Counted from the stretch's first letter, positions 1-64,000 are shown. The stretch: DNA of 64,000 nt from Planctomycetota bacterium (GCA_965223505.1 CBDCWP010000010.1:166299-230298), one strand, 5' to 3'. Notes: generated by a model not told the origin, from the sequence alone. Program-made: numbers and translations.

Positions 1-1391
1 TCTGCGTTGTCGCCGGCGTCGTTGGTCACCGCGATGCTCGTATTCTTGGTGTCGTTGAACCGGCTGTAGACGTTGACCGCCATCACGCCCAGCAGGACGG
101 CCAAGAGGATCCCGTTGTAGATCGTCTGACGGCGTCGCATGGCGCGCAGATGGCGCGCGCCAGGGCCGTCTTTGTAGTCCTCCACGAAAACGACCTGTTT
201 CGGGGTAAACGTGGGCTCTGCCGCCGGCTCCTCCGACGGCGAGGCGTCGTACGCCTCTCGTAGCGATTCGGGGGTCGGTAGCTGCTCGGCTTCTTTCGGC
301 GCGTTCTCCGCAAGGATGGAGAAGAGGTCGATCGGCTCGAAGCTCTCGTAGCGCCGGGTCTTCCCGCCGGATTTCTCGATCGCCATGAGCCGCCCCGCTC
401 CGTGCATCTGGATCGTGCAGCCGTCACGCTTCCCGTAGGCGATCTCCTTGGTCTCGTTGTTTGGGTTCAGGACGCGCATGAACCAGGCACCTGCGGTGAT
501 GCGCGTCCAGTAGTCATACAGCCAGAACAGCACATAGAAGCCCAAGACGTACGCGCCCAGCACCCGCGGGGCGCCCGCCATCACGACTTCGACGTACTGC
601 ACGCCGAAGATGCGGCAGATCGCGATGAGGATCACCGCCACGGTCACGATCGCGGGCGCGCCGCTGGTGAGCAGACGTCCCACCCCGCCCCGTAGGATGG
701 CGAGACGGTATTTGTAGTGCGAGATCGTCAGTAGCACGATGCCGACGACGAGCCACCAGCCAATGACGGGGCCTCTCGGTCCACAGACCAGGACGCCCAC
801 CGAGACGAACCACAGCAGGAGGATCGGCGTCTGGATCGGCGCCATGAAGACGGCGCGGATCAACGCGCGCCAGTCCCACTCGGTCTTGGTCGGCTGCCGA
901 AAGAGCTCGGTCTCGTCCACGCATTCGTGGAAGTACTCGTGCATCTCATCGTGTGCGACGCGAAACAACAGCCACGCAAGAAGCTGGGACACCAGCATGC
1001 CGATGCCGAGCACGAAGACGGCGAAGTAGCCCATTGTGTGCTCGAACGGCTTGTCGCTGTGTTCGAGCTGGTTGCCGTCCGCCAATCGAAACGTGAGCCA
1101 TGTCATGCCCGCGATCACGGCAAAGTGCATGTAGCGCGCGAGCGTGAACGGGACCTTGTGCGCGAGGGCGGCCGAAAGCACGAGGAGCGCGAACGCCAGT
1201 GCGCACCACAGCGGCAGTCCCGCGCGTGCCGTGAACGGCAGCCACGTTCCGTACGAGGCGAGGAAGACGACCAGTGCGGGGAGGAGCAGTGAGTAGACCG
1301 TGTGACCGCGTAGCCACGGGAAGTCGGTCCGATTCATGAAGAGGTCGAAGCCGCGCAGTCTGTTGTTGATGACGCTTGCAATCCAGCCCAC
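1..1391 (-). CDS. Multi-pass membrane protein, hypothetical; 3' end runs off the window
   Basis: Read manually because it is absent from the ORF track (no stop in window). GTG at 1391 after GGGGGGAG; open frame MGWIASVINNRLRGFDLFMNRTDFPWL... to position 1 with many hydrophobic segments. Confidence 0.75.
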   Translation of the reverse strand, partial: MGWIASVINNRLRGFDLFMNRTDFPWLRGHTVYSLLLPALVVFLASYGTWLPFTARAGLPLWCALAFALLVLSAALAHKVPFTLARYMHFAVIAGMTWLTFRLADGNQLEHSDKPFEHTMGYFAVFVLGIGMLVSQLLAWLLFRVAHDEMHEYFHECVDETELFRQPTKTEWDWRALIRAVFMAPIQTPILLLWFVSVGVLVCGPRGPVIGWWLVVGIVLLTISHYKYRLAILRGGVGRLLTSGAPAIVTVAVILIAICRIFGVQYVEVVMAGAPRVLGAYVLGFYVLFWLYDYWTRITAGAWFMRVLNPNNETKEIAYGKRDGCTIQMHGAGRLMAIEKSGGKTRRYESFEPIDLFSILAENAPKEAEQLPTPESLREAYDASPSEEPAAEPTFTPKQVVFVEDYKDGPGARHLRAMRRRQTIYNGILLAVLLGVMAVNVYSRFNDTKNTSIAVTNDAGDNA

Positions 1392-1450
1392 GCGGCTCCC
1401 CCCAATCGATCAATCGTCGGAGCGTACCCGGTGGAGCGAGACGGGCGCAA

Positions 1451-2428
1451 CTACCAGGCGTACGCCTCGGGGGCCGCACCGCCGGGGCCCGGGAAGATCT
1501 CGTCGAGCCGGTTCAGCTGCGCGGCGTCGAGCTCGATCTCGAGCGCGCGCAGGGACCCGTCGAGCTGCGCCACCGTCCGCGGTCCGAGGATCGGCGCGGT
1601 GACCGCCGGGTTGGACAGCACCCACGCGAGCGCAATGTCCGCGGGCTGCTCCCCGGCGTCGTCGCAGAAGGCCTCCCACTGCTCGATCTTGGGCCGCTCC
1701 TTCTCGAGGCGTTCTTGCAGGAGCTCGCGCGCGCGGCGCGTGCCCTCGGCCGCCTCCTTCTTCAAGACGCCGGCGAGGAGGCCGCCGCCGAGCGGGCTCC
1801 AGGGCAACAGACCGAGACCGTACTGCTCGCACGCGGGAATCACCTCGAGCTCGATCGTGCGCGCGTTGAGGTGATAGAGACTCTGCTCCGAGACGAGCCC
1901 CAGGAAGCTGCGCGCCCTGGCGGACTCGTTGGCTTGGACGAGGTGCCAGCCGGCGAAGTTCGAGGAGCCGACGTACAGCACCTTGCCCTGCTGCACGAGG
2001 ACCTCCATGGCCTGCCAGATCTCGTCCCACGGGGCTGCGCGCCAGACGTGATGCATCTGATAGAGGTCGATGTAGTCGGTCTGTAGCCGCGTCAGGCTGG
2101 CGTCGCAGGCGCGGCGGATGTTGAGCGCGGAGAGCTTGCCCTCGTTGGGCCAGTCGCCCATGTCGCCGTAGAGCTTCGTTGCGAGCACGGTCTTCTCGCG
2201 CCGGTCGCCGCCCTGGGCGAACCAGTTGCCGATGATCGTCTCGGTGGCGCCCTTGCCGGCCGTTCCGCCGTAGACGTTGGCCGTGTCGAAGAAGTTGATG
2301 CCGAGCTCGTGCGCTCTATCCATCATCGCGAAGCTCTCGTCCTGCGTCGCGATGGGGCCGAAGTTCATGGTGCCCAGACAGAGGCGACTGACCGAGAGGG
2401 CGGTGCGGCCGAGCGTCGTGTACTCCAT
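1451..2428 (-). CDS. Aldo/keto reductase
   Basis: MEYTTLGRTALSVSRLCLGTMNFG, FFDTANVYG, VLATK, SLTRLQTDYIDLYQMH, PWSPLGGGLL. Confidence 0.95.
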   Translation of the reverse strand: MEYTTLGRTALSVSRLCLGTMNFGPIATQDESFAMMDRAHELGINFFDTANVYGGTAGKGATETIIGNWFAQGGDRREKTVLATKLYGDMGDWPNEGKLSALNIRRACDASLTRLQTDYIDLYQMHHVWRAAPWDEIWQAMEVLVQQGKVLYVGSSNFAGWHLVQANESARARSFLGLVSEQSLYHLNARTIELEVIPACEQYGLGLLPWSPLGGGLLAGVLKKEAAEGTRRARELLQERLEKERPKIEQWEAFCDDAGEQPADIALAWVLSNPAVTAPILGPRTVAQLDGSLRALEIELDAAQLNRLDEIFPGPGGAAPEAYAW

Positions 2429-2467
2429 GGCGTTCTCCGTCGACGGGCGCGGTAGGGTACCCGAAGC

Positions 2468-3169
2468 ATGGTCATCGCGATCGACTTCGACGTGTACGAG
2501 TTCGCCTGCGACGGCGCGCGGTGGGGCGTTCCCCACGCGTGGAACGTGCTGTCGAACGTGCCGTTCCTGTTCGTCGGCTTGTGGGGCCTGGTCACGATGG
2601 CGCGCGGCGGCGCCTTGTCGGACGGCCGGTTCCGCAACTGGACCGGTCTCTGGATCTCGACGGCCCTGCTTTGTTTCGGGTCCGGCGTCTATCACTGGGT
2701 GCCGGAGCCCTGGTCGCTGGCGCTCGATCGAGCGTGCATCGGGGGCATCATCGCGTTCATCGGCGCGCACGCCGTCACGACGTGTCTGCAGGTGCCGTCG
2801 ACGCGCGAGCTGTCTCTCGCCCTGCTGATCGTCTGCGAGCTGTCCGTGGGGGCGTGGTACCTGGGAATCGACGGCGGCTGGATGTACGCGACGCTGCAGG
2901 CCGGGGGGGGCGTGGGGGTGTTGCTGTTGTACGCGGTCGCGTGGCGCAAGGGCCGGCTGCGAACGTCACCGGCGCCGGTCTTCCTGTTCTCGGCCTGCTA
3001 CGCCTTGGCGAAGATCGTGGAGGTGGGCGACCAGGTCGTCTGCGACTGGACGGGCGTGATCGGCGGCCACCCCTTCAAGCACCTGCTCGCCGCTCTGGGG
3101 CTGATCTTCCTGGGCGGCATGATGAAAGCGGAGATGGAACAGCATGGGCAATCCGTGGACGCAGGCTGA
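2468..3169 (+). CDS. Alkaline ceramidase-like (CREST family) membrane hydrolase
   Basis: NVLSNVPF, GSGVYHW, LALDR and GHPFKHLLAA motifs; about 7 TM segments. Confidence 0.7.
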   Translation: MVIAIDFDVYEFACDGARWGVPHAWNVLSNVPFLFVGLWGLVTMARGGALSDGRFRNWTGLWISTALLCFGSGVYHWVPEPWSLALDRACIGGIIAFIGAHAVTTCLQVPSTRELSLALLIVCELSVGAWYLGIDGGWMYATLQAGGGVGVLLLYAVAWRKGRLRTSPAPVFLFSACYALAKIVEVGDQVVCDWTGVIGGHPFKHLLAALGLIFLGGMMKAEMEQHGQSVDAG

Positions 3170-3839
3170 GCACGCGCGGCATTGGTTGTCGGGGCCGCGG
3201 CCCGGCAACCCGTACTCGGACGAGCAATGGGGCGTCGTGTTGGCGCTCTGCGAGGCGCAGCGTCCGCGGCGGATCCTCGATCTGGGTTGCGGTCCCGGCG
3301 ACTTCGACCGGCGCCTGCTCGATCGCGCGCCGGAAGCGTCGCTCGTCTGCCTGGACGCGTCGGAGACGATGCTCGAGCGCGCGCGTCACCGGCTTCGCGA
3401 CGACGAATCGCGCGTTGCGTTCGTACGGGCCGAGGTCGAAGACGACTGGACGGGACAGACGGGCGCCGATTTCGACGCGATCCTCGCGCTCAATGTGGTT
3501 CACCATCTCGACGGCCCGGCCAAACGCAGTGTGTTCGCGCGCTGTCGTGACGGGTTGCGGCCCGGGGGACTGCTCGTGCTGAGCGATCGGGTGACCGTGG
3601 ACGAGCGCTGGTTCGGACACTACAAGGCGCTGTGGAACCGCGCGCGGCGAACGCACGACTACGAGCCGCTCCCGGCCGACTACGGCCACGACGACCACCT
3701 CGAGCAGAACGAGCGGGCCGGCGACGTGCCGGACCGATTGCGGGATCAGCTCGAGTGGATGTCGAACGCGGGGTTCGACCCGGTCACGTGTTTCTGGCGG
3801 CACGCGAATCGCGCCGTGTTCGGTGGGTTGCGCGGGTAG
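3144..3839 (+). CDS. Class I SAM-dependent methyltransferase
   Basis: ILDLGCGPG, LDASETML, VVHHL, LRPGGLLVLSD. Confidence 0.9.
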   Translation: MGNPWTQAEHARHWLSGPRPGNPYSDEQWGVVLALCEAQRPRRILDLGCGPGDFDRRLLDRAPEASLVCLDASETMLERARHRLRDDESRVAFVRAEVEDDWTGQTGADFDAILALNVVHHLDGPAKRSVFARCRDGLRPGGLLVLSDRVTVDERWFGHYKALWNRARRTHDYEPLPADYGHDDHLEQNERAGDVPDRLRDQLEWMSNAGFDPVTCFWRHANRAVFGGLRG

Positions 3840-3911
3840 GTAGGGGCAGCCCTTGTGGCTGCCCAACAGCCGTACGCGTCCGAATTGGGCGACCACGAGG
3901 GTCGTCCCCCC

Positions 3912-5339
3912 TCAGCGCGCGAGATGCTCGGCCAGCACCTGCGCGACACAACACGTCACGGCCTTGCCCGTCGGGATGTGCAGGAACTCGTTGGGACCGT
4001 GTGCGTTCGAGCCCGGTCCCAAGACGCCCGTGATCAAGAACTGCGCCTTCGGGAACTTCTCGCCCAGCATGCCCATGAACGGAATCGTCCCGCCTTCACC
4101 CATCAGCACCGCCGGCTTGCCGAAGTACGCCTCCGACGCCTTCGTGACCGCCGATTCGAGCCACGGCTCCAGCGGCGGCGAGTTCCAACCGCTGCCCGGC
4201 ATGTGGACGTCGAACGAAACGGTCGCGCCGTAGGGCGGGTCGGCCTCGAGTCGTTCCTTGATCCGCTGCGCGGCCTGCTCGGCGTCCATGGTCGGCGGGA
4301 CGCGGACGGAGAGCTTCAGCGCGGTGTGGGGGCGCAGCACGTTGCCCCCGTCTTCGATGGCCGGCAAACCGCCGGCTCCGGTCACCTCGAGGGAAGGCCG
4401 CCAGGTCCGGTTCAGGACGAGATCACGTAGGGTCGTCTCGCCCGGTCCCGCTCGTTCCGCGAACGGGAACGTGTCGCGGAGTTCCCGTCCCAACACCTCC
4501 CCCGCCAGCTTGGCCTGGGTCATACGGTCCGGCGGGACGTCCACGTGGAAGTCCGCCATGACGCCGGTGCTCTCGTCCTCGATCCGGGAGAGCAGTCGGC
4601 GGGCGATGCGGAAGCTCGACGGCACCACGCCGCCCGCGTTTCCGGAGTGGACGCCCTCGCGCAGGATGTCCACCCGTAACGTGCCGACGACGATGCCGCG
4701 CAGCGACGTGGTGAGCCAGAGCTGTTCGTAGTTGCCGCAGCCCGAGTCGAGACAGATGACGAGGCTGGGATCGCCGATGCGCTCCTCCAGCGCCTCGATG
4801 TACGCCGGCAGGTCGTAGCTACCGCTCTCTTCGCAGGCTTCGATCAGCACGACGCAGCGCGCGTGTCGGCCGCCGGCCTTGCGCAGCGCCTCGATGGCGG
4901 CGAGCGACGCGAACGCCGCGTAGCCGTCATCCGCACCGCCGCGGCCGTACAGCTTGTCGCCCTCCAGGACGGGCGTCCACGGCCCGAGGCCATCGCGCCA
5001 GCCGGTCATCTCCGGCTGCTTGTCGAGATGCCCGTACAGGAGCACGGTGTCGTCGGTCTCGCCCGGGATCTCCATGTAGATGAGCGGCGTACGTCCCTCG
5101 AGACGCACGACCTCGAGCTGCAGTCCTTCGATCGGCCGCTCGCGGCACCAGGCGGCAATGAGCTCGACGGCCTCGTCCATGTGGCCGTGCTCGGCCCAGT
5201 CGGCGTCGAACAGCGGGGACTTGCACGGAATGCGGATGTACGTCGTCAGCTGCGGGACGATCTCCGCGTCCCAGGTCTTCGCGACGAACGAGGTCAAGAC
5301 GTCCTGATCGAGGGACGGCGTGGCTTCGGCGGTGCTCAT
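3912..5339 (-). CDS. M20 family metallopeptidase
   Basis: YGHLDKQP, LYGRGGADDG, EACEESGS, NAHGPNE. Confidence 0.95.
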   Translation of the reverse strand: MSTAEATPSLDQDVLTSFVAKTWDAEIVPQLTTYIRIPCKSPLFDADWAEHGHMDEAVELIAAWCRERPIEGLQLEVVRLEGRTPLIYMEIPGETDDTVLLYGHLDKQPEMTGWRDGLGPWTPVLEGDKLYGRGGADDGYAAFASLAAIEALRKAGGRHARCVVLIEACEESGSYDLPAYIEALEERIGDPSLVICLDSGCGNYEQLWLTTSLRGIVVGTLRVDILREGVHSGNAGGVVPSSFRIARRLLSRIEDESTGVMADFHVDVPPDRMTQAKLAGEVLGRELRDTFPFAERAGPGETTLRDLVLNRTWRPSLEVTGAGGLPAIEDGGNVLRPHTALKLSVRVPPTMDAEQAAQRIKERLEADPPYGATVSFDVHMPGSGWNSPPLEPWLESAVTKASEAYFGKPAVLMGEGGTIPFMGMLGEKFPKAQFLITGVLGPGSNAHGPNEFLHIPTGKAVTCCVAQVLAEHLAR

Positions 5340-5361
5340 GCCGCGAATGATAGAGGCGCGC

Positions 5362-6627
5362 CTACCGCACGGGAATCCTGGCGGCGACGAGCCGCCCCGG
5401 ATCGCCGGTGCGGCGGAACTCCTCGAGCATCAGCTTCACGTCGCCCTCGAGGTCCTTCACCACCTTGCCCCGCACGATGAACTGCTTCCCCGCGAGCACG
5501 TCCTCGGGCGAGACGAGATACGCGACCTTGTGGTTCTTGGCGCCGGTGGCGGTGAGCGTGCCGTCCTCGGCGAGCTCGCACTTGACCCGGAAGTCGCGCG
5601 AGACGTCCTGCGGCGCCTCGATGTGGAAGCGGCCCTCGTACCCCTGCTGCACGTGACGAAGGTGGCGATCGACGGACACGGGAATCGTGCGCCGCTGCTC
5701 GCACGCCCAGGTCAGGACGTTCTGCAGGCGCAGATGATGCGGACCGGGATGCCGTTTCGGGAACGGGTTGCCGCCGTAGTCGGCGTCGGTGTACGTGATG
5801 AGCTCCGGGTCTGCGCCGGCCTGTTTCAACCGGTCGACCATGCCCTTGGCGTGCTCGTAGGGCGTGATTTCGTCACCCTCGCTGTGCAGCACCCTGATCT
5901 TCAGATTCGTCAGGTTCGGCGCATGGCGGTAGATCAGGGCCGGCATCACAGTGCCGCCCGCCGACTCCGGGATGATGGCCGCGAATTGGTCGGGGAACGA
6001 GATCGCGTAGTACCAGGTGTAGAAGCCTGCTTGCGAGAGGCCGGTCATGGCGAAGCGGTCGTGATCGACCGCGTAGTTCAAGCGCAGGTGTGTGAGCGCG
6101 TCGAGCATGACCTGGGCCAGCGCCTGGTCGCGGCGCAGGAACTGCTGCTCCTTGAAGCGCTTCTTGTCGTTCTGGTGCTTGACGATCACCGGACGGAAGA
6201 GAATGTACTTGTCGCCCCACTTGCCCGCCCAGAAGGAGATGCCGGCCTCCGCGTCGACCGCGCCGTGATCCGGCAACACGAGGACGGGAAAGCGCGTCTT
6301 GTTGTCGTAGCCCTTGGGCAGGTAGATCGAGTAGACCCAGTTCTTTCCCAGGCTTTCGAACTCGACGCCGTGCGTCGTCGTCTCGGCCTTGCCCTTGGTC
6401 AGCGGCTTCATCGTGCGCAGGGCCTCGGCGGCGACGGCGACGTCGTCCTTGATGGCTTTGAGCGCCTTCTTGAGCGCCGACTTCTGCTTCTTGGGCTTGG
6501 CCGCGAGGTAGTCGGCCACGGCTTTGCGAACCGCGGCAGGCACCTTGACCTCGTCCGCGGCAACGCGCCGGTCGGGCGCCACCCAGAGCAGCGCCAGCAA
6601 CGCCGTGAACATCACACCTGTCCGCAT
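5362..6627 (-). CDS. Secreted alpha/beta-hydrolase (esterase/peptidase-like)
   Basis: Signal peptide; VDHDRFAMTGLSQAG nucleophile elbow; PDQFAAIIP; VLHSEGDEI. Confidence 0.75.
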   Translation of the reverse strand: MRTGVMFTALLALLWVAPDRRVAADEVKVPAAVRKAVADYLAAKPKKQKSALKKALKAIKDDVAVAAEALRTMKPLTKGKAETTTHGVEFESLGKNWVYSIYLPKGYDNKTRFPVLVLPDHGAVDAEAGISFWAGKWGDKYILFRPVIVKHQNDKKRFKEQQFLRRDQALAQVMLDALTHLRLNYAVDHDRFAMTGLSQAGFYTWYYAISFPDQFAAIIPESAGGTVMPALIYRHAPNLTNLKIRVLHSEGDEITPYEHAKGMVDRLKQAGADPELITYTDADYGGNPFPKRHPGPHHLRLQNVLTWACEQRRTIPVSVDRHLRHVQQGYEGRFHIEAPQDVSRDFRVKCELAEDGTLTATGAKNHKVAYLVSPEDVLAGKQFIVRGKVVKDLEGDVKLMLEEFRRTGDPGRLVAARIPVR

Positions 6628-6767
6628 CGATCCTCCTCCCGGCCGGGCCCTCAGCATAGCCGTTCGAACGCGTCCCGGGGGCGAGCGGCGACTCGCCGGA
6701 AACGGTGACGGCGACCGCCCGGCCGGTACCTTGTCGGGTTCCAGAACGGTTTTCGGAGGACCGCGCC

Positions 6768-8708
6768 ATGACCGCTCAAGCCGAGACCCGCCGCTTCGAG
6801 GCGGAGGCCCAGGAGCTGCTGGGTCTGATGATCCACTCGCTCTACACGCAGAAGGACATCTTCCTGCGGGAGCTGATCTCCAACGCCAGCGACGCGCTCG
6901 ACAAGCTCCGGCACGCCGCGTTGACGGACGGCTCGTTGCTCGCCGAGGACGAAACGCTCGCGATCCGGCTCGAGGCGGACAAGGACGCCGGGACGCTGTC
7001 GATCATCGACAACGGCATCGGCATGACCCGCGACGAGATGGTCGAGAACCTCGGCACGATCGCGCGTTCGGGCACGCGCCGCTTCCTCGAAGAGCTGAAG
7101 GCGGCGAACGCGGAGCAGGCGCCCGAGCTGATCGGTCAGTTCGGCGTCGGTTTCTACTCGAGCTTCATGGTCGCCGACGAGGTCGTCGTCGAGTCCCGCA
7201 AGGCAGGCGCGGCGCAGGGCGCGCGGTGGTCGTCGCGGGCCGACGGCGAGTACACGCTGGAGGACGCCGACGTCGCGGAGCGGGGGACGCGCATCACGCT
7301 GCACCTGAAGCCGCTCGACAAGAAGGACAAGGACGCGCAGAACTTCCTCGAAGAGTGGACGCTGCGATCGATCGTGAAGCAGTACTCGGACTTCGTCGAG
7401 TACCCGATCCAGATGGACGTCGAGCGGGACGAGCCCGTGCTCGACGACGAAGGCAAGCCGAAGCCCGGCAAGACGACGAAGGTCGTCAAGACCGAGACGC
7501 TCAACTCCATGAAGCCCCTCTGGCTGCGCGACAAGCAGTCGATCAAGAACGAGGAGCACGCCGACTTCTACCGGCACATCACGCACGACTGGAACGAGCC
7601 GTACGCCAAGATCCACTTCACGGCCGAGAGTCCGGTCGAGTACACGGCGCTGCTCTATCTGCCGAAGCAGCGGCCCATGGAGTGGATGGAGGGACCGACT
7701 CGCGAGAGCCGGCTCTCGCTCTACGCGCGGCGCGTGCTGATCATGCCCGAGTGCGAGGATCTGCTGCCGCCGTGGCTTCGTTTCGTGCGCGGCGTCGTGG
7801 ACTGCTCGGACCTGCCGCTCAACGTCTCCAGGCAGACGCTGCAGGCGAACCCGGTCACCGCGAAGATGCGCAAGCACCTCGTCAGCAAGCTCCTGCGCAC
7901 GTTCGGCGAGAAGCTCAAGAAGGACCGCGAGGGCTACGGGGCGTTCTTCGGCGCATTCGGACCCATCCTGAAAGAGGGCATCTATCAGGGCGACGACGAC
8001 AAGAACCGCATCAGCAAGGTGTGCTTGTTCGCGAGCACGCACGGCGACGAGCTGACGACGCTCAGTGAGTACGTCGAGCGCATGGCGGACGACCAGGACG
8101 CGATCTACTACATCACCGGCCTCGACAAGGAGACGTTGGCGAAGTCGCCGCACCTCGAGGCGTACAGGGCGAAAGGTCACGAGGTGCTCGTCCTGTCGGA
8201 TCCGGTCGACGAGTGGATGCTGCAGAAGCTGCCGACGTTCGAGGAGAAGCCGCTCAAGGCGATTCACAAGGGTGACGCAGGTCTGGAGACCGAGGACGAC
8301 AAGAAGGCGCGCGAGAAGAAGCAGGAAGAGAGCAAGGACCTGCTCGAGGCGATGCAGAAGCAGCTCGACGAGTGGGTGGGGGAGGTGCGCTTCTCGAGCC
8401 GTCTCACCGACAGCCCTGCGGTGCTGGTCTCGCCCGAGGGCTCGATGGGGCCGGCCATGGAGCGCGTCATGCGGGAGATGGACAAGAACCTCCCCGGCAT
8501 GCGCCGCATCCTGGAGCTCAACCCGGATCACGCGCTCGTCGCGCGGCTCGAGGCGTGGCACGACGAAGAGCCCGAGGGCGAGCGCTTCGTCGACTACACC
8601 GACCTGCTCCACGGCCAGGCGCTGGTGCGGGAAGGGGAGCAGCCCCCGGACCCCGCTCGGTTTGCGTCGCTGGTGACCGCGCTCATGCTGCAGGCCGCCG
8701 AGTCGTAG
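6768..8708 (+). CDS. htpG: Chaperone HtpG (Hsp90)
   Basis: FLRELISNASDALDK, DNGIGMT, IGQFGVGFYSSF, DLPLNVSR, ILELNPDH. Confidence 0.98.
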   Translation: MTAQAETRRFEAEAQELLGLMIHSLYTQKDIFLRELISNASDALDKLRHAALTDGSLLAEDETLAIRLEADKDAGTLSIIDNGIGMTRDEMVENLGTIARSGTRRFLEELKAANAEQAPELIGQFGVGFYSSFMVADEVVVESRKAGAAQGARWSSRADGEYTLEDADVAERGTRITLHLKPLDKKDKDAQNFLEEWTLRSIVKQYSDFVEYPIQMDVERDEPVLDDEGKPKPGKTTKVVKTETLNSMKPLWLRDKQSIKNEEHADFYRHITHDWNEPYAKIHFTAESPVEYTALLYLPKQRPMEWMEGPTRESRLSLYARRVLIMPECEDLLPPWLRFVRGVVDCSDLPLNVSRQTLQANPVTAKMRKHLVSKLLRTFGEKLKKDREGYGAFFGAFGPILKEGIYQGDDDKNRISKVCLFASTHGDELTTLSEYVERMADDQDAIYYITGLDKETLAKSPHLEAYRAKGHEVLVLSDPVDEWMLQKLPTFEEKPLKAIHKGDAGLETEDDKKAREKKQEESKDLLEAMQKQLDEWVGEVRFSSRLTDSPAVLVSPEGSMGPAMERVMREMDKNLPGMRRILELNPDHALVARLEAWHDEEPEGERFVDYTDLLHGQALVREGEQPPDPARFASLVTALMLQAAES

Positions 8709-8725
8709 CGGGGCGTCCCGGCGTC

Positions 8726-9028
8726 CTAGGCGTCCACGTCCCTGGCGATCTGCTCGAGGCGCGCCACGTGTGCCAGGAAGGCCTTGCGGCCCTTGGCCGT
8801 CAGATTGCAGGTCGTCAGCGGCTTCCGGTCGACGAACGACTTCGTCACGGCGACGTAGCCGGCGTCCTCGAGCTTGCGTAGATGCACGCCCAGGTTGCCC
8901 TGCGTCATGCCGAGCAGCGTCTTCAGGTCCGAGAACGTCGCCTTCGGGCGCGTCACCAGCACCGTCACGATGCCCAGGCGCGCCTGGGACAGCAGCATGA
9001 CGTCGAAGTCGTTGTGGCGCTGGGTCAC
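8726..9028 (-). CDS. Winged-helix transcriptional regulator (HTH_34-like)
   Basis: RLGIVTVL...ATFSDLK...MTQGNLGVHLRKLEDAGYV...LTAKGRKAF; GTG start overlaps the upstream stop. Confidence 0.85.
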   Translation of the reverse strand: MTQRHNDFDVMLLSQARLGIVTVLVTRPKATFSDLKTLLGMTQGNLGVHLRKLEDAGYVAVTKSFVDRKPLTTCNLTAKGRKAFLAHVARLEQIARDVDA

Positions 9029-9654
9029 TCGGCTCCCTGTGCGACTTCCCTGCGCATCGCACGCACCCGGCGTTCGGCCCGCAGTCCGGGCACCAGCAGC
9101 CCGAGCCCCATGAACGGCCCGAGGATGTAGCCGTTTTGGACCGGGAAGATCATGGCGAGAACGACGCCGACGAAGATGAACAGCCCGAAGCCGATGAACT
9201 CCTTGCGGTAGACGACGCCGATCATCGTGGCCATCACGGCGTACACCCAGCCCCAGACGACGGGGGCGTTCTTGCCGTCGATGAAGCCGATCGCGGGGCC
9301 GGTGGACGACAGCACGATGCCCGCGCCCACGCACAGCCATGCGATGGTGCCGATCTGATTGGAGATGACGGTGTTCTCGCCGGGCAGGCGCGGCTTCTTG
9401 CGCAGTCGCGCCTCGCCCCAGAACGTCAGCGTCATGCCGAGCACGAACGAGATCACGCCCGTCCAGATCATGCCCGCGGTGTTGCCTTGCGCATCGAACC
9501 AGTGGGCGAGGGGGTACCAGATCAAGACGATGGCGCCCCAGTGGACGAAGTGAAACGCGTGCGGATCGATGTGCAAGTCGGTCTTGCGGACCAGCTCCCG
9601 GATGAAGTCGAGGTCCTTGATCGCGCTGTGGCGGTCCATCGCGGCCTCCATCAC
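9025..9654 (-). CDS. Hypothetical integral membrane protein
   Basis: About 6 TM helices; translationally coupled to the flanking genes. Confidence 0.8.
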   Translation of the reverse strand: MMEAAMDRHSAIKDLDFIRELVRKTDLHIDPHAFHFVHWGAIVLIWYPLAHWFDAQGNTAGMIWTGVISFVLGMTLTFWGEARLRKKPRLPGENTVISNQIGTIAWLCVGAGIVLSSTGPAIGFIDGKNAPVVWGWVYAVMATMIGVVYRKEFIGFGLFIFVGVVLAMIFPVQNGYILGPFMGLGLLVPGLRAERRVRAMRREVAQGAE

Positions 9655-10511
9655 TCACCCAGCCCTTCGAGCTCCTTGCGAAGCGACGTGCTCTCGGGAT
9701 GGCGCGCGATCGCCGACTCCAGCGCCGCCTTCGCCTTGTCGCGCTTGCCTTGCTTCACGTAGAGACGCGAAAGCTGCAGATACGTCTGCACGTGCTTCTC
9801 CTCGGGCGCGTTGCGTTCCTGGACCTCGCGCACCTTCTCGAACTCGCGAATGGCGTCGGGACCCTTGCCGAGGAAGTCCGGGTAGTTCGCATAGCTCATC
9901 CCGATCGAGAAGCGGGCGTCCCAGTGGTTCTCGTCGCGCTCGAGCACTTCCTTCCACTGCTTTTCGGCCCTCATCGCCCAGTCGCCCTTCTCGGGACCGT
10001 CGGGCACGGTGAACAGCTTCAAGATGTAGCCGTTGGCGAGCTCCATTCGGGCGTCGATGTTCTCGGGATCGGCCTCGACCTTCTTCTCCATGCCGCCGAG
10101 CATGGCTTCGAGCGTCTTGCCGTCCTTGACGAGCGCCCAATACTCCTTCTGCTCCTCGTCGCTCAGCTTGCGTTCCCAGTACTTGGGGGCGAGCTCCGCG
10201 AGGCGGGCGATCCGCTTCTCCGCCGTGTCCGGCGTCTCCGCATCGGGGGCGGGCGTGTTCGCCGCCGTTCGCGCGGGCGGCGGCGCGACCGGTTCCGACG
10301 CGGGGCCCGGCGCGTCCGGCCGGCCCTCGAGCTGGGCGCGCTCGCGTTCCTGCATCTGCTGCGTCAGTCGTTCGATGGAGGCCTCGATGCGCTCGAGGCG
10401 CGCTTCGTCGAGCGCGCTGTCGTCGGCGGGGGACTCGTTGAGGATGGATACGACACCGACCGCCAATGCGCCGAGGGCGACCACCATCGCGGGAATGCTC
10501 ATGTTGTTCAT
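9651..10511 (-). CDS. Membrane-anchored TPR-repeat protein
   Basis: N-terminal TM, coiled coil and Pro-rich linker, TPR-like helices (DPENIDARMELA, YLQLSRLYVKQGKRDKAKAALE). Confidence 0.75.
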   Translation of the reverse strand: MNNMSIPAMVVALGALAVGVVSILNESPADDSALDEARLERIEASIERLTQQMQERERAQLEGRPDAPGPASEPVAPPPARTAANTPAPDAETPDTAEKRIARLAELAPKYWERKLSDEEQKEYWALVKDGKTLEAMLGGMEKKVEADPENIDARMELANGYILKLFTVPDGPEKGDWAMRAEKQWKEVLERDENHWDARFSIGMSYANYPDFLGKGPDAIREFEKVREVQERNAPEEKHVQTYLQLSRLYVKQGKRDKAKAALESAIARHPESTSLRKELEGLGE

Positions 10512-10613
10512 CGGACGTCTCCGGCCCCTGTGTGGGGCTGTCACTCTATGTGGTCTGAAAAATAGACTAGTTTGTGGAGATGTCAACTCTGCGCCGCGAG
10601 AAATTCGGCGGGG

Positions 10614-11219
10614 CTAGGGGAGGGCGGCCGCCAGTGCCGTGAGGTGGCGCTGGAGGCGGCGGCCCGTCGGCGTGGCGCGGTACCGCGTGGACGGCGGGTA
10701 GCCCGACTCGACGATGCGCCGCAGCCAGCCGCACGCCTCGAGCTCCTTGAGCGCCAGGGCCAGCGCCCGCGGCGAGATCTGGGGCAAAACGGCGCGCAGT
10801 TCGCTGAACCGACAGGCGCCGCGGCCCACGGCCGCGAGCGTGGGGCACGACCACTTTTGGAGCCCGATCCGGACGTGGTCCGCGCTGCGGAGCGCGCGCC
10901 AGAGCGACCGCACGGGCGCCGCGATACGTACGCCGGCGGGTCCGAGGACGTACTCGGGGCGCATCGGGTGCCCGTAGCCCGGATTGCGCACCACCAGATC
11001 GAGCCGCCGCAGCTCGTCCAGCGTGCGGCGCAGGCTGTCGCGGCTCACGCCCAGGCGCTTGACCAGCGTGACGAACTTGCACCCCTTCGAGCGCGCGACC
11101 TCGGCGACGACGGGGACGCTCCACCGATGGTGGAACAGCGCGACCAGCCGGGACGCGCCCACAGGATCGGCGTCCTGGGCGGAGGGGGATCGGGCCGTGG
11201 TCCGGGCGGCGGGCGCCAT
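10614..11219 (-). CDS. Tandem HxlR-type winged-helix regulator
   Basis: Two HxlR-like repeats (HRWSVPVV...F..L; KWSCPTL...RFSELR...ISPRALALALKELE...YPPSTRYRAT). Confidence 0.8.
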   Translation of the reverse strand: MAPAARTTARSPSAQDADPVGASRLVALFHHRWSVPVVAEVARSKGCKFVTLVKRLGVSRDSLRRTLDELRRLDLVVRNPGYGHPMRPEYVLGPAGVRIAAPVRSLWRALRSADHVRIGLQKWSCPTLAAVGRGACRFSELRAVLPQISPRALALALKELEACGWLRRIVESGYPPSTRYRATPTGRRLQRHLTALAAALP

Positions 11220-11234
11220 GCGATCAAGCCTAGG

Positions 11235-11270
11235 TTGACACAAAACAGTATCAAGTATAAAAACCGTACT
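11235..11270 (+). promoter_or_regulatory. Sigma70-type promoter of the VOC gene with a candidate AGTA-N9-TACT operator
   Basis: TTGACA at 11235, AT-rich -10 region (TATAAAAA at 11256-11263), inverted AGTA (11254) / TACT (11267) in the divergent regulator-VOC gap. Confidence 0.5.
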
Positions 11271-11307
11271 CCGGTGATGGGATACCGGTGCTGAAGGAGA
11301 GACACGA

Positions 11308-11688
11308 ATGGCTTCATCGCTCGGCTATGACGGCGGGATCACCGCGGCGCTCGGTGTGAGCAACCTCGACGACGCGATCGCGTGGTACAGCGGCGTTCTG
11401 GGCTTCGAGCTGCTCTACAAGCTCGACGAGATGGGCTGGTGCGAGCTCAAGACCGAGACCGGGGGCGTGAACGTGGGCCTGTCCCAGGTCGAGAGCGTGG
11501 CCGCCGAAGGCGGCGCGACGCTCACGTTCGGTGTCAAGGACATCGGTGCGGCGCGGACCGAGCTCGAAGGCAAGGGCGTTCGCTTCGACGGCGAGACCCA
11601 GGTCATTCCCGACATGGTCAGCCTCGCGACGTTCTTCGACCTGGACGGCAACAAGCTGATGTTGTTCCAGGACCTCTCGTCCAAGTAG
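11308..11688 (+). CDS. VOC/glyoxalase family protein
   Basis: LGVSNLDDAIAWYSGVLGF...LEGKGVRF...ATFFDLDGNKLML; RBS AAGGAG. Confidence 0.92.
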   Translation: MASSLGYDGGITAALGVSNLDDAIAWYSGVLGFELLYKLDEMGWCELKTETGGVNVGLSQVESVAAEGGATLTFGVKDIGAARTELEGKGVRFDGETQVIPDMVSLATFFDLDGNKLMLFQDLSSK

Positions 11689-11700
11689 GCGTCCGCCAGG

Positions 11701-12759
11701 CTAGGCCCACACGTCGGCGACGGCGTGAGATGCCGCGATGGCCTCGGCGGGGTGGGTGACGTCGAGGCCGCGCGGCCTGCCGGTGTCCACGCGTGCGAAC
11801 ACGAAGTGCACGTGCGTGTCCCCCCGCTGTTCCAGCTCCCGCGACCACGCGTCGTAGTTGCGGTGCGATGCGAATGGCTCGAGGTGGGTAGCGATGGGCT
11901 CGATGCCGAGCAGGTGGACGTCGATGTGCGCCTTCGGGAAGGCCTCGCGCAGCAGGTCGAGCAGTCGGACGCGCTTCGTCTCGTCGCCGGGGCTGTAAGT
12001 GATGATCTCGAAGCGGCCGTCGGCATGCAGCCGGCACGGCGCTTCCTCGAGGATCGCGCGGATGACGTCGAGGCCGTCGGCGCCGCCGTGCGAGTGCAGG
12101 AAGTGCGATCCGCCCGGGGGGACCAGCTCGAAAGGCGGATTCACGAGGATCACGTCGAAGCGACGTTCGGCCGCGAACGGCTCGAACAGCGATCCCTGGT
12201 GCAGCGTGATCGCGCCGCGTTGATCGTTGAGCGCCATGTTGAAGCGCGCGAAGGCGAGCGCGCGCGGGTTGATATCGACGCCGTCGACAGCGGCTGCGCG
12301 CTCCGCGGCGAACAGACTGTTCACACCCGAGCCGAGACAGAGCTCCAAGACCCGGTCCTTCGGCCGGACGTCCATGTGCCGGACGAGATAGACTTGCTCG
12401 AACATCAACGAGAAGACCTGGTCTTCGCTCCGGTGACTGAGCAGGTCGGTGGCGATCAGCTTGCCGTCGAGCTCGAACACGCGCACCTGCGGGCGGTGAA
12501 GGTCCGTGTCGCCGTGCGTGCGCGACAGCCCCGCCTGCGCGAGGACGCCCGAGATTCGACGATCTTCGTCCGCGAACGTGAAGCGCGCAGGTTCGGCGCG
12601 CAGAAAGAAGGCATCGAAGCGCTCGGGATCGGACCTCAGCCAGCCCGCGAGGCCGTCTCGCGCGCGCCGCATCGCGTCGGGCTCCAGGACCGTGGGGGGA
12701 TCGAACGCCGTGCGCTCGCCCGCCCTCGACGCCAGGAACCTGCGAAATGCCTCGAACAT
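11701..12759 (-). CDS. SAM-dependent N-methyltransferase (HemK/MTS-like)
   Basis: VLELCLGSGV, GVDINPRAL, FDVILVNPPF, GGADGLDVIR. Confidence 0.85.
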   Translation of the reverse strand: MFEAFRRFLASRAGERTAFDPPTVLEPDAMRRARDGLAGWLRSDPERFDAFFLRAEPARFTFADEDRRISGVLAQAGLSRTHGDTDLHRPQVRVFELDGKLIATDLLSHRSEDQVFSLMFEQVYLVRHMDVRPKDRVLELCLGSGVNSLFAAERAAAVDGVDINPRALAFARFNMALNDQRGAITLHQGSLFEPFAAERRFDVILVNPPFELVPPGGSHFLHSHGGADGLDVIRAILEEAPCRLHADGRFEIITYSPGDETKRVRLLDLLREAFPKAHIDVHLLGIEPIATHLEPFASHRNYDAWSRELEQRGDTHVHFVFARVDTGRPRGLDVTHPAEAIAASHAVADVWA

Positions 12760-12876
12760 GGGCGCATTGCACGGAAGGGGGCCGTCGGAATCAACGCCCC
12801 GCCCGCATCTCTCGGGAAACCTTTTACAACTGTAAAAGGTCGGCCTAGCATGCGTCGACCCGTACCGAGGGCCGCC

Positions 12877-13338
12877 ATGAAGACGATGTCGTTCGATTTC
12901 CGTTGCACACCCGAGCAGCTCTGGCCCTGGCTCACCGAGCTGGAGCGCCAGAAGCAGTGGATGAAGGGGCTGCTCGAGAGCGAGCTCGTCGAAGGGGACG
13001 GGGGTGCCGGCTCCAAGATCCGCATGAAGATCAAGGAGGGCGGTCGCGTCGCGGAGTACGACGGACGATTGACCGCGTTCGAGCCGGCGAAGGAGCTCGC
13101 GCTCGACATGACCGGCGGGTGCTTCAAGGAGGGGCAATCGTTCTCGATCGTCTATCGCCTGCATCGCCTCGGCGACGGCGGCACTCGCCTCGACATTGGA
13201 TCCGACGCGAACGGCATGTCCGGCGTCACGTGGCGGCTCTTCGGCCGGCTGTTCATGTGGCTCGGCAAGATGCAGCTCAAGCGGCACATGAAGACCCTGA
13301 AGCGCCTGGCCGAGACGCCCGAACGCCAGGTCGCGTAG
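12877..13338 (+). CDS. SRPBCC/START family protein
   Basis: TPEQLWPWLTELERQKQWMKGL...GAGSKIRM...LKRLAE pattern. Confidence 0.8.
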   Translation: MKTMSFDFRCTPEQLWPWLTELERQKQWMKGLLESELVEGDGGAGSKIRMKIKEGGRVAEYDGRLTAFEPAKELALDMTGGCFKEGQSFSIVYRLHRLGDGGTRLDIGSDANGMSGVTWRLFGRLFMWLGKMQLKRHMKTLKRLAETPERQVA

Positions 13339-13451
13339 CGCCTGCGGGGGCGCCCGTTTCGCCGCTGCCATCTTTCTGGAATAATGCCGCCCCGGCCCGA
13401 TCCGGCACGCGGGCACAAGGGGGGAGTCCGCGACGTCGCCAGGAGAACCTC

Positions 13452-15464
13452 ATGCGCTCACGCAAGCGTTCCGTCATCCGTATTGCCGCAGCGGCACTCA
13501 CGCTCGCGCTGGTCACGGGAGGCTGCGGCGGCGGCGGGGGGCCGGGCTTCGTCATTCCGCTGCCGGTCGCGGGTCTGGCGCCCGCGGCGCAGATCTGGGT
13601 GCAGGACGCGACGATCGGCACGGGCGGCGGCGGCCAGTTCTTCCACGGCCAAGGGGTGGACGCCGACGGCGATGTGGTCGGCTACGAGTGGGACTTCGAG
13701 TCCGACGGCACGTTCGACAGCACCGATCAATTCGCGATCTTCCCGTACGCGACGGAGGGATTGAAGACCGTCACGTTGCGCGTTACGGATGACGAAGGCG
13801 CGACGACGACGGCGACCGCGGTGATCTCCGTTCGAAACGCACCGCCGACCGCCTCGGCGCCGACGCTGAACGTCCGCGCGTTCACGCTCTGTGCGCAGGC
13901 GAGCAAGGAGATCCTGTTCATCGCGGAAGCAGAAGACCCGGACGGCGACGCGATCACGAACTTCGCCTGGGACTTCGAGTCGGACGGCACGATCGACGTG
14001 GCCGTCGACCCGACCGGCCGCCAGAAGTTCACGTACGCGACGTCCGACACGTTCAAGTGCACGTGCACCGTCACGGACGCCGACGGGGCCACCACCGAGG
14101 CGTCCGTGGCCGTGGCCTTGTGCGACCCCGGGACCGTGCCGGAGCTGCCGCCGGCGCTGCAGATCGTGCGAGGGGACGGCATCCGCCAGACCACGGCGGG
14201 TGGATCGATCACCTTCTGCGCCGTGGGCGGGGACGTCGACGGAGGCATGCTGCCCGACGCGAGCTACACGTGGGATCTGAACAACGACGGCATCTTCGAC
14301 AACGGCGTCGGGCAGACGGTGACCACCGACTTCGGATCGGTCGTCGGCGCGTACAACGTGCGCGTGCGCGCGCTGGACGACGAGGGGAACTCCGCCGAGG
14401 CCATGATGACGGCACTGGTGCTCGCCGCGCCGGGAGCGGCTGGCCCGCCCAACGCGAGGGCGTGGGCCGAAACGATCCTGGCTCCGTCCGGCGAGGCCAT
14501 CCAATTCCACGGGCGCGGCAACGACCCTGCAGGGGATCCGGTCACGCTCAGCTGGGACTTCGACGGGGACGGCATCGAGGACTCGACAGCCAGCAACCCC
14601 ATCTTCACGTTCCCGGTGCCGGGCATCTACCGGCCGACCTTGACCGTCACGGACGGAGCGGAGACCGCCGAGGCCGACCTGACCGTCGTGATCGAGGACT
14701 GCAACGACGCAGGTCCCGGGCCGTACTTCTGGTTCGACTGCGACCCCGTCACGATCTTCCACGGCGGCAGGGCCACGATCTCGATGGGTCCGGGCGTCGT
14801 CGCGGGCAGCTCGCCGACGATGTTCTCGGTCAAGAGCATCAACGGGACCATCGGCGGCGACTTCGCGGCCGCCGAGCTGGCGACACCGGGGCTCGGTCCG
14901 CTGCCCACGGGACTGATGGCGGTTCCGGGCGTCCCGATCGCAATCACGATCGACTCCATCGCCGTCGACGGTCCGCCGGGTCTCGAGGTCTACACCGTCA
15001 CGACGCGTCTGGTGGACCCGGGCGTCCGCGTGCAAATCCTCAAGTGCCGGCTCAGCGTGGCCCACGACGTCGTGAACGCGACGTTCGACATCGCGCCGTT
15101 CGAGATAAGCGATCAATGGAACGCGCACATGCGGGTGCGGGTGAATGCCGGAGGCCAGCCGTTCGGCGGGATCCTGCCGGAGGTGTTCGCGGTCGAGATC
15201 CACCGGATGGATCAAACCCCCAACATGACCAACCTCAACTTCGTTCCGATGACGATCACGCCCGGCTGGATTCCGGCGAACATCCCCGAGGGGATCCAGT
15301 TCGGATCCATGACGCCGCTGGTCGACGGTGGTTCGGACCTCGAGTTCACCTTCAACTACCAGACCGGCGCCGGCGTTGCCGGACCGCCGGTGACCCAGGG
15401 GACGATCATCCTCCGGGGCAACAGCGGCGAGATCGTCGGCCGGCAGGCGATTCCCTATCCGTAG
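13452..15464 (+). CDS. PKD-domain surface lipoprotein
   Basis: Lipobox VTGGC; four PKD-like repeats (YEWDFESDG, FAWDFESDG, YTWDLNNDG, LSWDFDGDG); RBS AGGAG. Confidence 0.85.
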   Translation: MRSRKRSVIRIAAAALTLALVTGGCGGGGGPGFVIPLPVAGLAPAAQIWVQDATIGTGGGGQFFHGQGVDADGDVVGYEWDFESDGTFDSTDQFAIFPYATEGLKTVTLRVTDDEGATTTATAVISVRNAPPTASAPTLNVRAFTLCAQASKEILFIAEAEDPDGDAITNFAWDFESDGTIDVAVDPTGRQKFTYATSDTFKCTCTVTDADGATTEASVAVALCDPGTVPELPPALQIVRGDGIRQTTAGGSITFCAVGGDVDGGMLPDASYTWDLNNDGIFDNGVGQTVTTDFGSVVGAYNVRVRALDDEGNSAEAMMTALVLAAPGAAGPPNARAWAETILAPSGEAIQFHGRGNDPAGDPVTLSWDFDGDGIEDSTASNPIFTFPVPGIYRPTLTVTDGAETAEADLTVVIEDCNDAGPGPYFWFDCDPVTIFHGGRATISMGPGVVAGSSPTMFSVKSINGTIGGDFAAAELATPGLGPLPTGLMAVPGVPIAITIDSIAVDGPPGLEVYTVTTRLVDPGVRVQILKCRLSVAHDVVNATFDIAPFEISDQWNAHMRVRVNAGGQPFGGILPEVFAVEIHRMDQTPNMTNLNFVPMTITPGWIPANIPEGIQFGSMTPLVDGGSDLEFTFNYQTGAGVAGPPVTQGTIILRGNSGEIVGRQAIPYP

Positions 15465-15581
15465 TCGCGGCCCCGTCGCGCAATCGGAGCGGAGCGCGAA
15501 GCGAAGCGTTGTCTCGCTGCGTCGTCCCGCGTAGCGTGCGCGGCACGGACGGATCGAAACCCAGGGAAAAGGAGGAAACTC

Positions 15582-16259
15582 ATGTTCATCAAGACGGCGC
15601 GGCGGTCTCATCTTGCAGTCTGTGCAATCGTGCTCGGCATGGCGCTCGGCGCGTGCGGCGGCGACGGAGACAACGGCGGCGGCGGGAGCGCAGGGGCCGA
15701 TGGCGCCGCGTCACCCGACGAGCTCGTCAGCAAGATGCAGGTGGCGGTCAACAACGACGACTTTCCGGCCATGCTGCCGCTGCTGGTCCCGAAACAACGC
15801 GCGATGATCACCTTCGGCGTGTACATGGGCGCGGAGATGATGGTCGGCATGAGCACGAGGATGGCGGGGATGGGCGGCGACGAGGGGCAGGCCGCGGCCA
15901 AGAAGCTGAGTGACGACTGGTCCGCCATCAAGAAGCGGCACGGCCTTCCGGGGGACAAGGGCGCGAAGCCGGAGGGACTCGACACCGACGACAAGGATCA
16001 GATGATCGAGGGCATGAACAAGCTATTGGGCCACGTGGACCACGCGGCGTTTCTGAAGGACGCGCTCGCGTTCATGCGCGCCAACAAGGACCCCGATGAA
16101 GAGGGCGGCGCGATGGACACCATGAAGGGCACGTTCAAGAACCTGAAAGTCGACGGTGAGAGCGGCACCGTCGAGCTGGAAAAAGACGACGGGACCGAGA
16201 CCGTCGGCATCGTCAAGATCGACGGTCGGTGGTACGCCGACCTGAAGGACACGATGTAG
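15582..16259 (+). CDS. Hypothetical lipoprotein
   Basis: Lipobox LGAC; C-terminal VKIDGRWY typical of NTF2-like lipoproteins; strong RBS. Confidence 0.8.
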   Translation: MFIKTARRSHLAVCAIVLGMALGACGGDGDNGGGGSAGADGAASPDELVSKMQVAVNNDDFPAMLPLLVPKQRAMITFGVYMGAEMMVGMSTRMAGMGGDEGQAAAKKLSDDWSAIKKRHGLPGDKGAKPEGLDTDDKDQMIEGMNKLLGHVDHAAFLKDALAFMRANKDPDEEGGAMDTMKGTFKNLKVDGESGTVELEKDDGTETVGIVKIDGRWYADLKDTM

Positions 16260-16286
16260 CGTCGGGCGGCTACATTCGTCGGGATC

Positions 16287-16646
16287 TCACGGCATGAGAT
16301 ACGCCGCGGCCGTGAGCACGGCCGCGGTGATCGACGCCTGGAGGTAGAGCCGGCGCGACTTCGCGCGTAGCGCGTCGCGCAACGCCTCGTCGTCGATCGC
16401 TTCCGTCTTGCCGTTCACCTCGCGCACACCCTGTGCGGCGCGCGCGACTCACGTGCCCGCCGCGGCCTGGAAGAAGCTCAGGCCCGCGACGAACAGCGGC
16501 AAGAACAGAAGCAGGCGCCAGGTCTTCGCGAACCCCTGCTGGTCGAACCAGAACAGGATCCCGCCGCAGACCAGGAGGATCACGAAGCCGCTCCACCAGC
16601 GTTTCGAGCGGCCCCCGCGGTCGAGATTGGTCGCGTTCTTGGACAA
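16287..16646 (-). CDS. Small membrane protein with in-frame TGA (16449-16451); putative selenoprotein
   Basis: TTG start after GGGAG; MSKNATNLDRGGRSKRWW...LFVAGLSFFQAAAGT-TGA-VARAAQGVREVNGKTEAIDDEALRDALRAKSRRLYLQASITAAVLTAAAYLMP*; the frame stays protein-like after the TGA and ends in a TM helix. Confidence 0.7.
16420..16447 (-). promoter_or_regulatory. SECIS-like hairpin 3' of UGA
   Basis: UCGCGCGCGCC-GCACAG-GGUGUGCGCGA stem-loop; alternative upper stem GCACA-GGG-UGUGC with a G-rich loop 17 nt after the UGA. Confidence 0.5.
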
Positions 16647-16703
16647 GGTCGAGCTCCCGCGCCAACGCGCTGCCGCCGGATTGCATCCTACACTTGCTCG
16701 GCC

Positions 16704-18863
16704 ATGAAACTCCGTCGCGCCCTTTGCCTGATTGTCCTGATCTCGGCCTCCCGAGGACTCTGTGTGCCGAGCGCAGACGGCGAGGAACGGATCGAGCGGC
16801 GCGCGCCGGGCACGATCGTGCTCCGCGGCGACCCCGACCGCGTCGCCGGACACCGCATCGTGCCGGCGTTCCCGCGGCTGCGGTTCCGGCGGCCGCTCTA
16901 CTTCGGCTTCCTCCCGGACGGTTCGGGCCGGCTGTGCGTGTTGGAGCAGGACGGACGCGTCTTGCTGTTTCCCAACGCCGACAACGTCGGCCCGGAGCAG
17001 GTCCACGTCGCGCTCGACATCCGGCAGAAGGTCTATCGGAAGCACAACGAAGAGGGCCTGCTCGGCATCGCGTTCCACCCGCGGTTCGCCGAGAACCGAA
17101 CGCTGTTCATCCACTACTCGGCCAACGGCCCGCGCCGCGGCGTCGTCTCGCGCTTCCGGATGAATCGCGCGCGAACGAAGATCGATCCCCGGAGCGAGCG
17201 CGTCGTCCTGGAACAGCGCCAACCGTGGGGCAATCACAACGGCGGGGGGCTGGAGTTCGGTCCGGACGGGTACCTGTACATCACGTTCGGCGACGGCGGC
17301 GCCGGCGGCGACCCCCAGGGCAACGGCCAGAATCTCGGCACGTGGCTGGGCTCGATCTTGCGCATCGACGTGGATCGCAAGTCGCCGTACGCGGTTCCGC
17401 CCGACAACCCATTCGTCAAGCACCGCGGCGCGCGCCCGGAGATCTGGGCGTACGGTCTGCGCAACGTGTGGCGATTCTCGTTCGACCGGCTGACCGGCGA
17501 TCTGTGGGCCGGCGACGTCGGTCAGAACGCGTGGGAAGAGATCGACCTGATCGTCAAGGGCGGCAACTACGGCTGGAAGATCCGTGAAGGCGCGCATCCG
17601 TTCCGCGGGCAGGGCCGAACGGAAGGCTTGATCGATCCGGTGATCGAGTTCGACACCTCCCAAGCGCGATCCATCACCGGCGGCTACGTGTACCGCGGCA
17701 AGAAGCTCCCGGGCCTCGTCGGTACGTACGTCTACGCGGACTATGCGACCGGCAACGTGTGGGGCTTGAAGTGGGACGGCGAGACGGTGCGCGAGAATCG
17801 CTTGCTCGGCCGCGGCCGCAGCGTGTCGAGCTTCGGAGAGGACGCCGACGGCGAAGTCTACTTCACGTCTTTCGACGGTCGCATCTACACGTTCACACGT
17901 CCGCGTCATGCGAACGCGGGCGGGCGATTCCCGCGCAAACTCTCCGAGACGGGTCTGTTCACCGACACCGCCGCGCTGACGCCGCACGCCTCGCTGATTC
18001 CGTACGAGGTCAACGTGCCGCTCTGGTCCGACGGGGCGGCGAAGCAGCGCTACGTCATGCTGCCGGGCATGGAGCGGGTGCGTGTCGGTGCCGACGGTCG
18101 CTTCACGTTCCCCCAGGGCACGATCTTCGTGAAGACGTTCTTCGCCGGCACCTCGGCGAAGGCCCCGCGGCTCGAGACCCGACTCTTTGCCCGTCGTGAC
18201 GAGGGTTGGCGGGGCTACACGTACGTCTGGAACGAGGCGCAGACCGACGCCGAGCTGATCGACGGCCGCGTCACGGCGCCGACCTCCGCCCAGGCGCGTC
18301 GCGCGGGACTGGCCGACCGCTGGACGTTTCCGAGCCGTTCGGACTGCATGAGCTGCCACACGGAGGCAGGGGGCTCGGTGCTCGGTTTTCGCGCGGAGCA
18401 GCTTCACCGCACGAACGAGCACTTCGACGAGGCCACCGTCAGCCGGCTCGAGGTGCTGCAGCGCATCGGCGTCTTCGAGGAAGGCGCCGACCCACGCGCC
18501 GTGACGTCGTTTCCGCGGTGGGACGACGGCAAAGCACCCCTCGACGGCCGGGTCCGCGCGTACCTGGATACGAACTGCGCGAGCTGTCATCAGCCGGGCG
18601 CGCCCGGCAACGCTCGCATCGACCTGCGGTACGACACGCCGCTCGGCGAGTCGCGCATGCTCGAGGAGCCGCCGGGCGACGACGACCTGGGCGTGCCGAA
18701 CGCGCGCATCGTCAAACCGGGCCGTCCGAATCAGTCGCTGCTGCTGCTTCGCATGTTACGCACCGACGAGAAGGGCATGCCGCACATCGCCCACGAGTCG
18801 GTCGACCGCAAGGCCGTCGACCTCGTCACGCGATGGATTCGATCGCTGCGTCCGCTGAAGTAG
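16704..18863 (+). CDS. PQQ-dependent sugar dehydrogenase (GSDH) fused to diheme cytochrome c, paralog 1
   Basis: EEGLLGIAFHP, NHNGGGLEFGPDGYLY, EIWAYGLRNVWRFSFD, GGNYGW; two CxxCH motifs (CMSCH, CASCH); signal peptide. Confidence 0.9.
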   Translation: MKLRRALCLIVLISASRGLCVPSADGEERIERRAPGTIVLRGDPDRVAGHRIVPAFPRLRFRRPLYFGFLPDGSGRLCVLEQDGRVLLFPNADNVGPEQVHVALDIRQKVYRKHNEEGLLGIAFHPRFAENRTLFIHYSANGPRRGVVSRFRMNRARTKIDPRSERVVLEQRQPWGNHNGGGLEFGPDGYLYITFGDGGAGGDPQGNGQNLGTWLGSILRIDVDRKSPYAVPPDNPFVKHRGARPEIWAYGLRNVWRFSFDRLTGDLWAGDVGQNAWEEIDLIVKGGNYGWKIREGAHPFRGQGRTEGLIDPVIEFDTSQARSITGGYVYRGKKLPGLVGTYVYADYATGNVWGLKWDGETVRENRLLGRGRSVSSFGEDADGEVYFTSFDGRIYTFTRPRHANAGGRFPRKLSETGLFTDTAALTPHASLIPYEVNVPLWSDGAAKQRYVMLPGMERVRVGADGRFTFPQGTIFVKTFFAGTSAKAPRLETRLFARRDEGWRGYTYVWNEAQTDAELIDGRVTAPTSAQARRAGLADRWTFPSRSDCMSCHTEAGGSVLGFRAEQLHRTNEHFDEATVSRLEVLQRIGVFEEGADPRAVTSFPRWDDGKAPLDGRVRAYLDTNCASCHQPGAPGNARIDLRYDTPLGESRMLEEPPGDDDLGVPNARIVKPGRPNQSLLLLRMLRTDEKGMPHIAHESVDRKAVDLVTRWIRSLRPLK

Positions 18864-18866
18864 CGC

Positions 18867-19850
18867 CTACAAGAACTTGGTCTTGAGCTTCTCGGCGATC
18901 TTCTGCGCTTCCTGGCCTGCCTTGGTGTTCTCGTACTTCTTCTTCGTCAGCGACTTGATGATGGCGTACTGCTTCTTGTAGTTCGACTCTTCCGCCATCT
19001 TCGCTTTGGCCTTCGCGAGCTTCTTGCTGGCATCCACCTCGAGCTTGAGCTCCTTGTCCTTCAGGATCTCCTTGGCGGCGGCCTGCGCCTGCTTGCCGTA
19101 GTCGTGCCCCTTGAACTCCTTGGCGACGCGCTCGTAGGCGAGGAACGCGTCGTACACGTTGCGCTCGCGCAGCGCCGCCGCCGCCTCCTCGAGCGAAGAG
19201 GTCGCGGTCCACTCCAACCAGGCCTTGATCTCGTTCGCGGCTTCCAGCTCGTCGCCTTCGACCTTTTCGCCCTCGATGGCCGCGTTCACCTTCTTGAGCG
19301 CGTCGGCGAACTTCTGCTTGCCGATGGCCTTCTCGACCTTCGAGAGCGACGCCGGGAACGCCGGAAGGAGCCGGATGCTCGCCAGGGCCTCCTCGATCAT
19401 CTCGGTGGTGACGGACGCCGGGTGGTCCACGACGAGCACCTTGCCGCGCGCGTCGATCAGAACCGCCGAGGGGTAGCTGTTGCGGCCGTACGCCGCCATG
19501 GAGTCGGTTTTCTCGCTGATGATCGGGTGCTTCGCGTCGGTCTTCTCGATGAACGCCTCGATGCGCGATGCCGGTTCCTTCGAGATGGAGATGACCGTCA
19601 GGCCCTTGGGGCCGTACTTCTCGTGAAGCTCGTCCAGGTGACCCACCTGGTTCACACACGGGCCTCAGGTCGTTGCGAAGAGCTCGAGGAACACGACGCG
19701 CCCGCGCAGGTCCTCGAGGGTGACCGGGTCGGTGTTGAAGAACTCGTCGCCCTCGAAGGCGGCGGCGGGATCCCCGACCCCGGCGACGGCCGAGGTGCTG
19801 GACAGGAGGAGAACGCCGAGGACGGCGCCTGCAACGGCGATCTTGCTCAT
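18867..19850 (-). CDS. Secreted TlpA/AhpC-TSA-type redoxin selenoprotein (UxxC) with helical C-terminal domain
   Basis: ORF pieces 19665-19850 and 18867-19655 are in frame across TGA 19665-19667: LEDLRGRVVFLELFATT-U-GPC-VNQVGHLDELHEKYGPKGLTVISIS...YPSAVLIDARGKV; signal peptide. Confidence 0.88.
19623..19655 (-). promoter_or_regulatory. SECIS-like hairpin 3' of UGA
   Basis: GUGAA-CCAGGUG-GGU-CACCUGG-ACGAGC-UUCAC: perfect 7-bp upper stem, G-first loop 21 nt after the UGA, 5-bp lower stem. Confidence 0.65.
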
Positions 19851-19903
19851 CGAACACTCCAGATCGAGTTGCCGCGAGTATAGCGCTACGCGCCGAAATC
19901 CGG

Positions 19904-21004
19904 CTACGCGCTCGTCAGCACCACGGCGCCGGCTTGCCCGAGAAGGCCGCCGGTCAGGACCAAGACCCCGTTCGAGGCCCGTTGGGCGGCCAGCGCGACG
20001 ACGATCGACTCGTGGGCTGCGGCGAGATACCCCAAGTGCTTCGACGGCGTCCAGGCCTCGGCTTCGAGCGTCGCAACGGCCGCGTCCGCCTCGGCGCGGG
20101 CCGCCGCGGTCGCGCACGGGGGCGTCACGACGAGGGCGATCCGCGCTCGGCGCGCGTCACGCAACGCGCCCTGAAGCGCCGCCGCCAGCGTCTGTCGTTC
20201 GGGCCCGTAGCCCACCGCCGGCCCCGTTGACGCGGCCGATCCGGCGATGGTCGCGAGCGGACGCGCGCCGCGTCGCTCCGCGTGCGCGCGCGTCTCGATC
20301 ACCAACGCGCCCGCGCCGTCGCCGGGCTCCAGCGCGTCGAGCTCGAGCTGATCGATCTCGTGCAACGCGACGGGCGCGCTGCCGACCGACGCGCCGACGA
20401 CGACGGCGAGGTCGAGCCGTCCGGTCGCAACGGACCGGGCTGCGAGCGAGAGCAGGTGTTGCGACGTCGCGGAGAACCCCGCCACGCTCGTGTTCGCGCC
20501 TTGCAGCTCGTACCAGGTAGCGAGAAACGAGTAGACGTTGTTCTTCAGGTTCTCGAGCAGGAAGAACGGCTTCACGCGGCGCGCGCACGCCTGGTTGAGG
20601 GTCTTTGCCTCGTACGTTCGCCCTTCCGGGTTCGCGGCCACGAACCCCGGCCGGAAGTCCAGGCACGCCCACTCGGTTGCGTCGCCCTGTGCGAGATAGA
20701 GTCCCTTTCTCGGGCCCGCGATCTCGCCGCCGTCCAGCCCGGCTTGCAGCGCCGCCTCGCGCGTGGCGTCCACGGCGAACCGGCCGCTGGCGCTCAGGAA
20801 CTTGATCTGGCTCTCGAGGTCGCGCGGCACGTCGCAGTGGATCGACGTGTCCTCGATGCGCGCGCCGCGAACGGGCGTTGCGCCGTAGAGATTGCGAACG
20901 GCGGACGCGCCGGATGTCAGTTGCGACGTCGTGGTATCCACGCCCCGCCCGAGCGCGGTGACGACACCGGCGCCGGTGATGACGACGTCGCACTTGTCGT
21001 TCAC
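19904..21004 (-). CDS. Ketosynthase-like protein lacking the catalytic Cys (CLF/KS-beta-like)
   Basis: VVITGAGVVTALG, PFFLLENLKNN, PGDGAGALVIE; ANTSVAGFSATS where the Cys is expected. Confidence 0.8.
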   Translation of the reverse strand: MNDKCDVVITGAGVVTALGRGVDTTTSQLTSGASAVRNLYGATPVRGARIEDTSIHCDVPRDLESQIKFLSASGRFAVDATREAALQAGLDGGEIAGPRKGLYLAQGDATEWACLDFRPGFVAANPEGRTYEAKTLNQACARRVKPFFLLENLKNNVYSFLATWYELQGANTSVAGFSATSQHLLSLAARSVATGRLDLAVVVGASVGSAPVALHEIDQLELDALEPGDGAGALVIETRAHAERRGARPLATIAGSAASTGPAVGYGPERQTLAAALQGALRDARRARIALVVTPPCATAAARAEADAAVATLEAEAWTPSKHLGYLAAAHESIVVALAAQRASNGVLVLTGGLLGQAGAVVLTSA

Positions 21005-21453
21005 GACGACTCCGGCGCGCCGCGAAGCATGTCGAACGACCGCCGGGCCGCCTCTCGCGAGGCGAGATCCTCGAGCGCGGTCACCCGTGCTTCGAACTCG
21101 ATCACGGCGGCGCGTTCGCCCTCGACCGACGCCTCGGCCCGGTAGGCGCGGCGTGCTTCGTCGTCCGACGCCGTCCGCTCGATCGACAGGTCCACGCGGT
21201 CGCCCGGCGCGGCGAACCGGTAATAGCGGGCGGAGACGACGCGATCCAAGAGCACCCAACGCTCGAACGCCGAGGACGACGCCTCCATCCAGCCGGCGAG
21301 CTGTGCGAGCGCCTCGAGAATCAGCATGCCGGGCAGGATCGGCCGCTCGGGAAAGTGCCACTCGAGGTAGTCCTCGCTCATGGCCACGTTCTTCCAGCCG
21401 GTTGCGCGGTCGGCCTCGATGGACCGGATCCGATCGACGAGCAGGTACCTCAT
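21001..21453 (-). CDS. fabZ: 3-hydroxyacyl-ACP dehydratase, FabZ family
   Basis: MRYLLVDRI, KNVAMSEDYLEWHFPERPILPGMLILEALAQ. Confidence 0.9.
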   Translation of the reverse strand: MRYLLVDRIRSIEADRATGWKNVAMSEDYLEWHFPERPILPGMLILEALAQLAGWMEASSSAFERWVLLDRVVSARYYRFAAPGDRVDLSIERTASDDEARRAYRAEASVEGERAAVIEFEARVTALEDLASREAARRSFDMLRGAPESS

Positions 21454-21848
21454 GCGCCCGCCCTCTGGAGGATCACCGATGCCATGGCGTGCGCGCCGGT
21501 GTGGGTCAACGAGACCGACGCTGCTCCGAGCGCCTGCGTGCGGGCGACGCGCAGCGGCCGTCCCGAGAGCCGAAGCGTCGGCGCGCGGCCTTCCCGCACG
21601 ACTTCGATCTCCTTGAGCGCGCGGTCGATGCCGGTGGGCGTGATGCCGATGCCCAGCGCCTTGAGCGCGGCCTCCTTCGCCGCGAAACGGGCCGCGAAGT
21701 GCGGCAGCGGATCCGGGTGTCGCCGGCAATAGCTGCGCTCGTCGTCGGTGAACACGCGCGCCTCGAACGCTGCGTGCCGCGCCATCACATCGCGCAGATG
21801 CGCGACGTCGACGAGGTCGATGCCGTGGCGAACCGAGCCCTTCTTCAT
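21450..21848 (-). CDS. acpS: Holo-ACP synthase
   Basis: GIDLVDV, RVFTDDE, AARFAAKEAALKALG, SVSLTH. Confidence 0.95.
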   Translation of the reverse strand: MKKGSVRHGIDLVDVAHLRDVMARHAAFEARVFTDDERSYCRRHPDPLPHFAARFAAKEAALKALGIGITPTGIDRALKEIEVVREGRAPTLRLSGRPLRVARTQALGAASVSLTHTGAHAMASVILQRAGA

Positions 21849-22600
21849 GCGACCGACATCCCTCCGTCGACCAGGAAACCCTGGCCCGTAATGTAGGCGG
21901 CGTCGTCCGAGCAGAGGAAGAGGACCAGGCCCGCCACGTCTTCCGGCGTGCCGAACCGTCCGGCCGGAATGCGTTCGAGGACCTGATCGCCGGCACGCCG
22001 CTTGACCACCGCCGTCATGTCCGTGTCGATGAAGCCGGGCAGAACCGCGTTGGCCTGGATATTGCGCCCCGCCATCTCCAGGGCGGTGGCGCGCGTGAAC
22101 GCGAGCACGCCGCCTTTGGCCGCGGCGTAGTTGGCCTGCCCGACGCCGCCGCGCACCGAGCTGATCGAGGCGATGTTGACGATGCGACCGGCGCGCGCGC
22201 GCATCATCGGCCGCAGCGCGGCGCGCGTGCAGAGATAGACCCCCGTGAGATTCACGTCGATGACGCGCTGCCAGTCCTCGGGTCGCATCGTGAGCAGCAA
22301 CGTGTCCTTCACGATGCCGGCGTTGTTCACGAGCGCGTCGAGGCGACCGTGGTCATCGAGCACACGTTCGAAGAGCGCGCGTACGCCGTCTTCGTTGCCG
22401 ACGTCGGCCCGGACGGCTTGGGCGCTGCCGCCGGCGGCCTCGATCTCCGCGACCAAGGACGCGGCGTCATCGGCGGACGACGCGTAGTTGGCGATCACGT
22501 GGGCGCCGTTCGCTGCGAGACGCCGGGCCACCGCCCGTCCGATGCCGCGGGAAGCGCCCGTCACGAGCGCGACGCGGTCATGCAGGTTGTCGCGAATCAT
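21845..22600 (-). CDS. fabG: 3-oxoacyl-ACP reductase
   Basis: TGASRGIG, NNAGIVKD, GQANYAAAK, PGFIDTDM. Confidence 0.93.
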   Translation of the reverse strand: MIRDNLHDRVALVTGASRGIGRAVARRLAANGAHVIANYASSADDAASLVAEIEAAGGSAQAVRADVGNEDGVRALFERVLDDHGRLDALVNNAGIVKDTLLLTMRPEDWQRVIDVNLTGVYLCTRAALRPMMRARAGRIVNIASISSVRGGVGQANYAAAKGGVLAFTRATALEMAGRNIQANAVLPGFIDTDMTAVVKRRAGDQVLERIPAGRFGTPEDVAGLVLFLCSDDAAYITGQGFLVDGGMSVA

Positions 22601-23826
22601 GCGTCGTCTCCGAAAGCCCGCACCGCCAAGACGGCGTTCTGTCCGCCGAACGCGAAGGAGTTGTTCAGCGCGGCGGTGACCACCGCTTGCCGGCTCGCGT
22701 CCGGGACGAGGTCCAGATCGCATGCCGGGTCCGGTTGCGTCAAGTTGCGTGTCGGCGGCACCGCGCCGCGGCGGATGGCGAGGACGCAGAAGATGAACGC
22801 GACGCCGGCCGCGGCCGAGAGCAGATGGCCGATCGCGCCCTTGCCGGACGACACGGCCAACGCGGCGGCGTGATCCCCGAACACCGTGTGGATCGCCCGG
22901 ACCTCGGCGGGGTCGTTGCGCTTCGTCCCGGTCCCGTGGGCGTTGACGAACTGGACCTCGCTCGGCGCGAGTCCGCCGTCGCGCAGCGCGGCGTCCATGG
23001 CTTCCGCGGCGCCGCGGCCGTCCGGCGGCGGTGCGGTCGTGCGATAGGCGTCCAGCGAGGAGCCGTAGCCGGCCACCTCGGCGTAGATGCGCGCCCCACG
23101 GGCGCGGGCGTGTTCGAGCTCCTCGAGCACGACGCAGCCGGCGCCCTCGCCCATGACCAGCCCCGAGCGCTTGCGGTCGAACGGCTTGCAGGCCGCGGCC
23201 GGATCGTCCCCGACCGAAGCGGAGGCGCCCAGCAGCACGAAGAAGACGAGTCCCAGCGGGTTGATCATCGAGTCCGCGCCGCCGGCGATCATCCAGTCCG
23301 TCTCGCCCCGGCGAATGCTGCGAAACGCGGCGCCGAGCGCCTGGTTGGACGCGGAGCAGGCCGTGGTCACCGCGTGCACCGGACCGCCGAGACCCAATTC
23401 CCGGGCCAACAGTACGGCCGGCAGCTCCGCCGTGTTGCGGATCAGACTCTCCGGATGGACCGCCGCCGCATCGTCGACGCCGACGTCCTCGAGCCGGTGG
23501 ACGCCGGGGCCGGAACCCAGGATCACGCCGGCCCGGTCGTGCGCCCCGCGTTCGATGCCGGCGTCGGCAGCCGCGTTCGTTCCGGCGGCGACGCCGAACA
23601 GCGTGCGCAGATCGCATGCCGCGGCGGCAGGCAGGGAGGTGCGCAGGCGCTCGACCACGGCGTCGTCGACCTCGCCGACCGCGCCCGTGGGGGGGCGCGT
23701 CGCACCGTGCCGCCGCGACGCCGTGACGCCCGCGTCTCCGCCCAGCATGCGCTCCCACACCGTGTCCACGTCGTCTCCGAACGGTGTGACCAGCCCCAGC
23801 CCTGTGATGACCACGCGCCGGCTCAT
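22597..23826 (-). CDS. fabF: Beta-ketoacyl-ACP synthase (FabF-like, active C-H-H triad)
   Basis: TTACSAS, NAHGTGT, GAIGHLL, NNSFAFGGQN. Confidence 0.92.
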   Translation of the reverse strand: MSRRVVITGLGLVTPFGDDVDTVWERMLGGDAGVTASRRHGATRPPTGAVGEVDDAVVERLRTSLPAAAACDLRTLFGVAAGTNAAADAGIERGAHDRAGVILGSGPGVHRLEDVGVDDAAAVHPESLIRNTAELPAVLLARELGLGGPVHAVTTACSASNQALGAAFRSIRRGETDWMIAGGADSMINPLGLVFFVLLGASASVGDDPAAACKPFDRKRSGLVMGEGAGCVVLEELEHARARGARIYAEVAGYGSSLDAYRTTAPPPDGRGAAEAMDAALRDGGLAPSEVQFVNAHGTGTKRNDPAEVRAIHTVFGDHAAALAVSSGKGAIGHLLSAAAGVAFIFCVLAIRRGAVPPTRNLTQPDPACDLDLVPDASRQAVVTAALNNSFAFGGQNAVLAVRAFGDDA

Positions 23827-24266
23827 GCGCCGAGGACCCCGCCGTAGTACGCGAACCGCTTCCGCAGGACGTCGGGTTCGGGATGGGGGAGATGACCGTA
23901 CAAGACCCGGCCGATGCGCGCGACCTCGACCCCGTCGACCTCAGCCCACGCGTGCCCGATCGACCCCTTGGGGTTCGTGCCCCGTAGCTCGCCGAAGAGC
24001 GTCAGCGTGCGCCCGGGACCGATCTCGGGGACCACCTCGACGTCCTCCAGCACCGAGAGAACGACCATGAGCGTGTAGTCGTGGCGGTGGATCGCGAGCC
24101 AACCGAGGAGCTGCACCATCGCCTCGATGATCAGCGACGACGGCACGAGCGCCCTGCGATCGAAGTGGCCGCGCAGGTACTCCTCGGAGATCGACAGTGA
24201 CTTCACGCCCTCGATGCGGTTGCCGGGCTCGAAACGGGTGACGCGGTCGAAGAGAAGGAATCTCAC
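23823..24266 (-). CDS. Second FabZ-like hot-dog dehydratase
   Basis: VRFLLFDRV, KSLSISEEYLRGHFDRRALVPSSLIIEAMVQ; GTG overlaps the upstream stop. Confidence 0.85.
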   Translation of the reverse strand: MRFLLFDRVTRFEPGNRIEGVKSLSISEEYLRGHFDRRALVPSSLIIEAMVQLLGWLAIHRHDYTLMVVLSVLEDVEVVPEIGPGRTLTLFGELRGTNPKGSIGHAWAEVDGVEVARIGRVLYGHLPHPEPDVLRKRFAYYGGVLGA

Positions 24267-25213
24267 GGCGACTCCAACAGGATCGCAGCGCAACCGCCGT
24301 GGCTGGCCCGCGTGAGCACGAGCGCGCTGCCCGCGCCGGTCGCGTGGAAGTGGTCCACGCAGGCGACGAGATCGACGAGCGGTTCCGCCGCGCCGCGGCT
24401 CGAGCGCACGGCGCCGCGTTGCTCGACCAGCGCATCGGCGAGGCCGTAGGCCTGGAGCTCGAACCACAGGTCCAGTGGCGCGCGGACGTGCCCGACGCTC
24501 TGCGGATCGCGTTCTCGAAGCACCGTGCGAATGGCGCGCGTGCAGGCGTCGCCGGAGCCGTACTCGAAGGTCGACGTTCCCGCGACGACGAAGGCCAGGG
24601 CAGCGACCCCTCGATCCTTCGCCGACGCCTCCGACTCGAGCACGCACGCCGCGCCCGCCTGCTCGCGTTCGGCCGGCTCACCCCGCAGCGCGTCCCGTAG
24701 CCGGGCGGGCGTCGTCAGGTCCTCGGACACGCCCGCGCACAGCGCGGCCTGTGCGGCGCCTTCGTCGATGGCGTGATGGGCTTCGATGAGCGCGCGCATG
24801 CCGGCATCGGACTCGCTGGCCAGGACGGCGTTGTCTCCGCGAATGCCGAGGTCGGTGGCGATCTGTCCCGCCGCGACGTTGTTCAGCATCGCGAGCGGCC
24901 ACAACGGGTGAATCGAACGGTACGCGCCCGCGAAGAAGCGGGCTTCGTCGATCCGCCCGTCCACGCGCGACGCGTCGGCGGCCGCGACGAGATCGTCGGC
25001 GCCGTCGACCATGCCCATGCCGAAGAAGAGCCCCACGCGGCGCGGGTCCAGCTCCTGCAGACGTCCCCGGCGGTACGCCTCCGGCGCGACCGTCTCCAAC
25101 ATCCGACCGTGCGCGCCGAGAATGCGGAGCGCCGGATCGGCATCGACGTCCATCACGTCCGACGACGCCATGTCGCTTCGACACGCGGCCGTGATCGCGA
25201 CGCGCCCGGCCAT
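24263..25213 (-). CDS. Second Cys-less ketosynthase-like protein (CLF-like)
   Basis: RVGLFFGMG, HPLWPLAMLNNVAAGQIA, GIRGDNAVLASESDAG (no Cys). Confidence 0.8.
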   Translation of the reverse strand: MAGRVAITAACRSDMASSDVMDVDADPALRILGAHGRMLETVAPEAYRRGRLQELDPRRVGLFFGMGMVDGADDLVAAADASRVDGRIDEARFFAGAYRSIHPLWPLAMLNNVAAGQIATDLGIRGDNAVLASESDAGMRALIEAHHAIDEGAAQAALCAGVSEDLTTPARLRDALRGEPAEREQAGAACVLESEASAKDRGVAALAFVVAGTSTFEYGSGDACTRAIRTVLRERDPQSVGHVRAPLDLWFELQAYGLADALVEQRGAVRSSRGAAEPLVDLVACVDHFHATGAGSALVLTRASHGGCAAILLESP

Positions 25214-26502
25214 CAAGCAGCCGGTCCCAGGCACAGACAGCCGTTCTGCCCGCCGAACCCGAACGAACTGGAGAGCACGACCGAGTGTTCCATCTCGCGC
25301 GCCTCGTTGGGCACGTAGTCGAGGTCGCAGCGCCGGTCGGGAAACTCGTAGTTGATCGTGGGGAGCACCACGCCGTCGCGCATGCCGCGAAGGCTCAGGA
25401 TCGCTTCGATCGCGCCCGCGGCGCCGATCGTGTGCCCGAGCATGCTCTTGTTGCTGGAGACAGGCACCCGCGCGGCGCGCCCGCCGATCACGCGCTTGAT
25501 CGCGAGCGTCTCGACGGGGTCGTTGGTCGGTGTCGAGGTGCCGTGGGCGTTCACGTAGTCGACGTCGTCGGGCGTGAGCCCGGCGTCGCGGATCGCGCGC
25601 CGCATGGCGAGCACGGCCCCGTCGCCGCGCGGATGCACGTCGGTGATGCGATAGGCGTCGGCCGAGTCTCCGTATCCGAGGATCTCGCCGAGCGCGTCCA
25701 CCCCCCGCGCGCGTGCGTTCGCGAGCGTCTCCAGGATCAAGATGCCGGCGCCTTCGGCGATCACGAAGCCGTTGCGCTTTCGATCGAACGGTCGGGACGC
25801 GGCCTGCGGCGATGGATAGCGCCTGGTGAGCGCACCGAGAATGGCGAACCCGAGGTAGCCCGAGTAGGACAGCAACGGCTCGGCGCCACCGGTGACGACG
25901 GCGTCGGCGCGGCCCTCCCGTAGGAGCCGTGTCGCCTCGCCGATGGCCTGCGCACCCGCGGCGCACGCGCTCACGATCGGCAGCGCCGCGCCGCGCGCGT
26001 CGACGTAGTTCGCCAACAGCGCCGGCGCCGCGTCGGGCTGACGGACGGTGAATTGGCGGCTGTCGTACTGCGCCTCCCCGGCGAGGCCGGCGGCGTCCAG
26101 CACGCCGTCGTCGTCGGTATGGCGAACGTAGCGGTCGATCTCGGCGATGCCGGGGGTCGAGCCGTGGCCGCCGAGCACGACGGCGACGCGGGTGCGGTCC
26201 TCGATCTCGTCGAGCTTCGCGGTGCGGCGCGCGTCGTCGGTGGCCGTGCGTGCGAGGCGTAGCTCGGAGCCGCCCCGCTCGTCGTCCGGGTGCGGCGGCG
26301 CGAGATCGTCGTCATCGATCTGGCCGGCGATGTCGCACGGCAGGCCCGTGGCGTCGAAGCGGCGCACGACGTCCACGCCCGAGCGGCCCGCGCGCATGGC
26401 CGCGAAGACGTCGTCCAGGTCGCGGCCGAGCGGTGTGACGAGCCCCATGCCGGTGACGACGACGCGCTGCCGCGGGTCGATGTCGTCACGGCCCGCGAGC
26501 AC
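25213..26502 (-). CDS. fabF: Beta-ketoacyl-ACP synthase (FabF-like)
   Basis: VSACAAG, NAHGTST, KSMLGHTIGAAG, SSSFGFGGQN. Confidence 0.93.
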   Translation of the reverse strand: MLAGRDDIDPRQRVVVTGMGLVTPLGRDLDDVFAAMRAGRSGVDVVRRFDATGLPCDIAGQIDDDDLAPPHPDDERGGSELRLARTATDDARRTAKLDEIEDRTRVAVVLGGHGSTPGIAEIDRYVRHTDDDGVLDAAGLAGEAQYDSRQFTVRQPDAAPALLANYVDARGAALPIVSACAAGAQAIGEATRLLREGRADAVVTGGAEPLLSYSGYLGFAILGALTRRYPSPQAASRPFDRKRNGFVIAEGAGILILETLANARARGVDALGEILGYGDSADAYRITDVHPRGDGAVLAMRRAIRDAGLTPDDVDYVNAHGTSTPTNDPVETLAIKRVIGGRAARVPVSSNKSMLGHTIGAAGAIEAILSLRGMRDGVVLPTINYEFPDRRCDLDYVPNEAREMEHSVVLSSSFGFGGQNGCLCLGPAA

Positions 26503-26506
26503 GGGG

Positions 26507-27079
26507 CTAGGCCCCCGCGAAGAGCTTCTGCTCGGACTCGACCTTCTGGATCCACTGTTGGATCAACACGTCTCCGTCGGGGTAGACGCAGTCCGCGCCG
26601 CATGCCCCGCACTTGACGCGGGCGCCGTCCTCGCTCTTCCACGTGTCCTGCGCGTTGCAGGCGGTGCACGCCTGTGGCAGGTGGTCCAGGATGTTCGCTA
26701 CGCCGTCCGCGACGATCTTCGGTGTGACGAGCGCGGGGATCTCGTCGGCGTACAAGCCGGCTTCGAGCGCGTCGAGATCGCCCATGTACATGCGCAGCAG
26801 CTTCGCCGCCGGCTCCGTGATCTTGTTGTCCCTGTCGATGGCGACGCCGTCGCCCAGCTGCTCCTCGACGTGGTCCAGGATCAGCTGCGAGGCGAGCTGG
26901 ATGCCGAACGCGTTCTCGAGCCGGAAGTTCACGTCGAGGAAGTCGATGGACGTGGCCTGGAGCGACTTGACGACCGAGGCGTCCATCGCGATGTCGTCCT
27001 CGTTCAGGCGGAGGGTCGCGGCCAGGGCGCTGCGGACTTCGGCCTCGATGCGTTCGCGACTGACGAGCGGGTTCGACAT
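26507..27079 (-). CDS. Extended acyl carrier protein with C-terminal CxxC-x15-CxxC module
   Basis: ACP core with SLQATSIDFLDVNFRLENAFGI (Ppant Ser), an extended segment, then CTAC...CGAC; 190 aa. Confidence 0.8.
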   Translation of the reverse strand: MSNPLVSRERIEAEVRSALAATLRLNEDDIAMDASVVKSLQATSIDFLDVNFRLENAFGIQLASQLILDHVEEQLGDGVAIDRDNKITEPAAKLLRMYMGDLDALEAGLYADEIPALVTPKIVADGVANILDHLPQACTACNAQDTWKSEDGARVKCGACGADCVYPDGDVLIQQWIQKVESEQKLFAGA

Positions 27080-27147
27080 CGATCGGGGTCTCCGGGGCGG
27101 CGGGTCGGTGTACCCGGCACTCGGGGCGTTTGCAAGGCGTGCGAAGG

Positions 27148-27906
27148 TCAGTCGGCGCTCCCGCGAAACAGCCGATTGGAGAGGCCCCGATCTACCACGA
27201 GCGTTTGTCCCACCACGCCCGCCGACCCGGCGCCGCACAGGAAACGGACCGCGGCGGCCACCTCCGCTTCGGGCACGAAGAACCGCTCGGGCAGCGACTC
27301 GAGCTCCGGCCAGACCCGCCGCAGCGTCTTGTAGGCGTCCGTCTTGACCAGGCCCGCGCAGACGGCGTTCGCGCGAATGCCCCGCGGACCCAGCTCTTCG
27401 GCCCACTGTCGCGTCATCGACTCCATGGCGGCCTTGATCGGTCCGAGGGGGTACTGGCGGTTCATGAATCGCGAGCCCAGACTCGAGATGAACACGATCG
27501 ATCCCCCCTGGCGCTCCAGCAGGGGCAGCGCCTTCTGAACGCAATAGACGTTGCCCAGCAGATTCGTGTCGACCAGCTGCCGCAGGTCACGCTCCAGCAA
27601 CCGCGCCGTGTCCTTGAACGGTGCGCGCGCCGCGTTGAGCACGAGGATGTCGAGGCGGCCGAACGCCTCCTGCACGCCGGACAGGAGCGCGTCGACCTGT
27701 TCTTTCGACGCGATGTCCGCACCGACGAAGGTCGCCCGACGCCCGAGCGCGGCCACGGCCTCCACGGTCTCGTCGGCGGCGCGTCCGGGCGCGCGTCCAT
27801 GGACCACGACGTCGGCGCCGTCCCCGGCGAGCCGTAACGCGATCGCGCGGCCGATGCCGCGGCTGCTGCCGGTGACCAGTGCGACCTGTCCGTCGAGGGT
27901 TCCCAT
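27148..27906 (-). CDS. SDR oxidoreductase, FabL-like enoyl-ACP reductase
   Basis: TGSSRGIG, LNAA, ISSLGS, YPLGPIKAAMESM, GQTLVVDRG. Confidence 0.7.
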   Translation of the reverse strand: MGTLDGQVALVTGSSRGIGRAIALRLAGDGADVVVHGRAPGRAADETVEAVAALGRRATFVGADIASKEQVDALLSGVQEAFGRLDILVLNAARAPFKDTARLLERDLRQLVDTNLLGNVYCVQKALPLLERQGGSIVFISSLGSRFMNRQYPLGPIKAAMESMTRQWAEELGPRGIRANAVCAGLVKTDAYKTLRRVWPELESLPERFFVPEAEVAAAVRFLCGAGSAGVVGQTLVVDRGLSNRLFRGSAD

Positions 27907-28013
27907 TGCGGCGAATCGTACCGGCCCGGATCGTCCATGAACACGTGTTGCGTCGCGGGGGACCCGTACGATCCAAAGTAGCGCCGGGGTTCCCGCTCCG
28001 TACCATCCTGCGC

Positions 28014-29195
28014 ATGACGATTGCGATCGAGGACCGCGTGGCAGTCAAAGAGACGACCAGAACCGTGCGCAACTTCCAGGCGTTGAGCTCGCTCTTCGAT
28101 GCGATCGAGTCCGGCGAGACGCCGAAGCCCCGATTGGATCGATCTCGCCGGCGACGCCCGGCTCACGTCGCTGGACGACGAGCAGCTGCGCGGCGTCCTC
28201 GCGCGGATTCACGCGTGCACGTTGCGGGGGGTTCAAGGCCAACAACGTGAAGAAGCGCGGGAAGCAGGAGTTCCTGCGCTACTGGCAGTCGATCACCCGG
28301 AGCGGGTTCCACGACTTCGCGGAAGACTGCTGGATGAAGTGCTACGACTCGCCGCACGTCGAGAACTACGACTACGTACAGGCGTACCTGGACCGCGGGC
28401 TCGACGCGCTCGACCCCTACATGGTGTATTCGTCCGTTCTCGGCACGTGGGAGTACTCCGTCGAGGACTTCGTCAACACGGAGCTCTGCCGCGACGTGCA
28501 GACCGTCGTGGAGCCGCTGGCAGGCAGCGCCGAGTTCTGCCACACGGGGCACTTCCGGTATCCGGACATGAAGCTTTTTCATGTTCGACCTCGACGAAGA
28601 GGCCAAGAAGCACGTCGAGGAGAAGTTCTGGCACCCGCAGACGCGGCGCGAGTACCTGATCGGCGACGCGCTTGCGGAGGAGACCTGGAAGCAGGTCAAG
28701 GCCTTCTCGCACGGGAAGTCGCTCAGCTACATCGGCAAGCAGAGCCACAACTTCTTCGACACGAAGGAGCTCGTGCAGCTGCTCGACTGGGGTACGCGGT
28801 ACACCGACTACTTCATGCTCGAGGTGAGTGAACCCTATCTCGTCGAAGACGAGCCCACGCGCGACGATCTCACTCGGCGCGAGATGAAGGCCGCGGGATT
28901 CCGCGTGGCGCTCGACGACGTCGACGACCTCGTCCCGAACCCGTTGACGAACCGGCTCGACTTCAGCTTGATCGCGTGGAACAAGGCGGGCGACAAGCGC
29001 ACGCTGTTCGACTATCTCGGTTGGATCGGGTGGCAGGCGCCGACGCTGACCGCGCTCGGTCGTTTCCTCGGTCTGGAGTGCATGTACTTCCACTCGGAGG
29101 ACACCGAGTTCCTGCCCGTCACCGAGGGCACGGAGACGTCCGACTGCCGCGAGAACAACACGTTCCTGCTGTTCCGACGGCCCGCCGACGCGTAG
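28014..29195 (+). CDS. Hypothetical protein, possible SAM-methyltransferase fold; three +1 frameshifts
   Basis: Four consecutive frames join at C4 (28128-28131), G6 (28226-28231) and T5 (28575-28579) into about 392 aa; VVEPLAGSAEF and MFDLD resemble SAM motifs I and II. Confidence 0.65.
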
Positions 29196-29198
29196 GCG

Positions 29199-29618
29199 CT
29201 AGATGTGGTTGCGGCGTTTCTTGTTCGCTGACGGGCCCTGTTTCATCACGAAGCGGTGATCTTCGACCAGACGCAACAGGTCGAACGCGCTCAGAATCCC
29301 CACGACCCGCTGCTCGTGCGTGACCACGACATGGTGAATCCCGTGATTGCGCATCACCCGCGCCGCCACCGACGGATCCGCGTACTGCGGCACCGTGAAC
29401 ACCTTGGTGCTCATGAGCAGGCTCGCCGGCGTCGAATCCGAGGGAACCTCGAGCACGTCCGACTTCGACACGATGCCGGCGGCGCATCCCTCGTCGTCCA
29501 CCACGGGGACGCAGCTGATCCCTGCTTCGTCCATGGCGATGCGGATCAAGTCCACCGTCGTGGACCGTGAGATCGTCTTCACGTCTTTGACCATCAGATC
29601 GTCGACCGTCGTGTGCAT
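29199..29618 (-). CDS. CBS-domain protein
   Basis: VDDLM...ISCVPVVD...GIVSKSD and MRNHGIHHVVV...VVGILSAFDLL. Confidence 0.9.
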   Translation of the reverse strand: MHTTVDDLMVKDVKTISRSTTVDLIRIAMDEAGISCVPVVDDEGCAAGIVSKSDVLEVPSDSTPASLLMSTKVFTVPQYADPSVAARVMRNHGIHHVVVTHEQRVVGILSAFDLLRLVEDHRFVMKQGPSANKKRRNHI

Positions 29619-29840
29619 CGAAGCTCCTCGTGCGAGATTTTCCTCACAGGCGTGGGGTCCCGTTCTCAGCTGCGCAGCGGGTGCTCTCGACACAACCTCC
29701 TCCCGTAGGCGAAGTTGGCCCGTTTTCGGCCCGGAACGGGTGCTGAGGACGCTCCGAATACGCAAGAGCGGGACCGATTCGGCGTCCGGTGCCCGCGGCA
29801 CGCCCTTCGCGCAGTGGCGCACACTCCCGGAGGGCTTGAC

Positions 29841-31973
29841 ATGGCTACCCGCAAGACCGTGTTCGTCGCGATCGTCGTCGGCATCGCGTGTGTCGTGGCG
29901 GTTCAGGTGTCGGCGCAGGAGGGGCTGCCGGAGCGCAGTCCCGGCACCGTACGCCTCGAAGGAGACCCGGACGGTCTGCCGGAGTACACGATCGTCAAAG
30001 CGTTCCCGAATCTGCGGTTCGAGCGGCCGACGTGCATTGCGAGCCCGCGCGACGGCTCGGACTCGCTGTTCGTCGCGGAGCAGGACGGCCGGATCAAGGG
30101 CTTCGAGAACGATCGCGACACCAAGAAGACCTGGGTGGCGCTCGACATCCGGAAGAAGGTCTCGCGTCAACACAACGAGGAGGGCCTGCTGGGTCTCGCC
30201 TTCGATCCGGCGTTCAAGAAGAACCGCGCCGTCTTCGCGTACTACAGCACGTCGGAGCCGCGGCGGACGGTGCTGATGCGCTACAAGGCGACGTCGAACC
30301 GCCGGTACTTCGATCGACGCAGCGAGTCGTTGGTGCTGCGTCAGCGGCAACCAACCGGCAGCCACAACGGTGGCTGCATGGCCTTCGGTCCCGACGGCAT
30401 GTTGTACCTGTCCATCGGTGACGGCGGCGAGGCCGGCGATCCGCACGGCCATGGCCAGAACCTGCAGGACTGGCTCGGCACGATCTTGCGCATCGACGTG
30501 AGCGGCGCACAGCGCTTCGCGGTGCCGCCCGACAATCCCTTTGCCAACACCCAGCACGTTCGGCCGGAGATCTGGGCGTACGGCTTCGCGAACGTCCGGG
30601 GCCTCGGATTCGACAGCGTCACCGGCGACCTGTGGGCCAGCGACGCGGGCGCCGGCAAGTTCGAGGAGATCAACCACGTCCGGGCGGGTTCGAACTACGG
30701 CTGGCCGCTTCGCGAGGGCGCGGACGTTCACAGCAAGGGGAACGCGTTGACGCCCCTGCGGGGGCCCGTTGCGGTGTTCCCGCGCGGCACCGCGCGGCGA
30801 CTGGTGGGCGGCATCGTCTATCGCGGCCGGCGTCTGCCGCAGCTCGTCGGCGCGTATCTCTGCGCCGACTACGAGACCGGCACGATGTGGGCGCTGCGCT
30901 TCGACGGGACGCGCGTCAAGGAACGACGTCGGCTGGGCCGCGCGCCCGGCATCACGCACTTCGGAACGGACGCAGCGGGGGAGGTGCTCTGCACGGCCGC
31001 TGACGGCTACGTCTACACGCTCGCGCCGTGGAGCGGGGACAAGTCCAAGGCCGTCTTCCCGCAACGTCTGTCCGAGACGGGTCTCTTCAGCGACATCGCG
31101 TCGGTGACGCCGATCCCGGCGTTGATCCCGTACGACGTGAGCACGCCGCTCTGGTCGGACGGCGCCGGCAAGTCGCGGTTCGTCATGCTGCCCGATCTCG
31201 AGAAAGTCAAGATCGCCAAGGACGGCACGTACGACTTCCCGGTGGGCACGATCTTCGTCAAGCACTTCTTCCAGGGTGCGACGATCGAATCGGCGTTTCG
31301 CCGCCTGGAGACGCGGCTGTACACGCGCGGCGCGGAGGGATGGGCCGGCTACACGTACGTGTGGTCGGACGACCGGTCGGACGCGTTCCTCATCGACGGT
31401 CGTGTGGAGAAGACGTTTCAAAGCGACGGAAAGGTGTCGAAGTGGACGTTCCCGAGTCGCGGCGACTGCTCCAGCTGCCACACTGCCGTCGCCAACGAGA
31501 TCCTCGGCTTCCGGCGCGAGCAGCTCGACATCTCGATGAAGTACGGCGACCTGGAGATGAACCAGCTCGACGCGCTGGAGGCGATGGGAGTGTTCGAGGG
31601 CAAGAACAAGCGCAAGCACACCTGGCCGGCGTGGCCGGCGGAGGGCGAGGACCTCGACAGGCAGGTGCGGGCCTACCTCGACGCCAATTGCGCGATGTGC
31701 CACCAGCCGGACGGCCCGGGGAACGCCAACATCGACCTGCGCTACGACACGCCGTTGAAGAAGACGAACGTGCTTGATCGCAAGCCGGGCATGTGGAACC
31801 TCGGGGTCTTCGACGCGCGGCTCATCGCGCCGGGCGATCCGGAGCGGTCGATCCTGTACCTACGCATGAAGCGCACCGACCTGAAGGGCATGCCGACGAT
31901 CGCGCACAACATCCCGGACGAGAACGCGCTCGCGCGCATCGAGAAGTGGATCCGGGCGATGCCGAAGAAGTAG
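29841..31973 (+). CDS. PQQ-dependent sugar dehydrogenase (GSDH) fused to diheme cytochrome c, paralog 2
   Basis: EEGLLGLAF, SHNGGCMAFGPDGMLY, EIWAYG, GSNYGW; CSSCH and CAMCH; colinear with 16704-18863. Confidence 0.9.
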   Translation: MATRKTVFVAIVVGIACVVAVQVSAQEGLPERSPGTVRLEGDPDGLPEYTIVKAFPNLRFERPTCIASPRDGSDSLFVAEQDGRIKGFENDRDTKKTWVALDIRKKVSRQHNEEGLLGLAFDPAFKKNRAVFAYYSTSEPRRTVLMRYKATSNRRYFDRRSESLVLRQRQPTGSHNGGCMAFGPDGMLYLSIGDGGEAGDPHGHGQNLQDWLGTILRIDVSGAQRFAVPPDNPFANTQHVRPEIWAYGFANVRGLGFDSVTGDLWASDAGAGKFEEINHVRAGSNYGWPLREGADVHSKGNALTPLRGPVAVFPRGTARRLVGGIVYRGRRLPQLVGAYLCADYETGTMWALRFDGTRVKERRRLGRAPGITHFGTDAAGEVLCTAADGYVYTLAPWSGDKSKAVFPQRLSETGLFSDIASVTPIPALIPYDVSTPLWSDGAGKSRFVMLPDLEKVKIAKDGTYDFPVGTIFVKHFFQGATIESAFRRLETRLYTRGAEGWAGYTYVWSDDRSDAFLIDGRVEKTFQSDGKVSKWTFPSRGDCSSCHTAVANEILGFRREQLDISMKYGDLEMNQLDALEAMGVFEGKNKRKHTWPAWPAEGEDLDRQVRAYLDANCAMCHQPDGPGNANIDLRYDTPLKKTNVLDRKPGMWNLGVFDARLIAPGDPERSILYLRMKRTDLKGMPTIAHNIPDENALARIEKWIRAMPKK

Positions 31974-31980
31974 CCGCCGG

Positions 31981-32751
31981 CTATTTCTTCTTCGCGGCCT
32001 TCTTCTTGGCGGCCTTCTTGGCCGCCTTCTTCTTCGCAGCCTTCTTCTTCACAGCCTTCTTGGCCGCTTTCTTCTTGGCCGCCTTCTTCTTCGAAGCCTT
32101 CTTCTTCGCTGCCTTCTTCTTCGAAGCCTTCTTCTTGGCGGCCTTTTTCTTCGCGGCCTTCGGCGCCTTCTTGGCCGCCTTCTTCTTCTTGGCCTTCGCC
32201 CGCAGCTGGCGTCGTAGCTCCAACGCGCGCTTGCGGGTCTTCTCCTTCAGCGCCGCACGGTTGGCCTCGGCTTCGGCGAGCGCCTCCGCGGACGGCGCGG
32301 ACTGCATGTCCTCGGGCATGCTGACGTCCGGTCCGTGGTCGAGCGCCTCGCGCGCGCCGCTGAGGCGACGATCCCACACCTCGATCTCCTCGGGCCGGAT
32401 GTGAGGCCAGATCTTGGACCGCATCTGGAGCGACAGAATGCCGATCACGGTCAGCTGGTGCCGGAGGGTCATTCCGGGAATTCCGGCCGCCGGCACGTCG
32501 GGCCAGATGCCGGGGTTCTTCGCCGGGGGCACGTCGGGCGGGTAGGGATCCCCGAACCCGGGCAGCATGGGCAGGAACATGGAGGAGTACGCACGCTGGA
32601 CCCGCCGGCCCCATTCTTCACGCTCCGGACCGGCGTGATACCCCAGCTGCCGCATCTCCCGGCAGATCCAGATGAGGTAGTCGAGGATCGACCGGAGGGT
32701 CTCGCCGGGCCGCACCTGCGACTCGATTTCCGGCCATGCGGTGTTCAACAC
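31981..32751 (-). CDS. Hypothetical protein with histone H1-like Lys/Ala tail
   Basis: RBS AGGGAGG near a GTG/TTG start; C-terminal ~70 aa of KKAAKK repeats. Confidence 0.7.
   Translation of the reverse strand: MLNTAWPEIESQVRPGETLRSILDYLIWICREMRQLGYHAGPEREEWGRRVQRAYSSMFLPMLPGFGDPYPPDVPPAKNPGIWPDVPAAGIPGMTLRHQLTVIGILSLQMRSKIWPHIRPEEIEVWDRRLSGAREALDHGPDVSMPEDMQSAPSAEALAEAEANRAALKEKTRKRALELRRQLRAKAKKKKAAKKAPKAAKKKAAKKKASKKKAAKKKASKKKAAKKKAAKKAVKKKAAKKKAAKKAAKKKAAKKK
31984..32197 (-). repeat. Low-complexity tandem repeat encoding K/A motifs
   Basis: Repeated gccttcttctt / gccttcttggc units on the + strand. Confidence 0.85.
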
Positions 32752-33042
32752 GTCCTCCCTGTCCCGTTGGCGAGGCAGGATCCAGGGCCAGGGTGAGAAT
32801 TGCAAGCATCCTGCCACCAGGCCGTTTCGGTCGCACGAACCAAAGTCCATGAAACGAAAGGACTTGTGGAGATCCGCATTTCTCCTGCCGCGGCTCGCCC
32901 CCTGGTCGCGAGGAAGGCGAAGGAGTAAGGTGGCCGTCGAGACGCGGGAACGGGCCTTCCCTGTTGCCGGGGCGCCCCTCTTGCGACGTTCGCCGAGTCC
33001 CCCGGCGTTCCCGCCGTGCTCATCCGCATGGAGCCCTTCCAC

Positions 33043-33567
33043 ATGTCGCGGGTACGCGTCCGCCTACGCATGGACGAGCTGCGCCTCGAATTCGAGGGCG
33101 AGCAACGCTTCTTCGACCGTTGGGTCGCTCCGCTGATGGAGATCGCCTACGAGCGGCGCGACGTCGCGGTGTCCGCCAACGCGGGCGACGGCGCGAGCGT
33201 GCCGAGAACGGGATCGGCACCGCCCGAGCCGTCCCACAAGACCGGCGAGCCCGAGGGCTACCTGCCGCAGTCCGTGCACTTCGCCAAGTTCCTGCGCCAG
33301 GTGGGGGACCGGGCGCCCCAGCCGGACCAGCAGGTCATGGCGTTCGCGTTCTTCCTGTGGAACTACGAGCAGATCGAGATCTGGGGCCTCGAGGAGATCC
33401 GCGGATGCTTCGGGGCCGTCGGGCTGCCGGTGCCCGACGACATCGGTGCGATGCTCGACGATCTCGCACGGCGGCGACGCTTCCTCGAGTCCGCCGGAGA
33501 CGGTGCCTGGCGGTCGACCCGCAAAGGCGTCAACTACGTCAAGAACCGGCTGCTGGCGCCGCCGTAG
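33043..33567 (+). CDS. Hypothetical protein, possible C-terminal winged helix
   Basis: GC3-biased ORF; C-terminus LDDLARRRRFLESAGDGAWRSTRKGVNYV. Confidence 0.65.
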   Translation: MSRVRVRLRMDELRLEFEGEQRFFDRWVAPLMEIAYERRDVAVSANAGDGASVPRTGSAPPEPSHKTGEPEGYLPQSVHFAKFLRQVGDRAPQPDQQVMAFAFFLWNYEQIEIWGLEEIRGCFGAVGLPVPDDIGAMLDDLARRRRFLESAGDGAWRSTRKGVNYVKNRLLAPP

Positions 33568-33610
33568 GGGAGGCGGTCGAGCCCGCCGCGTGCGGATGCC
33601 GCGCCGCGTC

Positions 33611-34264
33611 CTACTTCTTCTTGGCCGCCCGGATCGCGACGAGGCCGCCGTTCGGGCCCGGAACGCCGCCCTTCACGTACAGCAGGTTCTTCTCGGCGTC
33701 GACACGCAACACCTCGACGTTCTGCACCGTGATGCGCGTGTTCCCGTACTGACCCGACATCCGCGTCCCACGCAACGTGTGCTGCGGCTTGCGGCTTCCG
33801 ATCGAGCCCGCGTGACGGACGAAGAAGTGCGAGCCGTGCGACTCCTTCAACGTGGCGAAGTTGTGGCGCTTCACCACACCCGCGTAGCCGCGGCCCTTCA
33901 TCGTTCCGATCAGGTCCACGTAGTCGCCTTCGTCGAACACGTCGCACGTGATCGACTCGCCTACCGCCGGCGCGTTCTCGACGGCGTCGTCACCCGTCAG
34001 GCGCACCTCACGCAGGAAACGGACACTGTCGATGCCCGCCTTCTTGAAGTGCCCCTTCATCGGCTTCGTCGTGCGCTTGTCGCGCTTGGCCGTGAAGCCG
34101 ATCTGGATCGCGTCGTACCCGTCGGTCGCGGCGGTCTTGCGCTGGACCACGGGACACGGTCCCGCCTCGATGAGGGTGCAGGCGATCGCCTCGCCGTCTT
34201 CGCGGAAGACCCGGGTCATGCCGATCTTCTTGCCCAAGATGCCCTTGTTGATCATGGTCGCCAT
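33611..34264 (-). CDS. rplC: 50S ribosomal protein L3 (stand-alone)
   Basis: GILGKKIGMTRVF, DGYDAIQIGF, KGRGYAGVVKRHNF, HAGSIG, LLYVKGGVPGPNG. Confidence 0.97.
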   Translation of the reverse strand: MATMINKGILGKKIGMTRVFREDGEAIACTLIEAGPCPVVQRKTAATDGYDAIQIGFTAKRDKRTTKPMKGHFKKAGIDSVRFLREVRLTGDDAVENAPAVGESITCDVFDEGDYVDLIGTMKGRGYAGVVKRHNFATLKESHGSHFFVRHAGSIGSRKPQHTLRGTRMSGQYGNTRITVQNVEVLRVDAEKNLLYVKGGVPGPNGGLVAIRAAKKK

Positions 34265-34369
34265 GGTGCGTACCTCTCCTGTGGTGGGTCCTCCAGGGGC
34301 GGATCGCCTCGACGTACGGCAGCGGGCGAGCCGCCGCATTGGTCGATTCCCGGAAGACGGGCCGCGCGG

Positions 34370-34397
34370 AGACTAGGCGCGGGTAGACGGCCGTCAA
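34370..34397 (-). promoter_or_regulatory. Sigma70-type promoter of rplC
   Basis: TTGACG-N16-TAGTCT on the minus strand, about 105 nt upstream of the rplC start. Confidence 0.5.
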
Positions 34398-34471
34398 GAA
34401 ACGGCCGTTTGGGGCCGGAGCCAGGACCATCGTTGCCGGTGGCGGAAGCTGGGATTCGCCGTCCGGGCGGG

Positions 34472-34497
34472 GGAACATGGGCCCCTCCACAGGCGTC
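34472..34497 (+). promoter_or_regulatory. ECF sigma-type promoter
   Basis: GGAAC-N17-CGTC ending 26 nt before the anti-sigma-like ORF. Confidence 0.4.
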
Positions 34498-34523
34498 TTT
34501 CGGGGGACCGGAATCACACCCGT

Positions 34524-34931
34524 ATGAACGATCTCAACGACCAAGCCCGACGCCCCACGGACCTCGAGACCGAGGAAATGGCCGTGGCGGGATGGATGGC
34601 TCACTTGCGCCGCGTCGACGCCCCCGCTCACCTGCGGGCGGCCGTCGAGGTGGCGATCCTGCCCCGAGCAGGCACACGCTGGGGTACGGGACGTTGGTCC
34701 GTAGCCGTGGCGGCCATGCTTCTCATGGGGCTGGGCGTGGCGGCGCTGGGCTCGACGGCCGGCGACGTCGGCGAGACGTCGGCGCCGGCGCCGGTGGCGG
34801 TGCACCAGGTCCACGGCGGGCCCGCGGGCAACGTGGTGGTCGTGGACGACCCGAACATGGTCCTGTTCCACGGCGTCGAGACCTTCGACAGCCTGGGCAG
34901 CGGCGGCCCCGGGATGCTCGCGGATCGGTAG
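34524..34931 (+). CDS. Anti-sigma factor-like single-pass membrane protein (RseA-like)
   Basis: LRRVDAPAHLRAAV cytoplasmic part, one TM helix; lies upstream of an RseB-like gene. Confidence 0.5.
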   Translation: MNDLNDQARRPTDLETEEMAVAGWMAHLRRVDAPAHLRAAVEVAILPRAGTRWGTGRWSVAVAAMLLMGLGVAALGSTAGDVGETSAPAPVAVHQVHGGPAGNVVVVDDPNMVLFHGVETFDSLGSGGPGMLADR

Positions 34932-35052
34932 CAGTGTTCCGAGCAACGGCTTGGTCCATGCGCGGATACGATCGGTTTCCGGAAACCGTGGCTGGTTGGC
35001 GGTCGGATCGGCCCATGGGGTCGCGCGGACCGGTGGCGCTAGGAACTGAGGC

Positions 35053-36166
35053 ATGAATCGATCCGGCTTGCTCGCGCTCGCTGCGATTGCCGCGCTCGGC
35101 GCGGTCATCTTCCTCGTTCCGGAACGCAAGGAGACCAGGGCGCCGTTCTCGACGCAGGGCCTCGGTCGGTTCCTCAAACAGGGGCCGTCGGAAGGCAAGT
35201 GGGAGCTCTGCAAGCTCTCCAGCTGTTTCGCGCTCTTCGTCGCGCCGCATCCGACCGAGGACGAAGAGCTGCTCGTCGGCACCGACGGCCCGTGCTCGAC
35301 CGGCGACGCCTGCCACGCCGTGCCGCGCCGGAAGATCACACGTCTCATGTTCGAGGCGTCGGCCGATCTGTTCTTCCGCAACTACGCCCGGCGCGGTTTC
35401 GCGCAGCGCGACACGCTCGACGACGGCACCGTCGCCATGCACGCCGTCTGGGTGCCGAGATTCGACCCGGAGGGCATGTCGGCGCGCCACGTCTGGTTCG
35501 AGGAGTCGACCGGCAACGTGATCCAGGTCCAGGACGTGTCGCGCAACGGCCATCCGATCCGCACCATTCGGCGCCTCTCCGTCGACACGGAGGACTGGGA
35601 TCCGGCGACGTTCGACCCGAACTTGAAGCAATCGGAATGGGCGCCCGCGTGCGGCAGCGAGACCGTCGAGTCGGTGGACGAGCTGGATCGCATCGTCGCC
35701 CTCGCGCCGTTCCCCATGCTGGTGCCGGACACCCTGCCCAAGGGCTACGAGCTGGTGCGCGCTACGTATCAGGAGTGCAACATCCGGCCGTTCAACGCGC
35801 AGCAGGGCGCGCCGGGCTTGGCCGCCCAGCTGGCCACGCTGCTCTACTCCGACGGCATGGGGCTGATCTCCATCGCGATCTCGCCCCAGGACGACATGGA
35901 CGCCATCGAGGCGCAGTACGGGCGTCAGATGGCGCAGGTGAACCCGGACGATCCGCAGGCGTGCCCCGGGCTGCCCGCCGAACCGCAGTCGATCCGCACG
36001 GGCGGCGGGGTCGTGCGCATGCGCACCGACAAGTGCCGAACGGTCGTGCGTCGCGACGGCATCCACGGGCGTCAGCGTGATGATGATCACGCGTAACGAA
36101 CGCGCCGTGGAGGAGTACCTGGACGTCGTGATGAGCTTGCGCAAGGTCGACGCGCCCACGAAGTAG
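35053..36166 (+). CDS. MucB/RseB-like periplasmic protein; one +1 frameshift near 36068
   Basis: VWFEESTGNVIQ, VPDTLPKGYEL, LLYSDGMGLISI; removing one G restores GVSVMMITRNERAVEEYLDVVMSLRKVDAPTK*. Confidence 0.65.
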
Positions 36167-36311
36167 AGAAAACTAGACTCACGTGTCACCGGAACGTCCG
36201 ACGCCGGCGTGAATCCATCGTGAATCGCTGCGGCACGCGGTAGCTTCGGCCCGACTCATGGAGCAGTGGGGCTTCATGACGACTTCGAAGTCCCCGTGAG
36301 GCCGACCTCCC

Positions 36312-37634
36312 TTGTATCGAGTCTTTCTCGCACTTCGCTACCTCCGTAGCCGACTCGTCAACCTGATCTCGGTCGGCGGCGTGGCGGCGGGCGTCGCGGT
36401 GCTGATCGTCGTCGTGGCCATCATGGACGGCTTCCAGGAGCGCGTGCGCAAGGTGGCGCGCGGCAACCTCTCCGATCTCACGATGTTCCCCGTTCCCGCG
36501 CCCGACGGCGTCGGGAACGGCGAGTGGCCGCCGCCGTTCACGGACATGGACAAGAAGATCCGCGGCGCTGACGAGCGGGTCGAGGCGACCGCGCCGCAGA
36601 TGCGGGTCGTCGTGGGGTACTTCCACGAGACGCGCAAGGTCACCGGCGGTTTCGTGCACCAGGGCAAGCAGGTGCACATCATGGAGGCGACCGGCATCAT
36701 CTGGGACCGCGAGCGGCAGGTCTCGGACCTCGAGCGCAACCTGCTGGCGGCCCACGACTACAACGACCCGTTCCGGCATCCCCTGGAGGAACGCGGCAAG
36801 CGCACCGTGCTGATCAGCCGGCGATTCGCGGAGGTCTTCTTCGGGGTCGAGGACGGGTGGCAGCGGCTCGTGGACGGGGCGGCGGACCTCCCGCTGCACG
36901 TGCTCGTCGAGCGTTCCGACGGGTCGCTCAACCCGGACAGCTACAACCTGGTCATCTCGGGCGTCTACGACGGGCAGGACGCGACGCAGGACATCAACCG
37001 GGTGTTCATCGAGCTTCCCTCGCTGCGTGAGATGGCCAACCGCACGGACGAATACACGGAGATCAAGGTCCGTCTTCAGCACACGGACCAGGGCGTGGCA
37101 GCGAAGAAGGTCATGAACGACACGTTTCCGGGTTTCGACACCGTGACGTGGGAAGACCAGCAGCGCACGTTCCTGCAGGCCGTCGAGAACGAGAAGGTGC
37201 TGCTGGTCATCGTGCTCTCGTTCATCGTCCTGCTGGGCGGGTTCATCATCCTGGCCACGCTCACGCTCACCGTCGTCGAAAAGACGCGCGACATCGGCAT
37301 TCTCGGCGCGCTCGGCGCCTCGCGAACCGGCGTCCTGACCGTCTTCCTGTGGACCGGTCTGCTCATCGGAATTCTGGGGTCGCTGATCGGCCTCGGGCTC
37401 GGCTATTGGTTCACGATGAACGTGAACGAGGTGAAGGACTTCCTCAAGTCCGCGTTCGACATCGACATCTTCCCGCAGGAGATCTACCGCTTCCGGGACA
37501 TCCCCACGGTCTGGGATTGGCCGAGCTGCTTCAAAATCATGACCGGCAGCACGCTGATGGCGTTCTTCGCCGGTTTCCTTCCCGCGTTGCGCGCGGCGCG
37601 ACAGGACCCCATCAAGGCGCTGCGCCATGAGTGA
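36312..37634 (+). CDS. lolE: Lipoprotein-releasing ABC permease LolC/E
   Basis: FLALRYLRSR, GVAVLIVVVAIMDGF, VVEKTRDIGILGALGA, PALRAARQDPIKALRHE. Confidence 0.9.
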   Translation: MYRVFLALRYLRSRLVNLISVGGVAAGVAVLIVVVAIMDGFQERVRKVARGNLSDLTMFPVPAPDGVGNGEWPPPFTDMDKKIRGADERVEATAPQMRVVVGYFHETRKVTGGFVHQGKQVHIMEATGIIWDRERQVSDLERNLLAAHDYNDPFRHPLEERGKRTVLISRRFAEVFFGVEDGWQRLVDGAADLPLHVLVERSDGSLNPDSYNLVISGVYDGQDATQDINRVFIELPSLREMANRTDEYTEIKVRLQHTDQGVAAKKVMNDTFPGFDTVTWEDQQRTFLQAVENEKVLLVIVLSFIVLLGGFIILATLTLTVVEKTRDIGILGALGASRTGVLTVFLWTGLLIGILGSLIGLGLGYWFTMNVNEVKDFLKSAFDIDIFPQEIYRFRDIPTVWDWPSCFKIMTGSTLMAFFAGFLPALRAARQDPIKALRHE

Positions 37635-38415
37635 TGCCATGGAACCGAGCTTCGACGCACCGAGCCGCGAGGACGCCGCGGTGATGCTACCGCTGCTGGT
37701 CGCGAAGAACGTGCACAAGCACTACAAGATCGGCGGCCACAAGCTCGAGGTGCTGCGCGGGGTGGATCTCGAAGTGCGCGAGGGCGAGATTCTCGCGATC
37801 CTCGGCAAGAGCGGCTGCGGCAAGAGCACCCTGTTGCACGTGCTCGGTTGGCTCGACGCGGTGAACGAAGGCAAGATCTACTTCGACGGCAAGGACCGCG
37901 CGTCCCAGCCTGCCGGCGAACGGGCGCGCCTGCGCAACCGGGTGATGGGCTTCGTCTTCCAGTTCTATCACCTGATGCCGGAGCTCAACGCGCTCGAGAA
38001 CGTGATGCTCCCGTCGATGATCCGGTACGGGTCGTTCGCGTGGCGGGGCGCGAAACGCGAAGTGCGGGAACGTGCGCGGGACCTGCTCGCCATGGTCGGG
38101 CTGAGCGAGCGGATCAAGCACCGGCCGCGGCATCTCTCGGGCGGGGAGCGCCAGCGCGTGGCGATCGCGCGCGCGCTGCAGAACGAACCCCGGTTCCTGT
38201 TCTGCGACGAGCCGACGGGCAACCTCGACGGTCGCACGGCCGAGGAGGTGCGGGAGCTGCTGTGGCGCCTCAACGCCGAAAACCGCCAGACGATGGTGGT
38301 CGTGACGCACGACGCGAAGCTGGCAAGGCAGGCCGACCGCATCGTGCACTTGGTGGACGGGCGCGTGAGCACCGAGAGCGAGCCGGAGCTGGTCGAGGAG
38401 ATCGACCTCGAGTAG
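37627..38415 (+). CDS. lolD: Lipoprotein-releasing ABC ATPase
   Basis: GKSGCGKST, GFVFQFYHL, LSGGERQRVAIARAL, CDEPTGNLD. Confidence 0.92.
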   Translation: MSDAMEPSFDAPSREDAAVMLPLLVAKNVHKHYKIGGHKLEVLRGVDLEVREGEILAILGKSGCGKSTLLHVLGWLDAVNEGKIYFDGKDRASQPAGERARLRNRVMGFVFQFYHLMPELNALENVMLPSMIRYGSFAWRGAKREVRERARDLLAMVGLSERIKHRPRHLSGGERQRVAIARALQNEPRFLFCDEPTGNLDGRTAEEVRELLWRLNAENRQTMVVVTHDAKLARQADRIVHLVDGRVSTESEPELVEEIDLE

Positions 38416-38425
38416 GCGACGTTCT

Positions 38426-39043
38426 CTATCGCTTGCGGCGCATTCGTTCCGCGGCGGGGGATCGGTGGGGCCCCTTTGCGTACCGCGGCATGCCGATGAC
38501 CTCGCTCCAGAGAATCGCCGTTCGCAGGGCCTGCCGTTCTTCACGACGACGGATCCCGAGACGGCGCATCGCGCGGCGCCGACGGATCTGAGCCGACGTC
38601 TGCGACACGACCGCGGCGACGCCGGACGACTTGAGCCGCACGAGCGTGCGTCCGCCGACCGTCTCCGTCGTGAGATCCCTGCCGAGCTCGTCCGCGACGA
38701 GCGACCGAGCGCGCGGGACGGGCGGGGACGGTGGAACGGGCGCCTCCAGCTCGATCGGTTCCGGCGCGCCGTGCGCGTGCGCACGCTGCGGCGGCGGGGG
38801 CGGCGGCTTCTCCTCGGTCTCGACGTCGAGGAAGCCCTCGGCGAGCGCCTTCGCCGTCGCCTCGAACCCGCGACGCAGCCGTGACGGCTGCTTCTGCTGC
38901 TTCGTCTCGTCGTTCCGCTTGTCCTGCCGCGCGCGCTCCTCCCGCGTCTCCACGATCGTCTTGATGATCCAGCCGATCAACGCCACCAGGACGAAGATCA
39001 GCTGGCCCCAGTCGCCGATCGCGGAGAGCTCGAGGTGCGGCAT
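38426..39043 (-). CDS. Hypothetical membrane-anchored protein (YqfB-like position after floA)
   Basis: N-terminal TM; C-terminal LRTAILWSEVIGMP motif. Confidence 0.7.
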   Translation of the reverse strand: MPHLELSAIGDWGQLIFVLVALIGWIIKTIVETREERARQDKRNDETKQQKQPSRLRRGFEATAKALAEGFLDVETEEKPPPPPPQRAHAHGAPEPIELEAPVPPSPPVPRARSLVADELGRDLTTETVGGRTLVRLKSSGVAAVVSQTSAQIRRRRAMRRLGIRRREERQALRTAILWSEVIGMPRYAKGPHRSPAAERMRRKR

Positions 39044-39046
39044 CGC

Positions 39047-40107
39047 CTACTCCATCGGCGCCGAGTCGGTGCCGGTCTCCTCGCCGCCTAGGCTGCGGCG
39101 CATGTCCGTGTCCGCCTCGACGTTCTTGAGGTTGTAGTAGTCCATGACGCCGATGCGGCCTTCGCGCAGCGCCTGGGCCATCGCCTTCGGCACCTCGGCC
39201 TCTGCCAGCACGACCTTTGCCCGGTTCTCGACGACCGCCGCCTGCATCTCCTGCTCGGCCGCGACGGCCAGCGCGCGGCGCTTCTCGGCCTTCGCCTGCG
39301 CGACGCGCTTGTCGGCCTCGGCCTGGTCGGCCTGCAGCCGCGCACCGATGTTGCTGCCGATGTCGACGTCCGCGATGTCGATGGACAGGATCGAGAAGGC
39401 CGTACCCGAGTCGAGCGCCTTGCCCAGCACGGTCTGGCTGATCAGGTCCGGATTCTCGAGCACCTGCTTGTGGGACTCGGCCGAGCCGATGGTGCTCACG
39501 ATGCCTTCACCGACGCGCGCGATGATCGTCTCTTCGGTCGCACCGCCGATGAGCTGCTTGAGGTTCGTACGTACGGTCACGCGGGCGCGGGCGAGCACCT
39601 GGATGCCGTCCTTGGCCACTGCCGCCACCTCGCGCTTCTCCTTGCGCGGGTCGGGGCAGTCGATGACCTTCGGGTTCACGCTCGTCTGAATGGCGTCGAG
39701 CACGTCGCGTCCGGCGAGGTCGATGCCCGCGCCGGTCTTGAAGTCCAGCGGAATCGCAGCGCGGTCGGCCGCGATCATCGCGCGCGCGACCGCCGGGACG
39801 TTGCCGGCCCGCGAGGTAGTGCGCCTCGAGGTCCTTCGTCGGGACCGGAATCGACGCCTGAACGAGCCGCGATCTTGCTCTGCACGATCGTCGTCGCGCT
39901 GACCTTCCTCAGCCACATGCCGACCAGCTCGAACAGGCTGATGTTGGCATTGGAGAAGTACGCCTGGATCCACAGCTTGAAGAACTTGAGGAAGATGATC
40001 AGCAGGGCCAGGACGACCAGCAGCCCGACGATCATCACGATGAACCAGACGTCGTCGCCGTCCATGGCCAGCGGGGACAGCGTCCCGAGCAAGTGCGATG
40101 TCAACAT
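39047..40107 (-). CDS. floA: Flotillin-like protein FloA (YqfA); two +1 frameshifts near 39810 and 39868
   Basis: LWIQAYFS, repaired [55 protein letters not shown]. Confidence 0.9.
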
Positions 40108-40133
40108 GTTGAACCCCTAGGTCGAAGACGAGA

Positions 40134-40614
40134 TTACGACGCCGCCCGTTCGTCCGGACGCACCTTGATCTCCGTGCCTTCGATCGAAATCACTACCACG
40201 CGCGTGCCTTTGTCGATCATGCCACCTTGGGAAACGACGGACACCCGCTCGCCGGCCAGCCGCGCGGTGCCGGACGGCCGCAGGTCGGTCAGCGCCGGCC
40301 CCGCCTCGCCCATGAGGTGCGACAGATCAGGCGCGCCCGCGCCCGGATTCTCGGTCGGCCCGGTGAGCATCATCGTCTTTCCGAAGCGGGTGTGCGGCAG
40401 CGCCTTGAAGGCGAGCTGGACCGTGAGCGGAATCAGCACGACCTCCGCCGACGATGAAGGACCAGCCGACGACGTTGCTCTCTTCGAACGCGAGGATGTC
40501 CGCGATGATCACGCAGGTCGCCGCGATCAGACCGAACGCGCCGAGCGACGGAAAGAACACCTCGGCCAGGACGAAGCCGATTCCGACGAGGAGCAGGACG
40601 ATCGCGCCGATCAT
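40134..40614 (-). CDS. Short NfeD-family protein; one +1 frameshift near 40449
   Basis: [14 protein letters not shown]-terminus joins to [11 protein letters not shown]...[18 protein letters not shown]. Confidence 0.8.
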
Positions 40615-42155
40615 GCGGACTTGCTCTCGTCCGACGGGACCACCGTGACGCGCTCGCCCTCGACCCGCAGGACGCGCACCTCGCTGCCCGTGTCGACGAA
40701 TCCGCCGTCACTGACGACGTCCACGCGGCGGCCGTCGAACTCCGCGCTCCCGGCCGGGCGGAGCGGGGACGTGGCGATGCCCACGGCGCCGACGGTGACC
40801 CACGTCGTCACCGCGTCGCCGACACGAATGTCCGTCGCGCCGCCGTCGGGCGCCGCGAGGATCATCCGCCGCGCGGGTCCGACCTTCGGGAAGAAGCGCG
40901 AGAGCGTGAAGAGGACCACGAACCCGGCGATGATCGTCGCGATGAACTGCAGAACGAAATCCATGACGGCGTCGCGCGACAAGGTCTGGTCGAAGTTGCC
41001 GAACGACGAGCCGGTGGCGAGGAAGAGGAACCCCGCGCCCATGGACACGAACCCGGCGACGCCCGCGATGCCGAAGCCCGGGAACAGGAAGATCTCCGCC
41101 ACGATGAGCAGCACGCCGAGGATCACGAGGAACAGCGGGAAGCCGTTGAGCTGATCCGCCGTGAGGTGGATGAGCAGCACGAGCACCGCGGCCACGCCGC
41201 CGATGATGGTCACGGTTCCGGGACCCTGCCAGAGCGTGAACAGCACGGCCAGCGCGATCACGGCCGAGAGGATGCCGGCGATCATCAGCAGCGTCTTCGA
41301 CGCGCTCTCGGAGAAGCTCATCTCGGTGAATTCGACCTTGGCGTTCGGCGCGGCGAGCGCGTCGATGACCGCCTGCTCGTTCTCGGGGAAGCCGGTGCCG
41401 GGGAATCGCCGCTTCACGAAGCCGAGCTCGAACGCCTCGTCTGCGGTCATGGTCAGGAGCTGATCCTTCGTGACGACGGGGCTTCCGACCTGAACGAGAT
41501 CGCTGCGCGGGTAACCGTCGAATTCGGCGTCGCCGTCCGCGGCGAGAAACGTGTCGCTCGAGACGAAGAGCACCTTGCCGTCGGTCTTCGACCGCACCCG
41601 AAGCACCGCGATGTCCTTGCTCACGATCGCGGCCGCGAGCAGCGGATCGTACTTGCCCTGCGCGTACTTCCGGAACATCGCGCGCACGACCGTCTCGGCC
41701 TTCTCGCCGACAGGCTGGGGGGCGCCGTCCGCGCCCTGCAGCACCGGCTGGCTGTCGCCGAGCACGGCGCCGCGGCCCATGATGATCTCGTCACAGGCGA
41801 TGGCGACCATGCTCGCGCCGCTCAACGCCCAGTGTTCGGTGTACGCCACCGTGTAGATCGCGTCGCCGAGCCCGTAGATGAGGTCCGAGATCTTCTCGGA
41901 GTGAAACACGGTGCCGCCGGGCGAGTCGATGCGCAGCACGATGCAGTCGGCGCCCGCGGCGCGCGCGCGCTCCACGCGGCGCTGCACGTACGCCCACATC
42001 ATCGCCTCGATGTCCGATTCGAAGTCGATGACGTACACGTGCTCGAAGCGGCCGGCGCGCTTGCTGCCGGACTCTTCCTCCGCAGCCGCATCCACCGCGC
42101 ACACGGCGGCCGCGACGGCGAGCGACAGCAGGACGATCGAGCGGCGGGATCTCAC
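40611..42155 (-). CDS. nfeD: Long NfeD (ClpP-like protease + membrane + OB domain)
   Basis: LRIDSPGG, ALSGASMVAIACD, AEIFLFPGFGIAG, LRPAGSAEFDGRRVDVVSDG. Confidence 0.9.
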   Translation of the reverse strand: MRSRRSIVLLSLAVAAAVCAVDAAAEEESGSKRAGRFEHVYVIDFESDIEAMMWAYVQRRVERARAAGADCIVLRIDSPGGTVFHSEKISDLIYGLGDAIYTVAYTEHWALSGASMVAIACDEIIMGRGAVLGDSQPVLQGADGAPQPVGEKAETVVRAMFRKYAQGKYDPLLAAAIVSKDIAVLRVRSKTDGKVLFVSSDTFLAADGDAEFDGYPRSDLVQVGSPVVTKDQLLTMTADEAFELGFVKRRFPGTGFPENEQAVIDALAAPNAKVEFTEMSFSESASKTLLMIAGILSAVIALAVLFTLWQGPGTVTIIGGVAAVLVLLIHLTADQLNGFPLFLVILGVLLIVAEIFLFPGFGIAGVAGFVSMGAGFLFLATGSSFGNFDQTLSRDAVMDFVLQFIATIIAGFVVLFTLSRFFPKVGPARRMILAAPDGGATDIRVGDAVTTWVTVGAVGIATSPLRPAGSAEFDGRRVDVVSDGGFVDTGSEVRVLRVEGERVTVVPSDESKSA

Positions 42156-42185
42156 GCCGCAATGGTAGCCCGCGACCGGCGGAGG

Positions 42186-43805
42186 CTATTTGATGAGTCC
42201 GAAGGTTTGCAACGTGCCCAGGTTCGCGGTGCCATTTCCGAAGAAGCTCGCGTCCAGCGTTCCGCCCACGTTGACGTACACGTCGGGGCGGTTGCCGGGG
42301 TTGGGGACCAGCACGATCTCGCCGAGCGTGCGGCCGGAAACGGAGGCGAACTCGCTCGATCCGGGGACGAAGTTCACGCCGAAGCCGGATCCCGTGACCA
42401 CGTCGATCGGCAGGTTGAGCAGGAAGAGCTTGCCGGGCAGCGCCGACGGGAACGCGAAGAGGTCCCCGAAGCCGGAGACCACGAGCGTGCGTCCGTCGGG
42501 GGCCAGGGCGATGCCGGTGATGTTGCCGCCGGGGCCGCCCGACTGCGCCGCGGTGATCGGGATGCCGTTGGCCGGTCCACGCAGCACCGCCAGCTTCGAC
42601 GGGTCGATCTGCCCCGTGTAGAGGCCGTCGAGTCGCACGAGGTAGACCTCACCGTTCACCGCGGAGGCGAAGAAGCCGACCTGGTGGCCCGCCCCGTCGG
42701 AGCCGATCGCCGGGCGGATGCCGGAGAGGCCGGCCAGCCCCAACGTGAACGAGCCTTCGAATTGGATGGTGACCGCGTCGTAGGCCTCGACCGTGGCGTT
42801 GGTCTGCGCGACGAGATTGAAGTTGGCGTCGAAGCCGGTCGTGCCGGCCGCCGTCACCAGGACCCGCTCCGTCGGGGTGTCGCCGGGGCTCGAAGGCGAG
42901 GCCTGGATGGACTCGATGGCCACCGGGTTGTACGCCTGCGTGCGGAACGTGAGAGTCGCCAGGACGGACCCCAGGATGTTCGCGACGGGCGCCGTCGCGC
43001 TCGGGAACACGTCGAAGACCTGCACGGTGCCGGGGAGCTTGGTCGCGCCGAACGACGGCGCGCCGAAGATCAGATTGCTCATCGCGACGAACAGGCGACC
43101 GGTCGTCGCGGAGGTCTTGACGTAGGCGATGCCCTCGGCACCCGACTGGATGAACGTATTGCCGACCACGGGTGTACCGCTCGAATCGAGCAGCGGCTGC
43201 ACCGACACGTAGGGGTTGGCGAGGTTGACGGTCTGGCGCACGTTCCCGGTGCTCGGGTCGAACACGACGACGTTCGAGAGCGAGGGCGTCGAGTCGGAGC
43301 CGCCCGCGTTGACCAGCAGGAACGCGAGCGTGTCGCTCACGACCAACAGATCGTTCACGAAGTAGCCGAATCCGATCTGGACGTTCGCGTTGGCCGGGAA
43401 GCCTCCGCTGTCGACCAGCTGGCCGATCTTGATGTTCGTCGTGGGGAAGAGGGTCGACGCCGTCGGCGCAGGGCCCGAGACGTCGATGGCGAGCACGTTC
43501 GCGCCCGCGGCTTCGATCTGATCGGCGTCGGTCGCGAAGATCGTGTCGCCGCGGCGCACGATGCTGCTCGGGAACGACCCGAACGTCGCGACCCGGCCGT
43601 AGTCGAACGCGGCGGCGTTCCACACGGTCGACTGCGGGGGCGGCGGCGGCGGTGTTTGCCCGCCTTGGCCGCCGTTGTTCGACGGGGGCGGCGCCACGAA
43701 CGGGTCGGCCTCGGGGGACGATCCGCCGCCGCAAGCGGCGATGAACGGCAGCGCGCCGACGAGTGCGGCGACGAGAAGAGCGCGAAGGAAGGAAGAAAAC
43801 GGCAT
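42186..43805 (-). CDS. Cobalamin-riboswitch-associated lipoprotein, beta-rich (propeller-like)
   Basis: RBS AAGGAGG; lipobox IAAC; Pro-rich linker; repeats such as VVVFDPSTG, VQVFDV, GIALAPDGRTLVV. Confidence 0.75.
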   Translation of the reverse strand: MPFSSFLRALLVAALVGALPFIAACGGGSSPEADPFVAPPPSNNGGQGGQTPPPPPPQSTVWNAAAFDYGRVATFGSFPSSIVRRGDTIFATDADQIEAAGANVLAIDVSGPAPTASTLFPTTNIKIGQLVDSGGFPANANVQIGFGYFVNDLLVVSDTLAFLLVNAGGSDSTPSLSNVVVFDPSTGNVRQTVNLANPYVSVQPLLDSSGTPVVGNTFIQSGAEGIAYVKTSATTGRLFVAMSNLIFGAPSFGATKLPGTVQVFDVFPSATAPVANILGSVLATLTFRTQAYNPVAIESIQASPSSPGDTPTERVLVTAAGTTGFDANFNLVAQTNATVEAYDAVTIQFEGSFTLGLAGLSGIRPAIGSDGAGHQVGFFASAVNGEVYLVRLDGLYTGQIDPSKLAVLRGPANGIPITAAQSGGPGGNITGIALAPDGRTLVVSGFGDLFAFPSALPGKLFLLNLPIDVVTGSGFGVNFVPGSSEFASVSGRTLGEIVLVPNPGNRPDVYVNVGGTLDASFFGNGTANLGTLQTFGLIK

Positions 43806-43897
43806 GGGCGCCTCCTTCCGGTGTTTGGAGACGGGGCGCCGGGCCTTCGCAAGACGAGGCACCACATCACTCGATACCGGAGTGAACAAAGGGTGGA

Positions 43898-44064
43898 GTC
43901 GAGCGCCGGTCTTCTGGCTTCCGGATCGTCCTCGTTCCGCGCCTTCCCATGCTTGGCGCACAGTGGCAGTTGCGGACCTCGTCCCCGGTCACAGCGGCGG
44001 TCCCGCGGAGGAATTGCACCTCACTTCCGGCCGGCAGAACGACTGCCGGCCAAGACGCACGACC
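43898..44064 (-). ncRNA. Cobalamin (B12) riboswitch
   Basis: Minus strand: GGAAGUGAGGUGCAAUUCCUC...CCGCCGCUGUGA...GCCACUG...GGGAAGG...AAGCCAGAAGACCGGC; P1 GUCGUGCG/CGCUCGAC. Confidence 0.9.
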
Positions 44065-44099
44065 TTGGGTGGACAACGAAAAGAGCGATGACGTGAGAG

Positions 44100-44175
44100 T
44101 GGTGGAGCTGAGGGGAGTCGAACCCCTTACCTCCTGAATGCCATTCAGGCGCTCTACCAGGTGAGCTACAGCCCC
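44100..44175 (-). tRNA. tRNA-Ala(GGC)
   Basis: GGGGCTGTAGCTCACCTGGTAGAGCGCCTGAATGGCATTCAGGAGGTAAGGGGTTCGACTCCCCTCAGCTCCACCA; G3:U70 pair, encoded CCA. Confidence 0.97.
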
Positions 44176-44564
44176 ACGTCGAACGTCGAAGCCGGATTCT
44201 GGACGAGTGGGAGCAATCTTCAAAGAACGTGGCCTGGGGAAATGTCGCCGGAACGCCTTCGAACGACGGCCGCCCACCGGCGCTCCCCCGGACCACGCCC
44301 GCGTACGCCGACGGCGGATCGACGAACCCGGTTGCCGAGCCCCGATCGGGCGCGCCGCAGGCCCGGCGACGATCCGGGGCGCCGTCCGCCCCCGTTCGTC
44401 GCCCCCGGCGTGCCTTGGGTCCCGAGCCTCGCGCCTACGCCGCGCACTTTGAATGTGCCTTCCGCTGCGAACCCCAATATCCTGGGGTCGAATCTGCGGA
44501 ACGCCTCTGGATGTTGGGTCGGAGGTGAGTAGGATCCGCGACGGGACAGAGAGGGAGTCGTGCC

Positions 44565-45371
44565 ATGATCGAGCCCACCGAGGAACGTCCGATCGATCCT
44601 CCCGCGGCGCGAACGCCCCCCGACCGGCCGTCCTTCACCACGCCCGATCGGATCTCGCCCCCGCGCCCCGTCGACGTCCGCCCGGCGCACTCCCAGGGCG
44701 GCGGCCGCGTACCCACCGAGCTCGGCGAGCGCGTTCAAAGCGGCTTCCAGGACCTCTCGCGTCTGCTCGGCGCCATCAAGGAGACGCTCCAGGGGCGCGA
44801 CGGCCAGGTGCAGCAGACACTGCAGGCGCTGCCCGACTTCCTACAGCAGGTGCCGCGCATCCACCGCGCCGAGATCGAGTGTCTGGCGCAGATCAGCAAG
44901 CAGCTCGAGCACATGGGCTCCGGCACCCGCGACGTCATCTCACGGCTCGACGGCCTGCCGGACCTGCTCCGCAGCCTCGCGCTCGGTCAGGCCGAACAGT
45001 CGAAGTTCCTCGACAACCTGCAGGCGAACCTGGGCGAAGCGCTGGAGGTCCAAAGCAAGGCGATTCGTGAAGGCCTCGAGAGCAACCGCCGCAGCAACGA
45101 GGGCCAGCTCGAGATGATCCGCTCGATGGCCTCGACGCAAGAAGACATCTTCTCGACGTTTCAGAACACGCAGAACCGCGCGCTCAACGTGTTCCACCGC
45201 GCGCAGCAACAGAGCATCGCGCAGAACAAGGAACAGCACCAGGTCATGAACCGCCAGGTCGAGATGCTCGTCGAGAAGGTGCACAGCGCACAGACGCGCG
45301 TCTTCTGGCTCTCGATCGGGTTCGCGGGGCTCGCGGCAGCCGGGCTCGCTGCCATGGTGCTCTTCGGCTAG
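44565..45371 (+). CDS. Hypothetical coiled-coil protein with C-terminal TM anchor
   Basis: Gln-rich helical region; terminal hydrophobic helix; RBS GGGAG. Confidence 0.75.
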   Translation: MIEPTEERPIDPPAARTPPDRPSFTTPDRISPPRPVDVRPAHSQGGGRVPTELGERVQSGFQDLSRLLGAIKETLQGRDGQVQQTLQALPDFLQQVPRIHRAEIECLAQISKQLEHMGSGTRDVISRLDGLPDLLRSLALGQAEQSKFLDNLQANLGEALEVQSKAIREGLESNRRSNEGQLEMIRSMASTQEDIFSTFQNTQNRALNVFHRAQQQSIAQNKEQHQVMNRQVEMLVEKVHSAQTRVFWLSIGFAGLAAAGLAAMVLFG

Positions 45372-45391
45372 GGATCGTCGGGCCCCTGACG

Positions 45392-46894
45392 CTACGGCGC
45401 GAACTGGCCTTCGACGCGCCCCACGGCCGTCACGCCGGACACCGCGCCGGAGATGTCCGTCCCCTGGATGCCGTCGACGACGTCGTCGCTGTCCTCCTGG
45501 ATCATGAACGATCCGTTGAAGAACCAGACCGTCGCGACGTCCGAGTCCAGGATGAACAAGAAGCGGTTGCTCGGCGCGTAGCGCACGCCGGCGGCGATGC
45601 CGGTCGCGCCGGTCGACACCGCGCCCACCAGGTCGGAGACCTCGAGCGGCGTCGGGTCCAGGTATCCGAACTCGCGGCGGCGCTGGATCAGGCCCATGCC
45701 GTCGGCATAGCCGTTCAGAAGCTGGACCGTGACCAACCCGTTGGCGCCGGTGAGCACGTCCACGTTCGTTCCCACCACGGGGCCCGAGATCGCCAGCCCG
45801 GCCAGATCCGTGACGCTGCTGATGAGTGTGGTGTCCACGGACGCCGGGTCCGCAATGACCGCGCGATCCACGATGTGGCTGATCGGTCCGGCGCCGAGGC
45901 CGGCGACGAGGGGCGCCGCCTGGACCCCCGGCGTTCCGGCGTCGCGATCCAGCTCGGTCAGCGCCGTCACGTCGGTCGCGTTCACGTAGACGAGCTGTCC
46001 GTCGGCGCCGTCGCGGCACGTGATGAACACGAGGTCGCCGATGAGACCGATGTCGAGTCCGAGCGCCATGTTCGCGGCGTTGGCCGCGGGCGACAGCACG
46101 AGGAAGCCGATCTCGGTCCCGGTGACGACGTCCACGGCGTACAGCCGGATCCGCTGCGACGGTAGGTGGGTGAACGCCGCTAGTACGGCCGTTCCGCTGC
46201 GGGCCATGGAGATCGTGTCGGCCTCGGCGCGTAGGTCCGTTCCGTCGGTCAGGGTGACGGCGGTCGTCCCGGCGTCCCCCGGCGAGAAGAAGTGCAGCGG
46301 CGAGACGCCCGGCGCCACCGCGTTGCGGTTCTGCACGAAGTAGCGCGACGCCGCCGCGAGCTCGACCCCCGCGATGCCGACCGGGGTGTGCGACGCGGGC
46401 GCCGCCTCCGTGATCGTGGTCGTGCCGCCGGACACGAACGTGCGCGCGTCGAGAAGCGTGACCGCGCCCGGGCTTCCCACGCCGAAGTCCGGCAGCGGTC
46501 CCGTGTTGAACGAGAAGAAGACCTCGTCGAGCGAGTAGCGCAGGTTCTGGTTGACGACCGCTCCCTGGCCCAACCGCACGACGTGTTGCAGCTCGGGGAG
46601 GAAGGAGAAGCCCGCCAGCGGGCGCAGGTAGATGCAACACGGCACGCCGGGGCGTTGATGGATGCGCACCGCGATGAACGAACCGCCCGCCGTGACGAAG
46701 GCGTCGTCCGGGTTCAGCACGGTGACCGCCTCGTCGTAGGTGACCTCGATCTCGCTGACGAGGCCCGGAAGCGTGGTCCCCGTGGCGGGGAACGTCGCGA
46801 TCACGACGGGCCGGTTCTCGGCGCTCCCGCAGGCGGCGAAGGGAGCTGCACAGAGGGCCGTCAGCAGGCTGGCGAGGAGAAGTCGGCGAGACAT
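45392..46894 (-). CDS. Lipoprotein with N-terminal Ig-like (Big_5-like) domain and beta-rich C-terminus
   Basis: Lipobox FAAC; PVVIATFPATG...IEVTYDEAV...FSFNTG. Confidence 0.7.
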   Translation of the reverse strand: MSRRLLLASLLTALCAAPFAACGSAENRPVVIATFPATGTTLPGLVSEIEVTYDEAVTVLNPDDAFVTAGGSFIAVRIHQRPGVPCCIYLRPLAGFSFLPELQHVVRLGQGAVVNQNLRYSLDEVFFSFNTGPLPDFGVGSPGAVTLLDARTFVSGGTTTITEAAPASHTPVGIAGVELAAASRYFVQNRNAVAPGVSPLHFFSPGDAGTTAVTLTDGTDLRAEADTISMARSGTAVLAAFTHLPSQRIRLYAVDVVTGTEIGFLVLSPAANAANMALGLDIGLIGDLVFITCRDGADGQLVYVNATDVTALTELDRDAGTPGVQAAPLVAGLGAGPISHIVDRAVIADPASVDTTLISSVTDLAGLAISGPVVGTNVDVLTGANGLVTVQLLNGYADGMGLIQRRREFGYLDPTPLEVSDLVGAVSTGATGIAAGVRYAPSNRFLFILDSDVATVWFFNGSFMIQEDSDDVVDGIQGTDISGAVSGVTAVGRVEGQFAP

Positions 46895-46990
46895 GGACAG
46901 GACGATACCCTCCGACCGGCCGTGGACGCAGATTCCGTCCCCGAGGCATCACCCCGACGTCACCGTCGGCGTCCCGTAGGAGAGACCCCC

Positions 46991-48178
46991 GTGGCGGACA
47001 TCCGCATCGCAGAGCGCGTCGAGCGCATGGGCACCGAGGCGGCGTTTCGCGTCTTCGCGCGCGCGAAGGCGCTGGAAGCGCAGGGCCGCGACGTCATCCA
47101 CCTGGAGATGGGGGAGCCGGACGTCCCCACGCCCCGGTTCATCGTCGACGCGTGCGAGCGGGCGCTTCGCGACGGGCACACGGGCTACGCCCCCGCGGCC
47201 GGTGTTCCCGCCCTGCGCGAGCGCGTCGCGCGCTACGTGAGCGAGACGCGCGACATCGAGGTCGATCCCGCGCAGGTCGTCATCACGCCCGGCGGCAAGC
47301 CGGTGATCTTCTACACCTACCTGGCGTTCGTCGAGCCGGGCGACGAGGTGATCTACCCCGACCCCGGGTTCCCCATCTTCGAGTCGATGACCGATGCCTG
47401 CGGCGCGGTCCGCGTGCCTTGGTACCCGGGGTCCGGCACCGCGACGCGACCGGACATCGACCGGCTCGCTTCCTTGATGACGGACAAGACGCGCTTGCTC
47501 GTGCTGAACAGTCCGAGCAACCCCACCGGCGTCGTCTACACGCGCGAAGAGCTCGCCGCGATCGCGCGCCTGTGCGCCGAACGCGACATCGTCGTGCTCT
47601 CCGACGAGATCTACTCGCGCATCCTGTTCGACGCGCCGCACCACAGCGTCGCCAAGGAACCCGGGATGAGGGAACGCACGGTCATCCTCGACGGTTTCTC
47701 GAAGACCTGGAGCATGACCGGGTGGCGGCTGGGCTACGCCGTGGCGCCCTCGGCGAAGATCGCCGCCGTCTACGAGAAGCTGATGACGAACAGCAATTCG
47801 TGCGCGGTGAACTTCGCGCAGCAGGCGGCCGTGCACGCCATGGACGGTCCGTCCGACGAGATCGACGCCATGGTCGAGCTGTTCCGCGTTCGACGCGATA
47901 CGCTCGTGGACGGACTGAACGACGTGTCCGGCGTCTCCTGCGACCGGCCGGAGGGATCGTTCTTCGCCTTCGCCGACGTTCGCGGCACCGGTAGCGACGC
48001 GCGCGCGCTCGCCGACCGATTGCTGGAAGAAGCCGGCGTTGCTTGCGTCGAAGGTCCGGCGTTCGGGGCCGGGGGCGAGGGCTTCATCCGGTTCTCCTTC
48101 GCCGCGGACGAGGCGCGAATTCGCGAGGCGGTGGCGCGCATGCGCGCGCTGACGGCACGGGCGCCGGAGACGGCCTGA
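46991..48178 (+). CDS. PLP-dependent aminotransferase class I/II (aspartate aminotransferase-like)
   Basis: GEPDVPTP, NSPSNPTG, SDEIY, GFSKTWSMTGWRLG. Confidence 0.93.
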   Translation: MADIRIAERVERMGTEAAFRVFARAKALEAQGRDVIHLEMGEPDVPTPRFIVDACERALRDGHTGYAPAAGVPALRERVARYVSETRDIEVDPAQVVITPGGKPVIFYTYLAFVEPGDEVIYPDPGFPIFESMTDACGAVRVPWYPGSGTATRPDIDRLASLMTDKTRLLVLNSPSNPTGVVYTREELAAIARLCAERDIVVLSDEIYSRILFDAPHHSVAKEPGMRERTVILDGFSKTWSMTGWRLGYAVAPSAKIAAVYEKLMTNSNSCAVNFAQQAAVHAMDGPSDEIDAMVELFRVRRDTLVDGLNDVSGVSCDRPEGSFFAFADVRGTGSDARALADRLLEEAGVACVEGPAFGAGGEGFIRFSFAADEARIREAVARMRALTARAPETA

Positions 48179-48291
48179 AACCGGGCGGGGACGCCGCGGT
48201 ACCTCCGAGCATCACCCCGAGAAATCGGCGATCCCCCCGGGGCCAGGGGCACAATGGCCGGCCCCGGCTCAATTGAGTGGAGAGAGAGGCT

Positions 48292-50436
48292 ATGCATCTG
48301 AAGAAGCTTGGCTTGCCGGCCGCGTTCCTGGCGCTGCTGGTGTTCATTCCGAAGGGCTACGCGGAACCCCGCGCGGCATTCCATCTCGAAGCGCGCATCC
48401 CGCAGTCCGCGCTGGCCGTCCTGTCCTTCGAGGACGTCGGAAGCTGGAACGAGAAGTTCGAGAAGAGCGCCTTGGGCGCCCTTTTCAACGAGCCGGAGAT
48501 GAAGGCGTTCACGGCCCCGATCCAGAAGGCCGTCGAACAGATGATCGAGGAAAAGGAGGGCCCGCTCGCCGACGTCCCGCCGATCGCCTGGGACGTGCTG
48601 GAGCAGCTCGAAGGGCTCGACGGCCAGCTGGCCATCGCCCTCATCGACTTCGATCTCGAAGAGGAGATGCCGAGCGCCGTCGCCAGCCTGGACTTCGGCG
48701 AGAAGATCGGGGACTTCGGCAAGTTCCTCCATCGCGTGAAGGCGGAGATGGGTGAGGACGGCGAGGCCATGAAGGCGTTCGAGAAGGACGGCCGCACCTG
48801 GTGGCAGGTGGACACCGGCGGCCCGGTCGTCTCGGCGACGTCGATCGACACGGCATTCGTCATCGCGACCGACCCGCAGCTCCTGCAGGCCGTCATCGAC
48901 GCGCCGGCGGGTGGCGACGGCTCGCTCGCCTCCAACGCCGACTACAAGGCCGTCAAGGCGAAGTCGGGTGGAGAGAAGCTCGGCATGTTCGCCTACGCGA
49001 ACGTGCCCGCCATCGTCGCTCTCTTCGACGCGGAGATGGACGAAGAGACGCGCACCATCGCCAACGTGCTCGGGCTCGACACCGTCAAGGGGTTCGGCTA
49101 CGGCATGTCGTTCGTGGGCGACGGCTTCATGGACGCGCTCGTGGTGCACACGCCCGGCGCCGACCACGGCATCTTGAAGCTGCTCGAAGCGCCGCCGATG
49201 CGGCCAAAGATGATCGACTGGGTCCCCTCGTCGGCGTTCTACTACTCCGAGTCGGGGATGTCGCTCGACGGGCTGATGGGCCGCCTGCGCGATCTGCTCG
49301 GCAAGGTCGACGAGGACTTCGTCGAGGAGATGGACGAGGGCATCAAGCGCGCGAACGACCAGCTGGGCGTCGACATCGAGCACGAGCTCGTCGCCGGCTT
49401 CGGCGCCGGCGGCTGCTTCTACGCGGCGATGCCCGAGACCGGCGGGTTGTATCCCGAGGTCGCGCTGATGATGACCGTCAAGAACCAGGACGAGTACGAG
49501 TCGGTCTTCGACCGCTTTGCCAACGGCTTGGCAGGCATGGTCACCGAGAACGGCGACGTCATCGCCTCGACGCGGGTCATCGAGTACGCGGGCCAGCGCA
49601 TGCACCTCTTCGAGATGCAGGGCGCCCACGGCGACGACATCGTTCCGTTCACGCCCACCTGGGCCGTGATGGACGGCAAGCTGTTCGTCACCGCCGTGCC
49701 GTACGCGATGAAGGAGATCATCGCGCGCAAGAAGGAGCAGGCGGGTGTGTCGGGTGTGCACGGCCTCGCGAGCCAGGAGGACTTCCAGTCCGTCCTCGCC
49801 GCGATGCCCTCGACCGCCGGTGCGATCGAGTACCTCGACATGCAGGCGATCATGAACCTGATCTACGACACGGCGGTGCCGACGTTGCAGACGGCGGTGA
49901 AGCCCAACATGATCCCGATGCCGGTTCCGCTGGACTGGGCGCAGCTGCCGCCGGCGCGGACGGTGCGCAAGTACTTCCGCAGCCTCGGCGCGTTCACGAC
50001 GTGGAACGACGAGGGCATCAGCATCTCGGTCCACGCGCCGATTCCGATGCTCGCCGTCACGATGATCGCCGTGGGCGTCGCCGCGACGATGTTCATGGGC
50101 CGGATGACGGCCATGGGACCGCCGATCGAAGTCATGCCGGGCCCGAGGATGCCCGGCGACGCGGCGCCCGCGGATCTCGATGCCGAGCTGGCCGCCGTTC
50201 AAGCCGAGGAGATCGCGAAGTACGTGAGCCTCTACATCCTCGAGCAGAAGAAGCTCCCGAACGAGCTCGCGGATCTGGTCCGCGCGGACGTCATGGGCGC
50301 GCTGCCGAAGGATCCGTGGGGCAACGACTTCGTGCTGCGGGTGGTCGACGCCGAGTCCCGCGATTTCCGTGTGGTCTCGTTCGGACCGGACGGCAAGCCG
50401 GACACCGAGGACGACGTGATCGCCGGAGACAAGTGA
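48292..50436 (+). CDS. Large exported protein with C-terminal GspG/pseudopilin-like domain
   Basis: Signal peptide; large alpha/beta body; late hydrophobic helix; LPKDPWGNDF...VVSFGPDGKPDTEDDV. Confidence 0.7.
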   Translation: MHLKKLGLPAAFLALLVFIPKGYAEPRAAFHLEARIPQSALAVLSFEDVGSWNEKFEKSALGALFNEPEMKAFTAPIQKAVEQMIEEKEGPLADVPPIAWDVLEQLEGLDGQLAIALIDFDLEEEMPSAVASLDFGEKIGDFGKFLHRVKAEMGEDGEAMKAFEKDGRTWWQVDTGGPVVSATSIDTAFVIATDPQLLQAVIDAPAGGDGSLASNADYKAVKAKSGGEKLGMFAYANVPAIVALFDAEMDEETRTIANVLGLDTVKGFGYGMSFVGDGFMDALVVHTPGADHGILKLLEAPPMRPKMIDWVPSSAFYYSESGMSLDGLMGRLRDLLGKVDEDFVEEMDEGIKRANDQLGVDIEHELVAGFGAGGCFYAAMPETGGLYPEVALMMTVKNQDEYESVFDRFANGLAGMVTENGDVIASTRVIEYAGQRMHLFEMQGAHGDDIVPFTPTWAVMDGKLFVTAVPYAMKEIIARKKEQAGVSGVHGLASQEDFQSVLAAMPSTAGAIEYLDMQAIMNLIYDTAVPTLQTAVKPNMIPMPVPLDWAQLPPARTVRKYFRSLGAFTTWNDEGISISVHAPIPMLAVTMIAVGVAATMFMGRMTAMGPPIEVMPGPRMPGDAAPADLDAELAAVQAEEIAKYVSLYILEQKKLPNELADLVRADVMGALPKDPWGNDFVLRVVDAESRDFRVVSFGPDGKPDTEDDVIAGDK

Positions 50437-51494
50437 CCGACACCGAAGCCCCCGCGGAAGCCATCGCGATCGCGGACTTCCGAAGCGACACCGTCACCCG
50501 GCCCACGGCGGCCATGCGCACTGCCATGGCAGAGGCCGCCGTGGGCGACGATGTCTTCGGGGACGATCCCACGGTGCGCGCGCTGGAGGAGGAGGTCGCC
50601 GCGCTCTTCCGGCGCGAAGCGGCGCTCTTCGTGACGTCGGGCTCCCAGGGCAACCAGATCGCGGCGCACCTGCACACGGATCCGGGCCAGGAAGTCGCGC
50701 TCAGCGAGAACAGCCACAGCTACGACTGGGAGCTCGCGGGCCTCGCGGTGCTTTCCGGGCTCCAGGCGCGCACCCTGCCGACGGAACGCGGCTTGATCGA
50801 CGTCGACGCCGTCAAGGCGACGTTGCGCGACGCGGGCGGCTTCCGGCCGGCGTGCAAGCTCCTGATCGTGGAGAACACGCACAACTTCCACGGCGGCTCG
50901 GTCGTGCCCCTTGCGCACATGCGCAAGCTGCACGACGCGGCGAGGGAGCGCGGCGCCGCCGTCCACCTGGACGGCGCCCGCATCTGGAACGCCGCCGCAG
51001 CGACCGACACGCCGGTCGACGACTACGGGAGGCTGGCGGACACGATCAGCGTCTGCTTCTCGAAGGGGCTGGGCGCACCCGCCGGATCCGCCTTGGTGGG
51101 CGACCGTGCGTTCATCGACCGCGCCCGCGAGACGCGCAAGCTGTTCGGCGGCGGCTTGCGCCAGGTCGGCGTCCTGGCCGCGCCCGCGCTGGTCGGGCTG
51201 CACCAGCAGCGGCCCAAGCTCGGTGAGGACCATCGTCGCGCGAAGGAGCTGAAGGCGGGCATGTGCCAGTACCCGAATGTCACGTCGGTCTACGGAGACG
51301 TGGACACGAACATCGTGTTCATCCAGGCCGAGGGTCACGACGCCGCGAAGATGGTCGAGGCGATGAAAGCGGACGGCGTGCTCACATTCGCGACCGGTCC
51401 GGACACGCTGCGCTTCGTCACCCACTACGACGTCGACGACGACGACGTGCAGCGCGCCATCGCGTCCTTCGGAACCGCGCTGGTGAAGGGATAG
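50433..51494 (+). CDS. ltaE: Low-specificity L-threonine aldolase
   Basis: DFRSDTVTRPT, VGDDVFGDDPTV, VENTHN, HLDGARIWNA, CFSKGLGAPAGS. Confidence 0.93.
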   Translation: MTDTEAPAEAIAIADFRSDTVTRPTAAMRTAMAEAAVGDDVFGDDPTVRALEEEVAALFRREAALFVTSGSQGNQIAAHLHTDPGQEVALSENSHSYDWELAGLAVLSGLQARTLPTERGLIDVDAVKATLRDAGGFRPACKLLIVENTHNFHGGSVVPLAHMRKLHDAARERGAAVHLDGARIWNAAAATDTPVDDYGRLADTISVCFSKGLGAPAGSALVGDRAFIDRARETRKLFGGGLRQVGVLAAPALVGLHQQRPKLGEDHRRAKELKAGMCQYPNVTSVYGDVDTNIVFIQAEGHDAAKMVEAMKADGVLTFATGPDTLRFVTHYDVDDDDVQRAIASFGTALVKG

Positions 51495-51498
51495 CTCG

Positions 51499-52623
51499 TT
51501 GGGCCGTGTGCTTCGGATCGTGACGCGGCTCAATCGCGGCGGTCCGCTGCGCCAGCTCTGCGCGCTGGTGCCGGGCCTCGAAGCGCATGGCTGGCGCGGC
51601 CCCGTGCTGCACGGCCGGTGCGACGCGCACGAACCCGACGGCACGCGTGATCTCGAAGCGGCCGGCGCGTGGCTCATCCCGATCGAGGCGCTCCAGCGCG
51701 GCATTCACCCGCGTGAGGACTGGCGGGCGCTGCGAGCCGTGATCGACGCGACGCGCAAGTTCGAGCCGGATCTGATCCACACGCACATGGGGAAGGCCGG
51801 CGCGTTGGGCCGATTCGTCGGACGGATGACGCGCACGCCCGTCGTGCACACGTTCCACGGGCATCACTTCGACATCTCGGCGTTGAAGAGCTCGGCCGCC
51901 CGCTTCGCCGAGCGGCGGCTCGGCACGTGGACCGCCGGCGCGATCTGCTTGTCGAAGCGCCAGTACGACGACGTCGCCACACGCCACGACGTGTTGCCGC
52001 CCGAGCGCGTACACGTGATCGAGCCGGGATTCGACATCGCGTCGTTCCGCGCGGGCGCGGCAGGCGTCGAGCGCCCGCAGGGTGGACCGGCGCGGCTCGT
52101 CTGGACCGGTCGCTTCGTGGAGGTCAAGGATCCGTGGACGCTGCTCGCGGCCATGGAGCGCACGTCGACGCCGTGCGAGCTCACGATGCTGGGCGACGGG
52201 CCGTTGCTGGACGCGGTGCGAGCCGCCGTAAGACAGCGCGCTCTCGAAGACCGCGTGAGTGTCCCCGGCGCCGTGGACGACGTGGCGCCGCACGTGGCGG
52301 CGGCCGACATGCTCGTTCTCTCGTCTCGGAGCGAGGGCACGCCGATCTCGGTGCTGGAGGCCATGGCGTTGGGCGTGCCGCCCGTGGTGACGGCCGTGGG
52401 CGGCCTGCCGGACATCGTGGCGCACGAGGAGACGGGTCTGTGCGTGCCGCCGAACGACCCGGCGGCGCTCGCTTCCGCCATCGACCGCCTTGCGTCCGAT
52501 CCGGAGTTGCGCGCGCGCATCGGGGCGAAGGCGGCCGGCGTGGCCGCGCGTCGGTTCGCTCCCGAGCGGCTGGCGGCGGAGACGGCCGCGCTGTACGAAC
52601 GGCTGCTCGTGTCCGCTCGTTGA
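51499..52623 (+). CDS. Glycosyltransferase family 4
   Basis: PDLIHTHMGKAG, HTFHGH, SRSEGTPISVLEAMALGVP. Confidence 0.92.
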   Translation: MGRVLRIVTRLNRGGPLRQLCALVPGLEAHGWRGPVLHGRCDAHEPDGTRDLEAAGAWLIPIEALQRGIHPREDWRALRAVIDATRKFEPDLIHTHMGKAGALGRFVGRMTRTPVVHTFHGHHFDISALKSSAARFAERRLGTWTAGAICLSKRQYDDVATRHDVLPPERVHVIEPGFDIASFRAGAAGVERPQGGPARLVWTGRFVEVKDPWTLLAAMERTSTPCELTMLGDGPLLDAVRAAVRQRALEDRVSVPGAVDDVAPHVAAADMLVLSSRSEGTPISVLEAMALGVPPVVTAVGGLPDIVAHEETGLCVPPNDPAALASAIDRLASDPELRARIGAKAAGVAARRFAPERLAAETAALYERLLVSAR

Positions 52624-52659
52624 TCGGCGCCGGAACGCCCCCCCGGTACGATTGAACGT

Positions 52660-53604
52660 ATGGCCGACGAGCTCCACCAGGTCCATCCTCTCAAGGATCC
52701 GTCGCTCGAGCCGGTCGGTGCGCCGCGCAAGCGGTTGGCGCCGTGGCTCAAGAAGCGGCTCCCCAAGCAGGACACCGTCCAGCAGGTGCGCACGTTGATC
52801 GACGACCTCGATCTCCACACCGTCTGTCAGAGCGCGCGCTGTCCCAACCTGAACGAGTGTTGGTCGCGCAAGGCGGCGACGTTCATGATCATGGGCGACA
52901 TCTGCACGCGCACCTGCCGGTTCTGCACGGTGCCCAAGGGCAAGCCGCTCCCGCTCGATCCGGCCGAGCCGGAACACGTCGCAGAGGCGGCGGCGCGGCT
53001 CGAGCTGCGCCACGTCGTCGTCACGAGTGTCGATCGGGACGAGCTGCCCGATCAGGGCGCCGGCCACTTCGCCGACACGATCCAGGCGATCCGCGCCCGC
53101 CTGCCCGAGGCGGTGATCGAGGTGCTGACGCCCGACTTCCGCGGCGACGAGGCGCTCGTCGACGTCGTCTCCGACGCGCAGCCGGACATCTTCAATCACA
53201 ACCTCGAGACCGCGCCGCGCCTCTACAAGCGCGTGCGCCCCGGCGCCGGCTACGAGCGGAGCCTTCGTCTGCTCGAGCGCGTGAAGGAGCGACACGCGGA
53301 TCAGTTCACGAAGTCGGGACTGATGCTCGGGCTGGGGGAGACCGAGGACGACCTCGTCGGTGTGATGAAGGACTTGCGCGCCGTCCACGTGGACATCTTG
53401 ACGCTGGGACAGTACCTGCGACCCACGCTGACGCAGCTGCCGGTGGAGCGCTTCGTGCCGCCGGAGGAGTTCGACCGGTACGGCGAGATCGGTCGCGAGC
53501 TCGGTTTCCTCGCGGTGGCCAGCGGTCCCTTCGTTCGTTCGTCGTACAACGCGGACGAGGTCTACAGCGCGCTGAAGACCAAGAGCGGAGCAGGAAGCTC
53601 GTGA
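52660..53604 (+). CDS. lipA: Lipoyl synthase
   Basis: CQSARCPNLNEC, CTRTCRFC, NHNLET, GQYLRP, VRSSY. Confidence 0.97.
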   Translation: MADELHQVHPLKDPSLEPVGAPRKRLAPWLKKRLPKQDTVQQVRTLIDDLDLHTVCQSARCPNLNECWSRKAATFMIMGDICTRTCRFCTVPKGKPLPLDPAEPEHVAEAAARLELRHVVVTSVDRDELPDQGAGHFADTIQAIRARLPEAVIEVLTPDFRGDEALVDVVSDAQPDIFNHNLETAPRLYKRVRPGAGYERSLRLLERVKERHADQFTKSGLMLGLGETEDDLVGVMKDLRAVHVDILTLGQYLRPTLTQLPVERFVPPEEFDRYGEIGRELGFLAVASGPFVRSSYNADEVYSALKTKSGAGSS

Positions 53605-54419
53605 GCGCGGCGGGCATCGTCTCGCTGCTGACCGACTTCGGGCCGGGGAGCGTCTATGTCGGACAGCTGCACGCGACGATCCTGCGTCATGCCGGCAGCC
53701 ACCCGATCCGCATCGTCGACGTCGCGCACGACTGTCCGTTCGCAGGCATCGAGTCGGCCGGCTACATCCTGCGCCGTTCGTACCGCCACTTTCCGGCGGG
53801 CACCGTGCACATGGCGGTCGTCGATCCGGGCGTCGGCGGCGGCCGTGCGATCCTGTGCGGGCGCTGGAAGGACCACATCTTCCTCGCGCCGGACAACGGT
53901 CTGCTGACGCACCTGACGAGCGCCGAGGACGATGGCGTCGCGCACGACATCGAGCTGCGCGTCGTCGAGAACCGCGCGTTGATGAACGAGCGCATCTCGA
54001 ACACGTTCCACGGTCGGGACATCTTCGCGCCGGTCGCCACCCATCTCGCGTGCGGCGGCTCGTTCGAGGAGGTCGGTCCGGCGGCGGAGAGCGTCGTGTC
54101 CGCCGTGACCGGTCCGATTCGCAACGGGGACGCCATCCTGGGGCGTGTGCTCGTCGAGGACCGCTTCGGCAATCTGATCACCAACATCCACAAGTCGGCC
54201 GTGCTCGACCTCGGGGAGCCCGAGAACATTCGTGTCCGTGTCGGCAGCGCCTTCATCAACCAGATCGCGGACACCTTCTGTGACGTCGACGCAGGCGTCG
54301 CGATGGTGTACTTCGGGAGCGGGGACCACCTGGAGGTCGCCGTGAACGGCGGCCGCGCCGCGGACGCGCTGCACCTGTCGGTCGGCTCGGACATCCACGT
54401 GGAGCGCTTGAGGTCATGA
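53601..54419 (+). CDS. SAM hydrolase / chlorinase-fluorinase family (DUF62)
   Basis: LLTDFG, VVDPGVG, APDNGLL, SNTFHGRDIFAP, DRFGNLITN. Confidence 0.92.
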   Translation: MSAAGIVSLLTDFGPGSVYVGQLHATILRHAGSHPIRIVDVAHDCPFAGIESAGYILRRSYRHFPAGTVHMAVVDPGVGGGRAILCGRWKDHIFLAPDNGLLTHLTSAEDDGVAHDIELRVVENRALMNERISNTFHGRDIFAPVATHLACGGSFEEVGPAAESVVSAVTGPIRNGDAILGRVLVEDRFGNLITNIHKSAVLDLGEPENIRVRVGSAFINQIADTFCDVDAGVAMVYFGSGDHLEVAVNGGRAADALHLSVGSDIHVERLRS

Positions 54420-55642
54420 CCCGCGTCGCGTTCGTCGATGCGGCCGCCGGCTGTGCGGGCGACATGTTCCTCGGGGCGCTCGTCGACGCCGGACTCCCGC
54501 TCTCCACGCTCGAGGACGTCGTCCGGCGACTGCGGCTCGACGGCGTCACCGTCACGGCGCAGAGGGTGAATCGCGGCGCCCTGCGCGCGACCAAGGTCGA
54601 CGTGCGCAAGAACGGCCAGGTGATCGAGGGCGACGAAGACGCGCACGCGCACGACGAGCATCGGCACGGCCACGGCACGCATCGGACGCTGAAGGACGTG
54701 CTCGCGATCCTCTCGCGGCTCGGCGACCTCGACACGCCACCGCTCTCCTGGGCCCGGGACACGTTCGTCGCCCTCGCGGACGCCGAAGGCCGCGTGCACG
54801 GCAAGCCGGCCGACGAGGTCCACTTCCACGAGGTCGGGATGGACGACGCGCTGGTCGACATCGCCGGTACGTGCCTCGGGCTGCACGCGCTGGGGGTCGA
54901 GGAGGTGCGCGTGTCGCCGCTCCCGTGGGGACGGGGTAGCGTTCACGCGGCGCACGGCGACATGGCGCTCCCGGCGCCCGCGACGGCGCTCTTGATGGAG
55001 GGACGGCCGACGACGCCCAGCGACGCCACGTACGAGGAGGTCACGCCGACCGGGGCGGCGCTCGTGCGAGCGCTCGCGTCGGGCGACGGCGTGCCCGCCG
55101 GCTTCGTGCCGTCGGCAACGGGCTTCGGCGCCGGCACCTTGACGCGAACGCGTCTACCCAACGTCGTTCGTCTCGTCGTCGGGGATGTCGCGTCCGAGGC
55201 CCCGCCGTCCGAAGCCGTTCAGCTCGAGACGAACCTCGACGACGCGACGGCGCAGGTCAGCGCCCGCGCCCTTGAGCGCGTGCTCGAAGAAGGCGCGCTC
55301 GATGCCTGGTTGACGCCCGCCACGATGAAGAAGGGCCGTCAAGGCGCGGTGTTGTCGGTGCTCGTACGACCGGAAGATGCCGCGCGCATCGAAACCGTGC
55401 TCTTTCGGGAGACGCCGACGCTCGGGGTGCGCAGGCACGCCGTACGACGCACCGTGCTAGCCCGGCGCCACGAGACCGTCGCCACACCGTGGGGGGATGT
55501 CCGCATCAAGGTGCGCGAGACGCCGGACGGCGCCGAGGGCACGCCCGAGTTCGAGGACGCGCGCAAGCTCGCCGACGAGCACGACGTCCCCGTGCGTCGC
55601 GTTCTCGATGCAGCGCAGCGCGCCTGGTCATCCGGCAGCTAG
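54416..55642 (+). CDS. larC: Nickel-pincer cofactor nickel insertase
   Basis: GCAGDMFLGAL, His-rich loop, VHFHEVG, VTPTGAA, ETNLDD, MKKGR, PEFED. Confidence 0.93.
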   Translation: MTRVAFVDAAAGCAGDMFLGALVDAGLPLSTLEDVVRRLRLDGVTVTAQRVNRGALRATKVDVRKNGQVIEGDEDAHAHDEHRHGHGTHRTLKDVLAILSRLGDLDTPPLSWARDTFVALADAEGRVHGKPADEVHFHEVGMDDALVDIAGTCLGLHALGVEEVRVSPLPWGRGSVHAAHGDMALPAPATALLMEGRPTTPSDATYEEVTPTGAALVRALASGDGVPAGFVPSATGFGAGTLTRTRLPNVVRLVVGDVASEAPPSEAVQLETNLDDATAQVSARALERVLEEGALDAWLTPATMKKGRQGAVLSVLVRPEDAARIETVLFRETPTLGVRRHAVRRTVLARRHETVATPWGDVRIKVRETPDGAEGTPEFEDARKLADEHDVPVRRVLDAAQRAWSSGS

Positions 55643-56626
55643 ATCTGTCGACGGTTCGTCGCGTCGTTGCGTCGCATGCGCGAGCCATGCGCACAGCGTC
55701 GCCGTGAAAACCGGCGTCAGCGCCCAGAACGAACGCACCTCGTGAAGGATGTAGCTCTGGCTCGCGTAGGCCGCGACGAGCAGCGGGAAGTAGACCCAGA
55801 GCAACCGCACCCACGCCGGAACGGCGCGGAAGCGGATCAGCAGGATCAACAGGAACGGCAGCACGTACGGAAGCTGATACCAGGCGACGAGATCCCACTT
55901 CTGCACCGACAGGGGCGTGTCGCCGTCGACCATCGCGCGGTCGGGGCCGAGGTGGATCCGCACCACCACGGGGACGACCAAGCACGCGAGCAGAATGGCC
56001 ACGCCCCGGGCCAAGGACGGCCAGAACGCGCGCCCTTGCCTGAGGGCCAACACGCCCCAGAGCGCGGCGACGAGGAAGTGCTTCTCGTACACGAGACCGG
56101 TGACGAGGCCCAGCAGGGCGAGCGCCCACCAGGGCCACGCCTTCGCCACGCCGCGGCACATGAGGCAGTAGAGCCCGAGGCCCCAGAACTCGTAAGGATG
56201 GTGATAGAAGTTCAGGAACAGCACGTTGGCGAGCGCCGCCAACGCCAAGCACCCGACGGACGCGATCTTGGCGTCGAAGTACGCGCGCAACCACAGGTGA
56301 TGCAGGAGCACGAGGAACGCGAGCGACAGCAATGTGTTCGCGTAGAACAAGATGCCCAGCGCGTTCTGGCCGGTGCTCCCGCGCACGTCGTCGAACAGCG
56401 GCCCGTCGAAGACCGACTGCGTGGCGTCGAACAGCCCGCTGATGAGCCAGAGCTTGTACTGATAGGGGTCCGGCGCGTCGTTCTCCAGCACCTGCCGGTG
56501 CAGCCGTTGCTTCGCCGCCATCTTCGGCTGGTCGACGTTCTCCCAGTGCGCGCGCACCATCCAGCAGCAGACGGCCGCAAGCAGCACGGCGACGAGAACG
56601 CGATCGAGCCGGCCGGAGGCGCTCAT
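55628..56626 (-). CDS. Hypothetical polytopic membrane protein
   Basis: About 8-9 TM segments; APDPYQYK loop; ATG overlaps the upstream stop. Confidence 0.75.
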   Translation of the reverse strand: MSASGRLDRVLVAVLLAAVCCWMVRAHWENVDQPKMAAKQRLHRQVLENDAPDPYQYKLWLISGLFDATQSVFDGPLFDDVRGSTGQNALGILFYANTLLSLAFLVLLHHLWLRAYFDAKIASVGCLALAALANVLFLNFYHHPYEFWGLGLYCLMCRGVAKAWPWWALALLGLVTGLVYEKHFLVAALWGVLALRQGRAFWPSLARGVAILLACLVVPVVVRIHLGPDRAMVDGDTPLSVQKWDLVAWYQLPYVLPFLLILLIRFRAVPAWVRLLWVYFPLLVAAYASQSYILHEVRSFWALTPVFTATLCAWLAHATQRRDEPSTDLAAG

Positions 56627-57741
56627 TGCCCGCCCTGAAGCGCGCCGGTGACGGCGCGCAAGCCGTGCTCGAGGCGCTCCTCGTCTACGAGGAACGAGAT
56701 GCGCAACCAGCCCGGCCGTTGGAAGAACGTGCCCGGTACGGCGCGCACGCCGTATTCGCGGTCGAGCCTGTCGACGAGGACGACGTCGTCGGTCCCCGGC
56801 GGGAGTCGCACGAAACCGGTGATGCCCGCGTCGGGCTTCACCCACGCGAGGCCGTCGGTGGCGCTCACCCAAGCGTCCACCCGCTCGCAGCGCGCCGCAG
56901 CGCGTGCGCGCGTGTTCGCGAGCGGTGCGTCGGCGTGCGCGAGGTACGTCGCCGCCAGCCGGCAGGGGAGCTCGGGCGGATTCGGATAGACGAGGTCGTC
57001 CATCTCCCGGAGCGTTCGGATGTACCGCGGGTCGCCGAGGAGCCAGCCGGCCCGAAGCTCCGACAGCCCGTGCACCTTGGTGAGGCTGTTGGTGATCAGC
57101 GCGCGGGGGTGGCGGGTTGCGGCGCTCTTCCGGTCGAGCGGATCGAAGTCGAGGTAGACCTCGTCGACGAGAACGATCGCGTCGTGTTCCTCCGCCGCCG
57201 CCGTCAGCAGCGCGAAGTCGTCGTCGTGAAGGCGCTTGCCACTGGGGTTGTGCAAGTCGGTCACGACGATGAGCCGCGTGTTCGAGCGCAGCGCGGCCTG
57301 CAGACCGGCGGGATCGAGGCGCCAGTCGTTCTCCGGCACGCGCTCGAAGGTCGAGAGCCCGGCGCCGACGACGCCGGCCAGCGCGTGCAGCGCCTGGTAG
57401 GCGGGCACCTCGGCTGCGACGTGCGCCCCGCGCGCGAACGTGAGGTACGCCAGGAAGTTGGCGCCGGAGCTGCCGGCGGCGAGGTGAACGCCGTCCGGCG
57501 TGACGCCGTAGCGATCCGCGAGCGCCGCCCGAAGCTCCGCCGCCGGCTCGCCGGCGTCGGGCGCCGGCAGGCCCGGAACGTCCGCGCACGCCGGACGCTG
57601 GACCCCGCTGAGCCCCAGACTCTGCGGATCCGACATCGGGAGGTTCGCCTTCGCCCAGCGCATGTACGGAAACGGCGCGTCGGCGAACATCTCCGGCGTT
57701 CGGTCGCGCGGCGCGGCCGCGGGGGCGTCGTCTGAGGGCAT
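56623..57741 (-). CDS. PLP-dependent aminotransferase class I/II
   Basis: TDLHNPSG, VDEVY, NSLTKVHGLSELRAGW. Confidence 0.9.
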   Translation of the reverse strand: MPSDDAPAAAPRDRTPEMFADAPFPYMRWAKANLPMSDPQSLGLSGVQRPACADVPGLPAPDAGEPAAELRAALADRYGVTPDGVHLAAGSSGANFLAYLTFARGAHVAAEVPAYQALHALAGVVGAGLSTFERVPENDWRLDPAGLQAALRSNTRLIVVTDLHNPSGKRLHDDDFALLTAAAEEHDAIVLVDEVYLDFDPLDRKSAATRHPRALITNSLTKVHGLSELRAGWLLGDPRYIRTLREMDDLVYPNPPELPCRLAATYLAHADAPLANTRARAAARCERVDAWVSATDGLAWVKPDAGITGFVRLPPGTDDVVLVDRLDREYGVRAVPGTFFQRPGWLRISFLVDEERLEHGLRAVTGALQGGQ

Positions 57742-57831
57742 CGGTACCTTCTGGGGTGATTCCGAAGGAGTGTCCCCGGGTCGTCCGTTCGCGGCAACCC
57801 CTGCCGCGCAGGGCGACGGGGCGATCAAGTC

Positions 57832-59001
57832 ATGCGCACATTCAACCGTTGGTTCCTCACCGTGTCGTTCCTGTTCGTCGCGGCCGGCATGCCCGTGTAC
57901 GCCGGCGACGAAGAGACCGCGCCGCCGAAGGACGCGCAGCTGACCGAGAGCGCGCCCGAACCGGCGAGCCACGCCGTCGCGACGGTTCGCGGGAGACGTG
58001 TCAACGTGCGGGTCGGTCCGCGGATCGACAACGCCCCCGTCATGCAGCTCGACAGCGGGGCGACGCTCGTCGTCGTCGAGCGCGTTCCCGAGTGGGTCGG
58101 CGTCAGGATTCCGAGCGGGTTTCCCGCGGTGATCTCGGCGAAGTACGTCGAAGACGTCGATGCGGCGTCGGTGCGTGTCACGGGCTCCCGCGTGAACCTC
58201 CGCGTCTACCCGCCTCAGGTCGGCAAGCCCGAACCGGGGGTGTTCCGCGACCGTGTCGTCGGCGGTGACGTCCTTCCGGTATTGCGCAAGGAGGGGGCGT
58301 GGGTCTGGATCCTCGCGCCGGAGCACGTCCGCGCGTACATCCACGCGGACTACGTCGAGGAGCTCGGCTCCATCGAAGAGCACGACGCGTTGCTTGCCAA
58401 GGCGCGTGAAGGCCGCGCGCGGCAGCTCGAGCTCATGGCCAAGGCGCGCACGAAGGAAGTGGAAGCGGTCGACAGCGCTGCGCTTGCGAACGTGATGGGC
58501 GCGGTGCAGGACAAGCTCTATCGTCTGCGCCTCAAGGGCGGCTGGGATCGCGCGCCCATCGTGCGCCTCGCCGACACGCTCGACGAAGCCGTGCGGGATG
58601 CGCGCAAGGCGAACGCGCGTGTTCTGCGCCTGGCCGGCGCGCTGCGCGACGACCTGGAGGCGGAGATCGAGGTGCGCGTCGCGCGTAAGGACGCCGAGGT
58701 CGCGCGATTGCGCGGCCTGATGACCGACCCGGAGGAACCGCTCGAGAAGAAGGTCGCGGCCGTGACCTGCAAGGGCGTCGTTCGCTGGGAGTCCGCGCCC
58801 AAGTGGAAGGGGGGCGGCTTCTACGTGCTCTGGGTGGGCAACCAGCCCAAGTACGTACTGCGGCTCACGACCGGGGGCCCGCTGCCCTACCCGGATCTCA
58901 AGGGCAACGCGGTCGAAGAGGTCCGCACCATCGAAGGCAAGATGCCGGGCGAACGCACGTTCGGGTTGCCGGTGGTCGAGGTGTTGAAGATCAAGCGGTG
59001 A
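57832..59001 (+). CDS. Secreted tandem SH3b-domain protein
   Basis: Signal peptide; VNVRVGP and VNLRVYP SH3b repeats; helical and OB-like C-terminal regions. Confidence 0.8.
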   Translation: MRTFNRWFLTVSFLFVAAGMPVYAGDEETAPPKDAQLTESAPEPASHAVATVRGRRVNVRVGPRIDNAPVMQLDSGATLVVVERVPEWVGVRIPSGFPAVISAKYVEDVDAASVRVTGSRVNLRVYPPQVGKPEPGVFRDRVVGGDVLPVLRKEGAWVWILAPEHVRAYIHADYVEELGSIEEHDALLAKAREGRARQLELMAKARTKEVEAVDSAALANVMGAVQDKLYRLRLKGGWDRAPIVRLADTLDEAVRDARKANARVLRLAGALRDDLEAEIEVRVARKDAEVARLRGLMTDPEEPLEKKVAAVTCKGVVRWESAPKWKGGGFYVLWVGNQPKYVLRLTTGGPLPYPDLKGNAVEEVRTIEGKMPGERTFGLPVVEVLKIKR

Positions 59002-59048
59002 GCGCGTCCCGAACGGGACCTCGCGCTGCGCTCACCTACAATGGGGGC

Positions 59049-59519
59049 ATGCGCGTACTCGTCCTCGTCTGCTGCCTGTGCCTCGTCTGCGCGTGCGGCG
59101 AGCGCAAGGCGATCGACGACGTCCTGCCCGCCGTAGGCGCGGACGAGGTCACCGAGGAGTCCATCGACTGGATGGACGGCGACGAGGACGAGGCCTGGCG
59201 CGACGACGGGGCGGCGCACGCGGCCGGTCTCGACGGCAGTGTTGCGCGCGGCCGCATGAACGAGATCGTCGAACAGATCGCGGCGTTTCACGCGGCGCAT
59301 GGCCGGTTGCCCGTGACGCTGGGCGAGATCGCGGAGCCGCGCGACCCGGACGATCCGCGCATCGTTCCGGACGAGGTCGATCGAACGCCGGTCGACCCGT
59401 GGGGGCAGGTGTATCGGTACGAGCGCCACGACGACGCGAGCTACACCTTGCGCTGCGACGGCCCGGATGCCGAGTCCGGAACGGCGGACGACATCGTCCG
59501 GTCGGAGTCGGTCGAGTAG
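59049..59519 (+). CDS. Lipoprotein with GspG/pseudopilin-like C-terminal domain
   Basis: Lipobox VCAC; FHAAHGRLPVTL...VDPWGQVYRY...DGPDAESGTADDI. Confidence 0.7.
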   Translation: MRVLVLVCCLCLVCACGERKAIDDVLPAVGADEVTEESIDWMDGDEDEAWRDDGAAHAAGLDGSVARGRMNEIVEQIAAFHAAHGRLPVTLGEIAEPRDPDDPRIVPDEVDRTPVDPWGQVYRYERHDDASYTLRCDGPDAESGTADDIVRSESVE

Positions 59520-59526
59520 CCGGACG

Positions 59527-60738
59527 TCAATCCGGCCTGCGCGCATCTTGCGCGGCGCGCGCCGCCTTGCTGCGGGCGGCGCCGTGCGGATCCGCGGCGT
59601 GCGTGCGCGCCCAGCGTTCCTCCCCGAGGCGATAGCGCTCCGTGAAGGCCGCTCGCCACGCGTCGAACGTCCCTTCCACGATGCGCGCACGCGCCTCGCG
59701 CACGAGCGCGACGAGGAAGGTCGTGTTGTGCAGCGACCCCAAGGTGACCGCGCTGTGTTCCTTGACCTGGAACAGGTGGCGCAGGTACGCGCGGGAGTGC
59801 GTGCGACAGACTTCGCACGCGCACTCTGGATCCAGGGGCGACGCGTCGCGCTCGTAGGCGCGGGACGCGATGCGGATCGGGCCGTCGCGCGTGAACAGGT
59901 GACCGCGCCGCCCGTTGCGGGTCGGCAGCACGCAATCGAACAGATCGAGGCCGGCGTGAATCGCGTCCAGTAGGTCGATGGGCTCGCCCACGCCCATCAG
60001 GTACCGGGGTCGGTCCGCGGGCAGCAGCGGCGTCGTGAACGCCCAAGTGGCGCGCATCTGCGCCCCGCCTTCGCCGACGGCCAAGCCGCCGATCGCGTAG
60101 CCGGGAAGGTCGAGCTCGACGAGGTCGCGCGCGGATCGTTCCCGCAACGCCTCGTCGGTGCCCCCCTGCACGATGCCGAACAGCGCCTGATCGTCGCGCG
60201 TGCGCACCTCCGCGCACCGTCGGGTCCACCGCGTCGTACGCTCGACGGCGTCCTCGAGCGCGTCTCGACCGGCGGGTAGCGCCAGGCAGTGATCGAACGC
60301 CATGACGATGTCGGCGCCCAGCGCTTCCTGGATGCGCATGACCTCCACCGGTCCGAGCTCGATGGGCGCGCCGTCGAGATGACTGCGAACGCGGACCCCG
60401 TGGTCGCTCACCGTCGAGCGCTTGGACAGGGAGAACACCTGATAGCCGCCCGAGTCCGTGAGCAGCGGGCGGTCCCAGCCGGCGAACGCGTGCAGGCCGC
60501 CCATGTCGCGAATCACGCTCTCTCCCGGCCGAAGATGCAGGTGATACGTGTTCGCGAGGACGACCTCTGGGTCGATCGTCTCGATCTGGGCGTTCGTCAG
60601 GCCCTTGAGCGACGCGCGCGTGCCGACCGGCATGAAGGCAGGCGTTTGCACCGTCCCGTGGGGCGTGTCGAAGGAGGCTGCGCGGGCTCGGCCCACGCGC
60701 GCCTGTTCGCGCCAATTCAGGTCTGGATGCCGGGGCAT
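59527..60738 (-). CDS. tgt: tRNA-guanine transglycosylase
   Basis: TPAFMPVGT, NTYHL, TDSGGYQVFS, GIVQGG, YLMGVG, DCVLPTR, CACEVC zinc site. Confidence 0.97.
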   Translation of the reverse strand: MPRHPDLNWREQARVGRARAASFDTPHGTVQTPAFMPVGTRASLKGLTNAQIETIDPEVVLANTYHLHLRPGESVIRDMGGLHAFAGWDRPLLTDSGGYQVFSLSKRSTVSDHGVRVRSHLDGAPIELGPVEVMRIQEALGADIVMAFDHCLALPAGRDALEDAVERTTRWTRRCAEVRTRDDQALFGIVQGGTDEALRERSARDLVELDLPGYAIGGLAVGEGGAQMRATWAFTTPLLPADRPRYLMGVGEPIDLLDAIHAGLDLFDCVLPTRNGRRGHLFTRDGPIRIASRAYERDASPLDPECACEVCRTHSRAYLRHLFQVKEHSAVTLGSLHNTTFLVALVREARARIVEGTFDAWRAAFTERYRLGEERWARTHAADPHGAARSKAARAAQDARRPD

Positions 60739-60769
60739 CCCCGGATGATGGCGGCGGGAACCGCCGCCG

Positions 60770-61099
60770 TCACGCTTCGCAAGGAGAGCGATTCAGCAGA
60801 TCCTGGAGGTGATGGGTCAGTTCGCCGGGGGCGAACGGCTTCGGCAGGAAGGCGACCTCGCCCTGGTCGACGCCATAGCGCTGCAGGGCGTCGCTCGTGT
60901 ATCCCGACACGAAGAGGACCTTGACCTCCGGGCGCAGGCTCTGCACGCGCTCGGCGAGCTCGCGTCCGCTCATGTGCGGCATCACGACGTCGGTGACGAG
61001 CGCGTCAATGGGCGCTTGACGCTCGTCGCAGGCGTGCAGCGCCTGCTCGCCGGTGGCCGCTTCGATGACGAGTGCGGGTGTGGGCGGGAGCGTGAACAT
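60770..61099 (-). pseudogene. N-terminally truncated response-regulator receiver domain
   Basis: LVTDVVMPHMSG, VLFVSGY, FLPKPF present; the first beta strand with its acidic pair is missing. Confidence 0.55.
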
Positions 61100-61187
61100 T
61101 CGGGTTACAACGCGCGACGGTTGCCGCGAAACAGGACACCACGGCGGCATCGCGCCGACTCGGCGTCGCATCCTGCGACCTGTGGGG

Positions 61188-62369
61188 TTAGTAGACCTTC
61201 GTGAAGGACACGCCCGGGTAGTAGTAGCGCAGGATCTCGGTCTCGCTGGCGCCTGCGCGGCCCATCTCGATGGCGCCCCATTGGCACATGCCGACCCCGT
61301 GGCCCCACCCGCGACCCGCGATCCGCCAACCGCCGCCGGCGCGGTCGATGGAGCGGATGTTGTGGCTGCGCGTACCGGCCGCTCGCCGGAACTCGGGTCC
61401 GGTGATGTCGAGGGGCGTTCGCGACGCGCCGTGCACGATGCGCACCTTGGCCGCCCAGCCGCCGCGGCCGCGCTCGATCACGCGAATGTCGTGAATCGGT
61501 TTCGAGACCTTGCGCTTGATGCGCCGAAGCGACGCGATGAGCTGGTCCTCGCCGATGACCTTCGGGGGCCACTCGAAGTACTTGCTGGTCTTGCACCACC
61601 GGCACGGCACGCCGCGCAGCAGCTCGTCCGCGTGGCCCGGGTCGAGCTGCGACGTGCGGGCGTCCGTCGTGTGGCCGCCGCACGTCGAGGCGTAGTACGC
61701 GGGGAACGGACGGCTCTTCCACGTGAGGATGACGCCGCGCGTCGCGCGCGTCGCGCGCACCATGTCGCGATAGGGAACGCCGTACCGCGGGGAACGTCCC
61801 CGGTAGACCTGGCTGCGCGCGTCGTCGAACAGGTGATAGGGCTTGCGCCGCGCGCCGGAGCGCGTGATGCGAATGTAGGCGTACGTGCGGGCCGTCACGG
61901 CCTGGGCGCGATACGTCGAGGCCTTCGCGTCGGGTCCGACCTCGTTCCCGACGACGCCCGCCACGTACGTCTCCATGTCGAGCTCGTTGATGAACTCGAG
62001 CTTCGCGCCGCGGCGGTGGACGATGAGCTCGCCTTCGTACATCGCGCCGTCGAGATCGAACGCCTCGCCGCAACGGATGCGCAGCGAGGTCGCGCCGGTG
62101 TCGACGCCGCGAAAGACGATTCCCGCTCCGCCCACCTGAATGACCGTGCTGAGATCGCCGTGCCCTTTCCGCGCGTACGCCCGGCCGCCCGTCGAGCGCA
62201 CGTCCCAGCTCTGACTCTTCACGCGGAGGTTGCCCTGCGTACGCGCTCTGCCGAGCAACACGCGAATGATGGGGGACTCCGTCCCCGCGAGCAGCGGAAC
62301 GTCGTACGGGTCACCGCATCCGCCCAAGGCGAACAGCAGGAGCGCGACTCCGGTGATCCGGCGACTCAA
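61188..62369 (-). CDS. SpoIID/LytB-domain lipoprotein
   Basis: INELDMETYVAGVV, AQAVTARTYA, SQVYRG, YASTCGG, GWGHGVGMCQWGA. Confidence 0.92.
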   Translation of the reverse strand: MSRRITGVALLLFALGGCGDPYDVPLLAGTESPIIRVLLGRARTQGNLRVKSQSWDVRSTGGRAYARKGHGDLSTVIQVGGAGIVFRGVDTGATSLRIRCGEAFDLDGAMYEGELIVHRRGAKLEFINELDMETYVAGVVGNEVGPDAKASTYRAQAVTARTYAYIRITRSGARRKPYHLFDDARSQVYRGRSPRYGVPYRDMVRATRATRGVILTWKSRPFPAYYASTCGGHTTDARTSQLDPGHADELLRGVPCRWCKTSKYFEWPPKVIGEDQLIASLRRIKRKVSKPIHDIRVIERGRGGWAAKVRIVHGASRTPLDITGPEFRRAAGTRSHNIRSIDRAGGGWRIAGRGWGHGVGMCQWGAIEMGRAGASETEILRYYYPGVSFTKVY

Positions 62370-63460
62370 AGCGGAAGCATCCCGGTTTCGTCGCTCGGAT
62401 GGTCAGGTCCGCCGAAGAGTCGCACGCTTCGCGGCGTGAGCCGGCGTCCTTGGGGCGTCTTGACGACGAGGTGCTCGCGCAACAGATGCGGCTCGTACAC
62501 GTCCTCGAGCGTGCGCTCGTCCTCGCCGACGGCCCCGGCGATCGTCTTGAGCCCCAGCGCCCGTCCCCCGGCGCGGGCGATGGTCTTCAGGATCAATCGG
62601 TCCACGCGGGTCAACCCATGTGCGTCCACGCCGATGCGACGCAGTCCCTCGGCGGCGACCTCCTCCGTGATGTGATTGGCGGCCTCGAGCTGCGCGAGAT
62701 CGCGCACGCGGCGCAGGAACCGGTTGGCGACGCGCGGGGTTCCGCGACTGCGCTCGGCCAGGTACGCCGCAGCGTCGGGATCGATCCCGACGCCGAGTAT
62801 GCCGGCGGAGCGGATGACGATCTCACCGAGGACGTCGCTCTCGTACGGCTCGAGGCGTTCGTGAATGCCGAAGCGACTGCGCAACGGCGCCGAGAGCAGA
62901 CCTTCGCGCGTGGTCGCGCCGACCAGCGTGAAGCGCGGGAGGTCGATGCGTACGCTGCGCGCCCCCGGCCCCTGGTCGATGAGGATGTCGATGACGAAGT
63001 CCTCCATCGCCGCGTAGAGGTACTCCTCGACCGCAGGGGGTAGGCGGTGGATCTCGTCGATGAAGAGCACGTCGCCACGCTCGAGCCGGGTGAGCAACCC
63101 CGCGAGGTCGGCGGCGCGCTGCAGCGTCGGCGCGGCGGCCTCGTGCAAGGTGGCGCCCGACTCGTTCGAGATCAGGTGCGCGAGCGTCGTCTTGCCGAGT
63201 CCGGGAAGCCCAGAGAGCAGGAGGTGATCGAGCGGCTCGTCGCGTCCGCGCGCGGCGCGGATGGCGAGCGACAGGTTCTCGACGACCGACGGCTGCCCGA
63301 GGAACTCGTCCATGCGCTGCGGTCGAAGCAGCGTCTCCAGCCCGGTTCGGCGCTCGCTCGCCATCTCGGCGAAGCCACCGGCCTCCAGCGAGGGGTCGAG
63401 CGCGTCCGACGACGGGTCGGCTTCCGGCGGAACAGCGGCACGTTCGGGCGACTCGGACAT
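62366..63460 (-). CDS. ruvB: Holliday junction branch migration ATPase
   Basis: LRPQRMDEFLGQ, GLPGLGKTT, FIDEIHRL, FTLVGATTR, SRGTPRVANR, EDVYEP. Confidence 0.97.
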   Translation of the reverse strand: MSESPERAAVPPEADPSSDALDPSLEAGGFAEMASERRTGLETLLRPQRMDEFLGQPSVVENLSLAIRAARGRDEPLDHLLLSGLPGLGKTTLAHLISNESGATLHEAAAPTLQRAADLAGLLTRLERGDVLFIDEIHRLPPAVEEYLYAAMEDFVIDILIDQGPGARSVRIDLPRFTLVGATTREGLLSAPLRSRFGIHERLEPYESDVLGEIVIRSAGILGVGIDPDAAAYLAERSRGTPRVANRFLRRVRDLAQLEAANHITEEVAAEGLRRIGVDAHGLTRVDRLILKTIARAGGRALGLKTIAGAVGEDERTLEDVYEPHLLREHLVVKTPQGRRLTPRSVRLFGGPDHPSDETGMLPL

Positions 63461-63627
63461 GGCGGGCGGGGCACTCGTGGAAGAGGAGGGACCCGCAAGG
63501 TAGCCCGACCCGCCCCCAGGCGCAACCGGTGGAGGATTTTGGCTGCAATGCCCCCAAGATACGGGGGTGGGTTCCGTCCAGACCCGGAAGGGTCGTCGAA
63601 GGCGCGCTCCCTTAGACTCCGCACATC

Positions 63628-64000
63628 GTGACGGTGATCACCGACAACACCCGGCTGCGGTTCGACGACGAGGAGACGCGCAAGCGTGGCCGGCGCGTGT
63701 CGCAGATGTTCGACCGCATCGCGCCCACCTACGACCTGCTCAATCACGTCCTGAGCGCGAACATCGACACGCAGTGGCGCAAGACGGCGGTCGAGATGCT
63801 CGATCTGCAGGGCACCGAGGAGGTGTTGGATGCGTGCAGCGGAACGGGCGACCTGGCGCTGGCGATCGCGGACGGCGGGGCGCGCCGCGTCGTGGGCACG
63901 GACTTCGCCCCGGAGATGTTGCGCGTCGCGGATGAGAAGGCGAACGGCCGCGCGACGTTCCAGGTGGCCGACACCACGGCATTGCCGTTCGAGGACGAGA
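63628..64000 (+). CDS. ubiE: UbiE/MenG quinone methyltransferase, truncated by the window end
   Basis: Manual translation: VSQMFDRIAPTYDLLNHVLSANIDTQWRK...VLDACSGTGDLA...GTDFAPEML. Confidence 0.9.
   Translation, partial: MTVITDNTRLRFDDEETRKRGRRVSQMFDRIAPTYDLLNHVLSANIDTQWRKTAVEMLDLQGTEEVLDACSGTGDLALAIADGGARRVVGTDFAPEMLRVADEKANGRATFQVADTTALPFEDE

Follow-up and report, generated by a model that had tools for sequence, protein, structure and literature searches.

Organization of the Locus

The window considered here is the whole analyzed stretch of 64,000 nt from a Planctomycetota bacterium (GCA_965223505.1 CBDCWP010000010.1:166299-230298), whose own genome is labelled G000. Its minus strand holds a gene which reads as a single protein once TGA is translated as selenocysteine (Sec, U). 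The features of this gene, together with the basis of each assignment, are the following:

19850..18867, minus strand: predicted selenoprotein coding sequence, complete, 327 aa (translation with TGA as U, and full-length in-frame homologs)
19850..19848 and 18869..18867, minus strand: start codon ATG and stop codon TAG, respectively (translation with TGA as U)
19857..19860, minus strand: Shine-Dalgarno-like GGAG, 6 nt before the ATG (sequence reading)
19782..19850, minus strand: signal-peptide-like N-terminus MSKIAVAGAVLGVLLLSSTSAVA, approximately residues 1-23 (hydrophobic in 22/22 aligned copies)
19377..19778, minus strand: TlpA/ResA/DsbE-type thioredoxin-fold domain, residues 25-158 (Pfam, family profile against the PDB, VIA)
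19667..19665, minus strand: putative Sec codon UGA for U62, nucleophile at the N-terminal end of U-G-P-C (TGA 19/22, TGC 3/22)
19656..19658, minus strand: codon of C65, the resolving Cys of U-G-P-C (invariant column of alignment A1)
19650..19634, minus strand: candidate bSECIS hairpin CCAGGUG-GGU-CACCUGG, loop 19643..19641, within the N-Q-V-G-H-L-D codons
19470..19472, minus strand: codon of P127, an invariant proline presumably in the cis-Pro loop opposite the active site (A1 column)
18870..19376, minus strand: all-helical, TPR-like C-terminal domain, residues 159-327, eight helices (AF2 model)

The sole recoded codon is that of U62, in the context VFLELFATT-U-GPC-VNQ. Because the active-site residue would be Sec, encoded by TGA, one gene takes on the appearance of two ORFs: under translation table 11 the 5' ORF ends at the TGA, and a second ORF of 262 aa runs from GTG 19655 to TAG 18869..18867. 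The original prediction had proposed that both ORFs lie in one frame across TGA 19665-19667 and that standard pipelines would split the gene. The single 327-residue reading on the minus strand agrees with the former point, and the public gene calls, which keep downstream fragments only, agree with the latter; the seven closest public proteins (the gene's own fragment aside) have 239-258 aa at 73-78% query cover, and are either unnamed or called "hypothetical protein."

Taken literally, such calls describe a TGA that is a true stop, leaving either a pseudogene or a 61-residue secreted peptide followed by a 262-residue protein initiated at GTG 19655. This is the plain table 11 reading, and public callers report nothing else than downstream fragments of 239-262 aa; such a fragment, on the other hand, would be without the signal peptide and without the first residue of the active site, and the comparison with homologs described in the next section weighs further against it.

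The same genome also encodes a paralog (G000:C43:78744-79733, plus strand, equivalent to L041:1477-2496) of 340 aa and 45% identity, containing UGPC with an in-frame TGA; 14 additional residues separate its two domains, as in one other member of the family (L036).

Conservation of the TGA Codon Among Homologs

Searched in six frames, 41 related genomes gave full-length matches in most of those belonging to the same GTDB family. Among the 26 rows at E ≤ 1e-55, 23 contained exactly one in-frame TGA (one of these also a TAG), and three contained none. The homologs align over residues 5-325, with conserved coding sequence on both sides of the TGA. Alignment A1 comprises 22 copies, i.e., 21 copies from 20 loci plus the paralog from the window's own genome, and its column 62 holds TGA (U) in 19 of them and TGC (C) in the other three. 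The 19 Sec-type copies read U-x-P-C (UGPC, UVPC or UKPC), the Cys-type copies (L030, L037, and L038) read CGPC, and the invariant columns of the alignment include U/C62, P64, C65, Q68, H71, L72, and P127. Cys or TGA at this column is what the original prediction had proposed to look for; rather than ending at the codon, the homologs run on in frame with one or the other (19 TGA and 3 Cys of 22).

Wider samples extend this picture. A scan for the pattern QV[VGP]HL..., with one genome per species, returned 36 loci with 37 copies: 34 loci belong to planctomycete-labelled MAGs, one to a genome labelled only "bacterium," and one to the cultured Rohdeia mirabilis Pla163. TGA occupies the column in 37/37 of these copies, a figure which is no unbiased ratio because the scan pattern favors Sec-type sequence. 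In an even sample of the phylum, a homolog was found in 109 of 301 genomes (E ≤ 1e-22); the 135 match rows contained TGA in 108 cases (2 of them also TAG), no stop in 26, and TAG only in one. Some of the rows without stop are partial and fall short of residue 62, and the 108 are rows containing an in-frame TGA, its placement at column 62 having been made in 59 translated copies. These homolog counts overstate independence, since the sequences are kin. Tandem duplicates were also observed in two genomes of the neighboring GTDB family (L040:405-1373 and L040:1492-2442, minus strand; also L073), with TGA in both copies.

For the true-stop reading, these distributions are difficult to accommodate: both halves are conserved in one frame in dozens of genomes with TGA at a single column, three orthologs carry Cys and no stop at that place, and phylum-wide conservation is not expected of a nonsense mutation. 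We therefore consider a genuine termination codon at this position very improbable.

A different objection is that a sequencing or assembly error has turned TGC/TGT into TGA, or that the UGA is read through by means other than Sec (e.g., with near-cognate Trp or Cys). Whether reads would carry TGC or TGT at the codon can be judged from X1 and X2, two runs of one sample, whose contig assemblies show TGA alone and no other letter; that sample may be the very source of the assembly, a circumstance which leaves some room for the error hypothesis. A run from a second sample (X3) yielded no contig across 19536-19711 and hence gives no independent check of the codon. The same TGA is nonetheless present in independent genomes from many studies, and three copies of the family itself (L028, L030, and L036) terminate at a TGA, which argues against readthrough without Sec. 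The remaining evidence bearing on this objection comes from the decoding machinery and from the putative SECIS element.

Selenocysteine Machinery

The original prediction pointed to selA, selB, selD, and tRNA-Sec as the genes to be sought, and all four were found in the window's genome. The tRNA-Sec scores 69.2 bits (gathering score 47), and is reported by ARAGORN as tRNA-SeC with anticodon TCA; selA (507 bits), selB (336 bits), and selD (338 bits) are all above their curated cut-offs. A complete machinery of this kind weighs against decoding of the UGA without Sec. The selD gene (G000:C8:38315-39232, plus strand, equivalent to L018:1441-2460) lies directly downstream of selA (C8:36851-38236). 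It contains one in-frame TGA itself, read as U31 in the motif GAGG-U-AAK of the N-terminal glycine-rich loop, which we take to be the known Sec/Cys site of SelD.

The three genomes carrying a Cys form (G021, G019, and G024) encode selA and selB with scores over the cut-offs, as do two Sec-form controls; G022 alone departs from this, its selA (263.5 bits) being cut by the contig end. An explanation of the Cys forms as loss of the Sec trait was accordingly rejected, and as the Cys-form genomes retain selA and selB, these forms are regarded as gene-specific replacements.

The Candidate SECIS Hairpin

The bSECIS model, as given in the legend of Fig. 2 of a recent review (PMC13188914), specifies an upper stem of 4-16 bp capped by a loop of 3-9 nt whose first two positions include a G (mostly G[G|U]), a UGA-to-loop distance of 16-37 nt, and an MFE ≤ -7.5 kcal/mol. 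The hairpin in the window agrees with every element of this description (GGU loop, 7 bp, 21 nt, -9.7 kcal/mol). Its stem begins 14 nt past the UGA and the first loop G stands 21 nt past it; the perfect 7-bp hairpin with a G-first loop announced 21 nt downstream of the codon is thus confirmed, the 21 nt being the distance from the UGA to the first loop G.

Considered in isolation, the hairpin offers modest evidence for a SECIS, which is suggestive only. The folding energy of the isolated element is equalled by 4/200 dinucleotide shuffles. The codons that form the stem, CAG-GUG ... CAC-CUG (Q-V-x-H-L), are without exception common in the genome; a 7-bp stem is reached in 38/300 synonymous resamplings (genome codon usage, peptide Q-V-G-H-L), and a fraction of 0.13 of the synonymous resamplings of the window hairpin passes the SECIS-model test. 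Since a single-sequence hairpin of this kind is not rare, the weight of the SECIS assignment comes from the comparison of homologs. Folding energies of the regions are unremarkable as well, both for the 71-nt region of the window (z -1.58, with 13/200 shuffles as good) and for the 45-nt region of 41 Sec copies (mean z -0.13 vs. synonymous resampling); for this reason MFE was dropped as evidence and a model-based hairpin test was used, consisting of a strict single-hairpin implementation of the published bSECIS model.

The strict test was passed by 15/41 distinct Sec copies, against 1.1 expected from synonymous resampling, and by 0/3 Cys copies. The other 26/41 distinct Sec copies, including a subgroup with the peptide QVPHL, fail it; the close relatives that fail have mostly the same hairpin with a 6-bp stem. 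In four copies (L036, L057, L053, and L055) the register lies 4 nt further upstream and the GGU loop is retained; the stems read GUGUCCA/UGGACAC in L036 and L057, GUGCCCA/UGGGCAC in L053, and GUGGCCA/UGGCCAC in L055. The middle pair therefore covaries (U-A, C-G, and G-C, respectively), and joins the second position of a V/A/G codon to the third, synonymous position of a Gly codon. The Cys copies, which read QVSHL or QAPHL, have a broken stem and no G-first loop.

In the QVPHL Sec copies (L039, L040, and L060-L076) the TGA is kept and a G-first hairpin at +21 was not found; judged from these sequences, the SECIS of this subgroup, if it exists, must lie elsewhere than at the +21 hairpin site, and one protein family may here have two types of SECIS. 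Several QVPHL copies present another short stem approximately 36-55 nt downstream, such as AAGCUC-CGUGA-GAGCUU in L039 and L067, which may take the place of the missing hairpin.

A hairpin of the SECIS model, with a compensatory change, that is kept only in the TGA copies is hardly what an error in the sequence or readthrough without Sec would leave behind, and together with the previous observations it makes these explanations very improbable, the least probable of those considered. The case for Sec recoding is well supported by the TGA/Cys column, the machinery, the comparison of SECIS hairpins, and the phylum-wide occurrence of the TGA; from these lines we infer that the TGA is very probably recoded as Sec, with incorporation of selenium into the protein.

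Fold, Motif, and Class of the N-Terminal Domain

The assignment of a TlpA/AhpC-TSA-type fold, already made in the original prediction, is borne out by several methods. The protein matches Pfam AhpC-TSA (PF00578) with 60.9 bits (cut-off 26; E 1.5e-16) and Redoxin (PF08534) with 49.8 bits (cut-off 26.6; E 4.1e-13). Compared with the PDB, the family profile finds ResA (4nmu, 3.6e-32; 1st9, 1.7e-25), TlpA (1jfu, 2.8e-12), and CcmG (3k8n, 4.6e-9), with DsbE matched as well. The full AF2 model (pLDDT 91.2, pTM 0.77, with pLDDT < 50 for residues 1-20) was matched by VIA to DsbE 3gl3_A (Z 20.1, rmsd 1.8 Å, 134 residues aligned) and to ResA 4nmu_B and 1st9_B (Z 19.0 and 18.4). In this model the thioredoxin fold spans approximately residues 28-157, and a helix begins at residue 63, which places the (C/U)xxC motif at the start of helix 1. 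The predicted export is likewise consistent with the N-terminus, which in 22/22 aligned copies is short and basic, then hydrophobic, and ends in small residues; this signal-like segment indicates export of the protein.

The curated NCBIfam models delimit the family from outside. The window protein scores 69.7 bits against the ResA model NF002854 (cut-off 170; five other members 54-87 bits) and 34 bits against the TlpA model (cut-off 230), and it is thus not a ResA/TlpA equivalog. Against the selenoprotein models NF041054 (WAxxUGC_long) and NF041382 (VPGUxxT type 1) it reaches 42.6 bits (cut-off 300) and 20.5 bits (cut-off 350); the motif here is U-G-P-C and not U-G-C in the first case, and in the second the VPGU motif is absent and the alignment is confined to the C-terminal domain. 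No NCBIfam model reached its cut-off for the window protein and five other members, so the functional assignment is made from fold and motif.

The motif (C/U)GPC is the classical thioredoxin motif, and the T at position -2 of U62 agrees with the xTWCxPC of ResA in the profile alignment. These traits bear on whether the selenoprotein might rather be a thiol peroxidase (Prx/GPx-like) acting on periplasmic peroxides instead of a protein-disulfide reductase. A peroxidase would be in line with AhpC/TSA as the top Pfam match, a weak GSHPx match (26.6 bits, cut-off 27), peroxiredoxins at Z 16-17 in the structural list, the common use of Sec in peroxidases, and the UxxT motif of the sister family NF041382, which has the same C-terminal domain. 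The peroxiredoxin signature PxxxTxx(C/U) (PMC13188914) is absent, however, as column -3 of alignment A1 holds A/S/R/G and column -7 holds L/I/F/V/Y; the motif is that of thioredoxin, its T at -2 being found in ResA and TlpA too, and the best matches in both sequence and structure are ResA, DsbE, and TlpA, not peroxiredoxins. A peroxidase is accordingly an unlikely reading, and the disulfide-reductase role, to judge from the motif and the homologs, is the probable one.

The C-Terminal Domain and the Genomic Neighborhood

An extra helical C-terminal domain had been foreseen, and the AF2 model of residues 159-327 alone consists of eight helices with pLDDT 97.0. Its relatives are hardly recognizable: TPR-type sequence matches are weak (CpoB at 4.1e-4 over 34 residues; YbgF and BamD at about 0.02), Pfam gave nothing recurrent on 22 members (TPR_21 in 1/22 at 0.015), Foldseek gave no PDB match at E ≤ 0.001 (best E 0.21), and the best match of a wide VIA comparison, the TPR of P58IPK (Z 8.0, rmsd 9.3 Å), is below the level meaningful for helical repeats. 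In view of these weak matches the domain is TPR-like at most. Its C-terminal counterpart in NF041382 is homologous, residues 161-313 of the family member L039 aligning with model positions 189-348 at 2.4e-11 and the window protein with the C-terminal part of the model at 2.4e-4; a two-domain architecture is therefore already present in a catalogued sister family, and the domain has no specific known relative except this C-terminus.

The convergent neighbor (16704..18863, plus strand) encodes a 719-aa secreted GSDH, a PQQ-type glucose/sorbosone dehydrogenase (4.9e-52), with a fused C-terminal cytochrome c region containing two CxxCH heme motifs. A GSDH-like gene stands near the family in 5/37 loci, three distant ones being without heme motifs; the corresponding neighbor cluster has 6 loci, one member of which (L072) is not GSDH-looking. 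Clustering of the neighbors of 37 loci revealed no conserved partner gene beyond the GSDH-like one, and none that points to a client; the GSDH neighborhood is a weak lead. No CcdA/DsbD or cytochrome-maturation gene is adjacent to the family; two DsbD_TM (CcdA/DsbD) genes above cut-off are present in the genome, and their products could supply the electrons of the selenoprotein.

Upstream on the same strand, 19904-26502 (minus strand) holds a fatty-acid/polyketide-type cluster with a ketoacyl-synthase-like gene that is divergent and matches in its N-terminal domain only (2.3e-13), a FabA-like gene, ACPS, and two full KAS genes, whose synteny (KAS/FabA/ACPS) with the selenoprotein gene is limited to close relatives. 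At 12903-15464 (plus strand) lies the gene of an unrelated protein of 853 aa, which contains a bacterial Ig domain along with three PKD domains.

Proposed Function and Relationship to Known Selenoproteins

ResA (Bacillus), DsbE-CcmG, and TlpA (Bradyrhizobium) are extracytoplasmic reductases involved in the maturation of cytochrome c and Cu centers. The window protein resembles them in fold (Z 18-20), profile matches (3.6e-32 to 4.6e-9), the xTW(C/U)xPC motif, the invariant Pro loop, and export, and differs in that they use Cys, not Sec, and are without the helical C-terminal domain. We propose, with a probability of roughly 0.88, that the locus encodes in one gene an exported periplasmic thiol-disulfide reductase of the TlpA/ResA type with a Sec nucleophile.

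According to this proposal, the hairpin 21 nt past the UGA would recruit SelB with Sec-tRNA(Sec), and Sec would be inserted instead of termination taking place. After export, the selenolate of U62 would attack a disulfide (or a sulfenate) of the substrate, C65 would resolve the resulting selenenylsulfide, and the oxidized Se-S form would be re-reduced, most likely through a membrane electron shuttle of the CcdA/DsbD type; the TPR-like helical domain may bind a client or partner protein. In this scheme, which way the electrons flow, what donates them, which clients are served, and what the helical domain does are matters of inference.

A more specific version can be envisaged, i.e., a phylum-wide thioredoxin-TPR selenoprotein of Planctomycetota in which the TPR-like domain would recruit a class of periplasmic clients to the selenolate site, the candidate clients being the adjacent secreted GSDH-type dehydrogenases (5/37 loci) or apocytochromes c. 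We hold this version unlikely; if true, the protein would be a reductase that depends on Sec and is dedicated to specific clients, comparable to a chaperedoxin, and not a generic TlpA.

The original prediction overrated the novelty of the general reading when it held exported selenoredoxins of this lineage to be little described. TlpA-like UxxC selenoproteins are already catalogued in Table 1 of a 2026 review (PMC13188914), which lists a "Redoxin family protein, PF08534, UxxC," a "Prx-like thiol:disulfide oxidoreductase, PF00578, UxxC," and the VPGUxxT family (the "hypothetical protein OS_HP5" lineage, NF041382), and split planctomycete candidates date from 2016 (PMC4807772). The window protein shares with the catalogued TlpA/Redoxin UxxC class, as compared by its description, the thioredoxin fold, Sec in the first position of UxxC, Cys homologs, and a bSECIS within the coding sequence, and differs by its conserved C-terminal TPR-like domain of approximately 170 residues. 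The 2016 work reported selenoprotein candidates in two planctomycetes, and its Table S9 has two entries of strain P1 described as "thiol-disulfide isomerase-like thioredoxin" (PMC4807772). These are alike, by table description alone, in phylum, kind of protein, division into two IMG genes, and a nearest match with Cys, and unlike in that the table records "SECIS present: no" for them (PMC4807772).

Regarding the curated selenoprotein families, NF041382 has the two-domain architecture and the homologous C-terminal helical domain in common with the family of the window; it differs in having VPGUxxT and not UGPC, and its model leaves the N-terminal domains of the window's family unmatched. NF041054 is likewise a ResA/TlpA-like selenoprotein of similar length (354-position model), with a U-G-C motif as opposed to the U-G-P-C found here. 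The present analysis adds how widely the family is spread in the phylum, that a curated model is missing, its TPR-like domain, and its in-codon SECIS with a covarying pair.

Meaning for the Family and the Phylum

The family represents one more Cys-to-Sec exchange in an extracytoplasmic thioredoxin-fold reductase, with a candidate SECIS built from the codons of the conserved Q-V-G-H-L peptide and accompanied by a register shift and a covarying pair. General knowledge on selenoproteins is unchanged by it, the finding being an ordinary addition to a known bacterial class. Its practical side lies in the records: more than 100 relatives from Planctomycetota are stored as "hypothetical" fragments of 240-260 residues, devoid of signal peptide and active site, and as no NCBIfam model reaches its cut-off on six members, a family model would correct many of these entries. 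Such a model would also enlarge the selenoproteome of a phylum whose name ("Planctomycet") does not occur in the 2026 review (PMC13188914).
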